Below, piece by piece: positions 1-64,000 of a stretch of 64,000 nucleotides of DNA (position 1 is the first letter of the stretch; every line of letters starts with the position of its first letter). The position numbers were made by a program, and so were the translations under genes. A model generated the notes under the pieces. The model saw nothing but the letters and a program-made list of their open reading frames with translations. It was not told where the DNA came from and did not search any database. The DNA comes from an uncultured Alphaproteobacteria bacterium. Lineage in GTDB: Bacteria; Pseudomonadota; Alphaproteobacteria; HIMB59; GCA-002718135. The stretch spans positions 8,423 to 72,422 of the forward strand of contig CACBMH010000002.1 of the NCBI GenBank assembly GCA_902539825.1, in the 5' to 3' direction.

Positions 1-2
1 GT

Positions 3-650
3 AATAAAAATATAAAATTAATAAAAATTGATGATTTTGTATATTTAAATATTAATAATAAAAAATATAAACTAGAAAATCTAAAACTTAAAACAAATAT
101 AGAGTTAGAAAATTTAGAATGTGCAATTACTTGTTGCTTGGCACTTAATATTAGTCAAAGTAAAATTGTAAGAGTATTATCAAAAGTTAAAAATCCTCCA
201 GGTCGTTTAGAAACAATTGAGTATAAGAAAAAAAAATCAAAAATTATTATTGATTATGCACATACACCAGATGCTTTAAAACAAATACTACTTGCCTATA
301 AAATCAATACAATGAAACCATCAATTTTATTTGGTTGTGGTGGTAATAGAGATAAAAGTAAGCGAAAATCTATGGCATTAATTGCAAATAAATATGCTGA
401 TAAAATTTATATAACAGATGACAATCCCAGAAATGAAAATCCATCTAATATAAGGAAAAATATCTTAAAGTATTGTCCTAGAGCTATAGAAGTATCTGAT
501 AGAAGAAAAGCAATTAAATTAGCTATTAAAGAATTAAAAATGAATGAAATTTTAATAGTAGCAGGTAAAGGGCATGAAAAATTTCAAGTTTTAAAGAATA
601 AAACAATTAAGTTTGATGATTTTAGAATTGTGAAACAGTTATTAAATTAA
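3..650 (+). CDS. murE: UDP-N-acetylmuramoyl-L-alanyl-D-glutamate--2,6-diaminopimelate ligase, C-terminal part (5' end outside window; frame open from nt 3)
   Basis: Mur ligase C-terminal motifs DYAHTPDAL, FGCGGNRD, TDDNPR; sits upstream of murF-mraY-murD in canonical dcw order. Confidence 0.85.
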   Translation, partial: NKNIKLIKIDDFVYLNINNKKYKLENLKLKTNIELENLECAITCCLALNISQSKIVRVLSKVKNPPGRLETIEYKKKKSKIIIDYAHTPDALKQILLAYKINTMKPSILFGCGGNRDKSKRKSMALIANKYADKIYITDDNPRNENPSNIRKNILKYCPRAIEVSDRRKAIKLAIKELKMNEILIVAGKGHEKFQVLKNKTIKFDDFRIVKQLLN

Positions 651-2014
651 TGATCGAATTAAAAAAATTAGAGAAATATATAATATCTAAAAAAGATAAA
701 ATTCAAATATCAAGTAAAAATATTAAAAGCGGTGATATATTCCTTGCGTTAAAAGGAAAAAGATTCCATGGAAATAAATTTATAAATGAAGCAATAGATA
801 AAGGTGCAAAATTTTGTATAACTGATAATAAAAATTTTAAAGAAAATAAAAAAATTTTTTATGTAAATGATATTTATAAATATCTTTCAAAAATAGCAAA
901 AATTAAACGAGATTTATACAAAGGTAAAGTAATAGGCATTACTGGTAGTGCTGGTAAAACAACTTTAAAAGAAAGTTTAGCATTTTTCTTAAAGAAAGAA
1001 CATACCATTTCTTATTCAAAGAAAAGTTATAATAATCAATTAGGTGTATTAATTTCTTTACTAAATTTAAATTTAAAATCAAATTTTGCAATTTTTGAAA
1101 TTGGAACAAATAATTTTGGTGAGATCAAATTTCTAAGCAATTTAGTTAAACCATCAGATGTATTTATTACAAATATACAATCTACTCACCTTGAAAATTT
1201 CCAAACTAAAAATAATATTGCAAAAGAAAAAGCTGATATATTTATTTCTAAACATAATAATAATAGAAAAAAACTATATCTGAATGTTTCTTCTAAAGCT
1301 GAAAATATTTTAATCACAAAAGCAAAAAAAGAAAAAAATCTTAAAATAATTCGTATTGATAATTCTTCAAAAAAATATTTTATAAAAAAAATATCTCCTT
1401 TTAAAAAATTATATAAAGTAACTTTATCAATTAATAAAAAACAGGTTAATATTGTTACTGATACAATAGTAATGCATAGATTAAATAACTTATTATTTTG
1501 TCTTGCATTCTATAATGAAAATTCACTAAATATTAAATCAGTTGTAAAACGTTTCAAGTTTTTAAAACCAGTTGAAGGTAGGGGGTTAGTTCATAAAATT
1601 TCTTTAAATAAGAAAAAAATAAATATTATTGATGAATCTTATAATGCTAATCCAGATACAATGTTGCAAAGTATAAAGAATTTAGAAAGTATTAAAGTAA
1701 AAAATAACAAAAAAATAATAATCCTTGGGACAATGAATGAATTAGGAAATAATTCTTATAAAATTCATTATAAATTACTACAAAAATTAGATAACACTAT
1801 TTTTAAATTTGTAATTTTATGTGGCGAATTCTTTGAATTATCTGTAAAAAATTTAAATCCAAATAATGAATTTATCCATTTTAAAAATACAAATAAAATC
1901 ATGCAATTTTTAAAAGAGAAAGTGCATAATAATGACATTATTTTAATTAAATGTTCTAATTCGACAAAAATAAATAAGTTTGCAAAAACATTACTAAGAA
2001 AAGTATCAATATGA
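650..2014 (+). CDS. murF: UDP-N-acetylmuramoyl-tripeptide--D-alanyl-D-alanine ligase
   Basis: P-loop GITGSAGKTT, DESYNANP motif, dcw position; ATG overlaps murE stop. Confidence 0.85.
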   Translation: MIELKKLEKYIISKKDKIQISSKNIKSGDIFLALKGKRFHGNKFINEAIDKGAKFCITDNKNFKENKKIFYVNDIYKYLSKIAKIKRDLYKGKVIGITGSAGKTTLKESLAFFLKKEHTISYSKKSYNNQLGVLISLLNLNLKSNFAIFEIGTNNFGEIKFLSNLVKPSDVFITNIQSTHLENFQTKNNIAKEKADIFISKHNNNRKKLYLNVSSKAENILITKAKKEKNLKIIRIDNSSKKYFIKKISPFKKLYKVTLSINKKQVNIVTDTIVMHRLNNLLFCLAFYNENSLNIKSVVKRFKFLKPVEGRGLVHKISLNKKKINIIDESYNANPDTMLQSIKNLESIKVKNNKKIIILGTMNELGNNSYKIHYKLLQKLDNTIFKFVILCGEFFELSVKNLNPNNEFIHFKNTNKIMQFLKEKVHNNDIILIKCSNSTKINKFAKTLLRKVSI

Positions 2015-3099
2015 TTAAATATTTGGCTTTTGAATACCAATCTTTATTTAGTTTTCTAAATATTTTTAGCTATATAACATTTAGAGCTGGCGCCTCTATT
2101 CTTACTGGATTATTTTTTTCTCTTATATTTGGAAATTATATTATTAACAAATTATCAAATGTTCAGCCAACTGGCCAACCAATAAGAGATGACGGTCCAG
2201 AGTCGCATATAATTGCAAAAAAAGGTACTCCTACAATGGGTGGCCTGTTGATTATTCTAAGTGTTTTTGTTTCAACAATTATTTGGGCTGATTTACAAAA
2301 TATTTTTATATGGATTTTACTCTTAACTATTTTAATTTTTGGAACTATTGGTTTTGTAGATGATTACAAAAAAATTAAATCAAATACAAGTAAGGGTATT
2401 TCATCAAAAATAAGAATTATATTTCAAATCATTTTTTCATTTTTTATTACATATTTAATTCTTATCAATTTAGATCCAAGTATAAGCAAATCTATGACAT
2501 TTCCTTTCTTTAAAAATTTAATTATAGATTTTGGAATATTTTATTTTCTAATTTCCATATTTATAATTATTGGATCAGCTAATGCAGTAAACCTAACTGA
2601 TGGACTTGATGGTTTAGCAATTGTCCCTGTAATGATAGTTGCTATGTCTTTTGCTTTCATAGCTTATGTTTCAGGTAATATAGTTTTTTCTAATTATTTA
2701 CTTATACAATATATTCCTGGAACTGGTGAATTAGCAGTTTTTTGTGGTTCTTTAATTGGAGCTGCTTTAGGTTTTCTATGGTTTAACGCACCACCGGCTA
2801 AGGTTTTTATGGGTGATACTGGATCTTTAGCATTGGGTGGATCACTAGGTTCAATAGCAATAATATGCAAACATGAAATTCTTCTTGCAATAATTGGAGG
2901 GTTATTTGTTTTAGAAACCTTATCTGTTGTAATTCAAGTATTCATTTTTAAAATGACCCGAAAAAGAGTTTTTTTAATGGCTCCATTACATCATCATTTT
3001 GAAAAAAAGGGATGGGCTGAGTCAACAATAGTGATTCGTTTTTGGATAATTACTATTGTATTAGCTTTAATAGGCCTGGCAACTTTAAGAATTAGATAA
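2011..3099 (+). CDS. mraY: phospho-N-acetylmuramoyl-pentapeptide transferase
   Basis: polytopic membrane protein with NAVNLTDGLDGLA and MGDTGSLALGG motifs. Confidence 0.9.
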   Translation: MIKYLAFEYQSLFSFLNIFSYITFRAGASILTGLFFSLIFGNYIINKLSNVQPTGQPIRDDGPESHIIAKKGTPTMGGLLIILSVFVSTIIWADLQNIFIWILLLTILIFGTIGFVDDYKKIKSNTSKGISSKIRIIFQIIFSFFITYLILINLDPSISKSMTFPFFKNLIIDFGIFYFLISIFIIIGSANAVNLTDGLDGLAIVPVMIVAMSFAFIAYVSGNIVFSNYLLIQYIPGTGELAVFCGSLIGAALGFLWFNAPPAKVFMGDTGSLALGGSLGSIAIICKHEILLAIIGGLFVLETLSVVIQVFIFKMTRKRVFLMAPLHHHFEKKGWAESTIVIRFWIITIVLALIGLATLRIR

Positions 3100-4415
3100 T
3101 GTATTTAATTTATGGAATTCAAAAATCAGGACTTTCTATAGTAAATTATTTTAAAAATAAAAAAATAAAATTTAAGATGTGGGATGATAATCCGATAGTA
3201 AGAAAAGCTATAAAAAAAAAATATAATGAAGATTATTTTTTTAATATTAAAAAAGATAATTTAAATGATTTTGAAAAAATTTTTGTTAGTCCAGGAATTT
3301 CTTTGCGACAAAAAAAATTTCAAAGAAAAAATATATTAAAAAAAGTAAATAGAGACGTAAATTTATATATTTCAAATTTAACAAATCAAAAGATTGTAGC
3401 CATTACTGGCACAAATGGGAAATCAACAACAACTAAATTAATAGGAGACATTTTAAAAAAAAATAAAATTAAAACATTTGTTGGAGGTAATATTGGAGAA
3501 TCATTATGCAATGCTTTTCTTATGAAAAAAAATTACGATGTTCATGTTATCGAATTAAGTTCTTTTCAATTAGAAACTGTTAAGTCATTGGATAGTAAAA
3601 TATCAGTAATAACAAACTTATCTGGTGATCATTTAGATAGATACAAAGGTATTAGTGATTATATTAAGCAGAAAAAAAATATTATTTCTAAAAATGGAAT
3701 TAATTTGTTGTCAATTGATGATATTTATTCAAGAAAAATATTTAATAATAAAAAAATTAAAAATAAAATTAGTTTTTCTTTAGTTAATAAATCAGCTGAT
3801 TGTTTTGCTAATGATGATTATATTTTAGATAATTACTTCAAAAAAGGCAGGAAATTATCAATAACAAAAATTTCAAGAGATTTAGAAGGTCATTTTAATA
3901 TTCAAAATATTTTAATAGCTTACATATGTAGCAAAATATTAAAACTACCAGAAACTAAATTTCTTAAGGTAATTAAAACATTCAAAGGTCTTCCATTTAG
4001 ATCATCTACAATTTTTACAAATAATAAATTAAAAATAGTGAACAATAGTAAATCAACTAATTTAAATTCAACAATAAATTCAATTATAAACTTCAATAAT
4101 ATTTACCTAATCTTAGGAGGTATAGCTAAAGAAAAAAATTTTGAAATTCTTCTTAAATATAAAAATAAAATTAATTGTGTTTATACCTATGGAAAATCAG
4201 GATCTTTTATTCAAAAAAAATTAAAAAAAGAATTAGTTGTAAAAAGGTCAGAAAATTTAAGATCAGTTATTAAAGAAACTCTCAAGGATATTAATAAAAA
4301 TTCAAATAAATCAACTATATTATTTGCCCCTGCATGTACCTCTTATGATCAATATAAAAATTTTGAAGAAAGAGGCATTCATTTTAATAAATTAATTAAA
4401 GATTATTTAAATTAA
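3099..4415 (+). CDS. murD: UDP-N-acetylmuramoylalanine--D-glutamate ligase
   Basis: ITGTNGKSTT P-loop, Mur ligase architecture, dcw position. Confidence 0.85.
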   Translation: MYLIYGIQKSGLSIVNYFKNKKIKFKMWDDNPIVRKAIKKKYNEDYFFNIKKDNLNDFEKIFVSPGISLRQKKFQRKNILKKVNRDVNLYISNLTNQKIVAITGTNGKSTTTKLIGDILKKNKIKTFVGGNIGESLCNAFLMKKNYDVHVIELSSFQLETVKSLDSKISVITNLSGDHLDRYKGISDYIKQKKNIISKNGINLLSIDDIYSRKIFNNKKIKNKISFSLVNKSADCFANDDYILDNYFKKGRKLSITKISRDLEGHFNIQNILIAYICSKILKLPETKFLKVIKTFKGLPFRSSTIFTNNKLKIVNNSKSTNLNSTINSIINFNNIYLILGGIAKEKNFEILLKYKNKINCVYTYGKSGSFIQKKLKKELVVKRSENLRSVIKETLKDINKNSNKSTILFAPACTSYDQYKNFEERGIHFNKLIKDYLN

Positions 4416-4417
4416 TC

Positions 4418-5479
4418 ATGGAATATTTTAAGAATTGGTGGGCCTCAATTGATAGAATCAACATAATATTAATATTATCATTGGGTTTTACTGGATTAAT
4501 ACTATCATTTTCCATAGATGAAAATTTATCAATAAATAGACACTCTATTTTTTTTCTTTTTTCAATTAGTTTGCTTATTGTGCTTTCAGATTTAGATAGT
4601 AAAAATATAAGAAGAATTTCATTATTTTTATTTATTATTTTATTATTAATAATACTACTAATACTTTTTTTAGATTACGAAGTTAAAGGGGCTAAGAGAT
4701 GGTTCCAAATATTTAACTTTACAATACAACCTTCAGAGATAATTAAACCTATTTTTGTCATATTAACGGCATGGTGTATAAGTAAATCTATAGAAGATAA
4801 AAAATTTTATTTACCTTTACTTTTTGTTTTTTTCTTCTTGCTTTTATCTTTAATACTTATGCAACCTGATTTGGGAATGACAGTTTTACTGTCAGCAACT
4901 TTTTTTTGCCAGTTATTCGTTGCTGGTTTATCAATTTCTTTAGTTATTTTTGCATTTTTATTTATATTAGGAATTTCAATTTTTGCTTATTTTATTTTTG
5001 ATCATGTTCAGTCAAGAATTAATTCATTTCTGGGTGGTTTAGGTGGGACTGATACATACCAAATAGATTTAAGTATTCAAGCTTTCAAAAGTGGTGGACT
5101 ACTTGGCAAAGGTCCAGGGCAAGGTATTTTAAAAGAAAAAATTCCTGATGCTAACACAGATTTTATTTTTGCTGTTGCTGGAGAAGAATTAGGATTTATC
5201 TTTTGTTTAATCATTATTTGTATAATTCTATCTATTATAATAAGAAGCTTATTAAAAGTTTTACAACTTGAAGATACATATAAAATTATTGCAATTAGTG
5301 GTTTAATTTGCTCATTTGGATTACAATGCTTAATTAATATCTTTAGTTCGCTAGGTCTTATACCAACAAAAGGTATGACACTGCCATTTGTAAGTTATGG
5401 AGGTTCCTCCATGATATCAATAGCAATTTTATTTGGTTTTTTATTATCTCTTACAAATAAAAAAAATGAAGAATTATGA
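4418..5479 (+). CDS. ftsW: SEDS-family cell-division peptidoglycan polymerase FtsW
   Basis: polytopic SEDS protein (QPSEIIKP, PFVSYGGSS), located between murD and murG. Confidence 0.85.
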   Translation: MEYFKNWWASIDRINIILILSLGFTGLILSFSIDENLSINRHSIFFLFSISLLIVLSDLDSKNIRRISLFLFIILLLIILLILFLDYEVKGAKRWFQIFNFTIQPSEIIKPIFVILTAWCISKSIEDKKFYLPLLFVFFFLLLSLILMQPDLGMTVLLSATFFCQLFVAGLSISLVIFAFLFILGISIFAYFIFDHVQSRINSFLGGLGGTDTYQIDLSIQAFKSGGLLGKGPGQGILKEKIPDANTDFIFAVAGEELGFIFCLIIICIILSIIIRSLLKVLQLEDTYKIIAISGLICSFGLQCLINIFSSLGLIPTKGMTLPFVSYGGSSMISIAILFGFLLSLTNKKNEEL

Positions 5480-6561
5480 AAAAAAATTTTTTACTAATTA
5501 CAGGAGGAACAGGCGGGCATGTTATGCCAGCGAAAAATTTTGCTAATTATTTATCCATTAAAAATATAAATTGTACAATTATAACAGACAAAAGAGGTTA
5601 TAAATATTTTGGAAATTATAATGGAAAAATTTATATAATAAGTTCATCAAATTTAAATGGGAACATAATATTTAAAATCTTTGGTATATTTCAAATTTTA
5701 TTAGGATTAATTCAATCATTTATTATTATATTTTTATTAAAACCATCCCACTCTATTTCTTTTGGTAGTTATGCTTCATTTTCTCCAATGTTATCATGTA
5801 TTTTATTTAAATCATTCTATAAAGTTAAACTTTATATACATGAACAAAATTCAATAATAGGTAGAACAAATAAATTTTTTCTGAATTTTACAAATAAATT
5901 ATTTTTAAATTTCGATATCAAATATAAAATTAATTCAAAGTTTAAAGATAAAATATTTGTAGTAGGTTACCCAGAAAATAATTTTAAAAAAAATATTAAT
6001 TTAAGCAATAAAAATTCTGAAAGTATCTTTACAATTTTTATTTCCGGTGGAAGTCAAGGATCAGAATTTGTATCAAACTTTGCAACAAATCTAATTAAAA
6101 TTATAGACAATGAGAAAATTATAAAAGCTAAATTTATACTTCAGTGTCCTAAACATTTGATAAAAAAACAACAAGAAAAATTAAGAAATATTAAATCACA
6201 AATCATTTTTAAAGATTTTTTTATAAATGTTGATGAAATACTAGCTAATGCTAATCTAGTAATATGTAGAGCTGGAGCAGGCACAATTGTTGATTTAATC
6301 AACTTTAAACTTCCTTCGATATTAATTCCCTTACCTTCTTCAAAAGACAATCATCAATTTTTTAATGCTAAAATATTAGTTAAACATGACTTAGCCATAA
6401 TTATTGACCAAAATAATGATGATTTAGATAAAGCAAAAAGACATATTTATGAAACATATAGTAGTCCAAAAAAATTAGAATCAATGAATAAAAAATTTGA
6501 TATGATTCAAGTTAAAAACTCTAATACTTTAATTTATAAATTAATACTAAATGAAAATTAA
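5476..6561 (+). CDS. murG: UDP-N-acetylglucosamine--lipid I N-acetylglucosamine transferase
   Basis: GGTGGHVMPA N-terminal motif, CRAGAGT, dcw position. Confidence 0.85.
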   Translation: MKKNFLLITGGTGGHVMPAKNFANYLSIKNINCTIITDKRGYKYFGNYNGKIYIISSSNLNGNIIFKIFGIFQILLGLIQSFIIIFLLKPSHSISFGSYASFSPMLSCILFKSFYKVKLYIHEQNSIIGRTNKFFLNFTNKLFLNFDIKYKINSKFKDKIFVVGYPENNFKKNINLSNKNSESIFTIFISGGSQGSEFVSNFATNLIKIIDNEKIIKAKFILQCPKHLIKKQQEKLRNIKSQIIFKDFFINVDEILANANLVICRAGAGTIVDLINFKLPSILIPLPSSKDNHQFFNAKILVKHDLAIIIDQNNDDLDKAKRHIYETYSSPKKLESMNKKFDMIQVKNSNTLIYKLILNEN

Positions 6562-7921
6562 CAGTAAAATTCATTTTATAGGTATTTCGGGAATAGGAAT
6601 GTCTGGTATTGCAGAATTGATGTTAGATAAAGGATATTTGATACAGGGTAGTGATATATCAGTAAACGACAACACAAAAAGATTAAAGAAAAAAGGTATA
6701 AAATTTTTTTTAGGACATAATAAAAAAAATATTAAAAATTCACATGCCGTTGTTTATTCATCAGCTATAAAAAAAAATAATCCTGAAATAAAAGAGGCAT
6801 ATAAAAAAAAAATCCCTGTTCTTTCTCGAGCTGATATGCTTTCAGAATTGATGAAAAATAAAAAATCTATTGCCATAGCTGGATCTCATGGAAAAACTAC
6901 TACTACTAGTTTGGTAGGAAACATTTTTAATGAAGCAGGTTTAGACCCTACTATTGTAAATGGCGGCATTATCAATTCTTTTTCTAAAAATAATCGCTAT
7001 GGAAAAGGTGAGTGGATGATTGTTGAAGCAGACGAAAGTGACGGCACTTTTTTAAAGCTCCCACATCAAATATCAATAATTACTAATTTAGATATTGAAC
7101 ATATGGATTTTTATAAATCAAAGAAAAATTTAATTAATGCATTTGAAAAATTTATAAATCTTCTTCCGTTTTATGGAACCACAATAATGTGTTATGATGA
7201 TAATAACCTTAAATTACTAATTAATAAAATAAAAACTAGAAATATTTTAACTTATTCAATAAAAAATAAAAAAGCAGATGTATTAATCTTTGACATTATA
7301 CAAAACAAACTAAAAACTTCTTTTAAATTAAAAATTAACAATAAAATTATTCATTCCTCTAATTATAAATTTACTATCAATGCAGTTGGTAATCACAACA
7401 TTCTAAATGCTACTGCAAGTATTGTTGCGGCTAAATTAAATGGAATAAAAAATAAAGATATTAATAACGCGTTGACTAATTATGTAGGTGTAAAGAGAAG
7501 ATTCTCATTTATTGGAAAAAAAAATAAATCTTTTGTTTATGATGATTATGCACATCATCCAACAGAAATTGCAGCTACATTAAGTGCAGCTAAAAGTCTA
7601 AAAAACAAAGTAATAGTTGTTTTTCAACCACACAGATACACTAGAACTAAATTACTAATGAGAGAATTTATAAATGTTTTATCTAAAGTCGATTATTTAT
7701 TTTTATTAGAAACCTATCCAGCTGGAGAAAAGATTATCAATGGCGCCACTTCAAAAGATATATTTTCTAAACTATTAAAAAAAAATAAAAATACTACATA
7801 TTTAAAGAATATAGGTGATTTAAATAAATTAATGCAACCTCATACAATGAATCAAAATACGATTGTTTTTATGGGCGCTGGATCAATATCAAGTATTGCA
7901 AAAAAATATTTGAATAACTAA
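6551..7921 (+). CDS. murC: UDP-N-acetylmuramate--L-alanine ligase
   Basis: GISGIGMSG, AGSHGKTTTT P-loop, DDYAHHPTE. Confidence 0.9.
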   Translation: MKINSKIHFIGISGIGMSGIAELMLDKGYLIQGSDISVNDNTKRLKKKGIKFFLGHNKKNIKNSHAVVYSSAIKKNNPEIKEAYKKKIPVLSRADMLSELMKNKKSIAIAGSHGKTTTTSLVGNIFNEAGLDPTIVNGGIINSFSKNNRYGKGEWMIVEADESDGTFLKLPHQISIITNLDIEHMDFYKSKKNLINAFEKFINLLPFYGTTIMCYDDNNLKLLINKIKTRNILTYSIKNKKADVLIFDIIQNKLKTSFKLKINNKIIHSSNYKFTINAVGNHNILNATASIVAAKLNGIKNKDINNALTNYVGVKRRFSFIGKKNKSFVYDDYAHHPTEIAATLSAAKSLKNKVIVVFQPHRYTRTKLLMREFINVLSKVDYLFLLETYPAGEKIINGATSKDIFSKLLKKNKNTTYLKNIGDLNKLMQPHTMNQNTIVFMGAGSISSIAKKYLNN

Positions 7922-8814
7922 TGTCAAAAAAAATTATAGAATTAGCTAATAAACTTAAAAGTAAAATTTACACAGATTATAATGCTGGTAAACATACTTG
8001 GTTCAGAACAGGCGGTAATGCAAAAATATTTGCTATAGTTGAAGATAATTATGAGTTAGAAATTATATTAAATGAAATTAATAATGAAAATTTTTACATA
8101 TTAGGTTCAGGTTCGAATCTTTTAATTAGAGATCATGGTTACAATGGAACTCTTATAAAATTAGGTAAAGGTTTTAATACTATTAATATTAATGATAACA
8201 AACTTGAAGTTGGCGCCAGTATTCTAGATATTAATTTATCAAATTATGCTTTGAGACAAAACATAGAAGGTTTTGAATTTTATAGTGGTATTCCAGGATC
8301 GATAGGTGGAGCAGTTAAAATGAATGCAGGTTGTTATGGTTCAGAAACAGTAGATGTTATAAATAGTATTGAAATTTGCAATAATTTTGGTCAAAGAAAA
8401 ACAATTACAAAAGATAAACTAAATCTACAATATAGATCCTCAAATATAAATAAAACAGATATAGTTACAAAAGCTATATTTAATTTTAATTATGGAAATC
8501 AAAATTTAATAAAAGACAAAATTAATGAAATAAAGAATAAACGTTTAGAATCTCAGCCAATTAAAAATAAAACTTCTGGTAGTACTTTTAAAAATCCTAA
8601 AAATTTTCATGCCGCAAAACTAATTGAGGAAGCAGGATGCAAAGGCACCAATTATGGAGATGCATATGTTAGTGATAAACATGCGAATTTTTTAATAAAT
8701 AGGGGAAGTGCTTCAGCAACAGATATAGAAAACCTAGGTAAAAGTATCATTGAAAAAGTATATGCCAAATTTAATGTAAAATTAGAATGGGAAGTAAAAA
8801 TAATAGGTGAGTAA
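7921..8814 (+). CDS. murB: UDP-N-acetylenolpyruvoylglucosamine reductase
   Basis: FRTGGNA, GSGSNLL, SGSTFKNP motifs. Confidence 0.85.
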   Translation: MSKKIIELANKLKSKIYTDYNAGKHTWFRTGGNAKIFAIVEDNYELEIILNEINNENFYILGSGSNLLIRDHGYNGTLIKLGKGFNTININDNKLEVGASILDINLSNYALRQNIEGFEFYSGIPGSIGGAVKMNAGCYGSETVDVINSIEICNNFGQRKTITKDKLNLQYRSSNINKTDIVTKAIFNFNYGNQNLIKDKINEIKNKRLESQPIKNKTSGSTFKNPKNFHAAKLIEEAGCKGTNYGDAYVSDKHANFLINRGSASATDIENLGKSIIEKVYAKFNVKLEWEVKIIGE

Positions 8815-9757
8815 AAAAAAATATTTAATTTTAGAAGGAGGTTATAATGAAGAGCATGATGTATCTTTAGTAACCTCAAGAGAAATTCAAAAAATTCTTA
8901 ATCAAAATAAATTGAAGTTTAAGACATTAAGAGTTAATCCTAAAAACTTTCATAAAAAAATAATTAATTATAAAAATTTTGTTTGTATTAATGCTTTACA
9001 TGGACCTTTTGGTGAAGATGGACAAACTCAAAAAATTTTAAAAAAAAATAAAATTCCTTTTTCTCATTCAAATATAAAATCATCTAATCTATGCTTTAGT
9101 AAATCTGCATCTAAGAATAAAATTATTAAAAATAAACTAATGTCACCAAAATATTATGTTTTAAATATAAATGATTTAGATGATAAGAAGTTAATTACTA
9201 TCAAAAGTAAGTTAAAAAAATTTGTAATTAAGCCCAATAGAAGTGGTTCAAGTTTTGGTATAAAAATAATTAAAAATCAAAAAGAATTTGATATTTTAAT
9301 TTCTAATTTAGAAGAATTTAAAAGGAATCTTACTAATCACAAAGAAATTTTAATAGAAGAGTATATATCTGGAAGAGAGCTTACTGTTTCAACTATTAAA
9401 TTGGATAAAAAAATTCACGCACTTGCTGTTACAGAGATAAAATCGAAAAATAATTTTTTTGACTATAAAGCAAAATATTCAAAAGGCTACGCTGAACATA
9501 TTTTGCCAGCTAAGTTAAATAAAATAAATTATGCTAAATGTCTTAAATTTGCTACTAAAGCTCATAAGCTTTTAGGTTGTAATTCACTAGCAAGAACTGA
9601 TTTTATTTTTGATACAAAAAAAAATAAAATTTTCTTTTTAGAAACAAATACTCAACCTGGACTTACTCCTATATCCCTATTACCAGAACAAGCTAATTAT
9701 AAAGGTTTATCTTTTGCAGAAATCATTTTTATTTTGATGAAAAATTTAAATTATTAG
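8807..9757 (+). CDS. ddl: D-alanine--D-alanine ligase (GTG start)
   Basis: ATP-grasp protein with LHGPFGEDG and ETNTQPGLT motifs; dcw position. Confidence 0.85.
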   Translation: MSKKKYLILEGGYNEEHDVSLVTSREIQKILNQNKLKFKTLRVNPKNFHKKIINYKNFVCINALHGPFGEDGQTQKILKKNKIPFSHSNIKSSNLCFSKSASKNKIIKNKLMSPKYYVLNINDLDDKKLITIKSKLKKFVIKPNRSGSSFGIKIIKNQKEFDILISNLEEFKRNLTNHKEILIEEYISGRELTVSTIKLDKKIHALAVTEIKSKNNFFDYKAKYSKGYAEHILPAKLNKINYAKCLKFATKAHKLLGCNSLARTDFIFDTKKNKIFFLETNTQPGLTPISLLPEQANYKGLSFAEIIFILMKNLNY

Positions 9758-10531
9758 ATGAACAATATTAATAGAAGAAGATATGTTTTAAGTATCAGAT
9801 CATTTACTTATTTTTGTATTTTCCTATTTTTAATTATTTTTTCTTTATTAATATATTTTTACAAAAATAATTTAATTGAGACTTCTAAAAATATAATTCA
9901 GAGATTTTCAGAAAACTTCCAATATCAATTTACAAAATTTGATATTTCGGGTTTAGAGAAAATTGAATTAAGATTTGTAGAAGATAAAATACAAAAATAT
10001 ATACAGTCTTCAATTTTTTTATTACCATTAGATAAAATTAATAATTCAATCAAAGAAAACAATTGGGTTAAAGAAATTTATTTAAATACAAATTTTAAAG
10101 ATACCCTATTTATCCAGATTGAAGAATATATACCAATAGGCATCTATTATTTTAATAATAATTATTTTTTTTTTGATGAAAATGGAAAAATTATAGATCA
10201 AACTTATATTACAGATTTGTCTAATGAGTCACTAATAATATTCAAGGGTAATAACTCAAATTTAAAAGCCAATTCTATAATTAATATTTTAAAAAATAAT
10301 GATTTTATAAAAAAATATAAAATTGAGAATTTAGAATTTGTAAATAAAAGAAGATGGGATATAAATTTATTCAGTGATGTTAAATTAATGCTTTCAGAAG
10401 AAGATCCAAATGAATCTATAAAGAATTTTATTAAGATACAAAATAATCTTAGCGAAACAGATATTAATAATATAAAAACATATGATTTAAGAAATTTAAA
10501 AAAAACAATCTTAATTAATTTAAATGATTAA
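9758..10531 (+). CDS. ftsQ: cell division protein FtsQ
   Basis: single N-terminal TM helix plus POTRA-like region; position between ddl and ftsA. Confidence 0.7.
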   Translation: MNNINRRRYVLSIRSFTYFCIFLFLIIFSLLIYFYKNNLIETSKNIIQRFSENFQYQFTKFDISGLEKIELRFVEDKIQKYIQSSIFLLPLDKINNSIKENNWVKEIYLNTNFKDTLFIQIEEYIPIGIYYFNNNYFFFDENGKIIDQTYITDLSNESLIIFKGNNSNLKANSIINILKNNDFIKKYKIENLEFVNKRRWDINLFSDVKLMLSEEDPNESIKNFIKIQNNLSETDINNIKTYDLRNLKKTILINLND

Positions 10532-11744
10532 AGCTGGTCTAGATATTGGTAATTCAAAAATATCATGTGTCATTGCTGATTATAAGAATATCGATAATAT
10601 TAATATCCTATCAATTGCTAGTGTTCCAAATAATAATATTAAAAAAAATATTATTTTAAATTTTGAAAATTTACATGATCAAATTAAATCTTTGGTTATA
10701 GATGCTGAAAAACAATCTCAAACTAAATTAAATTCTATTAATCTTAATCTATCTTTACTAAATTCTAATTCTCATTATTACAACTCGGCAATAGAATTGA
10801 AAAATGAGAAAATTTCAGATTTACATCTTAAAAAAATTATTAATCAATCAGAATATTTTAATAATCATCGTGAACAATTCGAAATATTTAATAATATAAC
10901 TTCATACGATATAGATAATAACCTGTATTTTAATGCACCAATAGGAAATTACTCAGATAATATAAAAATTAATTTTTATAAAATAAATATACAAAAAAAA
11001 TATGCAAATAATATTTCCACTGTTATCAAAAATTTGAAACTTAATATTGATAATTATATTCCTTCACCTTTATCTTCCTCTTTATCATCACTAACTGAAG
11101 ATGAAAAAGAACTAGGAACTATTTGTATTGATTTAGGTCATTCAACATCCTCTATATCAGTTTTTGAAAATAATAAATTTGTATATGGAGACGCAATAGG
11201 TGTTGGCAGTAATAATGTTACATTAGATATTGCTCGAGGTTTATCTACTAATATATCCAGTGCTGAAAGATTAAAAACTTTATACGGTTCTCTAGTTTCA
11301 TCACCCAGCGATGATCATGAAATAATAGAAATTCCAATAATTTCAGGTGACAAAAATACATTTAGACAAATAACAAGATCAAGCTTAAATGCAATTATTA
11401 GACCGCGTATTGAAGAAACTTTAGAGATGATATGGCAAAAAATTAAAGACAATAATTTAAATAATAAAAAATTAAATAATGTGGTTCTTACTGGTGGTGG
11501 GGCAATGATGGATAATATTGAAAAATATGTAGAAACAATTTTTGCTAGTGGTGTGAGAGTAGCAAATCCCATAGAACAATTAAATTTGGATAATAATTTT
11601 AAAAAACCCAATTTTTGCGATATTATTGGATCTATCTTGTATAACCAAGATCTATTTAAAATTGATTTTTTAGCAAATCAATCAAAAAATTCAAAAAAAC
11701 GAGGAATACCAGGCTTTTTTTCTTGGCTTGATCAGTATATTTAG
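10524..11744 (+). CDS. ftsA: cell division protein FtsA
   Basis: actin-like ATPase (LDIGNSKISCVIA, VLTGGGA), directly upstream of ftsZ. Confidence 0.85.
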   Translation: MIKAGLDIGNSKISCVIADYKNIDNINILSIASVPNNNIKKNIILNFENLHDQIKSLVIDAEKQSQTKLNSINLNLSLLNSNSHYYNSAIELKNEKISDLHLKKIINQSEYFNNHREQFEIFNNITSYDIDNNLYFNAPIGNYSDNIKINFYKINIQKKYANNISTVIKNLKLNIDNYIPSPLSSSLSSLTEDEKELGTICIDLGHSTSSISVFENNKFVYGDAIGVGSNNVTLDIARGLSTNISSAERLKTLYGSLVSSPSDDHEIIEIPIISGDKNTFRQITRSSLNAIIRPRIEETLEMIWQKIKDNNLNNKKLNNVVLTGGGAMMDNIEKYVETIFASGVRVANPIEQLNLDNNFKKPNFCDIIGSILYNQDLFKIDFLANQSKNSKKRGIPGFFSWLDQYI

Positions 11745-11823
11745 GTAATACTATATCTAGTAAATTATATTGACGATTTCGAACATAAATCGTTAAAAAC
11801 TATTTAAAACGGCGGAGATTACA

Positions 11824-13473
11824 ATGACTATCAATATTTCAATACAAGATGTAGCGCAAAACTTACATCCTAAAATAACAGTTTTGGGAGTAGGTGGATC
11901 TGGTGGAAATGCAGTTAACAACATGATTAATGCTAATTTAGAAGGTGTAGATTTCTTAATAGCTAATACAGATGCACAAGCTTTACAAATTTCAAGTTGT
12001 CCAAATAAAATTCAATTAGGATTAAACAGTACCAAAGGTTTGGGTGCGGGAATGAGACCTGATATTGGAAGACAGGCAGCAGAGGAAGCAATTCAAGATT
12101 TAAGTGAAAAGTTTGAAGGTAGTCATATGCTGTTTATAGCAGCTGGAATGGGTGGTGGTACTGGCACAGGAGCTGCACCAGTAATTGCTAAACTAGCAAG
12201 AGAAAAAGGAATACTAACTGTAGGTGTTGTAACTAAACCTTTTCATTTTGAAGGTTCTCAAAGGATGAAGTTAGCTGAGAAAGGCATTGAGGAACTGCAA
12301 CAGTATGTTGACACATTACTAACAATACCTAATCAAAATTTATTTAGAATTGCTAATGAAAAAACTACTTTTTCTGATGCTTTTAAGATGGCAGACGATG
12401 TTTTATATGCGGGTGTTAGAGGCGTAACTGATCTTATGGTTCAGCCTGGAATGATAAATTTAGATTTCTCAGATATCAAAACTGTAATGTCTGAAATGGG
12501 TAAAGCTATGATGGGTACTGGTGAAGCACAAGGTGAAGGTAGAGCAATTGCAGCTGCTGAAGCAGCTATTGCAAACCCATTAATTGATGATGTGTCCTTA
12601 AAAGGTGCAAAAGGTCTAATAATTAATATTACTGGCGGTAAAGATATTACATTGTATGAAGTTGATGAAGCTGCAAATAGAATCAAGCAAGAAGTTGATG
12701 AAGAAGCAAACATTATTTACGGAACTACTTGCGATGATAGACTTGAAGGCGTTGTAAGAGTTAGCATTGTTGCTACAGGCATTGATGCAAACAATAATAT
12801 ATCAGCTAAACCGATAGAAAACTTTGCACCAATAAATATAAATAATGATATTTATAAACAAGATATAGAAAAATCTGAGTTATTGTCTGAAAGCGCTACT
12901 TTGCAGGAAAATGCCTCACAAGAAGAGAACATTCTAGATGAAGAGATTAATGAGATAGCAAATGAAGGAATGCTCAATAATCAAAATCCTGATAACTTTA
13001 ATGAAGATGAGCAAACAAATATTAACCAATTAGATACTTCAATCTTAGAAGAAAATATTGATGATAAAGAATTTTTTCAAAACGAAGCTACAGAAACTTT
13101 AGATCAAATTGAGACTGATAATATCGCTGGTGAAGTATCAAGCTCGTCTTTGGGTATAGATAAACCAAATGAAGTAAGTGTAAGAAGGTTAAGTTTATTT
13201 GATACTCTTTCTACAGAAAATAAATCTGAAGATATAGCTGCAGAAAATAATATTCTTACAAAGACTGAACCTGTTTTTGCCTCCTCAGAGGAAAAGATTG
13301 AAGAAAATGACTCTCAGGAAAACAATTCTGAAGATAATAATTCAAGTATCATTGAAAAAGAGGAATTCAGTGCTGAAGAGAGTGAATCTTCTGAAATTGA
13401 TGACGAGTTTAATCAGGAAACAGAGGAAGAACTTTTAGATATACCAACTTTCCTTAGAAGACAGGCTAATTAG
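11824..13473 (+). CDS. ftsZ: cell division GTPase FtsZ with long acidic C-terminal linker
   Basis: [24 protein letters not shown] tubulin signature, C-terminal DIPTFLRRQ peptide. Confidence 0.95.
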
Positions 13474-13549
13474 TAAATATACTATAATCTGCAATATTTT
13501 GAAATATTAGGTTAGTTGTTAATAACGTTAAAAATATGTAATAAAAAAA

Positions 13550-13573
13550 GTGCTGAAAACAGCACTTTTTTTT
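13550..13573 (+). terminator. rho-independent terminator after ftsZ
   Basis: GTGCTG-AAAA-CAGCAC hairpin followed by T8 (13566-13573). Confidence 0.7.
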
Positions 13574-13576
13574 AAA

Positions 13577-14449
13577 ATGATAGACATATTATATAATTCT
13601 AAAAATCAACAAACAATAGCCGAACCAGTGTCAATCAATGGAATAGGATTACATTCAGGAGTTGATATAGCCATGAAATTATATCCTGCTGAAGCTGATT
13701 ATGGAATAAAGTTTATCCGAAATGATCTTAATAAAAATAACATCATTGAAGCTATATGGTCAAATGTAACTAATACAAAATTAAGCACAACTATAAGTAA
13801 TCAAAATGGTGCAAGTGTCTCAACAATTGAGCACTTGATGAGTGCTTTGTCTGGATTGCATATAGATAATATCAAAATTGAAATTGATGGACCAGAAGTC
13901 CCAATAATGGATGGAAGTTCAATAAAGTTTGTTGATCTTATTGATAAAGCTTCTACTCAAAATTTAAATAAAAGAAGAAAAATTTTAAAAATTAAAAAAA
14001 ATATTAAAGTAGAAAATAATGACTCATCTGTAGAATTAAAACCGAATAATCAATTTTCAATTGATTTTGAAATTGATTTTCCTAGTAAATTAGTCAGCAA
14101 ACAAAGCTGCCAACTGCAACTAGTAAACGGAAACTATAAAACTGATATTGCATCAGCACGCACTTTTGGATTTGAAAGAGATGTTGATATGCTGAGATCA
14201 AATGGTTTAGCACTAGGTGGTTCCTTAGATAACGCTGTTGTTGTTGGAGAAAGTAAAATACTTAATTCAGATGGATTGCGTTTTAAGGATGAGTTTGTAA
14301 GACATAAAATTCTTGATTCTATCGGAGATTTATATTTAGCTGGAGCTCCAATTCATGGATATTTCTTAGGTAACAAATCAGGTCATCATTTAAATAACTT
14401 ATTATTAAGGTCTTTATTTGCTGACAAAGATAACTACGAATATATTTAG
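13577..14449 (+). CDS. lpxC: UDP-3-O-acyl-N-acetylglucosamine deacetylase
   Basis: STIEHLMSAL, EFVRHKILDSIGDL, GHHLNN motifs; ATG at 13577 preferred because the track's upstream start (13550) lies inside the ftsZ terminator hairpin. Confidence 0.9.
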   Translation: MIDILYNSKNQQTIAEPVSINGIGLHSGVDIAMKLYPAEADYGIKFIRNDLNKNNIIEAIWSNVTNTKLSTTISNQNGASVSTIEHLMSALSGLHIDNIKIEIDGPEVPIMDGSSIKFVDLIDKASTQNLNKRRKILKIKKNIKVENNDSSVELKPNNQFSIDFEIDFPSKLVSKQSCQLQLVNGNYKTDIASARTFGFERDVDMLRSNGLALGGSLDNAVVVGESKILNSDGLRFKDEFVRHKILDSIGDLYLAGAPIHGYFLGNKSGHHLNNLLLRSLFADKDNYEYI

Positions 14450-15835
14450 TTAAATCATTTTCTTTGGATCAACTATCTTATCAAATTCCTTTTCAGAAAT
14501 TAATTTTAATTTTAATGCCGATTCTTTAAGAGTCAAATTTTCATCAAATGCTTTTTTAGCAATTTTTGCTGCATTATCATATCCAATACTTTTATTTAAG
14601 GCAGTTACAAGCATCAAAGAGTTATTTAAATGATTATTAATTATTTCTTTATTTGCTTTTAATCCCTTTAAACAATTTTTATCAAAACTTTTAATACCAT
14701 CACTAAGGAGATTTATAGACTGTAGAATGTTAAATGCTATAACTGGTTTATATGTATTTAATTGAAAATGACCATTTGAACCAGCAAGATCTACAGTTGT
14801 GCTATTTCCTATTACTTGAACACATACCATGCTTAAGGCTTCAATTTGAGTAGGGTTTACCTTTCCAGGCATAATTGATGATCCAGGTTCATTAGCAGGC
14901 AAAATTAGCTCTCCTAAACCAGATCTAGGTCCAGATGCTAAAAATCGAATATCATTTATTATTTTTAATAATGAAATTGATAAAGTTTTTAAAGAATTTG
15001 AAAAATTAACTAGTGGATCATGAGAGGCTAAAGACTCAAATTTATTTTGAGATGGTTTATATTTATCTCTAGTAAGTTTATTTAAGTATTTACAAAATAC
15101 CTTATCAAATTTTTTTGGTGCATTAATTCCAGAACCTACGGCAGTTCCACCCTGAGCAAGGTATCTCAATTCTGATTTTGAAATTTCTATTCTTCTTAAA
15201 CAAGCTTGTAATTGAGTGCAAAATGCTGAAAACTCATCACCCAAAGTAATTGGTGTTGCATCTTGAGTATGCGTTCTTCCTATTTTAATTATATTTTGAA
15301 ATATTTTTTTCTTTTTTTGAAATTCTTTTATTAGATCTTTAAGAGTTGGAATTAAATTTTTTATTGATAACTCATTAATTGCAACATGCATTATTGTTGG
15401 AAAGGTATCATTGGATGATTGAGATAAATTTACATGATCATTTGGGTGAATAGGTTTTTTACTTCCAATTTTTCCATTTAATGTTTTTATAATATGGTTA
15501 CTAATTACTTCATTTGCATTCATATTGGTTTGAGTTCCAGATCCAGTTTGCCATACTGATAATGGAAACTCTTCAATAAGTTTTAAATTAATAATATTAT
15601 CGCAGGCTTTAGATATTAATAAACCCAATTTTTTATCTATAACACCCAGTTCTATGTTTGCTAGTGCAGCTGCTTTCTTTTGTTTACCCAATGCGATAAT
15701 CAATTCTGATGGTATTTTATCACTGCCAATTTTAAAATTTTCTAAGGATCTTTGAGTTTGTGCACCCCAGAGCTTATTTTTATCAATCTTTTTGGAACCT
15801 AAACTGTCAAATTCTATTCTTTTTTTATTAGCCAT
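14450..15835 (-). CDS. fumC: class II fumarate hydratase
   Basis: GSSIMPGKVNPTQ lyase-1 signature; full-length similarity to FumC. Confidence 0.9.
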   Translation of the reverse strand: MANKKRIEFDSLGSKKIDKNKLWGAQTQRSLENFKIGSDKIPSELIIALGKQKKAAALANIELGVIDKKLGLLISKACDNIINLKLIEEFPLSVWQTGSGTQTNMNANEVISNHIIKTLNGKIGSKKPIHPNDHVNLSQSSNDTFPTIMHVAINELSIKNLIPTLKDLIKEFQKKKKIFQNIIKIGRTHTQDATPITLGDEFSAFCTQLQACLRRIEISKSELRYLAQGGTAVGSGINAPKKFDKVFCKYLNKLTRDKYKPSQNKFESLASHDPLVNFSNSLKTLSISLLKIINDIRFLASGPRSGLGELILPANEPGSSIMPGKVNPTQIEALSMVCVQVIGNSTTVDLAGSNGHFQLNTYKPVIAFNILQSINLLSDGIKSFDKNCLKGLKANKEIINNHLNNSLMLVTALNKSIGYDNAAKIAKKAFDENLTLKESALKLKLISEKEFDKIVDPKKMI

Positions 15836-15876
15836 TACTTATTAACAAATTCTTTATAACATATTATATGTAACTT

Positions 15877-16507
15877 ATGAACAAACTTGTTTTACTTAGA
15901 CATGGTCAAAGTCAGTGGAATTTAGAAAATAGATTTACTGGTTGGAAAGATGTTCCATTAACTGAAAAAGGCATTAACGAAGCTAATAATGCAGGACGTC
16001 TATTAAAAAAACATAATATAAAAATTGATAAAGTTTTTAGTAGTGTTTTAGAAAGAGCAAATAAAACAGCAGAAATAGCTATGAAAGCATTAGAGATAGA
16101 AAATTTATATGAAAATGGAAATTTAATTTATGAAAAAAAACCAAAATCTAAATGAGAGGGATTATGGAGATTTAGTTGGTTTAAATAAAGCAGAAACTGC
16201 TGATAAATTTGGAAAAGAACAAGTACACATATGGAGAAGATCTTATGATATACCGCCTCCAAACGGGGAGAGTCTTAAGGATGTAGTTAATCGAGTTTCT
16301 CCTTATTTTACTGAAACAATTCAACCACATATTTTAAATAAAAAAAATGTTTTAATTGCAGCACATGGTAATTCCTTAAGAGCAATTATGATTAAAGTCG
16401 GTATGTACAAACCTGAAGAAATATCTTCTATAGAACTACCAACTGGTAGTCCATTGTGTTTAGACTACCAAAATGGCGAATTAATTGAACATTATTACTT
16501 AGATTAA
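15877..16507 (+). pseudogene. gpmA: 2,3-bisphosphoglycerate-dependent phosphoglycerate mutase, split into two ORFs (15877-16155, 16130-16507) by a +1 frameshift in an A8 run (16133-16140)
   Basis: N-part has [18 protein letters not shown]-part has LNERDYG and AAHGNSLRA; removing one A gives a continuous ...[13 protein letters not shown]... junction. Confidence 0.85.
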
Positions 16508-16935
16508 TTTTTTTTATAATTTGAAAAATTAATTACATTATCCTTCTTTGATATATTGGTCTCTGATTTTTTATTTACTTTCTTCTGCATTTTATTTTTT
16601 TGCAAAATTAAACCAAAATTAGATGAAGGATCTGCAAATGAAACAATAGCATTATAATTAATTTTTAAGTTTGTTTTGAAATCATCAAATGAGAGTGTAA
16701 TAGAAAAATTATTTTTATTTATTTCTAAATCATAATATTCATATTGAATAATAATTGTCATTTGTTGGGGATATTTTTGTTTTAACCAATTAGGTAGTTC
16801 AACATTTTTATGATTAGTTAAAAATGTAATATAGAGATGATTATTATTTGATAATCCATTATCTTTTATGTTTTTCAGAATATCTTTAAATACATTTAAC
16901 ATATTTTTATCTAGTATTTTTTGATATTCAATCAT
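16504..16935 (-). CDS. sspB: SspB-like ClpXP specificity-enhancing adaptor (alphaproteobacterial type)
   Basis: pattern HLYITF..(V)ELP..L...YP..MTIIIQ..Y.DL......F...LSF......L.I....I..FADPS recalled from the SspB family; basic C-terminal tail. Confidence 0.65.
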
Positions 16936-16983
16936 TTCTGTTTTATTTTTTTATTAAATATTTAAAGTATTGCAATAAAATTT

Positions 16984-17496
16984 ATGAGTTTAGACAAAAA
17001 TAATTCGCAATATAGTAAAATAGCAAAATTATTTCATTGGGGTTTTGTTCTGTTATTTGTTTATGGTGTAGCAAAGCAAGTAGATGATATTAATCAACTT
17101 GAAGATCAAGCCTTTTTTAGATTTGAAATTATTTTTGCAGTAATTTTTCTATCTCTTCTATTAATCCGACTAATTTATATGAAAACAACACAAAAGACAT
17201 CCTTACCTGAAGATACTCCTAAAGCTCAAAAATTAGCCGCTAAAATTGTTCACAACGGTATGTATGCTCTATTAATAGGTACTGTGTTATCAGGATTATT
17301 GATTGGTTTTTTATTTTGGATAGAACTCAAAGATGGAATTATAACTGACATTGTTATTATTTTTCACGAACTAAACATTAATTTACTTTATTGGTTTATA
17401 GGTATTCATATTTTAGCAGCATCTTATCATCGTTTAAAAAGAGATGGTGTTTGGAGTTCAATGGTGCCTTTTTTCAAAGAAAAAAACCCCAAATAA
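16984..17496 (+). CDS. cytochrome b561 family protein
   Basis: four TM helices with His ligand positions (LFHWGF, VHNGMYALL, HELN, AASYHRLKRDG) as in CybB. Confidence 0.7.
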   Translation: MSLDKNNSQYSKIAKLFHWGFVLLFVYGVAKQVDDINQLEDQAFFRFEIIFAVIFLSLLLIRLIYMKTTQKTSLPEDTPKAQKLAAKIVHNGMYALLIGTVLSGLLIGFLFWIELKDGIITDIVIIFHELNINLLYWFIGIHILAASYHRLKRDGVWSSMVPFFKEKNPK

Positions 17497-17514
17497 ATTT
17501 TTAATTTAATGAAA

Positions 17515-17880
17515 TTATTTTTTTAATTTTTCCCATTCAGCCATACCGCCAGTAATATTCTTAACATTTTTAATACCCATATCTTTCATTGTTTTAGTTG
17601 ATAAAGTTCCTTGTCCACCTACACCACAAAATACTACATATTCTTTATCAGGATTTTCTTTGAAAAATTTATTTTCTAAAGGACTACCTTCTGCCAAATA
17701 AAATTCAAGAAAAGCTCTATCCAAATGAATTGCATTTCCTATTGTTCCTTTATCAAAACTTTCTTTATCCCTAACATCAATAAATTGTACATTTGTATCA
17801 TTGAGTTTTTCTTTTGCTTCTTTTGCAGAAATATTTTCAATTTCATTTTTAACACTCATTAAATCTTCAAATTTTTTCAT
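17515..17880 (-). CDS. single-domain rhodanese-like sulfurtransferase
   Basis: FIDVRD...G.I..A.HL and active-site loop FCGVGGQG, C-terminal GGMAEW. Confidence 0.75.
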   Translation of the reverse strand: MKKFEDLMSVKNEIENISAKEAKEKLNDTNVQFIDVRDKESFDKGTIGNAIHLDRAFLEFYLAEGSPLENKFFKENPDKEYVVFCGVGGQGTLSTKTMKDMGIKNVKNITGGMAEWEKLKK

Positions 17881-18030
17881 TTTTTCCTTACATTATTTAA
17901 ATGGGCGTCTTTAGAACAACCTTAATTTTATTATATAAAGAAAATATTAGGTTTTTGGAAACTTCTTCGTAAAAACTTCGTAGATAGGTTTTTAGAAAAA
18001 TTATTGATATTACTAGATAATATTAAAAAA

Positions 18031-18248
18031 GTGGGGCGTTCTGTTGCTCGGTGCGTGAACTTTTCTCAATGCAAGGACGCGTGAGCGAACACCCAAAAGT
18101 TTAAGCATTTCCTTTATTATTCGCTTATTCTTTCTTAAAAAAGTTTATAGCACATGGTTATTAAAATATAAAATTTTTAATTAAAAAGACGCGTATCGGC
18201 CGCGTAAATTGAGGGCAATTAATTCAAGTTCGTGGTATTATTATCAAG
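18031..18248. repeat. core copy 1 plus L arm (218 nt up to the cargo ATG)
   Basis: aligns without gaps to 19879-20096; only 2 mismatches in the first ~119 nt; contains GACGCGT at 18076 and GACGCGTATCGGCCGCGT at 18188-18205. Confidence 0.9.
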
Positions 18249-18719
18249 ATGAAAAAAGTTTTGTTTATGTTTTTCTTGTTATTGTCGACAAATGTATTTT
18301 CTAAAAATCTTGATTACTTTAAAGGTAGTTGGCTTTGTATTGAAGAAAAGTCTTTAGGATACAATTGGAGTAATCTAGAGAGCAAATGGAAAAAAATAAC
18401 AAATTTTAAGTTAGAAAAACGCATTTTTAAAACATTTGATGATAGTGAATGCGAAGGTGTTAAGAAGAATAGTTATAATTTTTGTGCTAGTGTTTATAAA
18501 TTTGGACTAAAGCCATTATTCAAAACATATTTTTATCATGTTGATAAGAGTGAAAGTAATTGGTTAAATGAATCTTATGTTGGGGGTACTTCTTTTGGTG
18601 AATTTAAAATGTCCGAAAAAGGTGAATTTATTTATTCAGCTGGAATACCGGGCAACCCAACAAATTTAAATGATAAGGATTCAATGGTTATAAGTGTTGG
18701 TTCTTGTACGAAAATATAA
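18249..18719 (+). CDS. hypothetical secreted protein (156 aa, Sec signal peptide, 5 Cys in the mature part)
   Basis: ORF with N-terminal MKKVLFMFFLLLSTNVFS signal-like sequence; no family recognised. Confidence 0.55.
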   Translation: MKKVLFMFFLLLSTNVFSKNLDYFKGSWLCIEEKSLGYNWSNLESKWKKITNFKLEKRIFKTFDDSECEGVKKNSYNFCASVYKFGLKPLFKTYFYHVDKSESNWLNESYVGGTSFGEFKMSEKGEFIYSAGIPGNPTNLNDKDSMVISVGSCTKI

Positions 18720-18721
18720 AT

Positions 18722-19030
18722 ATGAATGAAAAAAATAAACACGCAAGATTTTTTGATTGTAAAACTTTAGAAGATTGTCACAACATTGGCATTTACCATC
18801 TAATGGATTTTCTTGAAATATTTGGTGGTGAAGATGTTGATGCATTCGTTGCCTCTGATGGTAGTCATTTTTTAGTTGATGCATATTCATTTAATGGAGA
18901 TCAAATTGGTTTAACTTTAAACGAAGAAGCAACAAAACTTTACAATAAAAATATGCCTAAGGATCAACAAAGAAAAATTTGGGGGCATTGTGTTAAGCTT
19001 GCTGAAGGTATCTATGAGGAAATTATATAA
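18722..19030 (+). CDS. hypothetical small acidic cytoplasmic protein (102 aa)
   Basis: ATG 3 nt after the upstream stop; no family recognised. Confidence 0.45.
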   Translation: MNEKNKHARFFDCKTLEDCHNIGIYHLMDFLEIFGGEDVDAFVASDGSHFLVDAYSFNGDQIGLTLNEEATKLYNKNMPKDQQRKIWGHCVKLAEGIYEEII

Positions 19031-19031
19031 A

Positions 19032-19757
19032 ATGAAAAATAAAAAATTAATAATTGATACCATGACAAAATTTGTATTCGAAGTTACTAAAAATATTGAT
19101 TATAAAAATGTATCTATAGTAATTATTGATGATCAAAAGTTTACTTCTTTTGATCAATTAAAAAATTTACTCATTTCTATTACTAAAAAAAATAAAAACT
19201 TACTTATAGTTAGACCAAATTGGCAAAAATGGGAAAATGCAATATTATCTGGAGATATTGCTGAGTTAGGAATTAAAAAAATTTCTCAAATATTCAAAAA
19301 AAATTTAGATGAAACAAAAAAATTGCTCGCTTCGTTTCCAAAAAGAAACAAAAATAAAGATAATTATTTTTATGGGGATGTTCTAAAAGAAGAAAATAGT
19401 GCAAATATTTTTAATTTAGTTTTTCAATTAAGATTAAGTTTTTATGATAAAACACCAAACGAACGTTCAAAATTATTAGATAAAAGTGATTGGTTTAGAG
19501 GCTATTATGAGCAAGTTATTCCCTTTCATAGAATTGGCAAAATAAAAATTATACCTATCTCAATAAATGATTTTAAAACTAAAAAGAATAAGCCTCAAGA
19601 TAACCTTTTAAATATTTTCGCTAACTTTACTGGAGCAAAAATAATTAAATCTGTGAAAACCGCAAAAGAAAAAGATATAGGATTTGTAAAAAAAATTACT
19701 TTAAACAAACAACCGAAAAATATTTATAGTAGCGATAAAATTACTTTAGTGAATTAG
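19032..19757 (+). CDS. hypothetical Lys-rich protein (241 aa)
   Basis: ATG 2 nt after the upstream stop (operon-like packing); no family recognised. Confidence 0.5.
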   Translation: MKNKKLIIDTMTKFVFEVTKNIDYKNVSIVIIDDQKFTSFDQLKNLLISITKKNKNLLIVRPNWQKWENAILSGDIAELGIKKISQIFKKNLDETKKLLASFPKRNKNKDNYFYGDVLKEENSANIFNLVFQLRLSFYDKTPNERSKLLDKSDWFRGYYEQVIPFHRIGKIKIIPISINDFKTKKNKPQDNLLNIFANFTGAKIIKSVKTAKEKDIGFVKKITLNKQPKNIYSSDKITLVN

Positions 19758-19804
19758 ATTTTTTTTAAAGCAATTATTAATATTATTTAATTTTTTCTTC
19801 GCAA

Positions 19805-20096
19805 GACGCGTATAGGACGCGTTTTATTGGAGCATTTCAGAAAGAACCCAATAATTAAAAGGAAATCTAGATTAACTAATGGGGCGTTCTGTTGCTCGGT
19901 GCGTGAACTTTTCTCAATGCAAGGACGCGTGAGCGAACACCCAAAAGTTTAAGCATTTCCTTTATTATTCGCTTATTCTTTCTAAAAAAAGTTTATATCA
20001 TTAATTTGTAAAAACATAAAATTTTTAATTTAAATGACGCGTATAGGACGCGTAAATTAAAGGCAATTATTCCAAGTTTATGTTAATGTAAATTAT
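19805..20096. repeat. complete R arm - core copy 2 - L arm junction (attP-like composite)
   Basis: left part aligns to 21135-21231 and right part to 18031-18248; carries GACGCGTATAGGACGCGT twice (19805-19822, 20036-20053). Confidence 0.9.
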
Positions 20097-21044
20097 ATGA
20101 AAAAATTTTTAGTTTTGATAGTTCTAGTTTGTTTTTCACCATCAATTTTTACGAAAGAATTGAATTGTTTTTTGGGTACTAAAAATATTAATAGTAAAAT
20201 ACAGGGATTTACTGAGGATGGTAAATTTGTTGAATGGTATGATACACTAAAAATAGATAATCTTAATGAAGATTATGATTTAAATTTACATATATTAGAA
20301 GATAAAAATAATAATCTGATTATACAAAAGCAAAAATACATAAGTGATTTTAATACAAAACTATATCCTTTAGTACAATTCCCCGATGAAAATATTTTGA
20401 TTTATTTAATAATACTTGGTGTACTTAAAGATCATAATAATGACTCACTAAATCCTCAATTAAGTTTATTAGAAATATCAGAAATAATTAAATCAAATAA
20501 TTTCACCTATGACGATGTATTAAAAAACATTGAATACATCTATCAAAAAGATTTTAATTTAAAATATGAAGGAAATAATAATCTTGGTCCATATGGAATA
20601 CTTTCTACTAGTTTAGATTTAGCTAAAATATTATTGGAAGATTATTCTAACGAACAAATTGTACAATATTTCAAACAAATAATGGATGTATACGATAATG
20701 ATCTAAAAAAATGGAAACAAGGCATTACATTTAATGATCCAATTTATTTAAATTTAGATAATAAAGATATTGCTTCTACTTGTTACAATATGATGAGTGA
20801 AGATAAATTTCTAAATACTTCAATAGCAACAAGCGAAATAAAACTATGTTTACAAGAGAATAATTCAGATAATTTAAAAATGAACAATATATATGAAACT
20901 TTTAAAGATAAAAAAATAAATGATTATTCTTATCTAATTAATTATTCTCTAAATCAAAATTATTCAATTCATAAAGATGAAGGTTTTTTACGTGGTGAAC
21001 ATAATAGAATTCTAGAAAGATTTTATTATGGTTTTTGTGAGTGA
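20097..21044 (+). CDS. hypothetical secreted protein (315 aa, Sec signal peptide)
   Basis: N-terminal MKKFLVLIVLVCFSPSIFT signal-like sequence; no family recognised. Confidence 0.55.
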   Translation: MKKFLVLIVLVCFSPSIFTKELNCFLGTKNINSKIQGFTEDGKFVEWYDTLKIDNLNEDYDLNLHILEDKNNNLIIQKQKYISDFNTKLYPLVQFPDENILIYLIILGVLKDHNNDSLNPQLSLLEISEIIKSNNFTYDDVLKNIEYIYQKDFNLKYEGNNNLGPYGILSTSLDLAKILLEDYSNEQIVQYFKQIMDVYDNDLKKWKQGITFNDPIYLNLDNKDIASTCYNMMSEDKFLNTSIATSEIKLCLQENNSDNLKMNNIYETFKDKKINDYSYLINYSLNQNYSIHKDEGFLRGEHNRILERFYYGFCE

Positions 21045-21134
21045 TTTAAGATTATTTCTTGTTATTTAAAATCCTAGTGTTTTAATTTACAATCATGAAG
21101 GCGATGTTTGATAATCAAATTTTTTAATTGAAAT

Positions 21135-21231
21135 GACGCGTATATGACGCGTGAAGCTGGAGCATTTTAAAAAAAACTACAGAAATAAACTAAAAATCAA
21201 GAATGTAGTGGGGCGTTCTGTTGCTCGGTGC
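21135..21231. repeat. R arm copy 2 plus core copy 3 (core = 3' end of ssrA)
   Basis: GACGCGTATATGACGCGT (21135-21152) and TGGAGCATTT box as in 19805-19840; 97 nt versus 98 nt from arm site to end of core. Confidence 0.85.
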
Positions 21232-21453
21232 CCCCGACCGCGCTTACCTAGAATCTAGGCAGCAAGTGCTAATCTATTATCGTTAGCGTTTATAAAATAG
21301 CCCGATAACGGTGGTACAATACCGGATAAAGTCTTTGTCTTTGAATTACCGTCAAACCTATTTCGTCCCCATATTGGTGGAGACGCCGGGTACTGCCCCC
21401 GGGTCCGAATAACTTATTGCACAAAGCATTTATTATCTTAGTTGCAAGGCAAC
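21208..21453 (-). ncRNA. ssrA: circularly permuted (two-piece) tmRNA gene: acceptor piece (to CCA at 21375), 4-nt spacer, coding piece (from GGGG at 21370)
   Basis: minus strand reads ...CCGGG-GGCAGTA-CCCGG-CGTCTCC-ACCA / ATAT / GGGGACG...; acceptor stem GGGGACG:CGUCUCC with G3:U; tag frame GCT AAC GAT AAT AGA TTA GCA CTT GCT GCC TAG = ANDNRLALAA* (21255-21287); 5' limit is inferred from the putative promoter. Confidence 0.85.
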
Positions 21454-21459
21454 ATATTC

Positions 21460-21487
21460 ATTATACCTTAAACTATTTATACTTGAA
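21460..21487 (-). promoter_or_regulatory. putative sigma70-type promoter of ssrA
   Basis: minus strand TTCAAG (21487-21482), 16-nt spacer, TATAAT (21465-21460); sequence match only. Confidence 0.4.
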
Positions 21488-21556
21488 AGATTTGTCTTGA
21501 AACCTAGCAATTAAAAAAAAAAATTGTTACTAATTAAGACATAAAATAAAAAAAAT

Positions 21557-22045
21557 ATGATCAAAGCAATAATGGCAGTAGACGAAAAAGGGGGGATAAG
21601 TAAGGGCCAAAGTATGCCCTGGCCAAAAAATTCAATTGACTTAAAATGGTTCAAAGAAAATACTCTAAATAATGTCGTTGTAATGGGAAGAAAGACTTGG
21701 GATGATCCTTTTATGCCTACACCTCTAAAATCAAGAATAAATGTTCTAATTACAAGTAAAGATAAAGAATTAATAGAAGGGGCAGATTATTACTTTAGTG
21801 GAAACATAAATGATCAAATTCAAAATCTTCAATCAGAATATAAAGATATGGATATTTTTATAATTGGAGGTTCAGAAATAATAAATTTAACTTTTAAATC
21901 CATAGAACAATTTTATCTCACTAGAATCTACGGTAATTATAATTGTGAAAAATTTATAAATGTTTCTTTAATAGAGAATAATATGAAAATGATTAAAAAA
22001 ATTGATGGCGATTCAACTTGTCATTTTGAGATTTGGGAAAGATGA
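21557..22045 (+). CDS. folA: dihydrofolate reductase
   Basis: IMAVDEKGGI...MPW, VVMGRKTW, IIGG motifs typical of FolA. Confidence 0.85.
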   Translation: MIKAIMAVDEKGGISKGQSMPWPKNSIDLKWFKENTLNNVVVMGRKTWDDPFMPTPLKSRINVLITSKDKELIEGADYYFSGNINDQIQNLQSEYKDMDIFIIGGSEIINLTFKSIEQFYLTRIYGNYNCEKFINVSLIENNMKMIKKIDGDSTCHFEIWER

Positions 22046-22872
22046 AACAATACCTAGATGCGTTAAGATTTTGTTATGATAATGGCTCTTATGTTGAAAG
22101 TAGAGCGGGTGGTGTTAGAAAATCATTTGGTTATCAAATGCATTATGATTTATCTAAAGGTTTTCCTGCTATAACGACTAAAAAACTAGCATGGAAATCT
22201 GTAGTTTCAGAATTATTATGGTTTATTGAAGGTTCAGACGATGAGAGAAGACTTGCTGAAATTTTATACAATGACTCAAGAGAAAATTTAAAAGATAAAA
22301 AAACAATTTGGACCCAAAATGCTCAATCTGATTATTGGAGATCAAAAGCTCGATTTGAAGGAGATGTTGGTAAAATTTATGGAGTTCAATGGAGAAATTT
22401 TAATGGAGAAGATCAAGTCTTAAATCTAATTAAAGGATTAAAAGAAGATCCAAATGGAAGGCGCCATATAATTTCTGCTTGGAACCCTCCAGAGATAAAA
22501 AATATGTCATTGCCAGCATGTCATGCATTTTCACAATTTTTTATTTCTAATAACAAATTAAGTTGCCAACTATATCAAAGATCATGTGACATGTTTTTGG
22601 GAGTTCCATTTAATATAGCCAGTTATAGTCTTTTAACTCATATGTTGGCTAGAGAGTGTAAATTAGAAGTTGGAACATTTATTCATTCTTTAGGTGATTT
22701 TCACATTTATAAAGAACATTTTGAGCAGGTTAAAATCCAATTAGAAAGAGTGCCTAAAAAATTACCTGAGCTTCAATTCGAAACAAAAGATTTTTTTAAA
22801 TACAACGTAAATGATTTTAAATTAATAAACTATCAGCATCATGAAAAAATTGATGCTCTGATGAATGTTTAA
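22042..22872 (+). CDS. thyA: thymidylate synthase (ThyA type)
   Basis: ISAWNP, LPACHAFSQF active-site Cys region, DMFLGVPFNIASY; ATGA overlap with the folA stop. Confidence 0.9.
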   Translation: MKQYLDALRFCYDNGSYVESRAGGVRKSFGYQMHYDLSKGFPAITTKKLAWKSVVSELLWFIEGSDDERRLAEILYNDSRENLKDKKTIWTQNAQSDYWRSKARFEGDVGKIYGVQWRNFNGEDQVLNLIKGLKEDPNGRRHIISAWNPPEIKNMSLPACHAFSQFFISNNKLSCQLYQRSCDMFLGVPFNIASYSLLTHMLARECKLEVGTFIHSLGDFHIYKEHFEQVKIQLERVPKKLPELQFETKDFFKYNVNDFKLINYQHHEKIDALMNV

Positions 22873-23912
22873 TTCAGAGATTTTTTTAAGATTTTAGCAA
22901 TTGATATAAATTTTTTTGAAATTTCACCATCTGGATCATCTATCAAAGTAGGTATTCCATTGTCTGATTGAATTCTTAAATTTGTATCAATAGGAATTTC
23001 TCCTAAAAAAGGTATTTTAGATTCTTCAGCTTCTTTTTTCACACCATCTTTTGAAAATATATAATGTTTTTGATTACAATTATCACATATGAAATAACTC
23101 ATATTTTCCACAATACCAAGAATATCAACATTAACTTTTTTAAACATATTTATTCCTTTTCTTGCATCAGTAAGTGCTACATCTTGAGGAGTAGAAATTA
23201 CAATTGATCCAGAAAGTTTTGAACTTTGAGCTAAAGTTAATTGAGCATCTCCAGTCCCAGGAGGGAGATCAATTATAAGATAATCTAATTCACCCCACTC
23301 AACACCGTTGAACATTTGCTCTAAAGCTTTCATTACCATAGGCCCTCTCCAAATTGTTGGAGCCTCTGAGTCTAGAATAAAACCTATAGACATTAATTTT
23401 ATTCCATAATTTTCTAATGGTATAAGTTTTTTGTTTTCATTCATTATTGGTTTTTTAGCAATACCCATCATTCTAGGAACACTAGGACCATAAATATCTG
23501 CATCAAGCAATCCAACTTTGAGATCTAGTGAGCTTAATGCTGTGGCAAGATTTACTGAAAATGTTGATTTTCCAACTCCACCCTTACCACTTGCAATTGC
23601 TACAATATTTTTTGCATCAATTTTGAATCTTTTCTTATCAGAAATATTTGTTTTATTAATATTTTTATCTGAGTTGATAATTACGTTTACTGAAAGAACG
23701 CCAGAAATTTGCTCAACATTATTTTTAAGTAATCTTGCTATATTTGTATATAAGTCTTCTTTTTGACCCTTTACAAGCAAGGAAATGTTTACATTACCCT
23801 CTTTTACAATTGCAGAAATGTTTTGATTTTTTGGATCAAAAGTAAGATCTGTTTCAGGATCACTAAATTTCTTAGAAAATGTATAAATTAAAGATAAAAT
23901 TTCATCAGACAT
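22869..23912 (-). CDS. Mrp/ApbC/NBP35-family Fe-S cluster carrier ATPase
   Basis: deviant Walker A ASGKGGVGKST, CxxC (CDNC), N-terminal DUF59-like domain. Confidence 0.85.
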   Translation of the reverse strand: MSDEILSLIYTFSKKFSDPETDLTFDPKNQNISAIVKEGNVNISLLVKGQKEDLYTNIARLLKNNVEQISGVLSVNVIINSDKNINKTNISDKKRFKIDAKNIVAIASGKGGVGKSTFSVNLATALSSLDLKVGLLDADIYGPSVPRMMGIAKKPIMNENKKLIPLENYGIKLMSIGFILDSEAPTIWRGPMVMKALEQMFNGVEWGELDYLIIDLPPGTGDAQLTLAQSSKLSGSIVISTPQDVALTDARKGINMFKKVNVDILGIVENMSYFICDNCNQKHYIFSKDGVKKEAEESKIPFLGEIPIDTNLRIQSDNGIPTLIDDPDGEISKKFISIAKILKKSLN

Positions 23913-23998
23913 ACTTGATTTTTCCAGATTTACTCAAATATTAGTTATTAAATAATATAATTAATGTTAGTAGATAGAACCGATATTTTCAATAATAT

Positions 23999-25105
23999 AT
24001 GAACTGGAATAAAAATAACAACGACAATAATCCTTGGGGTTCAGGTGGAAATAATAATCCCTGGGGCTCACGAGGATCTGGTGACGGTCCAAACAGAAGA
24101 GATTTTGAAGACTCCATTAGAAAAGCTAAAGATAGATTTGGCAATTTTAAATTTGGTGGCAGACGTAACCTTTCAATTTTTATAATAGTAGCTGTTTTAC
24201 TATGGTTAGCTACTGGTTTTTATAGAGTTGAGCCTGATGAGCAAGGTGTAGAGCTTTTATTTGGAAGATGGAACGGTCAAACAACAGAACCAGGATTACA
24301 TTACTTTTTTCCAACTCCAATCGGTCAAACTGTTACCCCTAAAGTTGAAGTAATTAGAAAAATCAACGTTGGATTTAGAAGTGCAAGTGATCTTGGTTTT
24401 GGCTCAAATTCAAATGCAGAGCGAAAAGTAATTGAAGAAAGTTTAATGCTTACGGGTGATCAAAACATTGCGGATGTTGCATTCACAGTACTATTCAAAA
24501 TAAAAGACGCTGGAAATTTTCTATTCAAGCTTAGAAATCCAGAACTTACTGTTAAAGATATGTCTGAAAGTGTTGTACGTGAAGTTGTTGGTCAAAGAGA
24601 TCTTCAATTCTTACTTACAGAAGGTCGTCAAGAGGTTGAACAAGTTGTAAGAAATGAATTACAACTAGTTTTAGATTCCTATGAAAGTGGTGTTTTAATT
24701 CAATCAGTACAGCTTCAAAGTGTTGATCCGCCCGATCAAGTTATTGATGCCTTTGATGAAGTTCAAAGAGCAAGACAAGATAAAGAAAGATTAGTTAACG
24801 AAGCAAACACTTATTTGAATAGAATTGTACCTAATGCTCGTGGTGAAGCAGCCAAACTTGTTGAAGCTGCTACAGCATATAAAGAGCAGGTGGTTAAACA
24901 AGCAGAAGGTGTGGCACAAAACTTTATTGATGTTTACAATAGTTATAAAGATGCGAAAGAAGTTACTAAAAGAAGAATTTATTTAGAAACTTTAAGAGAA
25001 GTTTTAGAGGGTAAGAACAAAATAATCTTAGATGATACTGGAAATGGACAGGGTGTGGTTCCTTACCTTCCATTGAATGAACTTAAAAACTCGGGAAACA
25101 ATTAA
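23999..25105 (+). CDS. hflK: FtsH protease modulator HflK
   Basis: SPFH/band-7 domain after one TM helix; followed by hflC. Confidence 0.85.
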   Translation: MNWNKNNNDNNPWGSGGNNNPWGSRGSGDGPNRRDFEDSIRKAKDRFGNFKFGGRRNLSIFIIVAVLLWLATGFYRVEPDEQGVELLFGRWNGQTTEPGLHYFFPTPIGQTVTPKVEVIRKINVGFRSASDLGFGSNSNAERKVIEESLMLTGDQNIADVAFTVLFKIKDAGNFLFKLRNPELTVKDMSESVVREVVGQRDLQFLLTEGRQEVEQVVRNELQLVLDSYESGVLIQSVQLQSVDPPDQVIDAFDEVQRARQDKERLVNEANTYLNRIVPNARGEAAKLVEAATAYKEQVVKQAEGVAQNFIDVYNSYKDAKEVTKRRIYLETLREVLEGKNKIILDDTGNGQGVVPYLPLNELKNSGNN

Positions 25106-25106
25106 G

Positions 25107-25982
25107 ATGAGATTTAGTGCAAGAAATTTACTTATAGTTTTAGTTTTATTTATTCTTTTCCTTACTTTTACTGGAGCCTTTTTTATTGTAAATGAAACTA
25201 AGCAAGCATTAGTGCTCCAATTTGGTGACCCAAGAAAAGTTGTAACAAAACCTGGCCTTCAATTTAAAATTCCATTTATTCAAGATGCAGTTTTTTTAGA
25301 TTCTAGATTACTTAATCTAGATCCCCAACCTGAAGAAATGATTCTTTCAGATCAAAAAAGAATTATTGTTGATTCATTTGCTAGATACAACATTGTTGAT
25401 CCTCTAAAGTTTTATCAGACAGTTAGAAATGAAACTACTTTTTCAGATAGATTTGGAAGAATTATAAATGCGGCAGTTAGAGGTGTAATTGCACAATACT
25501 CTTTAACATCACTACTGAGTGATGAACGTATAAATATTATGAATGAAATTGAAAAACAAATCAAAGTTAATGAAGAATCTTTTGGTGTTAAAATTGTAGA
25601 TATTAGAATTGGAAGAACAGATTTAACTGAACAAGTATCTAATAACGTTTATCAAAGAATGCGTTCTGAACGTGAAAAAGAAGCAAATTTATTAAGAGCA
25701 GAAGGTGAAGAACTTTCTAAAGAAATTGTTGCATCAGCGGATAGACAACAAACAGTTATCTTAGCTGAAGCAGAAAGAACATCTTCAATACTAAGAGGTG
25801 AAGGAGATGCTGCTAAAAATAGAATACTAGGTGATGCATATAGTCGTGATGAGGAATTTTTTGATTTCTTAAGAACAATGCAAGCTTGTAAAGATACTTT
25901 TGGAGATACAGAGATGTCCATGGTAATCGCTCCAGGGGAAGTCTGTGAAAAATTTTTTGGTGAAATAGATATCCAAAATTAA
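25107..25982 (+). CDS. hflC: FtsH protease modulator HflC
   Basis: SPFH/band-7 domain; the ATG at 25107 directly follows the hflK stop. Confidence 0.85.
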   Translation: MRFSARNLLIVLVLFILFLTFTGAFFIVNETKQALVLQFGDPRKVVTKPGLQFKIPFIQDAVFLDSRLLNLDPQPEEMILSDQKRIIVDSFARYNIVDPLKFYQTVRNETTFSDRFGRIINAAVRGVIAQYSLTSLLSDERINIMNEIEKQIKVNEESFGVKIVDIRIGRTDLTEQVSNNVYQRMRSEREKEANLLRAEGEELSKEIVASADRQQTVILAEAERTSSILRGEGDAAKNRILGDAYSRDEEFFDFLRTMQACKDTFGDTEMSMVIAPGEVCEKFFGEIDIQN

Positions 25983-26182
25983 TGTTTGAAATTCTACTAA
26001 TAAGCATAGGTCTAGTGCTGATCATTGAAGGCATACTCTATTTTTTCTTAGCGAACAATTTAAAGAAATATCTCGATATGCTTTCTCTTATTAATCCACA
26101 AACTGTTAAAAATATTAGTTTATTTTTTGCACTACTTGGGTTGTGCCTTATTTATTTCACGTTCAAATACTATGACAATTAA
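25982..26182 (+). CDS. small two-TM membrane protein (DUF2065-like, typical hflC neighbour)
   Basis: 66-aa hydrophobic ORF, TAATG overlap with hflC; family assignment from memory. Confidence 0.5.
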   Translation: MFEILLISIGLVLIIEGILYFFLANNLKKYLDMLSLINPQTVKNISLFFALLGLCLIYFTFKYYDN

Positions 26183-26183
26183 T

Positions 26184-27545
26184 ATGAGAATTAAATTTTT
26201 ATTCTTAATTTCTATTTTATTTTCGAAACCATTACTTGCAGTACCTGAGAGTTTTGCTGATTTAGTAGAAAAATTGTCTCCTGCAGTAGTTAGTATTGCA
26301 TCAACTACTATTGTTGAAAATAATAACCAAAATCAAATACCACAATTTCCAGAGGGATCTCCTTTTGATGATTTTTTTAAAGAATATTTTGATCGTGATC
26401 AAAGACGATCACAACGACCAATGACAGGACTTGGTTCAGGTTTTATAATAAGTGAAGATGGTATAGTTGTTACAAATAATCATGTAATTGAAGGAGCTGA
26501 TGAAATAACTGTTATACTAAATGATGAAACAGAGTTTACAGCTGAATTACTTGGAAGAGATCCTAAAGCAGACATAGCTGTATTGAAAATTGATCCAAAA
26601 AACAAAAAACTTACATATGTTGGTTGGGGAGATTCGGATAATATGAGAGTTGGAGATTGGTCAATTGCAATTGGAAATCCTCTTGGTTTGGGAGGAACTG
26701 TCACTGCAGGAATTATATCTGCAATTTCAAGAGATTTAGGTAGTGGGCCATATGTTAAATTTTTACAAACAGATGCATCTATTAATCGTGGTAATTCCGG
26801 CGGACCATTATTTAATTTAGATGGAGAGGTAATAGGAATTAATACGGCAATTGTTTCGCAAACAGGTGGAAGTATTGGTTTAGGATTTGCAATACCTGCG
26901 AACAGTGCCAAAAAAATAGTACAACAATTAAAAGATTTTGGAAAAACTAAGAGAGGTTGGTTAGGTGTACAAATTCAACCTGTTACAAAGGATTTTGCGG
27001 AAAGTCTTGGTTTACCTGATCAAAAAGGTGCATTCATATCCAATGTAAATCCTAATGGTCCCTCAAAAACTGCTGGATTAGAACCAGGTGATGTAATTTT
27101 AAAATTTAATAATATAGAAATTAAAAAGATGCCTGATTTACCAAGAGTTGTTGCAGAGTCAGATGTAGGCTCGACTGCAATATTAGAAGTTTGGAGAAAA
27201 AATAAAAAAATTCGTATTGAGGTAATATTAGGAGAATTACCTGGAGAGGTAGTTACTGAAAGAAAAACAATTACAAATATTGAAAAAAATTTAAAAATTG
27301 AATCTTTAGGAATTACTATTGAAGATCATGAAAGTGGGGTTAAAGTAATTTCAATTGATGACATCGATAGTAGTTTGCAAAATGGAGATATAATCGCAGA
27401 AGTTAATAGAGAGATTATTAACAATATGAATTCATTTGAAGAATTAGTAAATTCTTTAGAAAAAACAGGCAGATCCTCATTATTACTAAAAATAATTAGA
27501 GATGATGAGCAAAATTGGGTAACAATTAAATTTAAGAATAATTGA
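26184..27545 (+). CDS. degP: periplasmic serine endoprotease DegP/HtrA (two PDZ domains)
   Basis: signal peptide, catalytic TNNHV / D / GNSGGPL triad; ATG at 26184 follows the upstream stop. Confidence 0.9.
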   Translation: MRIKFLFLISILFSKPLLAVPESFADLVEKLSPAVVSIASTTIVENNNQNQIPQFPEGSPFDDFFKEYFDRDQRRSQRPMTGLGSGFIISEDGIVVTNNHVIEGADEITVILNDETEFTAELLGRDPKADIAVLKIDPKNKKLTYVGWGDSDNMRVGDWSIAIGNPLGLGGTVTAGIISAISRDLGSGPYVKFLQTDASINRGNSGGPLFNLDGEVIGINTAIVSQTGGSIGLGFAIPANSAKKIVQQLKDFGKTKRGWLGVQIQPVTKDFAESLGLPDQKGAFISNVNPNGPSKTAGLEPGDVILKFNNIEIKKMPDLPRVVAESDVGSTAILEVWRKNKKIRIEVILGELPGEVVTERKTITNIEKNLKIESLGITIEDHESGVKVISIDDIDSSLQNGDIIAEVNREIINNMNSFEELVNSLEKTGRSSLLLKIIRDDEQNWVTIKFKNN

Positions 27546-28465
27546 AAACTCAAATCTATTTTGTATTAGGCCCAACTGCATCAGGAAAATCAAAATTTGC
27601 TTTAAACCTAGCTACCAAATTAAATGGTGAAATTATAAATGCTGATAGTATGCAGATTTATAATGAGTTAAGTATCTTAACTGCTAGACCAACTATAAAT
27701 GATCAAAAAAAAATCAATCATCATCTTTATGGTTTTGTTAAAGGTAATGTTAGATTTAATGTTCAAAAATGGTGTGAGGAAGCAACAAAAAAAATTAATT
27801 ATTTAATAAATAAAAATAAAACTCCTATTTTAGTTGGAGGTACAGGTCTTTACATAGAATCTTTAATTAATGGAATAGTTTCAATTCCATCTATTCCAGA
27901 AAAAGTAAAAATAGAATCAGAAAAAATGATTTTAAAAATTGGTAAGGAAAATTTTTATAATTTAGTTAAAGAGTTTGACAGTGATGCAATGATTAATATT
28001 GCGCCTAACGATATTCAAAGAATAAGAAGAATATGGGAAGTAAATTTTTTTACTAACAAGAAATTTAGTGACTGGAAAAAAAATAAAAATAAAAATTTTA
28101 TTAATTTAAAAAATTACAAAATATTATTATTTCTTCCAGATAGGAATGAAAACTATAAAAGAGTAGATCAGAGAACATATTTAATGATAGAAAATGGTGC
28201 GATAGAGGAAGTCAAAAATTTGCTTAAATTAAATTATCATATTAGTTTACCAATAATGAAAGCGCATGGAGTTCCAGAAATTCAATCTTATCTAAATAAT
28301 GAGGTATCAATTGAAGAATGTATTTCTAAAATTCAACAGGTCACAAGAAACTATGTAAAAAGACAACACACTTGGTGGAGATCTTCTAATCTTAATATTT
28401 TTAAAAAATTCGAGCAGTTTCCAGACGAAATTGACATAAAATCCATTAATTTAGACCAAAATTGA
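27542..28465 (+). CDS. miaA: tRNA dimethylallyltransferase (TTG start)
   Basis: GPTASGKS P-loop, DSMQIY, GGTGLY motifs. Confidence 0.85.
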   Translation: MKTQIYFVLGPTASGKSKFALNLATKLNGEIINADSMQIYNELSILTARPTINDQKKINHHLYGFVKGNVRFNVQKWCEEATKKINYLINKNKTPILVGGTGLYIESLINGIVSIPSIPEKVKIESEKMILKIGKENFYNLVKEFDSDAMINIAPNDIQRIRRIWEVNFFTNKKFSDWKKNKNKNFINLKNYKILLFLPDRNENYKRVDQRTYLMIENGAIEEVKNLLKLNYHISLPIMKAHGVPEIQSYLNNEVSIEECISKIQQVTRNYVKRQHTWWRSSNLNIFKKFEQFPDEIDIKSINLDQN

Positions 28466-28512
28466 ACTAATTTATTGATTTTATTTTATCCACAGCCTAT
28501 GAGCTAAGATCA

Positions 28513-30278
28513 ATGAATAATGAAATAACAGGTGCTGAAATTGTCTTAAAAAGCTTAGCTGAACAAGGAGTAGAAGTTGTATTTGGATATCCTGGTGGTG
28601 CAGTATTACCCATATACGATACTTTATTTAAACAGAATTCAATTAAGCACGTATTAGTTAGACAAGAGGGTGGCGCTATACATGCAGCTGAAGGTTATGC
28701 TAGGTCCACTGGTAAAACTGGAGTAGTTCTTGTAACATCAGGACCTGGTGCAACAAATGTTGTAACTGGTTTAACTGATGCTATGATGGATAGCGTACCT
28801 ATCGTATGCATAACTGGACAAGTACCACAGCACTTAATTGGTAGCGATGCTTTTCAAGAATGTGATACAACAGGTATAACGAGACCTTGCACAAAACATA
28901 ATTATTTAGTTAAAGATGTTAATAAGTTGTCTTCTGTATTTCATGAAGCATTTACTATCGCTCAAAATGGAAGACCAGGACCTGTATTAATTGATATACC
29001 TAAAGATGTTCAATTTGCTTCAGGAAATTATGAAGAAAAAAATAAAATTATTATTCCTTCTCATAGATTATTTGAACCAAGTCCTGATTTTGAAAAAAAT
29101 AAAATTGAAGAAGCGGTAGAATTAATTTCTAAAGCTAAAAAACCAATTTTTTATATTGGTGGTGGATGTATTAATTCTGGTCCAAAAGCTTCAAAATTAG
29201 TTAGAGAATTTATAAATATTGTTGGATCACCAGTAACAATGACATTAATGGGTCTAGGCGTTGTAGGTTCATCAGATAAAAACTCACTTGGCATGCTTGG
29301 AATGCACGGAATGTATGAAGCCAATATGGCAATGCATGAATGTGATGTTATGATTAATATTGGTGCAAGATTCGATGATCGAGTTACTGGAAGACTTGAT
29401 GCATTCTCTCCAAATTCAAAAAAAATCCATATTGATATTGATGAAAGTAATATTAATAAAACTATAAATGTCGATGTTCCAGTAATTGGCGATGTTAAGC
29501 AAGTTGTTGAAAAAATGATTTCAATCTGGAAAGAAAAAAAATATAAAATAGATACTGAGTCATTAAAATTATGGTGGGATAAAATAAATAAATGGAAAGA
29601 AGTAGATTGTTTAAACTACAATAATGAAGGTAAACAGATTAAACCTCAGTATGCAGTTCAAAGGTTATATGAATTAACAAAAAATACGAAAACATTTATT
29701 ACAACTGAAGTAGGTCAGCACCAAATGTGGGCTGCTCAATTTTATAAATTTGAGGAACCAAACAGATGGCTGACATCAGGTGGTTTAGGAACTATGGGAT
29801 ATGGATTTCCTGCTGCAATTGGAGCTCAAGTTGGGCACCCAGATGCTTTGGTAGTCGATATAGCAGGAGATGCATCTATACTCATGAACATTCAAGAAAT
29901 GAGCACAGCTGTGCAATATAGATTGCCTGTTAAAATATTCATTTTAAACAATGAATACATGGGAATGGTTAGGCAATGGCAAGAACTTTTACATGGGGGA
30001 AGATATTCCGAAAGTTATACTGATAGTTTACCTGATTTTGTAAAGTTAGCTGAGAGTTATAAAGCTGTTGGATTAAGAGCAAAGACAACCGATGAACTTG
30101 ACGATGTTATAACTCAAATGATTGAGACAAAAAATACAGTTATTGCTGATATTTGGGTTACTAAAGAAGAGAATTGTTTTCCAATGATACAAAGTGGATC
30201 TGCCCACAACGAAATGATGTTAAGTAAAGATCAAAAACAAGATAAAAAATCAGCAGAAAAAGGAAAAATTTTAGTTTA

Positions 30279-30279
<1 letters not shown>
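28513..30279 (+). CDS. ilvB: acetolactate synthase large subunit
   Basis: ThDP enzyme with GYPGG, GPGATN, GGLGTMGYGFPAAIGA motifs. Confidence 0.9.
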
Positions 30280-31840
<1,561 letters not shown>

Positions 31841-31882
31841 ATGAAAGTTTAATAAAATATTGATTAGTGTATAATTAAACAA

Positions 31883-33440
31883 ATGACTGAAAAAATTTAT
31901 ATTTTTGATACAACTCTTCGTGATGGAGAGCAGTCTCCAGGCGCATCAATGAATTTAGATGAAAAACTTCAAATTGCTGAAGTTCTTGATTCAATGAAAG
32001 TTGATATTATTGAAGCAGGTTTTCCGATCGCTTCTAATGGAGATTTTGAAGCAGTTTCTGAAGTTAGCAAGCAGGTTAAAAATTCAACCATTGCTGGTTT
32101 AGCAAGAGCAAGTTTTAAAGATATCGATCGTGCTTGGGAAGCAGTACAACATGCTAAGTCTCCAAGAATTCATACTTTTATTGCAACAAGTCCTCTACAT
32201 ATGAAATATAAATTAAAGAAAACTGAAGAAGAGGTTTTAGAAGCTATTCAAAAGACTGTATCTCACGCAAGAAATCTTTGTGATAATATTGAATGGAGTT
32301 GTGAAGATGGTGGAAGATCAGAGTTAAAATTTCTATATAAATGTATTGAGCTTGCTATTAATTCAGGTGCTTCAACCATTAATATCCCTGATACTGTTGG
32401 TTATACATTACCAGAAGAGTTTGGTAAAATTTTTAAAAATGTAAAAAATAATGTTCCAAACATTGATAAAGCAATTCTTTCAACACATACACATAATGAT
32501 TTAGGTTTAGCGACAGCAAATAATGTTGCTGCTATTAAAGAAGGTGCAAGACAAGTTGAGTGTACTATAAACGGTATGGGTGAAAGAGCTGGAAATTCAT
32601 CATTAGAAGAAATTGTTATGACTTTAAAAGTAAAAAAAGATCTTATGCCTTATCATACAGATATTAAAACAGAGTCCATTATGAAAGCTTCTAGATTGGT
32701 GTCATCAATAACAGGTTTTCCAGTACAGCCAAATAAAGCTATAGTTGGAGCTAATGCTTTTGCTCATGAAGCTGGAATACATCAAGATGGTATGCTTAAA
32801 CACGCTGGTACTTATGAAATTATGACTCCTGAGTCAATTGGACTTAACAAATCTTCACTAGTTCTTGGCAAACATTCAGGCAAACATGCTTTTTCAGAAA
32901 AATTAAAAGAACTTGGTTATGAAGTTGGTGATAATGCTTTGATGGAACTGTTTGGAAGATTTAAAGATTTAGCTGATAAGAAAAAAGAAATTTTTGAAGA
33001 AGATATAATAGCATTAGCAGAAGATAGAACTTCGTCATATGATGAACACATTAAATTTGTATCATTGGAAGTAAATGCTGGATCTGTTGAAAAAGCTGAA
33101 GCTAAATTAAAGATAGAAATTAACGAAAAAGTGGAAAATACAAAAATTAACGGTAATGGTCCCGTTGATGCAACATTCAACGCTATAAAAAAAACTTACA
33201 AATACTGAATTTAAACTTAAACTTTACCAAGTTAATGCAATTACAGCAGGTACTGATGCACAAGGAGAGGTAACTGTCAGACTTGAAGATGATAATTTAT
33301 CATCACAAGCAAAAGGAAGTGATCCCGATATTATTGTAGCTTCTGCAAAAGCTTATATAAATGCCTTAAACAGATTGATCTTTAAAAAAACTAAATCTAT
33401 TAAAGAGAATACAGCAAGTTTAAAAATAGAAGGAGTTTAA
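31883..33440 (+). pseudogene. leuA: 2-isopropylmalate synthase, interrupted by a +1 frameshift in an A8 run (33187-33194); the C-terminal regulatory domain continues in the next frame to the stop at 33438-33440
   Basis: N-part DTTLRDGEQ, HTHNDLG; after the shift the frame from 33195 reads LTNTEFKLKLYQVNAITAGTDAQGEVTVRL...DIIVASAKAYINALN (LeuA dimerisation/regulatory domain). Confidence 0.85.
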
Positions 33441-34484
<1,044 letters not shown>

Positions 34485-34492
34485 AAATTGAA

Positions 34493-35314
34493 ATGGCACC
34501 TAAGTTCCAAATAAAAGTTTTTCAAATTTCAACTTTTATAAAAAATTTGACAATAATTTCCATTGTTACAATTTCTTTCCTTTTAGTCTTTTTTTCAAAA
34601 TCTGATTTGTATGTTATTAATGGGATCAAAAGTATATCTACATCAGTAATTATTCCAATTACAAGAGTAATTTCAGCACCAGTAAATGCTGTTTCAAATT
34701 TAGTTGATGAATACAATCAGTTTAGAAGTTTAAAATTTGAAAACAAACTTCTTCAAGAAGAAATAATACGTTTAAAAAAATGGCAAACATTAGCAATACA
34801 AAATTCAAGAGAGAATAAAGTCTTAAAAAAATTATTAAATGCAACTGATAATAACTTAAGTTTAGTAAAAACAGCATCTCTAATTAATAGAAATGATACA
34901 ATTTATAGTAAATTAATAAATTTAAATGCAGGTTACGAAGATAAAATTGAAAAAAATATGTCAGCTATAAATGAGCGCGGATTATTAGGTAAGGTAATTG
35001 ATACGACTTCAAATAATTCTAGAGTAATTCTTCTAACTGATCCTAATTTGTCTATTTCAGTAAAAACGATATCAGACGGTATTTTTTCTTTACTTTCTGG
35101 CAATGGAGATGGAAAATATTTAGTAAGTTCATTTATTAAAGAAAATAAAATGCCAAGATTAGGAGATATTGTAGTTACAAGTGGTACTGCGCAAATCTTT
35201 CCAGTAGATCTATTAGTTGGAAAAGTAGCTAAAGTTGAAAAAAATAGATTTTTTGTTTTACCATTTGTTGATTTTGAAAATATTGATTATGTACAAATCG
35301 TTACTTCAAAATAA
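34493..35314 (+). CDS. mreC: rod-shape determining protein MreC
   Basis: N-terminal TM, coiled coil and beta domain; follows mreB. Confidence 0.8.
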   Translation: MAPKFQIKVFQISTFIKNLTIISIVTISFLLVFFSKSDLYVINGIKSISTSVIIPITRVISAPVNAVSNLVDEYNQFRSLKFENKLLQEEIIRLKKWQTLAIQNSRENKVLKKLLNATDNNLSLVKTASLINRNDTIYSKLINLNAGYEDKIEKNMSAINERGLLGKVIDTTSNNSRVILLTDPNLSISVKTISDGIFSLLSGNGDGKYLVSSFIKENKMPRLGDIVVTSGTAQIFPVDLLVGKVAKVEKNRFFVLPFVDFENIDYVQIVTSK

Positions 35315-35799
35315 TGGAGTTTTCCAAATTTTTTAATTCCACTATTAAATTAAATATTATTTTAATAATAAGTTTTTCAATTTCTGTAAATTCTTTTATT
35401 TTACTGTCTAATGTCAATAACGCATTCTATGTATTATTTCATTTGACTTTTATTTATTTAATTTTTTACCATTATCATTATTATTTATATTTAGTTGCCC
35501 TGGTATATGGAATTCTATTTGATATATTACTATTAAATAATATTGGAGCTCATTTAATTACCTTTTTATCTCTTTTAATCTTATTTATATTGATTAGAAA
35601 ATATTTAATTAGATTATCTTCGTATCAAATAATTTTTATTTATTTTATCACTCTAATTATTTTGTTTCTAATTGAGCAATTTTTAGCAAATCTAATACAC
35701 AATTATAAATTTAATATGAGTTCAATTTTCAATTTTTTTTTAATTTCTTTAATTATATTTATTCCTACTATATTTTTGTTTACTAAATTAGATAAGTGA
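35314..35799 (+). CDS. mreD: rod-shape determining protein MreD
   Basis: small polytopic membrane protein after mreC. Confidence 0.7.
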   Translation: MEFSKFFNSTIKLNIILIISFSISVNSFILLSNVNNAFYVLFHLTFIYLIFYHYHYYLYLVALVYGILFDILLLNNIGAHLITFLSLLILFILIRKYLIRLSSYQIIFIYFITLIILFLIEQFLANLIHNYKFNMSSIFNFFLISLIIFIPTIFLFTKLDK

Positions 35800-35800
35800 A

Positions 35801-37603
35801 ATGTTTTACTCAGAAGATAAAAAACAATATTCAGTCCTAAATAGAAGAACTTTTTTATTATATTTATTAAAAGTATCTTTTTTTGGTATTGTAGGCTGGA
35901 GATTATATGATATTCAAATAAGGGATTCACAAAAATACAAAACTCTTTCAAAAAATAATCAAATAGATGTTGAGATTATATACCCTATTAGGGGTAAGAT
36001 TTATGATATTAATAACAAGGTTTTAGCATCTAATATAAAAGTATTTGATGTATACTTAATTCCTGAAAATACAAAAAATATAAATAAATCTTTAAATGAA
36101 TTAAATCAAATTATAAAAATTAATTTTAGTGATAGAAGGAAAATACTAGATTTATCTAAAAAAGTTAAAAAATTTCAAAAAATAAAAGTTTTAGAAAATA
36201 TTAATTGGTCACAACTTGAAAAAATAGAATCAAACAAACTTAATATTGAGGGTATATTTATTTCTCAAGATTATATGCGAACTTATCAGTTTGATAATAC
36301 TGTTTCACATTTGATAGGTTATACAAATAAACCCAATAGAGAAGAAGTTGAATTACCTTTTATTTCAAATATGCCCAATCTAGAGATAGGAAAAGATGGT
36401 ATTGAAAAAAGTTTTAACCCTAATTTAATTGGTAAATCAGGACAAAGAGAAATTGAAGTTAATTCTTATGGAAGAGTAATTCGTGAAATATCAAGGCAAG
36501 ATAGTCAAAAAGGAAATGATATTCAGATAACTATCGATCTGAGAATTCAACAATATGCTTTAAATTTATTAAAAGAACACAAAGCAGGATCTGCAATACT
36601 TATGGATATAAACAATGGCAACTTATTATGTATGGCCTCAACTCCATCTTATAATCCAAATAAAATTATACAAAAACCAAATAAGGAATATTGGGATTCA
36701 ATTTTAGAAAACGAACTTTCGCCACTTACTTACAGATGTATTCAAGGTTTATATGCTCCAGGCTCAACTTTTAAAATGGTTGTTGCTATAGCGGGGTTAG
36801 TACATGGAATTATTGATACAAATACCAAACATTTTTGTAGTGGAAAAATTGGTTTAGGTGATAGACTTTATCATTGTTGGAAAAACAATGGTCATGGCTC
36901 GATGAATGTTAGCGATGCAATCAAAGAATCATGTGATGTTTTCTTTTATGAAATTTCAAAAAAAATTGGGATAGATAAAATTGCTAAAGTTGCAGAAGAT
37001 TTTGGTTTAGGAAAAATATATGACGTACCTTTATCTAATCAAAAAAAAGGTATCATCCCTTCACGTGATTGGAAAAAGAAAAAATACGATGAAAGCTGGT
37101 ATCCTGGAGAGACTCTAATCTCAGCTATTGGTCAAGGCTTCGTATTAACAAATCCTCTACAACTTGCAGTAATGACTTCAATTATTGCTTCTAATGGAAA
37201 AAATGTAAAACCAAATATTATCAAGCAAAATAATGACGCTGAATTTGAAAAATTAGAAAAATACCAAAATGCAATCAAAATTATTAAAAGTTCGATGTTT
37301 AAAGTAGTAAATGAGAGTAAAGGTACTGCTTATAATTCGAGATCTGAGTCTGCGCCTTTTGCAGGTAAGACAGGAACTTCCCAAGTTAGAAGAATAACAG
37401 TAGCCGAAAGAGAAAGTGAAGATTTTAGGAAAAAAGAAGTAGAATGGAAAAAAAGGGATCATGCTTTATTTGTTGGATATATGCCAGTTGAAAATCCGAG
37501 ATATGCTATTTCGGTTGTTATTGAACATGGGGGTTCAGGTGCATCAACTGCAGCACCTATAGCAAAAGAAATTTTTCAATTTACAAAAAAATTAGAAACT
37601 TAA
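35801..37603 (+). CDS. mrdA: penicillin-binding protein 2 (elongasome transpeptidase)
   Basis: STFK, SCD (SxD variant of the SxN box) and KTGTS transpeptidase boxes. Confidence 0.9.
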   Translation: MFYSEDKKQYSVLNRRTFLLYLLKVSFFGIVGWRLYDIQIRDSQKYKTLSKNNQIDVEIIYPIRGKIYDINNKVLASNIKVFDVYLIPENTKNINKSLNELNQIIKINFSDRRKILDLSKKVKKFQKIKVLENINWSQLEKIESNKLNIEGIFISQDYMRTYQFDNTVSHLIGYTNKPNREEVELPFISNMPNLEIGKDGIEKSFNPNLIGKSGQREIEVNSYGRVIREISRQDSQKGNDIQITIDLRIQQYALNLLKEHKAGSAILMDINNGNLLCMASTPSYNPNKIIQKPNKEYWDSILENELSPLTYRCIQGLYAPGSTFKMVVAIAGLVHGIIDTNTKHFCSGKIGLGDRLYHCWKNNGHGSMNVSDAIKESCDVFFYEISKKIGIDKIAKVAEDFGLGKIYDVPLSNQKKGIIPSRDWKKKKYDESWYPGETLISAIGQGFVLTNPLQLAVMTSIIASNGKNVKPNIIKQNNDAEFEKLEKYQNAIKIIKSSMFKVVNESKGTAYNSRSESAPFAGKTGTSQVRRITVAERESEDFRKKEVEWKKRDHALFVGYMPVENPRYAISVVIEHGGSGASTAAPIAKEIFQFTKKLET

Positions 37604-38700
37604 TGTTAAATAAAATTCAAAACTTAAATTATTTATTGATTTTTTTAATAATATTAATTTCATTTATAGGAGCAGCAGGCTTATATTCTGCAGCAGGAGG
37701 ATCATATAGTCCTTGGGCATCAAGACATTTAATAAGATTACTAGTTTTTATTTTTTTAGCAATTGTCTTAGCTTTAATAAATATAAAATTTATTTATCAA
37801 TTTGCTTATGTCTTTTTTATTTTATCATTATTACTCTTGCTTTCAGTGGAATTAATTGGTGTTTTTGGTAAAGGTGCAACTAGATGGATAAACCTATTTG
37901 GTTTTAGTATCCAACCGTCAGAATTAATAAAAATAACTATAATACTAGCGCTAGCAAGATTTTATCATGATTTAAAATTTGATGAAATTAAGCGAATAAA
38001 AAATTTATTTTTTCCAATATTAATTTTATTTTTACCGTTTACTTTAGTCGTTATACAACCAGATCTTGGAACTGCTTTAAGTATAACAATGCTTGGAGTT
38101 CTCATTCTATTTGCAAGTGGAATAAGAATTTGGAAGTTTGTATTAGGTTTTTTTGTTCTAATTTTATCAATTCCTTTGTTATTAAATTACTTACAACCAT
38201 ATCAAAAAGATAGAATTTTTTCTTTTTTAAATCCTGAGGCAGATGCTCTTGGAAGAGGATATCAACTAATACAATCTAAAATTGCTTTAGGTTCTGGCGG
38301 TCTAACTGGCAAAGGTTTTTTAGAGGGATCTCAAGCTTATCTCCAGTATTTACCTGAAAAACAAACTGATTTTATATTTACGTTAATTGGAGAAGAATTT
38401 GGTTTTATTGGTACTATGTTTATAATTTTACTTTTTCTTTTATTAATTTCAGTGTGTTTTTATGTAAGCATTAAATCAAATCATATCTTTGGTAGGATTC
38501 TTTCTATCGGAGTTGGCAGCAATTTATTTATTTATGTGATGATGAACATATCTATGGTATCTGGATTAATGCCTGTTGTTGGAATTCCATTACCTTTAGT
38601 TTCTTATGGGGGATCAGCAATGCTTGCTATAATTATATCTCTAGGATTAGTTCTTAATGCAGAATTGAATGGAAATTTAAAGAAATTACATAATGCTTGA
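37603..38700 (+). CDS. rodA: SEDS-family peptidoglycan polymerase RodA
   Basis: SEDS motifs (QPSELIK, PLVSYGGSA), follows mrdA. Confidence 0.9.
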   Translation: MLNKIQNLNYLLIFLIILISFIGAAGLYSAAGGSYSPWASRHLIRLLVFIFLAIVLALINIKFIYQFAYVFFILSLLLLLSVELIGVFGKGATRWINLFGFSIQPSELIKITIILALARFYHDLKFDEIKRIKNLFFPILILFLPFTLVVIQPDLGTALSITMLGVLILFASGIRIWKFVLGFFVLILSIPLLLNYLQPYQKDRIFSFLNPEADALGRGYQLIQSKIALGSGGLTGKGFLEGSQAYLQYLPEKQTDFIFTLIGEEFGFIGTMFIILLFLLLISVCFYVSIKSNHIFGRILSIGVGSNLFIYVMMNISMVSGLMPVVGIPLPLVSYGGSAMLAIIISLGLVLNAELNGNLKKLHNA

Positions 38701-39460
38701 AATAAATAAGGTTAATAAATATTTTGGAGGATTAAAAGCAGTTCATAACGCATCAATGAAAGTTGAAATGGGTTCAATTACAGGTTTAATAGGCCCAAAT
38801 GGCGCAGGAAAAACAACATTATTTAATACTATTGCAGGATTATATGATCCAGATGAGGGAAACATAATTCTTAATAATGAAGATATTTCTTTTTTAAAAC
38901 CTCACGAGTTATTTGCTAAAGGAGTTCTAAGAACTTTTCAAATTGCCCATGAATTTTCAACTTTAACTGTTCTCGAAAATTTAATGATGGTACCACCAAA
39001 TCAATTTGGTGAAAAATTATCATATGCTTTATTAAGTAATGCTAAAGTAAAACAACAAGAAGAAGAAATAAGACAAAAAGCTATCGACGTAATAAATTTT
39101 TTAAATTTAAATCATTTAACGCAAGAACTTGCAGGCAACTTATCTGGTGGTCAAAAAAAACTACTTGAGTTAGGGAGAACAATGATGGTTGATCCTAAAA
39201 TCGTTTTACTTGATGAAGTAGGAGCTGGAGTAAATAGAACACTTCTTAATGAAATTACAGATGCAATATTAAGATTAAATAAAGAAAAGAATTATACTTT
39301 TTTTGTAATTGAACATGATATGGATCTCATAGAAAAAATCTGTGATCCTGTTATTGTGATGGCAGAAGGTTCAGTTTTATTTAAAGGAAAATTTAATGAA
39401 GTCAAAAATAACGAAACAGTTATAGAGGCTTATTTAGGAAAAGGTATTAATAAGAATTAG
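38693..39460 (+). CDS. livG: branched-chain amino acid ABC transporter ATP-binding protein (LivG-like)
   Basis: GPNGAGKTT, LSGGQKKLLELGR, LLDEVGAG. Confidence 0.8.
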   Translation: MLEINKVNKYFGGLKAVHNASMKVEMGSITGLIGPNGAGKTTLFNTIAGLYDPDEGNIILNNEDISFLKPHELFAKGVLRTFQIAHEFSTLTVLENLMMVPPNQFGEKLSYALLSNAKVKQQEEEIRQKAIDVINFLNLNHLTQELAGNLSGGQKKLLELGRTMMVDPKIVLLDEVGAGVNRTLLNEITDAILRLNKEKNYTFFVIEHDMDLIEKICDPVIVMAEGSVLFKGKFNEVKNNETVIEAYLGKGINKN

Positions 39461-39466
39461 AATTTT

Positions 39467-40171
39467 ATGACTAATTTAATTGGTAAAAATTTAACAGCTG
39501 GATATGGAGGTGTCGATATTATTAAAGACATTAATTTAGAAATAAACGAAGGTGAAATTGTTGTCATCGTTGGTCCAAATGGAGCAGGGAAATCAACAGC
39601 AATGAAAGCATTACTTGGCATGTTAAGTTTAACATCAGGTTCTGTTGAATATTCAAATGAGGAAATTTCTTCAATGCTACCTCAAAACAGAATTAATTTA
39701 GGATTGGCATTTGTTCCTCAAACAAACAATGTGTTTACTGGTATGACAGTAGAAGAAAACTTAGAAATGGGAGGTTTTTTGAGAGATGATGACATTATTC
39801 ATACAATTAATGATGTTTATGATCTTTTTCCTATTTTAAAAGAAAAAAGAAATCAAAGTGCAGGAGAATTATCAGGAGGTCAAAGACAACAAGTAGCTTT
39901 TGGGAGAGCTCTTATGACTCAACCTAAAATTTTGATGTTAGATGAACCAACTGCAGGAGTATCACCAATTGTAATGGATGAGTTATTTTCAAGAATTATA
40001 CAAGTTCGTAAAACTGGTGTTGGCATACTAATGGTTGAACAAAATGCAAAACAAGCACTTGGTATTGCTGATAGAGGGTATGTATTAGTAAATGGAAAAA
40101 ATAGCAGAGAAGGTACAGGTGAAGAACTATTAAATAATCCAGAAGTTAGAAAGTCTTTTTTAGGAGGTTAA
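39467..40171 (+). CDS. livF: branched-chain amino acid ABC transporter ATP-binding protein (LivF-like)
   Basis: GPNGAGKST, LSGGQRQQVAFGRAL, MLDEPTAG. Confidence 0.8.
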   Translation: MTNLIGKNLTAGYGGVDIIKDINLEINEGEIVVIVGPNGAGKSTAMKALLGMLSLTSGSVEYSNEEISSMLPQNRINLGLAFVPQTNNVFTGMTVEENLEMGGFLRDDDIIHTINDVYDLFPILKEKRNQSAGELSGGQRQQVAFGRALMTQPKILMLDEPTAGVSPIVMDELFSRIIQVRKTGVGILMVEQNAKQALGIADRGYVLVNGKNSREGTGEELLNNPEVRKSFLGG

Positions 40172-40172
40172 A

Positions 40173-41186
40173 ATGATTGATTTTCTAAATTCTATAATCG
40201 TACTTCTAAATTTTATTATCATTCCTGGTATTTCTTATGGCTCTCAACTTGCCCTTGGTGCGCTTGGAGTTACATTTGTTTACGCTATACTTCGTTTTGC
40301 CAATTTTGCACATGGAGAAATCATGTCATTTGGAGCGATGATAACAATTTTATTTACGTGGTTTTTTCAATCACAAAATATTGGTTTAGGAATTTTCCCT
40401 ACTGCTCTGTTGGCGTTACCTATAGGAATAATAGTGACAATTATCTTATGCATTATTTCTGATAAATTTGTTTTTCAATATTACAGATATCAAAAAAGTG
40501 TTCCTGTTGTTTTAGCAATGGTTTCAATAGGGGTTATGTTCGTAATTAATGCAATAATAAGAATCATAATTGGAACAGAAACTATAAAATTTTCCGATGG
40601 ACAGAAATTTATAATGAAAGCCAAACAGTTTAAAGTAATGACAGGTTTAAATGAAGGATTAGCATTAAAATCTTCTCAAGTTATTACAATATTAATTACT
40701 GTATTACTTTTAACTTTTACTTTCTGGTTTTTGCAAAAAACAAAAACTGGAAAATCAATGAGAGCATTTTCTGATAATGAAGATTTAGCATTATTGTCAG
40801 GTATTAATCCTGATAGAGTAGTATTCACTACTTGGATTATTGTAGGAGTCTTAGCTTGTGTTGCGGGAACACTTTATGGTTTAGATAAAAGTTATAAACC
40901 TATTATTTATCTCAATTTAGTCTTGCCAATATTTGCCTCAGCTATTGTTGGAGGCATTGGCAGTCCCTTTGGGGCTGTAGTAGGTGGATATGTTATAGCC
41001 TTTTCAGAAATCATGGTCACATATGCTTATAAAAAATTTTTTGTCTATTTGCTTCCAAGTTCTATGGAGCCAACTGGTCTAGTGCAATTACTTTCAACTG
41101 ATTATAAATTTGCTGTATCATTTTCAATTTTAGTCATCGTTTTACTAATAAGACCATCGGGAATATTTAAAGGAAGAGTTTTATGA
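40173..41186 (+). CDS. livH: branched-chain amino acid ABC transporter permease (LivH-like)
   Basis: polytopic HAAT-family permease next to livGF. Confidence 0.75.
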   Translation: MIDFLNSIIVLLNFIIIPGISYGSQLALGALGVTFVYAILRFANFAHGEIMSFGAMITILFTWFFQSQNIGLGIFPTALLALPIGIIVTIILCIISDKFVFQYYRYQKSVPVVLAMVSIGVMFVINAIIRIIIGTETIKFSDGQKFIMKAKQFKVMTGLNEGLALKSSQVITILITVLLLTFTFWFLQKTKTGKSMRAFSDNEDLALLSGINPDRVVFTTWIIVGVLACVAGTLYGLDKSYKPIIYLNLVLPIFASAIVGGIGSPFGAVVGGYVIAFSEIMVTYAYKKFFVYLLPSSMEPTGLVQLLSTDYKFAVSFSILVIVLLIRPSGIFKGRVL

Positions 41187-42556
41187 TGAAGTTTGAAAGA
41201 TATGAATGGGTAGCCATTACAATCATGATCTCACTATTTATTTTTGTAGGTTTTATCCAAGGGTGGTCTGTAAGTTTAGTAATTTTAAATATGTGTATTA
41301 TTTCAGCAATAATGACAATGGGGGTCAATATTTCTTGGGGTTATGCAGGAGTAATTAATTTTGGTGTAATGGGTTTTCTTGCCATGGGTGGATTAGCGGC
41401 AGTCCTTGTATCTTACCCTCCCATTTCAGAGTCATGGCAGGCTGGAGGTAGAGGGCTAGGTATCAGTTTTGCTTTGTTAATCGTATTGGTAATTGCTGTA
41501 ATGTATATCAATAAAACGGTAATCCAAAAAAGAAATAGGTATATTTTAAATTCCCTCATAATTTTTTTTGGAATTTTAATTATCAGACACTTTTATTTAA
41601 ACGCTACACACAATATTGAAGATGTTAATCCAGCAATTGCAGGTTTTTTAGGCGGTCTTGGACTGCCAATAATTTTCTCTTGGATTGTAGGAGGTTTATT
41701 TGCTGCTGGCGTTGCATTTCTAATTGGTAAAGTAGCTCTTGGATTACGATCAGATTATCTTGCTATTGTTACTCTTGGTATTTCAGAAATAGTTGTTAGT
41801 GTTTTAAAACATGAAGAATGGCTATCTAGGGGAGTAAAAAATGTCATCGGTTTAAAGAGGCCAGTTCCTTATGAAATTGATTTACAAAATGCAGATTGGT
41901 TTATAAACTTGGTTACTTATCTAAACTCGTCAAAGTTAAATAATATTATTGATGTAACTGATAGACAACAAGTATTAAACAATCTTATTATTGATGGCTC
42001 AGGAATTTTTGTAAAACTATCTTACGCGATTTTATTTCTGATTGTTATGTTAATAATTTTTTATTTTGCCAACAAAGCTCAATTATCTCCTTGGGGAAGA
42101 ATGATGAGAGCTATCAGAGATAATGAAACAGCTGCAAATGCTATGGGGAAAGATGTTGTGAAACAACATTTAATTATTTTTGTAATAGGGGCTGCAATTG
42201 TAGGTGTTGCGGGTGCAATGCTTGTTACTCTAGATGGATTATTTACTCCTTCAGGATATCGACCACTTCGTTTCACTTTTATTATTTGGATTATGGTTAT
42301 TGTAGGCGGTAGTGGAAATAATTTAGGCGCTATATTTGGTGGTTTTGTTATATGGTTTTCTTGGATTGAGGCAGCACCACTTACAACATTTATTATTAAT
42401 CAACTTACAATAGGATTAGAGCCCACTAATGCTTTAAAATTACATTTACTTGATAGTGTTCCTTACTTTAGATACCTATTTATGGGTTTAATTTTATTAT
42501 TAATTTTACGATATAGGCCGAAGGGAATTATACCAGAGAAAGTTAGGCACTCATAA
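41183..42556 (+). CDS. livM: branched-chain amino acid ABC transporter permease (LivM-like, extended)
   Basis: polytopic HAAT-family permease with MRAIRDNETAANAMG motif. Confidence 0.75.
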   Translation: MMKFERYEWVAITIMISLFIFVGFIQGWSVSLVILNMCIISAIMTMGVNISWGYAGVINFGVMGFLAMGGLAAVLVSYPPISESWQAGGRGLGISFALLIVLVIAVMYINKTVIQKRNRYILNSLIIFFGILIIRHFYLNATHNIEDVNPAIAGFLGGLGLPIIFSWIVGGLFAAGVAFLIGKVALGLRSDYLAIVTLGISEIVVSVLKHEEWLSRGVKNVIGLKRPVPYEIDLQNADWFINLVTYLNSSKLNNIIDVTDRQQVLNNLIIDGSGIFVKLSYAILFLIVMLIIFYFANKAQLSPWGRMMRAIRDNETAANAMGKDVVKQHLIIFVIGAAIVGVAGAMLVTLDGLFTPSGYRPLRFTFIIWIMVIVGGSGNNLGAIFGGFVIWFSWIEAAPLTTFIINQLTIGLEPTNALKLHLLDSVPYFRYLFMGLILLLILRYRPKGIIPEKVRHS

Positions 42557-42582
42557 AAAAACCCCAGCTAAAAGCTGGGGTT
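42554..42582. terminator. hairpin terminator between convergent livM and binding-protein genes (T-run on the minus-strand side)
   Basis: A8-CCCCAGC-TAAAA-GCTGGGG-TT; read on the minus strand the stem is followed by T8. Confidence 0.7.
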
Positions 42583-42603
42583 AAATTAAATAATTTTTAA
42601 CTA

Positions 42604-43785
42604 TTAAAGAGCGCCAACAGTAACGAATTCGCCACCACTAACTTCTAACTCTTTAAACGCACCAGCTGCATCACCAAACGCATTAAATTCTACGTCTGTT
42701 GCGCCTTGGTAATCAATATCTTTACCAGCAGCTAACATTTGTAAGCCGTATGATAATTGACCAGGGTTAATTACAATACCTGGAGCGTTAGATACTTTAG
42801 CAATATTGTTTAAGATTGATTGCTTATCAGCAGATCCACCAGCTTGAATTGCAAGAGCAATTATTGCTGCAGCATCATAAGACTCTCCAACATATGGAGC
42901 ACTTCCATCCATGCCATTTGCAGCTGCTAGTTCACCAAACTTAGCTGAACCTTTTGAAATTGCACCTGGCATAGAGCCAAATGATCCTTCAAGATCAGCA
43001 CCAATATTATCTACAATTGATTGACCAATCATACCATCAGAAAGAACAAAAGTGTCAAATGCACCTGAGTCTAAAGATGCTTCGATCATTCCTTTTCCAC
43101 CGTCATCGATATAACCAATTACTAGTAGTGCGTCTCCACCAGCTGATGCAAGAACACCTACTTCTGATGAATAATCCGCTTTGCCATCTTCGTGTGCAGC
43201 TGATGCTGTAATAGTTCCACCACCACGAGCAAATGAAGCTTCAAATACTTCAGCTAAACCTTTTCCGTAGTCATTGTTAGTATACGTTACAGCTATACTT
43301 TCAATTCCTCTGCTTAAAGCAAGTTTAGCTAATACTTGACCACCTTTTGCATCAGATGGAGCAGTACGCCAAAAAGTTCCATTATCAGGAACTTTACTTA
43401 GACCTGGTGAAGTTGCTGACGGAGATACCATTAAGATACCATTAGGTACTGCAACATTTGCATTAATCGCACCTGTTACACCTGAACAGTCAGCACCCAT
43501 AATAGCAGTTACACCTTGTGCAACTAGATCCTCAGCAGCAGCAGTTGCAGCAGCAGAGTCTACACAAGTTGAGTCAGCTTCTAAGATAGTAATTGATTCA
43601 CCACCTAAAAGATTTCCAGAGTTTGATGCTTCATCGAATGCCATTCTCGCACCATCTCTCATAGCAGGAGTTAAAGATTCAATTGGTCCTGTAAAACCAA
43701 GAATAATTCCTACTTTAATTTCTGCTAATGCAGCAGTCGTTACAGTCGACAAACTTACAATAACAGCTAGAAGTAATTTTTTCAT
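42604..43785 (-). CDS. periplasmic amino-acid binding protein of the LIV (type I PBP) family
   Basis: signal peptide MKKLLLAVIVSLSTVTTAALA, Ala/Gly-rich type I PBP fold; GGAGG 5 nt upstream of the ATG at 43785. Confidence 0.8.
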   Translation of the reverse strand: MKKLLLAVIVSLSTVTTAALAEIKVGIILGFTGPIESLTPAMRDGARMAFDEASNSGNLLGGESITILEADSTCVDSAAATAAAEDLVAQGVTAIMGADCSGVTGAINANVAVPNGILMVSPSATSPGLSKVPDNGTFWRTAPSDAKGGQVLAKLALSRGIESIAVTYTNNDYGKGLAEVFEASFARGGGTITASAAHEDGKADYSSEVGVLASAGGDALLVIGYIDDGGKGMIEASLDSGAFDTFVLSDGMIGQSIVDNIGADLEGSFGSMPGAISKGSAKFGELAAANGMDGSAPYVGESYDAAAIIALAIQAGGSADKQSILNNIAKVSNAPGIVINPGQLSYGLQMLAAGKDIDYQGATDVEFNAFGDAAGAFKELEVSGGEFVTVGAL

Positions 43786-43934
43786 ATTTCCTCCAAAAAA
43801 GTATACTTTTATATATGGTACCTCATATACTAGTTCCAAAAATCAATCATGCAGTTTTTTAATAAAAATACCCAAGATTTTAGCCAAAAACCATAAATTG
43901 ACTTCATTTGCCTCACCGGATAAAGATCAAACGT

Positions 43935-44915
43935 ATGACAATTGGAATTTTAGGCGGAGGAGTTTGGGGGAGTGCACTTGCCCGAGTATTAAGTAATAAT
44001 AAAGTTATAATTTATGCTCGAGATGAAAAAATTGTTAAATCAATAAATGAACATAAAATTAATCCGAAATTAAAATACAGTTCATTTAATGAAAATGTCA
44101 CCGCTACTACCTCTTTAAAAGAAATTAGAAATGTTAAATTTTTATTTATAACTTTACCGGTACAAAATATTAGGGAGGTAATTAAGGATTCATCATTACA
44201 TAATAAAAATCATCATATTGTTATATGTTCTAAAGGCATTGAAATATCGTCATCAAAATTTTTAACAGATGTATTTCAAGAAGTAATGCCGTTTAAATCA
44301 ATTAGTATTTTATCAGGCCCATCTTTTTCAAATGAAGTATCTCAAAGTTTACCAACTGCAGTCACGCTTGCAACAAAAGATAAAAAAGATTTTGAGAATA
44401 TTTCTAAACTTATACCTAACAAAGAGTTCAGAATTTATTATTCAAATGATTTAATCGGAACGCAAATAGGTGGTGCGTTAAAGAATATATATGCAATAGC
44501 TGCAGGTGTTTCAGAAGGATTGAATTTAGGTGAAAATGCTAAAAGTGCACTCATTTCAAGATCTTTTGCAGAAATGACACGATATGCAAAAAAATTTAAA
44601 GCTGATAAAAATACTTTATTTGGTTTATCAGGGCTTGGTGATCTAATTTTAACATGCAGTTCTAAAAATTCTCGCAATACACAGTTTGGTATTAAATTAG
44701 CTTCTTCAAAATATGATAATTTTTTAGATCTTTTAAAATCGCAAGAAGTAACAGAGGGTTATTATACTGTTAAAGCAGTCTATAATATTTCACAAAAAAA
44801 AAATATTGATATGCCAATTATGGAGTCTGTATACAATATACTTTATAAGCAACATGATTTAAAAGAAGAACTAAGTAATTTACTGAGAAGACCAATAACA
44901 GAAGAGAAAATTTAA
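43935..44915 (+). CDS. gpsA: NAD(P)H-dependent glycerol-3-phosphate dehydrogenase
   Basis: ILGGGVWGSALA Rossmann motif, GALKN, GLGDL motifs; 43908 is an alternative start. Confidence 0.85.
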   Translation: MTIGILGGGVWGSALARVLSNNKVIIYARDEKIVKSINEHKINPKLKYSSFNENVTATTSLKEIRNVKFLFITLPVQNIREVIKDSSLHNKNHHIVICSKGIEISSSKFLTDVFQEVMPFKSISILSGPSFSNEVSQSLPTAVTLATKDKKDFENISKLIPNKEFRIYYSNDLIGTQIGGALKNIYAIAAGVSEGLNLGENAKSALISRSFAEMTRYAKKFKADKNTLFGLSGLGDLILTCSSKNSRNTQFGIKLASSKYDNFLDLLKSQEVTEGYYTVKAVYNISQKKNIDMPIMESVYNILYKQHDLKEELSNLLRRPITEEKI

Positions 44916-44919
44916 TTTG

Positions 44920-45864
44920 ATGACAAAGAAAACATTTTATAACTTAGATACAAGCTGGGTCAAAAATACGCAAATTAATTTGAGTGCTGTAGAGCGTCGA
45001 ACATCTACCTTAACTAAAAGAAGAACTGTAAAAAAGGAATTTCAAGTTGCTTGGTTGTTAAAAGCTATTACTTTGATTGATCTTACTACACTAAGTGGCG
45101 ACGACACTTTTGGAAAAGTTGAAAGACTATGCAATAAAGCTCTTAATCCCATCGATGATTATATTCTTGAAGACTTAGGGTTAGTAAAAAATACAGTAAG
45201 AGTAGGAGCTGTATGTGTCTATCACCATCTAATAAAAGATTGTACAAAACTTATTAAAAATAAACTCCCAATTGCTGCTGTTTCTACAGGTTTTCCTGCA
45301 GGTTTATCATCTTATATGACTAGAAAAAAAGAAATTTCTGACTCTATTAAAGATGGTGCTGATGAAATCGATATTGTTATCAATAGAGGATATGTTCTCC
45401 AAAATAACTGGAAAAAATTATACGAAGAGGTTCGTAGTTTTAAAGAAACTGCAGGTAAAACAAAAATAAAAGCTATTCTTGGTGTTGGCGATCTTGAAAC
45501 TCTTCGAAATGTAGCAAAAGCATCTTTGGTTTGTATGATGGCTGGTGCAGATTTTATAAAAACATCAACTGGAAAAGAAAGTGTAAATGCTAACTTAAAT
45601 AATAGTCTTGTTATGTTGAGAATGATTAGAGATTTTCATACAAAAACTGGAAAAAAAATTGGTTTTAAACCTGCAGGTGGAATATCAACGGCCAAATCTG
45701 TTTTAGAATTTTTAATATTAGTAGCAGAAGAACTAGGATTTGAATGGGTAAATTCTAAATTATTGCGAATTGGTGCTTCTAGTTTATTAATTGATATAGA
45801 AAGACAACTCTATCACTACACTAGTGGCAGGTATGCAAACAAAGAGAAACTTGCAATAGGATAA
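44920..45864 (+). CDS. deoC: deoxyribose-phosphate aldolase (long form)
   Basis: DLTTL, DIVIN, FIKTSTGK (Schiff-base Lys) motifs. Confidence 0.8.
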   Translation: MTKKTFYNLDTSWVKNTQINLSAVERRTSTLTKRRTVKKEFQVAWLLKAITLIDLTTLSGDDTFGKVERLCNKALNPIDDYILEDLGLVKNTVRVGAVCVYHHLIKDCTKLIKNKLPIAAVSTGFPAGLSSYMTRKKEISDSIKDGADEIDIVINRGYVLQNNWKKLYEEVRSFKETAGKTKIKAILGVGDLETLRNVAKASLVCMMAGADFIKTSTGKESVNANLNNSLVMLRMIRDFHTKTGKKIGFKPAGGISTAKSVLEFLILVAEELGFEWVNSKLLRIGASSLLIDIERQLYHYTSGRYANKEKLAIG

Positions 45865-45865
45865 T

Positions 45866-48226
45866 ATGGATAAAGTTATTAAAAATTTTCAAAATATAAC
45901 GTATGGACCAGCACCAGAGGATAGCAAGGAAGTTACCAATTGGATTAAAAATTTAAAAAATCCAAATAATATTTTTATAAATGGAAAGTTTGTAAAATCA
46001 TCTAGCTCAAAAAAATTAAATATAATAAATCCTTCCACAAATAAAAAAATTGCGACATTGTCTGTTGCTTCAAAAAAAGATGTAAATGCTGCAGTCAGTG
46101 CTGCCAAAAAAGCTCATATCAAATGGTCAAAACTTTCATCTTTTAATCGATCAAAATATTTATATGCCCTCGCCCGTCTAATACAAAAAAATTCAAGATT
46201 TATTTCTGTTTTAGAGACTATTGATAATGGTAAACCAATACGTGAAACAAGAGATATAGATATTCCACTTGTTGCTAGGCATTTTTATTATCATGCCGGG
46301 TGGGCTGCGAGGAATACAAATAATTCTGATTACTCTATTGGTGTTGTTGGGCAAATTATACCGTGGAACTTTCCATTATTAATGTTAGCGTGGAAAATTG
46401 CTCCTGCAATTGCTCTTGGAAATACAGTAGTCTTAAAGCCTGCAGAATATACTTCTTTGACAGCGCTTTATTTTGCTGAACTTTGTGAAAAAGCTAAAAT
46501 TCCACAAGGTGTAATTAATATTATTACGGGAGATGGTTCTACTGGTGAACATATAACATCACATAAAGATATTAAAAAAATTGCCTTTACTGGATCAACT
46601 GAAGTTGGAAAGAAAATAATTCAAACAAATACTAATCCAGATAAAAAAATGACAATGGAACTTGGAGGCAAATCACCTTTTATTGTTTTTGAAGATGCTG
46701 ATTTAGATAGTGCAGTAGAAGGTGTTGTTGATGCGATTTGGTTTAACCAAGGTCAAGTATGTTGTGCTGGATCAAGACTCTTAGTACAAGAAAGTATTGA
46801 GAAAAAATTTATCCAAAAACTTAAGAAAAGAATGGAAAAACTTCGTGTTGGTGATCCATTAGATAAGTCTATTGATATTGGCGCTATAGTTGCTCCAGTC
46901 CAACTTAAAAAAATTAATTCTCTAGTAAATAAAGCACAAAAGGATGGAAATAAATTATGGCAACCTTCATGGTCATGTCCAACAAATGGTTTATTTTATC
47001 CTCCATCTTTATTTACAAATGTAACACCGTCATCTTTTATTGCTCAAGTAGAAATATTTGGACCAGTTTTAACAACGATGACATTTAGAACACCTAGTGA
47101 AGCCGTATCAATTGCTAATAATACACCATACGGACTTGCTGCAAGTATTTGGTCTGAAAATATTAATTTAGCTTTAGATATTGCTCCAAAAGTAAAAGCT
47201 GGAGTCATTTGGATTAATTCTACAAACTTATTTGATGCTGCTTGTGGTTTTGGCGGATACAAAGAAAGTGGTTTTGGAAGAGAAGGTGGCTCAGAAGGTT
47301 TAAGAGCATATTCAAAATTACCCCTTCCTCTTGTTCAGTCAAAAAGAGGAAAGAAATTATCTAAAGCTCATTCATCTAACTCTATCGATAGAACACCAAA
47401 ATTATACATTGGAGGAAAACAAAAAAGACCTGATAGCGGTTATTCCTTTTCTTCTTACGATGCTCAAAATAATTTTATTTGTGATGTTCCAAATGCAAAT
47501 CGCAAAGATGTAAGAGACACAGTTGAAGTTGCTTCTAAAGCAATTAGCAAATCTTCTACTAACTTTAATAGAGCTCAAATTCTTTATTTCTTAGCTGAAA
47601 ATTTACAAGATCGAAAAACTACCTTTTCTAATTTGCTATCTTCTTTAGTCGGTATCTCTTCAAAAGATGCTGAAAAAGAATTTGATCTATCAATTGAAAG
47701 ATTATTTTATTACGGTGCTATGGCTGATAAGTTTGAAGGCTCTATACATAATCCTCCTATAAGAGGTTTAACACTAGCTGTTAAAGAGCCGATAGGAGTT
47801 GTTGCAAATATTTTAAATGATGATTATCCACTTTTAAGTTTAATAACTACATTAGGATCAAATTTTGCAGCAGGAAATGCTAGTATTATTGTTCCAGGAC
47901 AAAAGACATCTCTTTTAGCAACCGAATTGTATCAACTACTTGAAACTTCTGATGTTCCAGCTGGGTATATTAATATCCTTACAACTAAACAAAATAGTTT
48001 GAATAAAATCTTATCTGAACATGAAAATATTGATGGTATTTGGTTTTTTAGTGAAAATAATAATGAGCGCCTGATGGTTATTCAAAGCACAACATCAAAT
48101 TTAAAAAGAACTTGGTGTCCACAATCAAAAAATCTTGATTGGTCTTCGAAAAAAGAAGATTTCTTAGAAGAGTTTTTATATCAAAGTACACAAGTAAAAA
48201 ATATTTGGATCCCTTACGGAGAGTGA
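45866..48226 (+). CDS. aldehyde dehydrogenase with an additional C-terminal ALDH-like half domain (786 aa)
   Basis: residues ~20-490: complete ALDH (ELGGKSP, QGQVCCAGSR catalytic Cys); residues ~500-786 repeat the N-terminal ALDH pattern (LYIGGK..., VKEPIGVV) without a catalytic Cys motif. Confidence 0.8.
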   Translation: MDKVIKNFQNITYGPAPEDSKEVTNWIKNLKNPNNIFINGKFVKSSSSKKLNIINPSTNKKIATLSVASKKDVNAAVSAAKKAHIKWSKLSSFNRSKYLYALARLIQKNSRFISVLETIDNGKPIRETRDIDIPLVARHFYYHAGWAARNTNNSDYSIGVVGQIIPWNFPLLMLAWKIAPAIALGNTVVLKPAEYTSLTALYFAELCEKAKIPQGVINIITGDGSTGEHITSHKDIKKIAFTGSTEVGKKIIQTNTNPDKKMTMELGGKSPFIVFEDADLDSAVEGVVDAIWFNQGQVCCAGSRLLVQESIEKKFIQKLKKRMEKLRVGDPLDKSIDIGAIVAPVQLKKINSLVNKAQKDGNKLWQPSWSCPTNGLFYPPSLFTNVTPSSFIAQVEIFGPVLTTMTFRTPSEAVSIANNTPYGLAASIWSENINLALDIAPKVKAGVIWINSTNLFDAACGFGGYKESGFGREGGSEGLRAYSKLPLPLVQSKRGKKLSKAHSSNSIDRTPKLYIGGKQKRPDSGYSFSSYDAQNNFICDVPNANRKDVRDTVEVASKAISKSSTNFNRAQILYFLAENLQDRKTTFSNLLSSLVGISSKDAEKEFDLSIERLFYYGAMADKFEGSIHNPPIRGLTLAVKEPIGVVANILNDDYPLLSLITTLGSNFAAGNASIIVPGQKTSLLATELYQLLETSDVPAGYINILTTKQNSLNKILSEHENIDGIWFFSENNNERLMVIQSTTSNLKRTWCPQSKNLDWSSKKEDFLEEFLYQSTQVKNIWIPYGE

Positions 48227-48238
48227 TATACTAAAAAT

Positions 48239-48697
48239 ATGTTAATTAACGTCGACCCTATTTTAAGTCCTGATATATTAAAAACATTACGTGAAATGGG
48301 TCATGGTGATAGACTCGTTATATCTGATATTAATTATCCCGCTCATTCGAACCACAATAGAGTTCACCGATTAGATGGACTTGATATGACAACTGTCATG
48401 AGAGCTGTTTTATCTGTTTTTCCATTGGATAGTTTCGTAGACTCAGCCGTTCACCGAATGGAAGTTGATAATCAACCAGATGAAATTAATGATGCTAATA
48501 AAGAAGTAATTGATGCAATTAAGGAAGTGTCAGGAGATCATTGGAAAATTGGTTCATACGAAAGACAAGAATTTTATAAGCAATCAAGATCAACCTATGC
48601 CTATATTACAACAAGTGAAAGACGACCTTACTGTAATTTTATTTTAACAAAAGGTGTTATTAAACCAGATGGTACAGTTTGGATAATCGATAAATAA
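48239..48697 (+). CDS. RbsD/FucU-family sugar mutarotase/pyranase
   Basis: MGHGDRLVISDINYPA motif and length match RbsD/FucU. Confidence 0.75.
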   Translation: MLINVDPILSPDILKTLREMGHGDRLVISDINYPAHSNHNRVHRLDGLDMTTVMRAVLSVFPLDSFVDSAVHRMEVDNQPDEINDANKEVIDAIKEVSGDHWKIGSYERQEFYKQSRSTYAYITTSERRPYCNFILTKGVIKPDGTVWIIDK

Positions 48698-48699
48698 TT

Positions 48700-49614
48700 A
48701 TGTCGATTAGTATTCTTGGTATTTTTGTTGCTGATCTCGTTTTTTTTGGAGAAAAAATTCCCGTTGAGGGAGAAACTATTCTTGGTAAAAATTTTGTTAT
48801 TGGTCCTGGTGGCAAAGGATCAAACCAAGCTGTAGCTGCATCTAAGGCTGGTGCAAAAACTTTTTTTATTTCAAAGATTGGTGATGATCAATTTGGCTCT
48901 ATGGCAACAGAGATTTATGAAAATTCTGGTGTTGATTATAGCAATGTTATTATTTCAAAAGATCATTCAACCGGTTCAGCTGGCATACTTGTTAATGAAG
49001 GAACAGGAGCTAATGCTATTAATGTTTTTCCTGGGGCAGCAGGTGCAATCACTATTGAAGATATAGATAAAGCAGAAGAGGCAATTAAAAACTCAATTAT
49101 ATTTCTTACACAACTAGAGGCACCAAAGGATGTTATTACCTATGCATTAAAAAAAGCACATAGTTTAAATGTAAAAACAATTTTAAATCCTGCGCCAGCA
49201 GCTGAAATAGACGAATCTTTATTTTCAATGATTGATTATTTTACACCAAATGAAACAGAAGCGAGTTTTTATGTTGATCACAATGTTGAAACTCATGAGG
49301 ATGCTGAAAAAGCTGCAATTCAATTATTAGAAAAGGGAATTAAAAATGTCGTTATTACTCTTGGAGATAAAGGAGCTTTTTTTGCGAACAATGAAGAAAA
49401 ATTTTCTTTACCTGTAGCTAATCTTTCAAATCCAGTAGTCGACACAACAGGTGCTGGCGATGCTTTCAATGCAGGTTTTGCTGCAGCACTTATTGAGGGT
49501 CAAAATATTAAAGATGCTCTAAAATTTGCTAGTGCTACTGCTGGCTTATCAACGACTAAAATTGGTACGGCAAATTCTATGCCTTCTCGAGAGGAAATTG
49601 ATAAACTTCTATAA
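48700..49614 (+). CDS. rbsK: ribokinase-family sugar kinase (ribokinase or deoxyribokinase)
   Basis: GPGGKGSNQAVAA and DTTGAGDAFNAGF PfkB signatures. Confidence 0.8.
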   Translation: MSISILGIFVADLVFFGEKIPVEGETILGKNFVIGPGGKGSNQAVAASKAGAKTFFISKIGDDQFGSMATEIYENSGVDYSNVIISKDHSTGSAGILVNEGTGANAINVFPGAAGAITIEDIDKAEEAIKNSIIFLTQLEAPKDVITYALKKAHSLNVKTILNPAPAAEIDESLFSMIDYFTPNETEASFYVDHNVETHEDAEKAAIQLLEKGIKNVVITLGDKGAFFANNEEKFSLPVANLSNPVVDTTGAGDAFNAGFAAALIEGQNIKDALKFASATAGLSTTKIGTANSMPSREEIDKLL

Positions 49615-49635
49615 TTATTATATAATAGAAGGATT

Positions 49636-49815
49636 ATGCAATTATTCTTAGAAAGACTGATCTATTTTTGGGCTGGGATTACAGCTATTGGTCTTTTAAT
49701 AGCCGTAGCTTACTGGGCAATCGCAACTATAATTTACGTTGCCTTTATCTCTCTTTTTGTTGCTATCGCAGCTACTCTTTTCTATCATTTTTATTGGTCC
49801 AAAAGAGATAATTAA
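49636..49815 (+). CDS. putative small two-TM membrane protein (59 aa; below the ORF-track cutoff)
   Basis: ATG-to-TAA ORF, hydrophobic LIYFWAGITAIGLLIAVAYWAIATIIYVAFISLFVAIAATLFY; fills an otherwise 230-bp gap. Confidence 0.4.
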   Translation: MQLFLERLIYFWAGITAIGLLIAVAYWAIATIIYVAFISLFVAIAATLFYHFYWSKRDN

Positions 49816-49847
49816 TAGTCTATAAATACCACTAAGGTTATTTATCA

Positions 49848-51359
49848 GTGTCAAAATATATATTTTACGATTTGGAAACGTCAGGAAGAGGTAAGAAAGA
49901 ATATCCAACTGCTTTTGGTACTACTCCAAAATGGGAGCAGATAATGCAAATTGCAGCAATAGTTACTGACTCCAAGTTTAATCAAACAAATCAAAATATG
50001 AATGAGTTCTGCAGACCTCGAACATCAGTGATTTCTCAACCTGGTGCATTAATAACAACACTTAAAGGTATGAGAGAGGCACTTGATGCCCCACAGTCAT
50101 CTTACGAATTAATGAAAAAAATTAATAAAACTTTTGATGAATGGAAAAAAGATGATCCAAGTTCTACTTTTATAGGACACAACATAATAGAGTTTGATGA
50201 ATCAGTTCTCGAATACAATTTGTTTAGTCATATGTTTTATCCGTATGTAACAAGAAAGAGTAGGGGAGATACATTAAATTTAGCGAGAGGTTTATATGCC
50301 ATCAACCCATCAAGCATAAAAACACCTTTAACAGAAAGAGGTAATCCTAGTTTTAAATTAGAAAAAATTGCAGAGATGAACAACTTGCCTGTTGAATTTG
50401 CTCACGATGCATTTTCAGATGTTAAGACATCAATTGCTCTAACTAAATATATTAACGAAGCAGACACAACTAATTGGAATCAACTTCAAATGACAATGAG
50501 TAAAGAAGATGCCATTGAATATATAAATAAAAATAAAGGTTTTTGTTTTATGACAAGTTTTGGAGGAAGAATTAAACTTCAAGCATTGTCGATGGTATGT
50601 GAGTCACAATATAATGGTTGGTTTCATACAATTGATTTAGCTCATGATCCGACACCATTACTAGAAGCTAATTCTGAAGAATTTAAAAAACTTATCAAAA
50701 GGAAAAATAGATACGTTATTACTAATCAGCATCCTATTATTCTGCCAGGTAAGATTGCTTCTAATTATGAACCTTACGATGAGATTGGTTCAGATATTCT
50801 TAATGAAAGAGCAAAAATAGTTTTTAAAAATAAAGATTTAGCAGACAAGTTTAAACTTATGGAAATTGACAGGCGTATTGAAAAAGAAGATGAAAAATCA
50901 CAAGATAATGTATTTCCTGAAAGTGCAGCAAATGCTTTTCTTGATTTTAAACAGTCAAGCGAAATAGCTAAATTTCATGAACAAAATGATTGGAATGAAA
51001 AATATAAAATTGCTCTTTCGATTAAAGAGCCAAGAGCAAACTTTATTTTAAAAAGACTTATATTTGATGAAAGCCCAAAAACTCTATCAAAAGAAGATTT
51101 TAAAATGGTTCACCGAGAGTTACATGAAAGGTTAGTTATTAATCAAGAAAGACCTTTTACAACGATACCGGAAGCAATGTCTCAAACTGATACGGAATTA
51201 GTTAAAATAGAAGACAGTAATGATGAACATAAAGCTCAAAAAATGCAAATTTTAAAAGATTACAATGTTTATTTGAATTTTATGGATAAATATTTTTCTA
51301 ATAAAAATGCTGAACCTCTTCCAAGTGGCAAGGAGCTGAGCAAAATAATCTTTGGTTAA
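49848..51359 (+). CDS. sbcB: exodeoxyribonuclease I (GTG start)
   Basis: DEDDh exonuclease motifs YDLETSG, GHNIIEFDE, HDAFSDV plus ExoI C-terminal domains. Confidence 0.8.
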   Translation: MSKYIFYDLETSGRGKKEYPTAFGTTPKWEQIMQIAAIVTDSKFNQTNQNMNEFCRPRTSVISQPGALITTLKGMREALDAPQSSYELMKKINKTFDEWKKDDPSSTFIGHNIIEFDESVLEYNLFSHMFYPYVTRKSRGDTLNLARGLYAINPSSIKTPLTERGNPSFKLEKIAEMNNLPVEFAHDAFSDVKTSIALTKYINEADTTNWNQLQMTMSKEDAIEYINKNKGFCFMTSFGGRIKLQALSMVCESQYNGWFHTIDLAHDPTPLLEANSEEFKKLIKRKNRYVITNQHPIILPGKIASNYEPYDEIGSDILNERAKIVFKNKDLADKFKLMEIDRRIEKEDEKSQDNVFPESAANAFLDFKQSSEIAKFHEQNDWNEKYKIALSIKEPRANFILKRLIFDESPKTLSKEDFKMVHRELHERLVINQERPFTTIPEAMSQTDTELVKIEDSNDEHKAQKMQILKDYNVYLNFMDKYFSNKNAEPLPSGKELSKIIFG

Positions 51360-52144
51360 TGTTTGAACTTCAATATTTTATCATTGGCATTGTCCAAGGC
51401 TTTACTGAATTTTTGCCAATTAGTTCCTCTGGGCATTTAGTTCTCGTATCAGAATTAACAAGTTGGCAGGATCAAGGTCTCTTTACTGATGTTGCCGTTC
51501 ATGTTGGAACATTATTGGCAGTCATAATTTATCTCAGATCACATATAATAGCACTAGCTAAAAATTTTTTTTCTTTTCAGGTTAATAAAAATGATAATTT
51601 AATTAAAATTATTATTGCAACTATACCTGCGGTTATAGTTGGATTCTTTATTTTTGATTTTGTTCAATTTTATTTTCGAGATATTAAAGTTGTTGCAGTC
51701 ACAAGCGTCGTTTTTGCTGCTCTATTATTTGTAGCAGATCATTTTAAAATGAAAATATCTTCCTGGGAGAATATGAGTTATGCTCAAGCCTTTATCATAG
51801 GTATGGTTCAAGTTTTAGCTTTTATACCTGGGGCAAGTAGAGCAGGTGTTACAATTACTGGGGCACGTTTTTTAGGATTTGATAGATCATCTGCAGCAAT
51901 TTTTTCTATGCTTTTATCTATTCCTATTATTTTAGCATCCTTAGTTTTAACAAGTTTCAATTTAATGGGCAGTGATGAGTTAAATATAAATTTATACAAA
52001 TCTTTATTTGCAGCATTTGTTGCTTGTATTACTGCTCTAGTATCAATAAACATCATGATGCGAATAATACAAAATTCAACCTTTAATATTTTTATTATTT
52101 ATAGAGTTTTATTAGGATTTATCTTATTATATTTCTATGCATAA
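51359..52144 (+). CDS. uppP: undecaprenyl-diphosphate phosphatase
   Basis: FLPISSSGH and PGASRAG motifs. Confidence 0.9.
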   Translation: MFELQYFIIGIVQGFTEFLPISSSGHLVLVSELTSWQDQGLFTDVAVHVGTLLAVIIYLRSHIIALAKNFFSFQVNKNDNLIKIIIATIPAVIVGFFIFDFVQFYFRDIKVVAVTSVVFAALLFVADHFKMKISSWENMSYAQAFIIGMVQVLAFIPGASRAGVTITGARFLGFDRSSAAIFSMLLSIPIILASLVLTSFNLMGSDELNINLYKSLFAAFVACITALVSINIMMRIIQNSTFNIFIIYRVLLGFILLYFYA

Positions 52145-53066
52145 AATATCTGGTGTCTTTAGTGCTGCACTAACACCTATTAAAAGTGATTTATCGATCA
52201 ACAAAGATCTCTATCTTCGTCATTGCCAATATTTAATGAGACAAGGTCATGACGGTCTTGCCATTTTTGGTACAACAGGTGAAGCAAATAGTTTTTCTGT
52301 TCAAGAAAAAAAAGATCATATAGATTTTTTAATTTCAAATAGAATAGATCCAAAAATTCTTATGCCAGGCACAGGATCATCTTCATTGAAAGAAGCAATT
52401 GATATGACAAAACATGCTTCCTCACATAAAGTAAGAGCAGTCCTTTTATTACCACCATTTTATTATAAGAATGTTACAGATGAAGGAGTAATTAACTATT
52501 ATCGTCATTTAATTGAAAATGTTGGTGATAGTGAACTTCATTATGTTTTATATCACATACCGCAAAATACATATGTTCCCATAAGTTTCAAAACTATTGA
52601 AACACTATTAAAATTGTATCCAAATAATATTGTTGGTTTAAAAGATTCAAGTGGTGACGGTGAACGTATGATGAAAGTTATAAAATATTTCAATAATTTT
52701 TCAGTATTTTGTGGTCATGATAGTTTAGCATTAAGCATAAGCAAAAGGGGAGGAGCTGGAGCAATTACTGCAGGTACAAATGTGTGTGGAAAATTACTTA
52801 GCTTTATTTTGAAAAATTATAAAAATGAAAATTCATTTAAAAATTTTAATGAATTACAGAACCTTTTAGAAAAAATAAGACAAGTGATTACGACACATGA
52901 ACCTATTAGTTTAATGAAGGCTTATTTTTCCATTGTAGATAATATTTCTGAATGGAATAATGTATTACCACCATTAAAAAAAATTGATGATCCTGAAAAT
53001 CATAAACTTGTTTTAATATTAAATGAGTTGGTAAAAAAAATAGATCCGTTAATAGCGAATACGTGA
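52137..53066 (+). CDS. DapA/N-acetylneuraminate-lyase family class I aldolase (specific substrate unclear)
   Basis: GTTGEANS, YHIP, GLKDSSGD (Schiff-base Lys) motifs. Confidence 0.7.
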   Translation: MHKISGVFSAALTPIKSDLSINKDLYLRHCQYLMRQGHDGLAIFGTTGEANSFSVQEKKDHIDFLISNRIDPKILMPGTGSSSLKEAIDMTKHASSHKVRAVLLLPPFYYKNVTDEGVINYYRHLIENVGDSELHYVLYHIPQNTYVPISFKTIETLLKLYPNNIVGLKDSSGDGERMMKVIKYFNNFSVFCGHDSLALSISKRGGAGAITAGTNVCGKLLSFILKNYKNENSFKNFNELQNLLEKIRQVITTHEPISLMKAYFSIVDNISEWNNVLPPLKKIDDPENHKLVLILNELVKKIDPLIANT

Positions 53067-53408
53067 GTTAAAATATTTTTTTGCTTGAGTTGCGATTAAA
53101 TTTTGGACAGGTTTTAAAAAGACAGCAAAACCAATACAATCAGTAAAGAAACCAGGAGTAATTAATAGTAATCCTGATACTAATAGAAAAATACCCCCTT
53201 TAATTTCTTCGGTGGGCATTACACCTTGTGATAAGTTTCGTTGTGCATCAAATAATAATTTGATCCCTTGTCTACGAACAAGAAATATTCCCACTAAAGC
53301 GGTGGTTAGTATAATTGCAATAGTATTTAAAATTCCAATATTGGAACCGATTGTAATAAAAATACTTATTTCAATTATTGGAATAATAATAAACGCTAGG
53401 AAAATCAC
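53049..53408 (-). CDS. fxsA: FxsA-family inner-membrane protein
   Basis: IIEISIF...GLLLITPGFFTDCIGF pattern of FxsA. Confidence 0.8.
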   Translation of the reverse strand: MIFLAFIIIPIIEISIFITIGSNIGILNTIAIILTTALVGIFLVRRQGIKLLFDAQRNLSQGVMPTEEIKGGIFLLVSGLLLITPGFFTDCIGFAVFLKPVQNLIATQAKKYFNSRIRY

Positions 53409-54409
53409 TAACGTACTATACCAGTTTTTTCATCCTGAATGTTTTTTTCTATTTTATTCTCAAATTCTCTTAATCTTTTATAGACACTAGCCAGTTCAAT
53501 AATTGTAGGCCATGCTCTGAATAAATATTGTAGTGAGCCTTCCACTCTTCCAAAAGCTCTTATAATTTGTTGCATAACACCAAGCGTCATTACACCCGCA
53601 ACAATTGCTGGTGCTAAAAAAATATACGCTGCAAGAACGTTAGCTTGTAGATAAGCCAATCTTCCAATACTAAAATAGAGATAATACAAATAACTCTTGA
53701 AATGAATTTCTCTTACACCTTGAAAAAGTTCTTCTAAAGATTTAGGTCTAATGCTTCCATCATCTTCAGCAATAACCAGAATTTTTCTATAAGCAGCCTC
53801 TTTTTTTTGAAGATCGTATTCAATGCCAACTAATCTTAATAACCAAGCTAACACAATCATTAAAATCGTGCCTCCTACAGCCCATATAAATGCTCCAGAT
53901 ACTAAACCATACTGCCAGTCACCAAACCATAAGATAGGTATACCAACTGAAAGAGTCATTAAGAGAGGGAAGAACTCTACAAGCACAAGAACAGATTCAA
54001 TTAAGCTTGTTCCAAGTCCTTCCATAATTCTACTAAACTTAATTGTATCTTCCTGAACCCTTTGACTTGCACCTTCAATGGTTCTTGCTTGATCATAAAC
54101 ACTATGGTACCACTCAACCATTGCTGTTCTCCATCTAAAAAGAAAATGTGAAGTTAGGAATGAAATTGCTAGCCCTAATGCAATTGAAATAGCAGCAAGT
54201 TGAGCAAAACTAAATAACGCACCCATATATTCTTGCATAGTTATGGCATTTGGTGTTCCAAGAGCTTTTTGGATCATGTCATAAAATTCACCAAACCATT
54301 CGTTGATCTGAACATCAATCTGAACTTGAACCCATATTGAGGTAAGTATTACTATAGAGCCTACATAAGCCCATATGTACCATTTTGGTTCAGTGAAAAA
54401 TTTAAACAT
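53408..54409 (-). CDS. SbmA/BacA-family transporter (short form, no ATPase domain)
   Basis: FRWRTAM.EWY......IEGASQRVQEDT..F and AYRK.LV..EDD closely follow E. coli SbmA. Confidence 0.8.
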   Translation of the reverse strand: MFKFFTEPKWYIWAYVGSIVILTSIWVQVQIDVQINEWFGEFYDMIQKALGTPNAITMQEYMGALFSFAQLAAISIALGLAISFLTSHFLFRWRTAMVEWYHSVYDQARTIEGASQRVQEDTIKFSRIMEGLGTSLIESVLVLVEFFPLLMTLSVGIPILWFGDWQYGLVSGAFIWAVGGTILMIVLAWLLRLVGIEYDLQKKEAAYRKILVIAEDDGSIRPKSLEELFQGVREIHFKSYLYYLYFSIGRLAYLQANVLAAYIFLAPAIVAGVMTLGVMQQIIRAFGRVEGSLQYLFRAWPTIIELASVYKRLREFENKIEKNIQDEKTGIVR

Positions 54410-54460
54410 TTAGTATATATAGACTGAATTATTATTTAAGAAAGAAGCTGTAAGTATTAA

Positions 54461-54544
54461 TTATTTCTTCTTTTGACGCCTTTTATTTCTTCTATATTTA
54501 GAGCCTCTTTTGCGTCTACCTCTATGTTTTTTTGGATATCCCAT
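54461..54544 (-). CDS. possible 27-aa highly basic peptide MGYPKKHRGRRKRGSKYRRNKRRQKKK
   Basis: ATG-to-TAA ORF co-directional with both neighbours; 17 of 27 residues are K/R; no SD motif; could be chance. Confidence 0.25.
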   Translation of the reverse strand: MGYPKKHRGRRKRGSKYRRNKRRQKKK

Positions 54545-54586
54545 AATCAAGATACGGTATACAAAAATAAAAAATTAAGTCAAAGA

Positions 54587-55474
54587 CTAATAATGCCAAT
54601 CTTTAGCTTCATTAAATAAAAAATCCCTAAAAACTTCAAGTCTTCTATCGTTTTTAAAAGATTCAGAATAAACAAAGTATGTTTGATAAGACGGTCCTTC
54701 TAAGTTAGGTAGAACGCGTACAAGCTGAGGTTTATCTGCAACCATGTAATCAGGCAAAGATGCTAAACCACCACCTTTTTCAATTGCAAGTGACATCGCG
54801 TAAATACTATTTACTCTAAATTTAGGTCGTCTTTTTGTTCCTTCTTTTCCAATTTTTAGTATCCAATCAATATTTGAAACAGGAGACGGCAACCCAGCTC
54901 CAAAGCAAATTAAATCATGTTTATCTAAATCATTTACATTTCTTGGTATTCCACTTTTCTGTAAGTAATCTGAAGAACCATAAATGTGGTTATGGAAATT
55001 AACAAATTTTTTAAAAATTAAATTTGCTTGCGTTGGTTTCTTTACTCTAACTGCAACATCAGCAACTCTTGCAGATAAATCAACTTCCTCGTCACTCATT
55101 ATTAAATTTACATCTATCTCTGGGTATTGATTAGCAAATTTGGTTATTCTTGGTGTTAACCATGCTGATCCAAAACCAACAGTTGTACTAACTGTTAATT
55201 TACCTACTGGTTTAGTTTTTTTATCTAATAATTTTTTTTCAAAATCAGAAATTGAAAAATTAATTTGATTTACAGTATTAAATAAATTTTCACCTTGCTC
55301 AGTTAACCTGACACCTTTTTGATGCCTTATAAATAAAGGTGTCTTTAAATCATATTCAAGATCCTGAATTTGTCTACTAAGCGCAGATTGACTTATATTA
55401 AGTTTTGCACTTGCTTTAGAAATACTTCTTAAGATTGCAATTTCGTAAAATGATTTTAATTTATCCCAGTCCAT
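54587..55474 (-). CDS. LysR-family transcriptional regulator
   Basis: N-terminal wHTH (SISKASAKLNISQSALSRQIQDLE) plus LysR substrate-binding domain. Confidence 0.85.
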   Translation of the reverse strand: MDWDKLKSFYEIAILRSISKASAKLNISQSALSRQIQDLEYDLKTPLFIRHQKGVRLTEQGENLFNTVNQINFSISDFEKKLLDKKTKPVGKLTVSTTVGFGSAWLTPRITKFANQYPEIDVNLIMSDEEVDLSARVADVAVRVKKPTQANLIFKKFVNFHNHIYGSSDYLQKSGIPRNVNDLDKHDLICFGAGLPSPVSNIDWILKIGKEGTKRRPKFRVNSIYAMSLAIEKGGGLASLPDYMVADKPQLVRVLPNLEGPSYQTYFVYSESFKNDRRLEVFRDFLFNEAKDWHY

Positions 55475-56121
55475 TATCTTAAAGAATTTATAATTTCATT
55501 ATAGTTATCTTGATTTTGAGTTAATAAATAAGATCCAACTGCTAACACATTAGCTCCATTATCTTTACATATTTTTGCATTTTCAATATTTACTCCACCA
55601 TCAACGGCTATCTCATAGTTATAATTATTATTTTTTCTAATTTCATCTAAATCTTTAATTTTTTGCACTTGATCATGCATAAATTTTTGACCACCAAAAC
55701 CAGGTGTGACTGTCATAACTATTATTTGTTGGACTTTACTAAATAAATGATCAATATCTGTAATATTTACCTTAGGGTGAATGGCAATTCCTGCTTTAAT
55801 TTCAGCATCACTTATAATTTTAATAATTTCTTCTGGGTTATCATCAGCTTCAGGATGAAAAGTAATGATATCTGAACCCGCTTCTACAAAGTCATTAATA
55901 TATTGCTTTACTGGTTTAATCATAAGATGCACATCTAAAATTTTAGAGGTAATCTTTCTTAATGATTTAACTATATTTGGTCCAAAAGTAATATTGGGGA
56001 CATAATGGCCATCCATGATATCTATATGAATATAATCAGCGCCATTGAGGTCTAAAGATCTAACCTCTTCTTCTAATTTAAGAATATCCGCTGATAATAT
56101 TGATGGTGAGATTTTTATCAT
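55474..56121 (-). CDS. rpe: ribulose-phosphate 3-epimerase
   Basis: SILSAD, HIDIMDGHYVPN, VMTVTPGFGGQKF motifs. Confidence 0.9.
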   Translation of the reverse strand: MIKISPSILSADILKLEEEVRSLDLNGADYIHIDIMDGHYVPNITFGPNIVKSLRKITSKILDVHLMIKPVKQYINDFVEAGSDIITFHPEADDNPEEIIKIISDAEIKAGIAIHPKVNITDIDHLFSKVQQIIVMTVTPGFGGQKFMHDQVQKIKDLDEIRKNNNYNYEIAVDGGVNIENAKICKDNGANVLAVGSYLLTQNQDNYNEIINSLR

Positions 56122-56159
56122 TTATAAAGAGATATATAATATATAAATAAACATTCATA

Positions 56160-56504
56160 ATGAATTCTATCACAGAAAAACCTTGGGGATCATTTGAGAT
56201 ACTAAAGTCGGGTAAAAAATTCCTAGTAAAAAAAATTTTTGTAAAACCAGGAGGAGTTTTATCTCTTCAAAGTCATGAACATAGATCTGAGCATTGGATT
56301 GTAGCCGAAGGTGAGGCTGAAGTCACAATTGACAAAAAAGTAATTAATTTAAAAGAAAATGAGAACATTTTTATTCCTAAAGGGGCAATTCATAGAATGG
56401 CTAATATAAAAGATCGTGATTTAGTTATTATAGAAATGTGGTACGGTGATAATCTTGATGAAAATGATATTAAAAGATACGAAGATATTTATGAAAGAAT
56501 TTAA
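56160..56504 (+). CDS. cupin protein resembling the type II phosphomannose isomerase C-terminal domain
   Basis: EKPWGSFEIL, LSLQSHEHRSEHWIV, IPKGAIHRMAN cupin motifs. Confidence 0.7.
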   Translation: MNSITEKPWGSFEILKSGKKFLVKKIFVKPGGVLSLQSHEHRSEHWIVAEGEAEVTIDKKVINLKENENIFIPKGAIHRMANIKDRDLVIIEMWYGDNLDENDIKRYEDIYERI

Positions 56505-56887
56505 TGCTTATTAATACTCCTATTTCGCTTGGTGAACTTGTAGATAAAATTTCTATATTAATTATTAAACAGAAAAATATAACTGATGAAACTAAGCTTG
56601 ATCATGTCAAAAAAGAATTAGATTTTCTCCAAAAAACATTAATGAATTATGTTAAACAAGAAGAAATAAATAATTATTTAGAAAATTTGATAAATATTAA
56701 TTCTAAACTTTGGAATATAGAAGACGATATTAGAGAATGTGAAAGAAAAAAATTATTTGATCAAACATTTATTGATCTAGCTAGAAGTGTCTATTTTACC
56801 AATGATGAAAGAGCAAAAGTAAAAAATGATATAAATAAAACCTTTGGTTCTGAATTAGTGGAGGTAAAATCTTATGAGGAATATTAA
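56504..56887 (+). CDS. conserved-looking hypothetical helical protein
   Basis: 127-aa ORF, TAATG overlap with the cupin gene; no confident family assignment. Confidence 0.4.
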   Translation: MLINTPISLGELVDKISILIIKQKNITDETKLDHVKKELDFLQKTLMNYVKQEEINNYLENLININSKLWNIEDDIRECERKKLFDQTFIDLARSVYFTNDERAKVKNDINKTFGSELVEVKSYEEY

Positions 56888-57925
56888 TTAATAAATTCTC
56901 GAGACACTTTTTGAAACAAGAGATACTAATTTTTCTTTGTAAATGTTATCTTTGAATATATCAACTGAGTCTACAGCTACATTTGAAAAGTGATTTGCTC
57001 TTGTAAGAGTGTCTTCAATACATTGATATTTATTAATTATTTCTAATGCCATTTCAAAATCACCATCATTTTGGTTAAGATCAGATATTGTTCTTTCCCA
57101 AAATTTTTTCTCTTTATCATTTGATCTTCCGTATGCTAATATTATTGGAAGGGTAATTTTACCTTCTTTAAAATCATCTCCAGTATTCTTTCCTAATATT
57201 TTTTTGTTTGAGGAATAATCAATAGCATCGTCAATTAATTGAAAAGTCATGCCAAAGTTTGTTCCAAATGATTTTAATGCATTAACCTCAGCTTCTGTTC
57301 CAAGAGCACTAATTGATCCAACTTGACATGCTGCACTAAATAAAGAAGCAGTCTTTGCGTTTACAACTTCAAAATAAATATTTTCATTTATTTCTAAATT
57401 TTTATCATTAGCAAGTTCTAAAACCTCTCCTTCAGAAATTACAACACTAGTATCAGCTAATATTTTTAATGTTTCACTATTGCCATATTTAGTCATTAAT
57501 TGGAAAGCCCTACTGAATAAAAAATCACCAACTAATACACTTGTTTTATTTTTCCATTTCTCATTTGCTGTAGGTTTTCCTCTTCTTTGTTTACTTTCAT
57601 CTATTACATCATCATGTAATAGTGTTGCTGTATGAATAAATTCTACTGCTGCAGATAGACCGATATGATTCATTTTATTTTCAATTTCACTAGTTTCATT
57701 TCTTGTCATATGAAAACTTGAAACAGTTAAAAGAGGTCGTAATCGTTTTCCCCCTGATAAGATAAGGTATTTTCCAACTTCATGAACTAAAGGTACATTA
57801 CTATCTAATTTATCAAGGATTATGGTATTTACTGATACCAAATCTTCTTTACATAGATCTGTCAATTCTCTGATTTCATTTTCAAATGAAAAATCTTTTT
57901 TTCTAAGTGGAAGAACGTTATCCAT
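56888..57925 (-). CDS. ispB: long-chain polyprenyl (octaprenyl-type) diphosphate synthase
   Basis: LLHDDVIDES and QLIDDAIDY aspartate-rich motifs. Confidence 0.85.
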   Translation of the reverse strand: MDNVLPLRKKDFSFENEIRELTDLCKEDLVSVNTIILDKLDSNVPLVHEVGKYLILSGGKRLRPLLTVSSFHMTRNETSEIENKMNHIGLSAAVEFIHTATLLHDDVIDESKQRRGKPTANEKWKNKTSVLVGDFLFSRAFQLMTKYGNSETLKILADTSVVISEGEVLELANDKNLEINENIYFEVVNAKTASLFSAACQVGSISALGTEAEVNALKSFGTNFGMTFQLIDDAIDYSSNKKILGKNTGDDFKEGKITLPIILAYGRSNDKEKKFWERTISDLNQNDGDFEMALEIINKYQCIEDTLTRANHFSNVAVDSVDIFKDNIYKEKLVSLVSKSVSRIY

Positions 57926-58054
57926 ATTATCTAACTATTAGAATATTATGTTAATTCATTAACTTAATTGACGCACTTAAACTCTAATTACTAAAATTAC
58001 AAACAAATGCTACATAACACTTTAAGAAAAGATTAACATTTGTTATTAGATATT

Positions 58055-58870
58055 ATGTTTAAAAGGTTATTTTCGAAGAGCACTACAATACCGGTTTTAC
58101 GTTTATCTGGAATTATATCATCACAGTCAGGCTTAACAGGCTCTGGTTTATCAATCAATAATTTAGAAAAGTTAATTGATAAGTTATTTGCTGATAAAAA
58201 ATCTCCTGTTGTAGGTTTAGTCATTAATTCACCTGGAGGCTCTCCTACACAATCCTCTTTAATAGCAAAAAGGATCATTGATCTGGCAGAGGAAAAAAAC
58301 AAAAAAGTTTTAGCATTCGTTGAAGATGTTGCAGCTTCTGGTGGTTATTGGTTAGCATGTGCTGCTGATGAAATATATATTGATCAAAACTCTGTTATTG
58401 GATCAATAGGGGTTATTTCACCAGGTTTTGGTTTTGTTGATCTTTTAAAAAAAGTTGGAATTGAAAGAAGAGTGTATACATCTGGAAAAAGTAAAAGTTT
58501 TCTTGACCCTTTCAAAGAAGAAAAACAGGAAGACATTGATAGATTAAAAAATATTCAAGAACAAATTCATGATAATTTTATTAATTATGTAAAAGATAGA
58601 AGAGGTTCAAAACTCGATCAGAATAAATTAGATGACATCTTTTCTGGTTTATTTTGGGTTGGTAATAAAGCTATCGATTTAGGTTTAGCTGATGGTATTG
58701 GTGCAATAAAACCAATTTTAGAAGAGAAGTTTGGAAAAAAAATTAAAATTAAAATAATCAGTCAAAAAAAATCATTTTTACAACGTAGGTTTTCTTCTTC
58801 AATATTTAATTCTGATGAGATTTTAAATAAAATTGAAGAACGTATTATGTTTTCTAGGTTTGGTTTGTAA
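58055..58870 (+). CDS. sppA: S49-family signal peptide peptidase (SppA/SohB-like)
   Basis: INSPGGSP and AASGGYWLACAADEIY motifs; a TTG at 58040 is an alternative start. Confidence 0.8.
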   Translation: MFKRLFSKSTTIPVLRLSGIISSQSGLTGSGLSINNLEKLIDKLFADKKSPVVGLVINSPGGSPTQSSLIAKRIIDLAEEKNKKVLAFVEDVAASGGYWLACAADEIYIDQNSVIGSIGVISPGFGFVDLLKKVGIERRVYTSGKSKSFLDPFKEEKQEDIDRLKNIQEQIHDNFINYVKDRRGSKLDQNKLDDIFSGLFWVGNKAIDLGLADGIGAIKPILEEKFGKKIKIKIISQKKSFLQRRFSSSIFNSDEILNKIEERIMFSRFGL

Positions 58871-59031
58871 TGAAATTTCTAGTTTTAGTTGTAATTTTAG
58901 CTTCTATTTTATTATTTTTAAGATTTAAGAAAAAAAAACAAGACAAATTCACTAATAATAAAGTAAATAATGACTCAGTAATCGATTTAGAGAAAGATCC
59001 AAGAACGAAAGAATATAAACCAAAAGATTAA
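58870..59031 (+). CDS. putative small membrane-anchored protein (53 aa; below the ORF-track cutoff)
   Basis: ATG overlaps the sppA stop (TAATG); N-terminal TM helix [15 protein letters not shown] then a charged tail. Confidence 0.4.
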
Positions 59032-59038
59032 GAGTTAT

Positions 59039-60400
59039 ATGACTGCACAAACAATGGAAGAGTTAGTTTCTCTTTGTAAAAGAAGAGGTTTTCTATTTCA
59101 ATCAAATGACATCTATGGTGGTATTAAGGGGTTATATGATTATGGACCAATGGGAGTTGAATTCAAAAATAATCTTAAACAAGCTTGGTGGAAATCAATG
59201 GTATATGAACGAGATGATACCGAAGGTTTGGATGCCTCAATTTTAAGTTCTCCAGTAGTTCTAAAACATTCAGGCCATGAAGATACTTTTACCGATCCTC
59301 TGGTTGATTGTCGGGCATGTAAGTCAAGGTGGAGAGCAGATCAATTATTGGAAAATAACAAATGCCCAAATTGTAAATCAGAAGATCTTACTGAGCCAAG
59401 ACCTTTTAATTTAATGTTTAAAACTGCAATTGGGCCAGTAGATGATGGTTCGTCATTCGCATATTTAAGACCAGAAACGTGTCAGCAAATTTTTACTAAT
59501 TTTAAAAATATATTAGATTCAACTTCTAGAACTGTTCCTTTTGGTATCGCACAAATGGGAAAAGCTTTTAGAAATGAAATTACACCTCGTAATTTTATCT
59601 TTAGAGTTAGAGAGTTTGAACAAATGGAATTAGAGTTTTTTGTTAAACCAGGAACTGATGATGAATGGCATGAATATTGGATAAATAAGAGAATAGAATG
59701 GTGGGTTAATCAAGGAATAAAAAAAGAAAATTTAAAAAAAATTGAAGTAGAAAAAAATGAATTAGCTCACTACTCAAAAAGAACTGTTGATATTAATTAT
59801 GTGTTTCCTCATGGAGAAGAGGAACTAGAAGGAGTAGCCAATAGAACTGACTTTGACTTAGGTTCTCATACTAAAAATCAAAACGATTTCAAAATTACAT
59901 CGGAAGTTATGAAAAACTTTTCTTCAACGACAAAACTAGCTGTCCAAGATTTAGAAGAAAAAAAATGGTATATTCCTTATGTCATTGAGCCATCAGCTGG
60001 TGTTGATAGAGGAGTTCTTGCTTTGTTAAATGAAGCTTATCGTGAAGAAAATGTAGATAAAGACAATAAAAGAATTCTTTTATCTCTAAAACCTCATCTT
60101 TCACCTATTAAAGCTGCAGTTATTCCTCTTAAAAAGAATAATGATGATTTAGTTAATTTATCTAAAGAAATAAAATCTAATCTGCAGACATTGGGATTGG
60201 GTAGAGTTGTTTTAGAAAATTCAGGAAACATTGGTAAGAATTATAGAAGACATGATGAAATAGGAACACCAATTTGTTTAACTGTTGATTTTGAATCTCT
60301 AGAAGATAAAAGTGTTACTGTCAGGGATAGGGATACTATGAAACAGGAAAGAGTTTCTATAGAAAATTTATCTGAATATTACAAAAAATATTTCAATTAA
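59039..60400 (+). CDS. glyQS: glycine--tRNA ligase, single-chain alpha2 type
   Basis: class II aaRS motifs, CRAC...CPNC insertion, C-terminal anticodon-binding domain; resembles GlyQS of Gram-positives. Confidence 0.85.
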
Positions 60401-60409
60401 TAAAATTGC

Positions 60410-61558
60410 ATGAAAAAAGTTAGTGATATTCATGCAATAAAAATTATTTTTTTTATAACTGCTAGTTATGTAGGTTTATGGGCTATTAGGATACCTACCA
60501 TAAAGGATCAACTTCAAACTGATTATGTTGGTGTTGGATATATTATGTTATCCTTTGCAATTGGATCAATCGTTGCAATGATTTTTGCAAATGCTCTTAT
60601 TCTTAAAACTTCTACAAAATCTATTTTAACATGCACCTTAATTGCGGAAGGTTGTTTGTGGTTGCCAGTACCTTTCATTGAAGAGTTATGGCTTTTTATG
60701 GTTTTCTCATTTGTTTTTGGTATGAGTTATGGTGCATTCGAAATAGCATGTAATGTCTATGCATCAAATTTAGAAATTAGAGAAAAAAAATCTATGATGT
60801 CAGGATTTCATGCATTTTGGAGTCTTGGTGTTTTATTTGGTTCCTTAATTACAAGTTTTTTACTAGAGTGGAATTATTCTTTTATTTTTAATATACTTTT
60901 GTATGTCATCATTCTTCTTCCTTTGAGTTTGTATTTTGTCCTCTGTTTAGAATCACAAGTTGAAACAAAATCGGAAGACTCCAGTAAAAAAAATATATTT
61001 TTTATTTGGCCCTTACTTATTTTTTTGTTGGCATTAATTGCAATGGCAAACGCTTTAACGGAAGGAAGTGTTGATGCATGGGGGGCTCTCTATATGAGAG
61101 ATTTTATTCAAGTTGATGGTTTCTATATCGGCTTAGCAACTCTAAGTTTTAATATTTTTATGGTTATCGGAAGATTTAGTGGTGATTGGGTAAGAGATAA
61201 AATCGGGGTTTTTCTTTTGATTTTCTTTTTATTTTTATCGACGATTACAAGTTTAATAATTTTATCTAATTTCAGCAGTATTTATGCAGCTATTATTGGT
61301 TTTTCATTATTAGGTATCGGAGCATCCTCAATTGTTCCTATCGCATATAGTTTAGCTGGAAAAATTGAGGGAATTGACAGTGGAGTAGGGATAACAATAA
61401 TTTCAATTGCAGTTTACGGAACATTTATAGGGGCCCCAGCTTCATTAGGATTTATTGCAAACAACTATGGAATTAATAATATATTTATTCCAATGCTAAT
61501 AATTTTTATAATTTTAATAATTCCAATAAGTTTTTATAGAAAAAAATTTTCAGTTTAA
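60410..61558 (+). CDS. MFS-family transporter
   Basis: about 12 predicted TM helices in two bundles; substrate unknown. Confidence 0.6.
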   Translation: MKKVSDIHAIKIIFFITASYVGLWAIRIPTIKDQLQTDYVGVGYIMLSFAIGSIVAMIFANALILKTSTKSILTCTLIAEGCLWLPVPFIEELWLFMVFSFVFGMSYGAFEIACNVYASNLEIREKKSMMSGFHAFWSLGVLFGSLITSFLLEWNYSFIFNILLYVIILLPLSLYFVLCLESQVETKSEDSSKKNIFFIWPLLIFLLALIAMANALTEGSVDAWGALYMRDFIQVDGFYIGLATLSFNIFMVIGRFSGDWVRDKIGVFLLIFFLFLSTITSLIILSNFSSIYAAIIGFSLLGIGASSIVPIAYSLAGKIEGIDSGVGITIISIAVYGTFIGAPASLGFIANNYGINNIFIPMLIIFIILIIPISFYRKKFSV

Positions 61559-62380
61559 AAAATCAAAAGATAATGAATCATTAATTACTAAATTTTGATT
61601 TTTATTTTTTAAATCATTAACAAAATTAATATTTAATGCTGCAAAAATATTTGAATTTGCTTTTGATACAATTGTACCTATTTTTTTATTATCTACTATC
61701 AACTCATCTCCCTCTAGCACATCTCCACTTTTTATTTTTAAAGCGTAAAGTTTTTTCTTGAGTAATCCACGGTATTTCATTCTTGCAGTAATTTCTTGAC
61801 CAACATAGCATCCCTTATTCCAATCAATAGCATTTAAATTATCAAAATTATTTTCTAATAATAAAGATTTATTTTCTAAAATATCAATTGGTGAATAGGG
61901 TGTTGTATGATTAATTAATATTTCATGATATTCTATTTCATTAATTTCTTTAAATCTCTCTTTTTTGATTAAAATTTTTTTATCCGTTATAAGTTTTTTA
62001 CCTAAGTTTATATTTCTAGGATCATTTAAGTAAACATTATAATCACCTTCATAATCTATATTAAATAATGAATAAGAATTTAGATTATTAATTTCTTTAA
62101 TTTCTATTTCAGAGCGAAGTTTATAAATTTTTAATCGTCCTAATAAATTACTATAAAATTTATCATTAGTTTCAAAAATATAGTTTTCATTTGTATTGAA
62201 TACAAAAAAATCTGCTAAAAATTTACCTTGAGGTGTTAATAGACATGAATAAATAATTGACCCATCGTTACATTTTTCAATGTCATTAGTAATTAAATTT
62301 TGAATAAATGATTTACTATCTTTTCCAGAAATCTCAAAAAATCTTGAATTCTGATGATGAAAAAAGTATTTATCTTTCAT
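61550..62380 (-). CDS. ygfZ: YgfZ/GcvT-like folate-binding protein
   Basis: C-terminal KGCYVGQEITARMKYRG signature. Confidence 0.75.
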   Translation of the reverse strand: MKDKYFFHHQNSRFFEISGKDSKSFIQNLITNDIEKCNDGSIIYSCLLTPQGKFLADFFVFNTNENYIFETNDKFYSNLLGRLKIYKLRSEIEIKEINNLNSYSLFNIDYEGDYNVYLNDPRNINLGKKLITDKKILIKKERFKEINEIEYHEILINHTTPYSPIDILENKSLLLENNFDNLNAIDWNKGCYVGQEITARMKYRGLLKKKLYALKIKSGDVLEGDELIVDNKKIGTIVSKANSNIFAALNINFVNDLKNKNQNLVINDSLSFDFLN

Positions 62381-62425
62381 AATTATCTAAATATATATTG
62401 AATATATTAAAAGTGTAATATTTCT

Positions 62426-63349
62426 GTGAAAATTCTTGTTATTTCGTCAAATCTTATTGGAGATACAATTCTATCAACTGGAGTAATAAATTATTTTAGT
62501 AAAAAATATCCAGAAACTAAATTTACATTTGTAATTGGTCCATCTGCTAAATCAATTTTCAAAAACTTTAAATCTGTAGAAACCATAATCACTGTTTCAA
62601 AAAAAAGATACAATATGCATTGGTTAGATATAATTTCTAATTGTTATGGAAAGAAGTGGGATATAATTATTGATTTTAGAAGTTCGTTGTTATCATATTT
62701 TTTAAAACATAAGAAAAAATTTATTTTTAAAAAAAAATCTAATCTAAACCATATACAGCAATTATCTAATTACTTTAAATTTGATTGTTCAGATTTGTTT
62801 ATTGAGACAAATACAGAAGAAGAAGAAATAGTTACAAAACATTTGTCTGATGATTTTAAATATTTTGTTATATTTCCAGGTGGAAATTGGAAACCAAAAA
62901 TTTGGAGTATTAAAAATTATAATTCACTATTAATCAAAATTTTATCTCAAAATAAAAATATTAAATTTATTTTAGTTGGTTCAAAGTCAGAAGAAGAAAA
63001 TTATTTAAATGAAATAACAAAAAATATTAATAGTAATAAGATAATTAATTTATTTGGTTCATCATTGACTCAAACTGCTGCTTATATGAAGAAATCAAAA
63101 TTATTTATTGGAAATGATTCAGGATTATCACATATGGCTTCAGCTACAAAATTAAAGTCTATAGTATTATTTGGCCCAACAAATGATGTAATTTACGGTC
63201 CATTTATGCAAGATTCACAAGTTATAAGAACAAATGAAAGCTATGACTATTTTAAAAGTATAAATATTGATAAAACAAAGTCCTATATGGACTCTATAAG
63301 CGTAGAAAAGATTTATTTTACATTACAAAAAAATAATTATTGTGAATAA
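62426..63349 (+). CDS. glycosyltransferase family 9 (heptosyltransferase-like; GTG start)
   Basis: GDTILSTG, FPGGNW, GNDSGLSHMASA motifs. Confidence 0.7.
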   Translation: MKILVISSNLIGDTILSTGVINYFSKKYPETKFTFVIGPSAKSIFKNFKSVETIITVSKKRYNMHWLDIISNCYGKKWDIIIDFRSSLLSYFLKHKKKFIFKKKSNLNHIQQLSNYFKFDCSDLFIETNTEEEEIVTKHLSDDFKYFVIFPGGNWKPKIWSIKNYNSLLIKILSQNKNIKFILVGSKSEEENYLNEITKNINSNKIINLFGSSLTQTAAYMKKSKLFIGNDSGLSHMASATKLKSIVLFGPTNDVIYGPFMQDSQVIRTNESYDYFKSINIDKTKSYMDSISVEKIYFTLQKNNYCE

Positions 63350-64000
63350 AAATATTGAAATAATTCAGCCTGATGATTGGCATGTGCATTTTAGAGAAGG
63401 CGACATGTTAAAAATGGTTACTAATTTCTCCTCAAGAATAAATAAAAGATGTGTGGCAATGCCAAATACAGAAATTCCCATAACAGATACTAATAAAGCC
63501 TCTGCTTATAAAAAGCTTTTAAATAAAGCATCTAGTAATAATTTTGAACCACTTATACCTTGTTATTTGAATGAAAATTTAGATTTGGAAGATTTTAGAA
63601 AAGGTATGCAAAATAAAGTTTTCTTTGGGTCTAAGCTTTATCCTTCAAATGCAACTACAAACTCAAGTAATGGAGTGAGTGACATTTCAAAAATCTTTAA
63701 ATTTTTAGAGATACTAGAAGAAGAAAAAAGTCCATTACTAATACACGGTGAAAAAGTAGCCGAAGATATAGATATTTTTGATAGAGAAAAATATTTTATA
63801 GATGATGAATTAAGCATTATTAGAAAAAAATTTCCCCTTTTAAAAATCACACTTGAACATGTATCAACTTCATATGGAGTTAATTATGTGAAAGAAAACA
63901 AAAATATTGCAGGAACAATTACACCTCACCACATGCTTTTAACAAAAAAAGATGTATTTCATGATGATTCTATTAATCCTCACCATTTTTGTATGCCAGT
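63342..64000 (+). CDS. pyrC: dihydroorotase, class II, N-terminal part (3' end outside window)
   Basis: own translation: IIQPDDWHVHFREGDML, KLYPSNATTNSSNGV, DIDIFDRE, TITPHHM follow E. coli PyrC; frame is open to the window edge; GTG at 63342 is a tentative start. Confidence 0.85.
   Translation, partial: MNKNIEIIQPDDWHVHFREGDMLKMVTNFSSRINKRCVAMPNTEIPITDTNKASAYKKLLNKASSNNFEPLIPCYLNENLDLEDFRKGMQNKVFFGSKLYPSNATTNSSNGVSDISKIFKFLEILEEEKSPLLIHGEKVAEDIDIFDREKYFIDDELSIIRKKFPLLKITLEHVSTSYGVNYVKENKNIAGTITPHHMLLTKKDVFHDDSINPHHFCMP

Follow-up and report, generated by a model that had tools for sequence, protein, structure and literature searches.

CIMEs of Streptococcus and other Firmicutes (ICEberg 2.0, PMC6323972) carry attL and attR sites that match an autonomous relative's, have no genes for integrase, excisionase or transfer, lie in tandem at the target of that relative and have been proposed to move through its integrase or together with it, by accretion. 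Tycheposons of Prochlorococcus (Hackl et al., 10.1101/2020.12.28.424599, later in Cell) also inhabit streamlined ocean bacteria. According to the accessible text of that preprint, they combine an inward-facing tyrosine recombinase at one end with a small primase/helicase module and integrate at genes for tRNAs or tmRNA; partial gene copies separate tandem elements, and remnants form islands, relative to which intact elements are rare. VEIMEs (Eppley et al. 2022, PMC9618062) are small elements of marine bacteria, including Pelagibacter, that carry a tyrosine integrase and replication genes and occur both as concatemers and integrated in Pelagibacter genomes; one Pelagibacter-associated VEIME module carries periplasmic serine proteases. 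Among the flexible islands of SAR11 (Microbiome 2025, PMC11796062) one is bounded by the tmRNA gene, partial tRNA repeats mark cassette insertion at four tRNA-linked islands, and integrases are almost absent.

The locus compared here with these systems lies in a 64,000-nucleotide stretch of DNA (the window). Its array at 17902-21231 probably consists of three units without integrase, docked sequentially by site-specific recombination at the 3' end of ssrA, the tmRNA gene, with units E1 and E2 as non-autonomous partners of autonomous elements. The comparisons demonstrate insertion at the core, a common att architecture and the existence of a cognate integrase element, and the origin of E1, E2 and a cargo-less stump by integration is well supported. 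The three are best read as CIME-like non-autonomous partners of tycheposon/VEIME-like elements. As in CIMEs, E1 and E2 have related attL and attR sites, which agree with the attP of the autonomous contig L121 in layout and in the GACGCGT motif; they hold no recombination or transfer genes, stand in tandem at the target of the autonomous element, and are likewise proposed to move by accretion or through a foreign integrase. In contrast to CIMEs, whose partners are conjugative, the partner here is a 5.8-kb element with an integrase and a primase-helicase, the units show no descent from an integrative conjugative element, and they are much smaller (0.7-2.7 kb), far outnumber their partners and display at least eight arm-site specificities at one target. 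The array resembles tycheposons in its integration at a gene for tRNA or tmRNA that adjoins a genomic island, and two partner elements (L114 and L121) likewise possess a tyrosine recombinase and a primase/helicase. In contrast, these hallmark genes are absent from E1 and E2, and the accessible text of the preprint reports neither full arm-site sets in units without integrase nor covariation of motif and integrase (10.1101/2020.12.28.424599). The partners also resemble VEIMEs, although PMC9618062 concerns integrase-bearing satellites and has neither att sites nor tmRNA in its main text. Similarly, the main text of PMC11796062 has no arm structure, arm families, cognate integrases or autonomous partner. 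The phenomenon in general is already known and the window array adds a variant; the sequence-only reading knew of no description of the arrangement, whereas CIMEs, tycheposons, VEIMEs and the SAR11 tmRNA island are all related kinds.

The repeat that delimits the units, GTGGGGCGTTCTGTTGCTCGGTGC, occurs three times on the + strand (Table 1), and no chance copy arose in 100 dinucleotide-preserving shuffles. The match of ssrA to the Rfam alpha_tmRNA model is complete (positions 1-355, E 1.4e-63) and ARAGORN calls a permuted tmRNA with tag peptide ANDNRLALAA; because of these two results, the repeat is the 3'-terminal segment of ssrA as modelled. With three core copies, the locus displays the direct repeat of the gene end and the restored gene that characterize elements at tRNA and tmRNA 3' ends. 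The sequence-only reading had placed the repeat at the end of ssrA with two further copies, and every coordinate and match count was confirmed; its 24-nt core stands as three copies, but the strict core is only 22 nt, GGGGCGTTCTGTTGCTCGGTGC, and the two preceding bases vary with the R arm. Position 16 of the core is T or C and tracks either the ssrA side or the L-arm side (L022, L029, L042, L063); since the polymorphism stays with one side, the crossover is placed within the first 15 nt of the core.

Table 1 Features of the ssrA array and its left anchor, in window coordinates
Feature	Position	Strand	Details
Rhodanese-like gene, 121 aa; conserved left anchor outside the elements	17515..17880	-	ORF; 32 loci have its homologue (cluster 4) beside the array
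Probable decayed partial core, ATGGGCGTCTTTAG vs ATGGGGCGTTCTGT	17902..17915	+	Probable left end of the oldest element; weak sequence identity
Cargo-less H-type element remnant (stump)	17916..18030	+	Left and right arm pieces joined across ACTTCGTAG repeats, 17961-17983; ends in R-arm tail TTATTGATATTACTAGATAATATTAAAAAA
Core copy 1, attL core of E1	18031..18054	+	24/24; strict 22-nt part 18033-18054
E1 L arm, one attP half	18055..18248	+	Putative proximal arm-type site GGACGCGT 18075-18082
E1 L arm A-tract segment, conserved	18086-18150	+	
E1 L arm distal tandem pair, 11-bp period	GACGCGT 18188-18194; GCCGCGT 18199-18205	+	
E1 cargo, three ORFs	18249..19757	+	ORF list; no family match
E1 ORF 1, 156 aa	18249-18719	+	Signal-peptide-like N-terminus MKKVLFMFFLLLSTNVFS
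E1 ORF 2, 102 aa	18722-19030	+	
E1 ORF 3, 241 aa	19032-19757	+	
E1 R arm	19758..19878	+	GACGCGT pair 19805-19811, 19816-19822, then conserved GGAGCATTTCAGAAAGAAC segment
Core copy 2	19879..19902	+	23/24; with both arms, a complete attP-like R-core-L junction
E2 L arm	19903..20096	+	Proximal GGACGCGT 19923-19930; distal GACGCGT pair 20036-20042, 20047-20053
E2 cargo, one 315-aa ORF	20097..21044	+	Signal-peptide-like N-terminus MKKFLVLIVLVCFSPSIFT
E2 R arm	21045..21207	+	GACGCGT pair 21135-21141, 21146-21152, then GGAGCATTTTAAAAAAAAC
Core copy 3	21208-21231	+	24/24; final 24 nt of ssrA
ssrA, two-piece (permuted) alphaproteobacterial tmRNA gene	21207..21492	-	RF01849 220.5 bits; RF04321 149 bits

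Each unit would be composed of core, L arm, cargo and R arm, the next core restoring ssrA and the cargo being read from the L arm towards ssrA. E1 measures 1848 bp and E2 1329 bp, and the third unit is the stump, which lacks cargo. Thus the two docked units of the sequence-only reading stand and the total rises to three, since what it took for chromosomal flank (17902-18030) aligns to H-type elements of other genomes. Window positions 17903-17992 are ~90% identical to the left side of the H-type element and positions 17958-18030 are 90-94% identical to its right side; the complete element encodes a 173-aa minus-strand gene (L014, L030, L068, L021, L060), and the R-arm family of the stump has 38 members. 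The partial core lies 21 nt past the rhodanese start, where empty sites hold the core, and in H-type elements elsewhere the left-end core is likewise cut down to its first 12-14 nt (L053, L045).

The L arms of E1 and E2 each measure 218 nt from core start to cargo ATG and are identical at 189 of the 218 positions without gaps; the first 119 nt hold 2 differences, at positions 1 and 106. R arm plus core amounts to 98 nt in E1 and 97 nt in E2. Remeasurement gave the arm lengths and the L-arm likeness of the sequence-only reading, whose R-arm figures include the core. About 55 nt from the core, the R arm displays the 7-bp GACGCGT as a tandem pair (11-bp period); in the L arm a single site lies at ~20 nt and a second pair at ~135 nt from the core, with conserved A-tract segments in between. 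A motif of 7-9 bp, specific to each arm family, stands as a tandem pair with an 11-bp period in both arms, plus an extra copy near the core. Alignment of 41 L arms revealed one layout throughout with a motif that differs between families (GACGCGT, TTACGCG, AGTCGCC, AACGGCAC, TTACGCAC or GGCCGCG); 28 alignment columns do not vary among these arms, which represent at least six motif families. Beyond the window, genomes and metagenomes yielded 35 core-to-core units of 170-2663 bp, none with an integrase, and 11 of them, as well as E1 and E2, carry the same tandem motif in both arms. The attP of lambda, L5, HP1 and P4-type elements spans ~250 bp, with closely spaced direct-repeat arm-type sites flanking a short core and A-tracts in between. 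The arms described here have this site geometry and the cognate integrases a similarly separate N-terminal region, which suggests that the arms are two halves of a lambda-type attP whose motifs an integrase may bind. In contrast to the lambda type, the end of a two-piece tmRNA gene serves as the core and the arms, with their putative binding sites, persist on units without integrase.

The ssrA 3' site of SAR11 is a hypervariable array. In a comparison with about 60 SAR11 single-cell genomes, 29 genomes show spacers between rhodanese gene and ssrA that range from 20 bp, the empty state, up to 5.9 kb. The sequence-only reading had pointed to several kinds of locus as informative, and each was encountered: empty sites, in which 20-22 bp separate the rhodanese start codon from core-ssrA (L043, L058, L062), arrays of other copy number, as seen in the spacer range, the same arms enclosing other cargo (L039, L051, L056, L103), and integrase-bearing R-core-L elements (L121-L123, plus L086, L105-L107, L109 and L111-L115). 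E1 itself recurs in another array, L099, where it is 99% identical over 796 nt and has a different left neighbour. The empty sites, the varied arrays and the integrase-bearing element support the successive site-specific integrations at ssrA that had been proposed. An integrase gene occurs at the site in one of the ~60 single-cell genomes (L053), split into two reading frames; encounters between integrase and cassette would therefore be rare. Decayed and half cores are common among the arrays.

The enzyme that adjoins arms of this type was found in metagenome contigs. A tyrosine integrase of 336-347 aa (PF00589, E 3e-31) lies directly beside the R-arm pair and starts 74-99 nt from the core (L086, L105, L106, L107, L109, L111-L115, L121-L127); the R arms of mini-elements and of integrase genes are in register and their match ends at the integrase gene start. 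R199, K224, H286, R289, H312 and Y321, invariant in 29 homologues, fit the catalytic R-K-H-R-H-Y set of heterobivalent integrases. With the L106 integrase as reference, identity over residues 1-45 is 82-89% in the other two ACGCG-type enzymes and 47-66% in the five of other families, and over the remainder of the protein 67-92%. The N-terminus changes with the arm motif, and this covariation, over eight integrase/motif pairs, accompanies the expected geometry of putative arm-type sites flanking the core. The GACGCGT-type integrase resides on a 5,811-bp element with a DUF5906 primase-helicase and a full R-core-L attP (GACGCGT sites, 22/22 core). L121 has a 127-nt terminal overlap, and L122 and L123, from other samples, wrap round the same unit at 99.6-99.8% identity, as a circle or a concatemer would. 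The partner elements consist of integrase, small ORFs and DUF5906 primase-helicase, and no conjugation genes were seen in them. Outside the motifs the window arms are only about 65% alike to those of the GACGCGT-type element; their cognate recognition would depend on the motif alone. Searches of IMG/VR and of cultured phages found no member of the integrase family above 32% identity; transfer of the elements in virions is not supported by these data.

Inside the window no integrase was detected by tblastn with five cognate integrases as queries (E<=1e-3), and a family HMM, applied without filters to all six reading frames in translation, reached at best E 0.29. The sequence-only reading, which saw no integrase in the units or in the 64 kb, agrees with both searches, and E1 and E2 thus lack the internal integrase gene of tyrosine-integrase islands. 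The putative reader of their arm sites would be the 336-347 aa integrase with its N-terminal arm-binding region, encoded outside the window, and the autonomous relatives would be the 5.8-kb circular or concatemeric elements with integrase, DUF5906 primase-helicase and the same R-core-L attP. Excision and integration of E1 and E2 may proceed with the cognate integrase supplied in trans, as the intact matched arm sites suggest; alternatively, both may leave jointly with an autonomous element docked alongside. Mobilisation may continue today, with possible cell-to-cell transfer via virions or vesicles. No excised mini-element circle was seen, although in assemblies such a circle would look the same as a tandem array. 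E1 and E2 look like hitch-hikers through which a genome nearly devoid of mobile DNA gains new genes.

A wider proposal is that the SAR11 tmRNA gene is a population-wide cassette exchange, in which hundreds of tiny units (0.7-2.7 kb) would hold only cargo and a full split attP, selection on the arm sites would keep them mobile, the movers would be rare 5.8-kb satellite-like elements with at least eight integrase/arm-site specificities, and the L arm would double as cargo promoter; as a package this is a tentative possibility. E1, E2 and the stump might instead be dead remnants of integrase-bearing elements that lost integrase and replication genes by deletion, with no further site-specific movement, the arrays differing only through homologous recombination at arms, cores and flanks and through further deletion. 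Homologous recombination is very frequent in SAR11. The rarity of the integrase at the site and its split copy, the deletion between repeated arm motifs that the stump displays (17916-18030) and the frequency of decayed cores all speak for such fossils. The accessible text of the tycheposon study likewise describes islands of remnants with few intact elements (10.1101/2020.12.28.424599). Loss of function does not, however, account for the 13 units of unrelated cargo in which all three arm-site positions are intact and match, for the 28 invariant columns in 41 L arms of at least six motif families, or for the near-identity of the E1 and E2 L arms (2 differences in 119 nt) around unrelated cargo. 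The unit boundaries are also exact, at the cores and at the expected 5' start of the integrase, which independent random deletions would not be expected to produce, and this reading appears rather unlikely.

Two further explanations dispense with the phage-type integrase. If the ssrA 3' end and the region downstream had been duplicated in tandem or multiplied by unequal crossing-over, and the intervening sequence had since diverged, tandem direct repeats with similar adjoining sequence would result, yet the cargo is unrelated between units and the arms have no counterpart in empty-site sequence; the precise empty sites, the integrase genes adjoining the same arms and the R-core-L of the circular element contradict a local duplication, which is highly improbable. 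The ACGCGT-N5-ACGCGT palindromes, able to fold into 5-6 bp hairpins, might be attC-like and recombine as single strands through an integron integrase, with ssrA as attI. The units do resemble integron cassettes in being small, promoter-proximal, mostly promoterless-looking, mostly of one orientation, at a fixed chromosomal site and drawn from a population-wide pool. Other arm families, however, hold non-foldable direct repeats (AGTCGCC, AACGGCAC, ACTTCGTAG, TTACGACGAG) at the same positions, the site of recombination consists of 22 nt identical to a gene end, and the integrase adjoining the arms, 336 aa long, is of the ordinary phage type and covaries in its N-terminus with the arm motif. In contrast to integron cassettes, the units have no attC hairpins, IntI or attI, a full attP is split into two arms, and recombination would be double-stranded, of lambda type. 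The non-palindromic arm families, which are the majority, and the enzyme beside the arms contradict an integron-type origin, which we regard as extremely improbable, and the integron-like platform of the sequence-only reading fails as a mechanism, the arm motifs being direct repeats for a lambda-type integrase and not folded attC.

The flexible gene pool of SAR11 is very large, yet the usual mobile elements are almost missing, and the route of gene entry is at stake. Docking of integrase-free partners of autonomous elements would provide a concrete mechanism, with a 22-nt target at the ssrA end, a set attP layout and a 5.8-kb autonomous partner. The integrase family has a readable specificity, its N-terminus pairing with a 7-9 bp motif, and the integrase/arm-motif pairs form a natural series for the evolution of arm-site specificity. 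The ratio of cassettes to partners bears on the question whether, in streamlined genomes, gene cargo moves about by parasitizing satellites. If the units were fossils only, the locus would be an ordinary additive island of the kind already described in Prochlorococcus; if the population-wide exchange were true, it would be a lambda-type functional equivalent of the integron and a main acquisition route for secreted-protein genes in the ocean's most abundant bacterium.

The four cargo ORFs of E1 and E2 have no Pfam, PHROG or PADLOC match, and no second copy of the E2 cargo occurs in any retrieved locus. The cargo of E1 is unrelated to that of E2, as the sequence-only reading had stated and as ORF and cross-locus comparison confirmed. 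A relative of E1 ORF 3, 80% identical, lies in L048 between arms of another family. Trypsin-like proteases are a recurrent cargo at the SAR11 ssrA site.

The 24-mer GTGGGGCGTTCTGTTGCTCGGTGC lies on the + strand at positions 18031, 19879 (with one mismatch) and 21208, and dinucleotide-preserving shuffles yield zero matches to this core repeat. The tmRNA gene ssrA is placed full-length by Rfam, with ARAGORN in agreement; therefore the repeat is the terminal stretch of ssrA. The claim of the sequence-only reading that a 24-nt ssrA end occurs three times in the same orientation thus holds for its positions, its mismatch and against shuffling. Re-measurement likewise reproduces the arm figures given there. 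The L arms of the two integrase-less units, E1 and E2, are 218 nt each and identical at 189 of 218 positions, with 2 differences within the first 119 nt; the R arms together with their cores come to 98 and 97 nt. E1 carries three cargo ORFs and E2 a single one; all four lie on the + strand, and two encode signal-peptide-like N-termini. The cargo is unrelated between the units, as had been claimed, and has no match in Pfam, PHROGs or PADLOC. A sigma-70 promoter scan is uninformative in this AT-rich DNA (24 sites against 23.9 expected). On the minus strand, the L-arm segment GGGUGUUC is able to pair with GAACGCCC in the displaced core, one of the pairs being G-U (window 18055-18094 and 19903-19942); the + strand version contains a C-A mismatch. 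At core 1 the minus-strand pairing precedes a U run, and it may act as a terminator for leftward transcripts; the position of the core pairing with the L-arm AACACCC segment is not constant across families. Further left, a phosphoglycerate-mutase-like (histidine phosphatase) gene at 15877-16507 is broken into overlapping ORFs of 92 aa and 125 aa; its relatives have a single ORF of 209-225 aa (cluster 10), and the split is due to a frameshift, to pseudogene formation or to an error in sequencing.

Features of the ssrA locus and of a possibly composite partner locus (L111)
Feature	Sequence	Position	Strand	Remarks
ssrA, alphaproteobacterial two-piece tmRNA gene	window	21207-21492	minus	Rfam full-length, 220.5 bits, E 1.4e-63; ARAGORN concordant
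Probable partial core, weak	window	17902-17915		21 nt after rhodanese start; exact position of the core in empty sites
Second, different integrase, 386 aa	L111	6685-7845	minus	PHROG 1, E 7e-73; ~5.4 kb from the ssrA-adjacent integrase

Scanning 20 nt of the core against one genome per species returned 68 loci, nearly all from Pelagibacteraceae single-cell genomes. The oriented loci have common anchors: to the left a gene for a 121-aa rhodanese-like protein, and to the right ssrA, DHFR and thymidylate synthase. Among the 29 genomes spanning both anchors, the rhodanese-ssrA spacer contains 0-4 recognisable full or half cores and ranges from 20-22 bp in L043, L058 and L062 up to 5.9 kb; the empty sites and the arrays of other copy number that had been proposed as checks are thus both found. 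Hardly any two loci carry the same genes between the anchors, most island clusters being singletons (149 ORF clusters), and in most units the cargo is read towards ssrA. It includes methyltransferases, glycosyltransferases, trypsin-like proteases, one polysaccharide lyase and many unknowns. Pfam families listed for 68 representative island ORFs (25 of 78) include methyltransferases, glycosyltransferases, trypsin-like peptidase, sulfatase and similar, and no recombinase. The E1 cassette recurs in another array (L099), 99% identical over 796 nt.

What had been taken for chromosomal flank before core 1 is the remnant of a third element. This sequence, TTATTGATATTACTAGATAATATTAAAAAA, is the right end of a unit in most genomes, and the unit it terminates (H-type) has a repeated motif of its own, ACTTCGTAG, and encodes a 173-aa protein on the minus strand. 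Window positions 17903-17992 align with the left side of the H-type unit and 17958-18030 with its right side, and the overlap of the two matches coincides with the motif repeats; thus the 173-aa gene was deleted between the left and right motif pairs. H-type left ends retain just the first 12-14 nt of the core (L053, L045). The 173-aa gene, which adjoins ssrA in most genomes, was also considered as a resident recombinase and rejected: the sole match of its product is a weak HEAT-like one (Cnd1, E 0.0035), and none is to a recombinase.

A fixed layout emerges when 38 L and 95 R arms are clustered and 41 L arms are aligned. Starting at the core, the L arm comprises GTGAAC, one 7-9 bp site at a distance of ~20 nt, a conserved segment (AACACCCAAAAGTTTAAGCATTTCCT ... 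GCTTATTCTTTCTTAAAAAAGTTTATA) and, ~135 nt out, a distal tandem pair in which this site recurs with an 11-bp period. Most of the 28 invariant columns of the 41 L arms fall in the conserved segment and the remainder in the core. In the R arm this site is again paired, at ~55 nt from the core, and a GGAGCATTTTAAAAAAAAC-like sequence comes next. The site itself differs between families: GACGCGT in both window units, elsewhere TTACGCG, AGTCGCC, GGCCGCG, AACGGCAC, TTACGCAC, TTACGACGAG, AGTGTGCAC, ACTTCGTAG and others. By this layout the arms are recognised as putative halves of a lambda-type attP. Complete core-to-core units number 35 and span 170-2663 bp; a matching tandem motif is present in both arms of 13, including the two of the window. 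Clearly mismatched units terminate in an H-type R arm and are read as composites hiding an unrecognised half core. The ACGCGT sequence is palindromic, so the pairs of the window can also fold. Hairpins acting as terminators or attC sites are nevertheless rejected, since the corresponding positions in other families hold non-palindromic repeats; those arms cannot fold, which favours reading the pairs as direct repeats recognised by a protein.

A metagenome scan with the core and the first bases of the L arm recovered 27 short contigs, five of which carry a minus-strand ORF of 336-347 aa that starts 74-99 nt from the core and abuts the R-arm pair. The product is a tyrosine recombinase (PF00589, E 3e-31); positions that fit the catalytic R, K, H, R, H, Y set do not vary across 29 homologues. 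A large protein collection contains 418 relatives at E<=1e-30, and the nearest cultured-phage integrases are ~30% identical. The gene occurs in two arrangements, beside R arm-core-ssrA (L111-L113, L115, L116-L119, L125) and beside a complete R-core-L junction (L086, L106, L107, L114, L121-L123, L126), the latter being the element that the sequence-only reading had suggested looking for. The integrase N-terminus varies with the arm motif: MSS[VL]RKEKxGRWR[AG]EV is paired with ACGCG-type sites, MAYIRKVxNKWRVEIKF with AGTCGCC, MGSLRKYKNKWRAEARHN with AACGGCAC, MGSVRKYRTKWRGEARYN with [GT]ACGGCAC and MATIRKQKSGKWRAEIRQQ with TACGCTC. With the L106 integrase as reference, identity over residues 1-45 is 82-89% for the two other ACGCG-type proteins and 47-66% for five from other families; over the remainder of the protein it is 67-92%. 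This covariation is what an arm-binding N-terminal domain would show. In another SAR11 lineage (L116-L119) a 330-aa variant, 63% identical to the cassette-associated integrase, lies beside an ssrA ending in GTTGCCCGGTGC and is followed by constant neighbours (a 151-aa ORF, TauD, DUF1737 and a Cys/Met-metabolism enzyme). An identical protein turns up in 154 indexed blocks of the protein collection, no second core is found within 6.7 kb, and this may be a fixed or domesticated element.

The GACGCGT-type integrase (P0009) is found on three contigs of 5938, 5927 and 5862 nt from three samples. All three show a single gene order in circularly permuted form, with the integrase followed by four small ORFs, a 719-aa DUF5906 primase-helicase, two further small ORFs and attP. 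An exact 127-nt terminal overlap reduces L121 to a 5,811-bp unit, around which L122 and L123 wrap with 99.6-99.8% identity. The molecule is circular or concatemeric; the loci noted for this element are the whole of L121, L122, L123 and L107. Its attP reads ATGACGCGTAAATGACGCGT, ~55 nt, core, ATGACGCGT at ~20 nt and TTACGCGTATATGACGCGT at ~125 nt, with a core identical to the ssrA end at 22/22 positions. The L arms of mini-elements L096 and L097 are ~88% identical to that of the partner. Mini-element R arms are in register with integrase-adjacent R arms, the similarity ending at the integrase gene start. A subclass is made up of the L arms from integrase-bearing elements (L086, L106, L107, L114, L121, L024 at 6171-6362 and L042 at 1661-1852). 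It is distinguished from mini-element L arms by a 9-nt alignment gap immediately before the distal pair; beyond that pair comes TTTATGCTCGGTGGTC, a repeat of the core's right half (TGCTCGGTG). Past the partner L arm, a ~500-nt non-coding stretch holds a GC-rich inverted repeat amid AT-rich DNA, seen in the related L106, and could be an origin of replication; Rfam gave no match on the circular element. Other partners differ in content. L114 encodes a DUF5906 primase and a decayed trypsin gene, while L111 encodes an excisionase-like HTH_17 protein and a primosomal fragment adjoining the second integrase; no core copy was detected between its two integrases, and it may be nested or composite.

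Recombination at the core brought in the window units, which have the attP layout of the integrase-bearing elements; an element with a cognate-type integrase circulates in the ocean. A T/C polymorphism at core position 16 tracks the right-hand sequence in L022, L029, L042 and L063, and H-type units share just 12-14 nt of core; for both reasons we infer a crossover within the first 15 nt. When present, the GACGCGT-type integrase would excise and integrate E1 and E2, which might alternatively leave joined to an autonomous element docked alongside, and transfer between cells would follow the partner's own route. For related elements, published work points to virions or vesicles (PMC9618062; 10.1101/2020.12.28.424599). 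In the main rival, which we regard as rather unlikely, the units no longer move and are fossils that homologous recombination has reshuffled. In the genome loci, tblastn with the integrase finds one match, a split copy in L053 (506-1509). This locus and L024 both lie on contig CACIBE010000006.1 of AG-912-N10, the only single-cell genome with an integrase in its array. The gene is in 181-aa and 142-aa pieces between the mini-element array and an H-type unit, thus integrase-bearing and integrase-less units can share one array.

In functional class the window units correspond to cis-mobilizable elements (CIMEs; PMC6323972), a class of att-flanked elements that lack an integrase and depend on an autonomous relative. 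In ecological terms their counterpart is the tycheposons of Prochlorococcus, which occupy tRNA and tmRNA sites, stand in tandem with partial gene copies in between and leave remnants behind; related elements are reported from Alphaproteobacteria (10.1101/2020.12.28.424599). The 5.8-kb partner is probably related to Pelagibacter-associated VEIME satellites, some of which carry periplasmic serine proteases (PMC9618062). One island at a tmRNA gene and very few integrases are reported in a SAR11 pangenome study of 2025 (PMC11796062). The sequence-only reading knew of no description of such an arrangement. That does not hold for the general kind, already known from CIMEs and tycheposons. No published description was found of four features, namely complete arm-site sets on integrase-less units, family-specific arm motifs, the covariation of these motifs with the integrase, and the excess of mini-units relative to partners at a single site.

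A phage origin of attP finds no support, since blastn of the R-core-L junction, a check proposed earlier, gave a spurious 41-nt match only among 50,697 phage records. Exact IMG/VR scans for the core, an L-arm segment and the GACGCGT pair returned nothing relevant. IMG/VR searches with a single integrase protein and with an alignment gave one 26% match and no member of the family. A looser IMG/VR core scan returned nine contigs, rejected as attP sites and recognised as carrying tmRNA genes of another alphaproteobacterial type. These low-GC viral contigs (L075-L083) have tmRNA genes that look phage-borne rather than attachment sites; in L076 the gene (around 10037-10057) has phage-like neighbours, among them two ribonucleotide reductase-like ORFs (776 and 366 aa).

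Follow-up and report, generated by a model that had tools for sequence, protein, structure and literature searches.

No bacterial lineage in the ocean is more abundant than SAR11, which is usually described as being without mobile elements. The system described here bears on how its flexible genes move. Among known attachment sites, the lambda attP has P and P′ arm sites that are inverted relative to each other, and lambda and HK022 share the same arms on different cores.

Cis-mobilizable elements (CIMEs) are defined by the lack of integration and transfer genes, the retention of attL and attR, and a position in tandem with other elements at one att site (PMC5704250). In Dehalococcoides, islands lie in tandem downstream of ssrA, with 20 bp of the ssrA 3′ end directly repeated at their borders (McMurdie et al. 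2011, PMC3146451). Many of these islands are without an integration module, and mobilization in cis was proposed for them (PMC3146451). Marine virion-encapsidated integrative mobile elements (VEIMEs) are small integrase-plus-primase/helicase elements associated with Pelagibacter, about 20% of which are without an integrase (Eppley et al. 2022, PMC9618062). Tycheposons accumulate as tandem arrays at tRNA and tmRNA genes (Hackl et al., bioRxiv 2020.12.28.424599). The searched text of the VEIME and tycheposon papers describes no Pelagibacter ssrA attP, arm-type sites or arm-specificity classes. For SAR11, one genomic island was tied to the tmRNA gene, partial tRNA repeats were found to mark cassette insertion, almost no integrases were present, and the authors state that they met with no canonical mobile elements (Molina-Pardines et al. 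2025, PMC11796062). The arms, arm motifs and cognate integrase family reported here are absent from that paper's description.

The window, which is the whole 64-kb stretch of DNA that was analysed, is from a SAR11-like marine bacterium and has two small gene cassettes inserted in tandem where its tmRNA gene ends. The tmRNA gene at 21207..21492 matched Rfam RF01849 with 220.5 bits over model positions 1-355, and ARAGORN called a tmRNA with the tag ANDNRLALAA. The core around which an initial annotation of this DNA had arranged candidate recombinase sites can now be placed, since it is the 3′ end of ssrA. Three exact copies of this 22-bp core occur in the window, with 0 expected, and they bound two units. 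Because the ssrA 3′ end is repeated at 19881 and 18033, the window contains two tandem integrase-less cassettes of 1.3 and 1.8 kb (units A and B).

21207..21492, minus strand: ssrA, alphaproteobacterial tmRNA gene in two-piece (permuted) form, with the attachment core at its 3′ end
21210..21231, plus strand: core copy 1, GGGGCGTTCTGTTGCTCGGTGC, the ssrA 3′ terminus and ssrA-side junction of unit A
19881..19902, plus strand: core copy 2, junction of units B and A
18033..18054, plus strand: core copy 3, ssrA-distal end of unit B

Unit A consists of a cargo ORF between two arms.

21121..21209, plus strand: right arm (direct repeat D2), which aligns with right arms of integrase-bearing elements
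21135..21152, plus strand: candidate right-arm tandem arm-type sites, GACGCGTATATGACGCGT, 11-bp period, 75 bp before the core
20097..21044, plus strand: cargo ORF of 315 aa without family match, with a signal-like segment at its N-terminus
20081..20089, plus strand: extended −10-like TGTTAATGT, 8 nt before the cargo ATG, putative cargo promoter
20036..20053, plus strand: candidate left-arm tandem arm-type sites, GACGCGTATAGGACGCGT, +155 from the core start
19924..19930, plus strand: candidate left-arm single arm-type site, GACGCGT, +43/+44
19903..20075, plus strand: left-arm scaffold, 87% identical to 18055-18227

The left-arm scaffold of unit A is homologous to left arms at other SAR11 loci and to the attP of a circular element, L162. 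A CATGnTAnnAT-like box is conserved ahead of the cargo ATG in many cassettes; a simple promoter scan did not single out the −10-like box of unit A.

Unit B carries three ORFs and is followed on its ssrA-distal side by an older, empty unit.

19791..19880, plus strand: right arm of unit B, from repeat and arm comparison with integrase-bearing elements
19805..19822, plus strand: candidate right-arm tandem arm-type sites, GACGCGTATAGGACGCGT
18249..19757, plus strand: cargo, three ORFs without family match (18249-18719, 156 aa; 18722-19030, 102 aa; 19032-19757, 241 aa)
18233..18241, plus strand: extended −10-like TGGTATTAT ahead of the cargo, putative
18209-18217, plus strand: TTGAGGGCA, possible −35 or accessory box
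18188..18205, plus strand: candidate left-arm tandem arm-type sites, GACGCGTATCGGCCGCGT
18076..18082, plus strand: candidate left-arm single arm-type site
18055..18227, plus strand: left-arm scaffold of unit B
17903..18032, plus strand: older 'empty' unit of the CTTCGTAG arm class, with the degenerate core TGGGCGTCTTTAGAACAACC at 17903-17922

In the empty unit the left and right arms are fused at a CTTCGTA tandem (17965-17983); the same arms surround a 173-aa ORF in the loci L040, L065, L034 and L081. The left arm of unit B, its first ORF and the start of the second recur with 99% DNA identity in metagenome contig L150, which comes from another sample and has a different left neighbour. The third ORF has a 73% homologue within a AACGGCAC-arm unit of L073. 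None of the cargo ORFs in the window belongs to a Pfam or PHROG family. Searches of the window found no integrase (tblastn), excisionase or replication gene, and no tyrosine-recombinase-like ORF occurs within 9-30 kb. Since the window contains no integrase, function in this genome depends on a protein from elsewhere.

Like CIMEs, the window units have no integration or transfer genes, keep attL and attR (with exact cores and intact arm sites) and are placed in tandem. CIMEs, in contrast, were described as decayed ICEs or IMEs of Firmicutes, whereas the units described here measure 0.7-2.7 kb, belong to a streamlined marine alphaproteobacterium and have a promoter-like box of their own. The helper in their putative mobilization would likely be a 5.8-kb replicative episome and not a conjugative element. 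Tandem arrays at other loci include integrase-bearing units, as in the L050 array and in L078, where the integrase is frameshifted, and this is indirect evidence that an adjacent autonomous element may mobilize such cassettes. The Dehalococcoides islands differ in using a serine recombinase (DsiB), in being larger and in having no described arm-type sites (PMC3146451).

The initial annotation had reported four copies of GACGCGT-N4-GNCGCGT in one orientation at fixed distances from the core. A search of the 64-kb window with GACGCGTNNNNGNCGCGT returned exactly these four matches, all on the plus strand and starting at 18188, 19805, 20036 and 21135, while none of 100 dinucleotide-preserving shuffles gave a match (expected 0). 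The clustering that made the motif conspicuous is also real: ACGCGT occurs 11 times against 0.8 expected, and 9 of the 11 occurrences lie within 18077-21152. Both of the extra lone GACGCGT sites noted earlier, at 18076 and 19924, were found again, and the A/T-rich leader AAWTTTTTAATTNAAWT precedes three of the four copies as an approximate match. With respect to the core, the sites of both units lie at −75/−64 (right pair), +44 (left single) and +156/+167 (left pair). Both left-arm tandems start at +155 from the core GGGG, with ACGCGT itself at +156, and on the right arms the distance from tandem start to core start is 76 and 75 bp. The spacing is therefore fixed as claimed, and the earlier values of 157 and 98/97 differ from ours by the choice of core start alone. 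In 519 kb of SAR11 sequence, comprising the window and 64 loci, the arm zones (33 kb) contained 45 occurrences of ACGCGT and the remaining 486 kb only 13, so the motif is not a genome-wide feature.

To place the arms in a wider context we compared 39 distinct left arms, drawn from single-cell genomes and metagenomes of SAR11. One scaffold was common to all 39, each with a tandem of 11-bp period, and in 30 of them the tandem 6-mer was found again at a single site near +44. A right arm with the matching motif was present in 14 of 17 complete units; degenerate intervening cores or a 1-nt variant accounted for the three misses. Right-arm tandems always had the 11-bp period, started 67-83 bp (mostly 75-79) before the core and fell into about 12-15 motif classes. 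The repeated 7-8-mer varied by class (TTACGCGT, TTACGCAC, AGTCGCC, AACGGCAC, CTTCGTAG and others) and changed at all positions of a unit together. Judged from these sequences, GACGCGT is one among a dozen or more putative arm specificities at the ssrA site. Integrase-less cassettes of several arm classes share a common layout of arm, promoter-like box, cargo and arm. Left arms of the cassette type end with a AAATTnAGGGCA box, where those of the integrase type have TGCTCGGTGGTC. In cassettes an R-arm-like box follows the left-arm tandem, and related cargo was seen under different arm classes. The right arm in L076 is decayed.

Because ACGCGT is self-complementary, the initial annotation had offered a second reading, in which the sites are single-strand hairpins that act as attC-like recombination sites or intrinsic terminators. 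The four window copies indeed fold into 5-6-bp hairpins of −4.9 to −7 kcal/mol, with z below −3.8 in three of them and −1.08 for the copy at 18188. A simple terminator scan scored three copies as terminator-like on the minus strand, and TTTTATT directly follows the copy at 19805. At homologous positions of other classes, however, TTACGCAC, AGTCGCC, AACGGCAC and CTTCGTAG are non-palindromic and reach 0 to −0.2 kcal/mol, no better than shuffles, and TTACGACGAG at −1.9 kcal/mol likewise does not go beyond shuffles. Since most arm classes are non-palindromic, the hairpin reading fails, and we regard it as extremely improbable. The conserved feature is a direct repeat with an 11-bp period, together with a third, single copy at +44 that would be superfluous for hairpins. 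An integron attC site was rejected as a candidate, given that folding is limited to the ACGCGT classes, no IntI-type integrase was found and the recombination core is ssrA. An intrinsic (Rho-independent) terminator was rejected as well, as the hairpin is limited to some arm classes, the runs of T are weak, and there are sites ahead of cargo and at +44 too.

In metagenome contigs the right-arm tandem is directly adjoined by an ORF for a tyrosine integrase of 336-347 aa. The 18-mer GACGCGTATCGGCCGCGT of the unit B left arm is also contained in the right-arm pair beside one such integrase gene (L137). The protein matched PF00589 with 98.6 bits, the domain was found in 36 of 36 relatives, and its family comprises 349 marine relatives. 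An AlphaFold model (pLDDT 82) shows strands at residues 10-14, 20-26 and 29-35 and a helix at 38-53, the elements of a putative N-terminal arm-binding domain. The best PDB match of the full model was full-length lambda integrase (1z1b, E 3e-11), aligned over 356 columns or about both chain lengths, followed by Tn1549 Int; the likeness to the lambda, Tn916 and Tn1549 integrases lies in the predicted three-domain build. Sequence identity to lambda Int is only about 19%. The Arm-DNA-bind_4 model hit 5 of 36 family members, at 17 bits against a cutoff of 22.3, and AP2 likewise stayed below threshold.

The N-terminal residues of the integrase covary with the arm motif. L169 and L172, which both have the AACGGCAC arm motif, encode integrases that are 91% identical over residues 1-45 and 78% elsewhere. 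For L172 and L157, which have different motifs, the relation is reversed, with 63% identity over residues 1-45 and 86% elsewhere. The most variable residues of the integrase fall in the predicted strands. The covariation suggests that arm specificity is set by the N-terminal domain, the identity of which tracks the motif independently of the remaining protein. The integrase is the sole gene common to L169 and L172, so it is the integrase, not the replication module, with which the motif goes.

This last point bears on whether the repeats might be iterons of a replication origin bound by a DUF5906 primase/helicase, of the kind known from P4 and PICI-type satellites. Short direct repeats that lie in helical phase beside A/T-rich DNA, as the arm repeats do, are typical of iterons, and DUF5906 proteins are encoded by the 5.8-kb circle and by L172. 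L169, however, has no DUF5906 gene and yet shows the AACGGCAC motif and an integrase N-terminus nearly identical to that of L172, while L172 and L162 have homologous DUF5906 proteins (26% identity) but different motifs. The sites, moreover, lie symmetrically on both sides of the att core at fixed distances, the integrase start adjoins the right-arm pair, and all five sites are kept in cassettes without any replication gene. An iteron function is thus very unlikely.

We give equally little credence to the proposal that the repeats are operators for a repressor or excisionase-regulator at the integrase and cargo promoters instead of recombination sites. The positions would suit such a role in part, with the right-arm pair 0-30 nt upstream of the integrase start codon and the left-arm pair just upstream of the extended −10-like box before the cargo ATG, and L169 encodes an HTH_17 protein. 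In the window, however, the right-arm pairs are downstream of the cargo, where there is no gene to regulate, and the single +44 site is distant from any start codon. The motif, furthermore, varies with the N-terminal domain of the integrase, the one protein common to elements with the same motif. A dual role, in which binding of the integrase also autoregulates its gene, is compatible with arm-type sites.

The complete attachment site was found in L162, a 5.81-kb circle from ocean metagenomes (127-nt terminal overlap) that encodes the integrase and a DUF5906 primase/helicase. L163-L165 are independent, circularly permuted assemblies of it. Its attP has the order GACGCGT pair, core, single GACGCGT and TTACGCGT/GACGCGT pair, with distances as in the window. 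L162 had no match in IMG/VR, and no matching attP was found in IMG/VR or among GenBank phages. Its 5.81-kb circular form, integrase and DUF5906 protein make L162 a candidate VEIME-like element or phage satellite, of the kind that a helper phage packages.

We propose that a lambda-like (heterobivalent) tyrosine integrase with the SAR11 tmRNA 3′ end as its target binds the GACGCGT repeats as arm-type sites through its N-terminal domain, a reading to which we assign a probability of roughly 0.85. The arm-site interpretation of the initial annotation is supported by the ssrA core, the fixed motif positions, the integrase beside the right pair, the circular attP and the N-terminal covariation. Each window unit is an integrated element between copies of the 22-bp ssrA core. 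Excision would bring the two arms together on either side of one core, in an attP of about 270 bp whose five sites all point the same way. Integrase N-terminal domains would dock on the arm sites while the core-binding and catalytic domains engage the core, and a bending protein probably acts on the A/T-rich stretch from +44 to +156, helping to build an intasome that would recombine attP with ssrA, or attL with attR. The window units are non-autonomous and CIME-like and could move only with a cognate integrase in trans or in cis. The integrase could plausibly come from the 5.8-kb circle that also encodes a primase/helicase, or from a relative that lands at ssrA. Newcomers would insert beside ssrA, displacing older units outward.

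This architecture resembles lambda in the attP of about 270 bp, the short core with flanking arm repeats unrelated to it, the spacing of neighbouring arm sites by one helical turn and the integrase gene adjoining attP. It differs in the ssrA 3′ end as target and in five sites arranged 2+1+2 in one orientation. The SAR11 elements also reverse the case of lambda and HK022, with many arm specificities on one core. This is a notable feature of a system otherwise of known kind, with a lambda-type attP and CIME-like cassettes.

The sites could be arm-type by descent only, the window units then being fixed, immobile relics conserved merely through recent origin. No integrase is present in the window, degenerate units exist (the empty CTTCGTAG unit and L076) and a circular form of an integrase-less cassette was not seen, all of which would fit. 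Both units, however, retain exact 22-bp cores and all five sites, and the recurrence of the unit B left arm and first ORF at 99% identity beside another left neighbour argues against fixation. Integrase-less cassettes of several arm classes likewise keep their organised layout, and an episome with the cognate integrase circulates in the same ocean samples. We therefore consider the relic explanation unlikely.

A broader scheme is possible, though we hold it to be doubtful. The SAR11 ssrA end may be a landing pad for at least a dozen integrases with one core specificity but diversified, orthogonal arm-binding domains and sites. The promoter-equipped, integrase-less cassettes would form an integron-like array, each taken up by the satellite integrase that matches its arm 'address'. 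A second recombination route at the arm repeats may exist, as the exact fusion of the empty CTTCGTAG unit at the tandem, the R-arm-like box after the left tandem and related cargo under different arm classes suggest. If true, this scheme would be one of the main routes of gene flux in a lineage that has long been called free of mobile elements.

The concrete system consists of an attB (the ssrA 3′ end), an attP architecture, a cognate integrase family and a circular 5.8-kb carrier, and is amenable to tests in vitro or in a heterologous host. It suggests a way of mobilization for integrase-less cassettes that encode transporters, secreted proteases and other, unknown secreted proteins. With its many arm specificities on one core, it provides a natural set of orthogonal domain/site pairs for studies of DNA reading by arm-binding domains. 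The signatures of arms and core can also help to mark the limits of such cassettes in genomes and metagenomes of SAR11. Several cassettes encode periplasmic serine proteases, which also occur in some VEIME modules (PMC9618062).

The core named in the initial annotation, GGGGCGTTCTGTTGCTCGGTGC on the plus strand, is the 3' terminus of the tmRNA gene ssrA. Exact copies of it also lie at 19881 and 18033, and the window has no other even with 3 mismatches permitted; two elements thus lie in tandem at the ssrA end. The neighboring genes are of an ordinary SAR11 type, with ftsQAZ, lpxC, fumC, gpmA, sspB, cytochrome b561 and rhodanese to one side of the elements and folA, thyA, mrp, hflKC and degP to the other. 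Neither the cargo proteins of the window nor the 173-aa ORF discussed below gave an above-threshold hit to any Pfam or PHROG family.

Features of the ssrA locus (window coordinates)
17903-18032: 'empty' unit of the CTTCGTAG arm class; its core is degenerate, and its left arm is fused to its right arm precisely at the CTTCGTA tandem
18055-19880: unit B, three ORFs
19903-21209: unit A, one ORF of 315 aa
21207-21492, minus strand: two-piece alphaproteobacterial ssrA (ARAGORN; Rfam RF01849, 220 bits, full length)
18076 and 19924: single arm-type sites
18188, 19805, 20036 and 21135, plus strand: tandem arm sites, GACGCGT-N4-GNCGCGT

The four same-orientation copies of GACGCGT-N4-GNCGCGT were reproduced as the only matches in the window, and the pattern appeared in none of 100 shuffled windows. 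For ACGCGT, 11 copies were counted where 0.8 are expected, and 9 of the 11 fall inside 18077-21152. The single GACGCGT half-sites and their constant distances from the core were as claimed. Constant spacing also holds for the tandem sites, with the exact figures slightly off owing solely to the choice of core start. Over 519 kb of SAR11 DNA, ACGCGT is enriched about 50-fold in the arm zones; the motif is thus concentrated there rather than frequent in unrelated contexts, and homologous SAR11 arms keep it.

A scan with the 22-mer core in one genome per species yielded 64 loci, almost all of them labelled as SAR11-type single-cell genomes or MAGs, with about 20 extra core copies that are not followed by ssrA. 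Downstream of these extra cores lies a left arm of about 200 bp on a common scaffold, in which a single 7-8-nt class word (GACGCGT, TTACGCGT, TTACGCAC, AGTCGCC, AACGGCAC or TTACGACGAG) occupies both the single site near +44 and the two tandem halves near +156. The 11-bp period is present in 39/39 distinct left arms and the word recurs at the single site in 30 of them; six of the other nine have a short-arm scaffold, which has no such site. The right arm, in the 140 nt upstream of each core, has its tandem pair some 75 bp from the core, and the class of this pair is that of the unit's left arm. In every case these tandems keep the 11-bp period, and they begin 67-83 bp (mostly 75-79) upstream of the core. 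The right arms add the classes CTTCGTAG (the most common), GTGTGTGC with its variants, and GTGCACA, and a TCCGGTT class was seen only in the tally of all loci. Right and left arms match in 14 of the 17 complete units; a one-base variant or degenerate cores lying in between account for the three mismatches.

The diversity of classes bears on the alternative that each site acts as a hairpin, as an attC-like recombination site or a terminator. Tandems of the ACGCGT class do fold, with energies of -4.9 to -7 kcal/mol. The corresponding sites in the TTACGCAC, AGTCGCC, AACGGCAC and CTTCGTAG classes reach only 0 to -0.2 kcal/mol and the TTACGACGAG site -1.9 kcal/mol, in each case no better than their own shuffles. 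The conserved feature is a direct repeat in helical phase and not a palindrome, which argues against the hairpin; the self-complementarity of ACGCGT is incidental.

The units at the genome loci are all 0.7-2.7 kb long and carry secreted trypsin-like proteases, a sulfatase, a transporter, methyltransferases and unknown proteins; no recombinase was found among their cargo apart from the frameshifted copy in L078 described below. A 73%-identical homologue of the 241-aa cargo protein of unit B (19032-19757) occurs in a AACGGCAC-arm unit (locus L073); related cargo is therefore found in circulation with differing arm 'addresses'. At four loci (L040, L065, L034 and L081) the arms of the empty window unit enclose a 173-aa minus-strand ORF. 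The empty unit appears to have lost its cargo through recombination between arm repeats. At L054 a tRNA-like sequence, on the minus strand at about 7010-7100 in oriented coordinates, follows straight after an AGTCGCC-class left-arm tandem, in cargo position.

No integrase was found in the window by tblastn with the integrase described below, and a regex screen was also empty. At the genome loci a regex screen for tyrosine recombinases likewise gave zero matches, but the pattern was too strict and the real integrase (HDLRAC) would escape it. Metagenomes were scanned for the core followed by GTG, a pattern that leaves out native ssrA. On the contigs obtained, representing at least three arm classes, an ORF of 336-347 aa on the opposite strand directly adjoins the right-arm tandem. 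It matches PF00589 (98.6 bits) and is a tyrosine recombinase; its AMRFGE, FHDLRA and SGHK...Y segments are read as the probable catalytic motifs. At E <= 1e-20 the integrase has 349 relatives, all marine and some named Pelagibacteraceae integrase. Integrase P0161 (60% identical) immediately adjoins ssrA in SAR11-type synteny, P0124 and P0129 adjoin AACGGCAC arms either integrated at ssrA (L169-L171) or at an attP-like junction (L172), and P0139 adjoins TACGCTC arms. The right-arm pair beside the L137 integrase includes the 18-mer GACGCGTATCGGCCGCGT, as at window position 18188. A frameshifted ssrA-specific integrase was detected by tblastn within the ssrA array of single-cell genome AG-912-N10 (L078, 503-1509), so units bearing the integrase are also found in SAR11 chromosomes and decay there. 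We infer that the window units are non-autonomous and rely on the integrase of a related element.

Four contigs (5.8-5.9 kb) in different assemblies encode the GACGCGT-class integrase P0121, and their gene orders are circular permutations of each other. A terminal overlap of 127 nt closes one contig to a circle of 5.81 kb, and against this circle the others align as two permuted blocks with 99.6-99.8% identity. The genes are, in order, int, 102, 70, 178, 68, a 719-aa DUF5906 primase/helicase, 79 and 141. Read in the window orientation, the attP of this element (L162) runs from the int start codon through GACGCGTAAATGACGCGT, the right-arm scaffold and the 22-bp core to GTGAAACGG..TAATGACGCGT (the single site, at +44), an A/T-rich scaffold and TTACGCGTATATGACGCGT. 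It aligns with the unit junction and arms of the window with the sites in register. Comparative data thus support arm-type integrase sites around the core, as originally proposed: the excised circle, the conserved attL/attR architecture, the class-wise covariation of the arms and the cognate integrase family were all observed.

In the AlphaFold model of P0121 (pLDDT 82), residues 10-53 form three strands and a helix, and helical and catalytic domains come after them; full-length lambda integrase was the model's best match in the PDB and Tn1549 integrase the next. From this we assigned a predicted arm-binding-like fold to the N-terminal region. Pfam hits to Arm-DNA-bind_4 and AP2 were below threshold, and the fold assignment therefore rests on the model. 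Sequence variability among the integrases is highest in the predicted strands. Identity over residues 1-45 tracks the arm motif, while that of the rest of the protein does not.

Identity between integrases of different loci, residues 1-45 and rest of the protein
L169 and L172, same motif (AACGGCAC): 91%; rest 78%
L172 and L157, different motifs: 63%; rest 86%
L162 and L169, different motifs: 59%; rest 85%
Among L162, L137 and L157, all ACGCGT-like: 80-89%; rest 80-92%

The repeats might instead be replicase iterons or be bound by another element-encoded protein. The integrase is the sole gene common to L169 and L172, and L162 and L172 have DUF5906 homologues in common, yet their motifs differ. 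This pattern of gene sharing argues against both and leaves the integrase as the likely protein reading the sites. XerCD/dif-type and integron-type models were rejected as well, since the core does not resemble dif and the search turned up a dedicated integrase that has a predicted arm-binding-like domain. At L169 6685-7845 (minus strand) and 4166-4375, the integrated AACGGCAC-class element additionally encodes a second, distant tyrosine recombinase (25% identity), an HTH_17 (AlpA/excisionase-type) gene and a weak DUF1376 gene; it lacks DUF5906.

In such a system the integrase would span arm and core sites to form an intasome, with host bending proteins probably acting on the A/T-rich stretch. 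The intact ssrA end would be the entry point for new elements, so that older ones would be displaced outward. The right-arm pair beside the int start might also serve integrase autoregulation.

The left arms end differently in the two kinds of element. In the cassette type (18209-18241 and 20057-20089 in the window, and many loci) an R-arm-like box, AAATTnAGGGCA, is followed by an extended -10-like TGnTAnnAT located 8-20 nt upstream of the cargo start codon; a similar TTRGRGCA box lies downstream of the right-arm tandem. These boxes may serve as a cargo promoter or bind an accessory protein, and TTGAGGGCA together with the TGnTAnnAT after the left-arm pair may form the promoter. Hits of a simple sigma-70 scan were not above shuffles, which speaks neither for nor against it. 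The integrase type ends in a core-like box, TGCTCGGTGGTC. The form TGCTCGGTGGTC(A/G)TATTTG is conserved after the left-arm tandem in L162, L137, L157, L172 and L156, and in L050 near 6340. It resembles the core 3' half, TTGCTCGGTGC, is missing from the window cassettes, and may represent an additional site of the core type or belong to an origin. The left-arm end boxes, the empty CTTCGTAG unit and the shared cargo are together compatible with a second route of recombination, which would act at the arm repeats.

Searches of viral sequences gave no related element. The 28 motif matches in IMG/VR are each single-copy, on contigs of 36-69% G+C in unrelated contexts, and are therefore attributed to chance. 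The core 22-mer had no match there, the 16 matches of a core 16-mer were all on unrelated contigs (48-69% G+C), and those of the CTTCGTAG tandem were unrelated coding repeats or other contexts. No relative of the integrase was found in IMG/VR, and blastn in distant mode gave no match of the unit junction to GenBank phages.

The window sites are like the arm sites of lambda attP and share most of the defining features examined, the arm-binding domain of the integrase being a prediction; the units fit the definition of cis-mobilizable elements. Dehalococcoides ssrA islands also occur without an integration module, but there a serine recombinase is involved. The 5.8-kb circle is similar to the Pelagibacter-associated VEIMEs. 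A tmRNA-linked island of SAR11 has been reported without any mechanism (PMC11796062). A literature search of incomplete coverage, by which absence is unproven, returned no description of these arms, the specificity classes or an ssrA-specific integrase family. What is unusual is how far arm specificity has diversified in SAR11 around one and the same core.

Among the neighboring genes, sspB, encoding the adaptor for ssrA-tagged proteins, lies at 16504-16935, about 4 kb from ssrA with the island array between them. Relatives of the window DHFR in a homology search were almost exclusively on contigs of <2 kb. At an A8 run (16133-16140) the gpmA-like phosphoglycerate mutase (15877-16507) is broken into two overlapping ORFs of 92 and 125 aa; in syntenic single-cell genomes it is a single 209-aa ORF. 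The break is a frameshift, which reflects a sequencing error or else marks a pseudogene.
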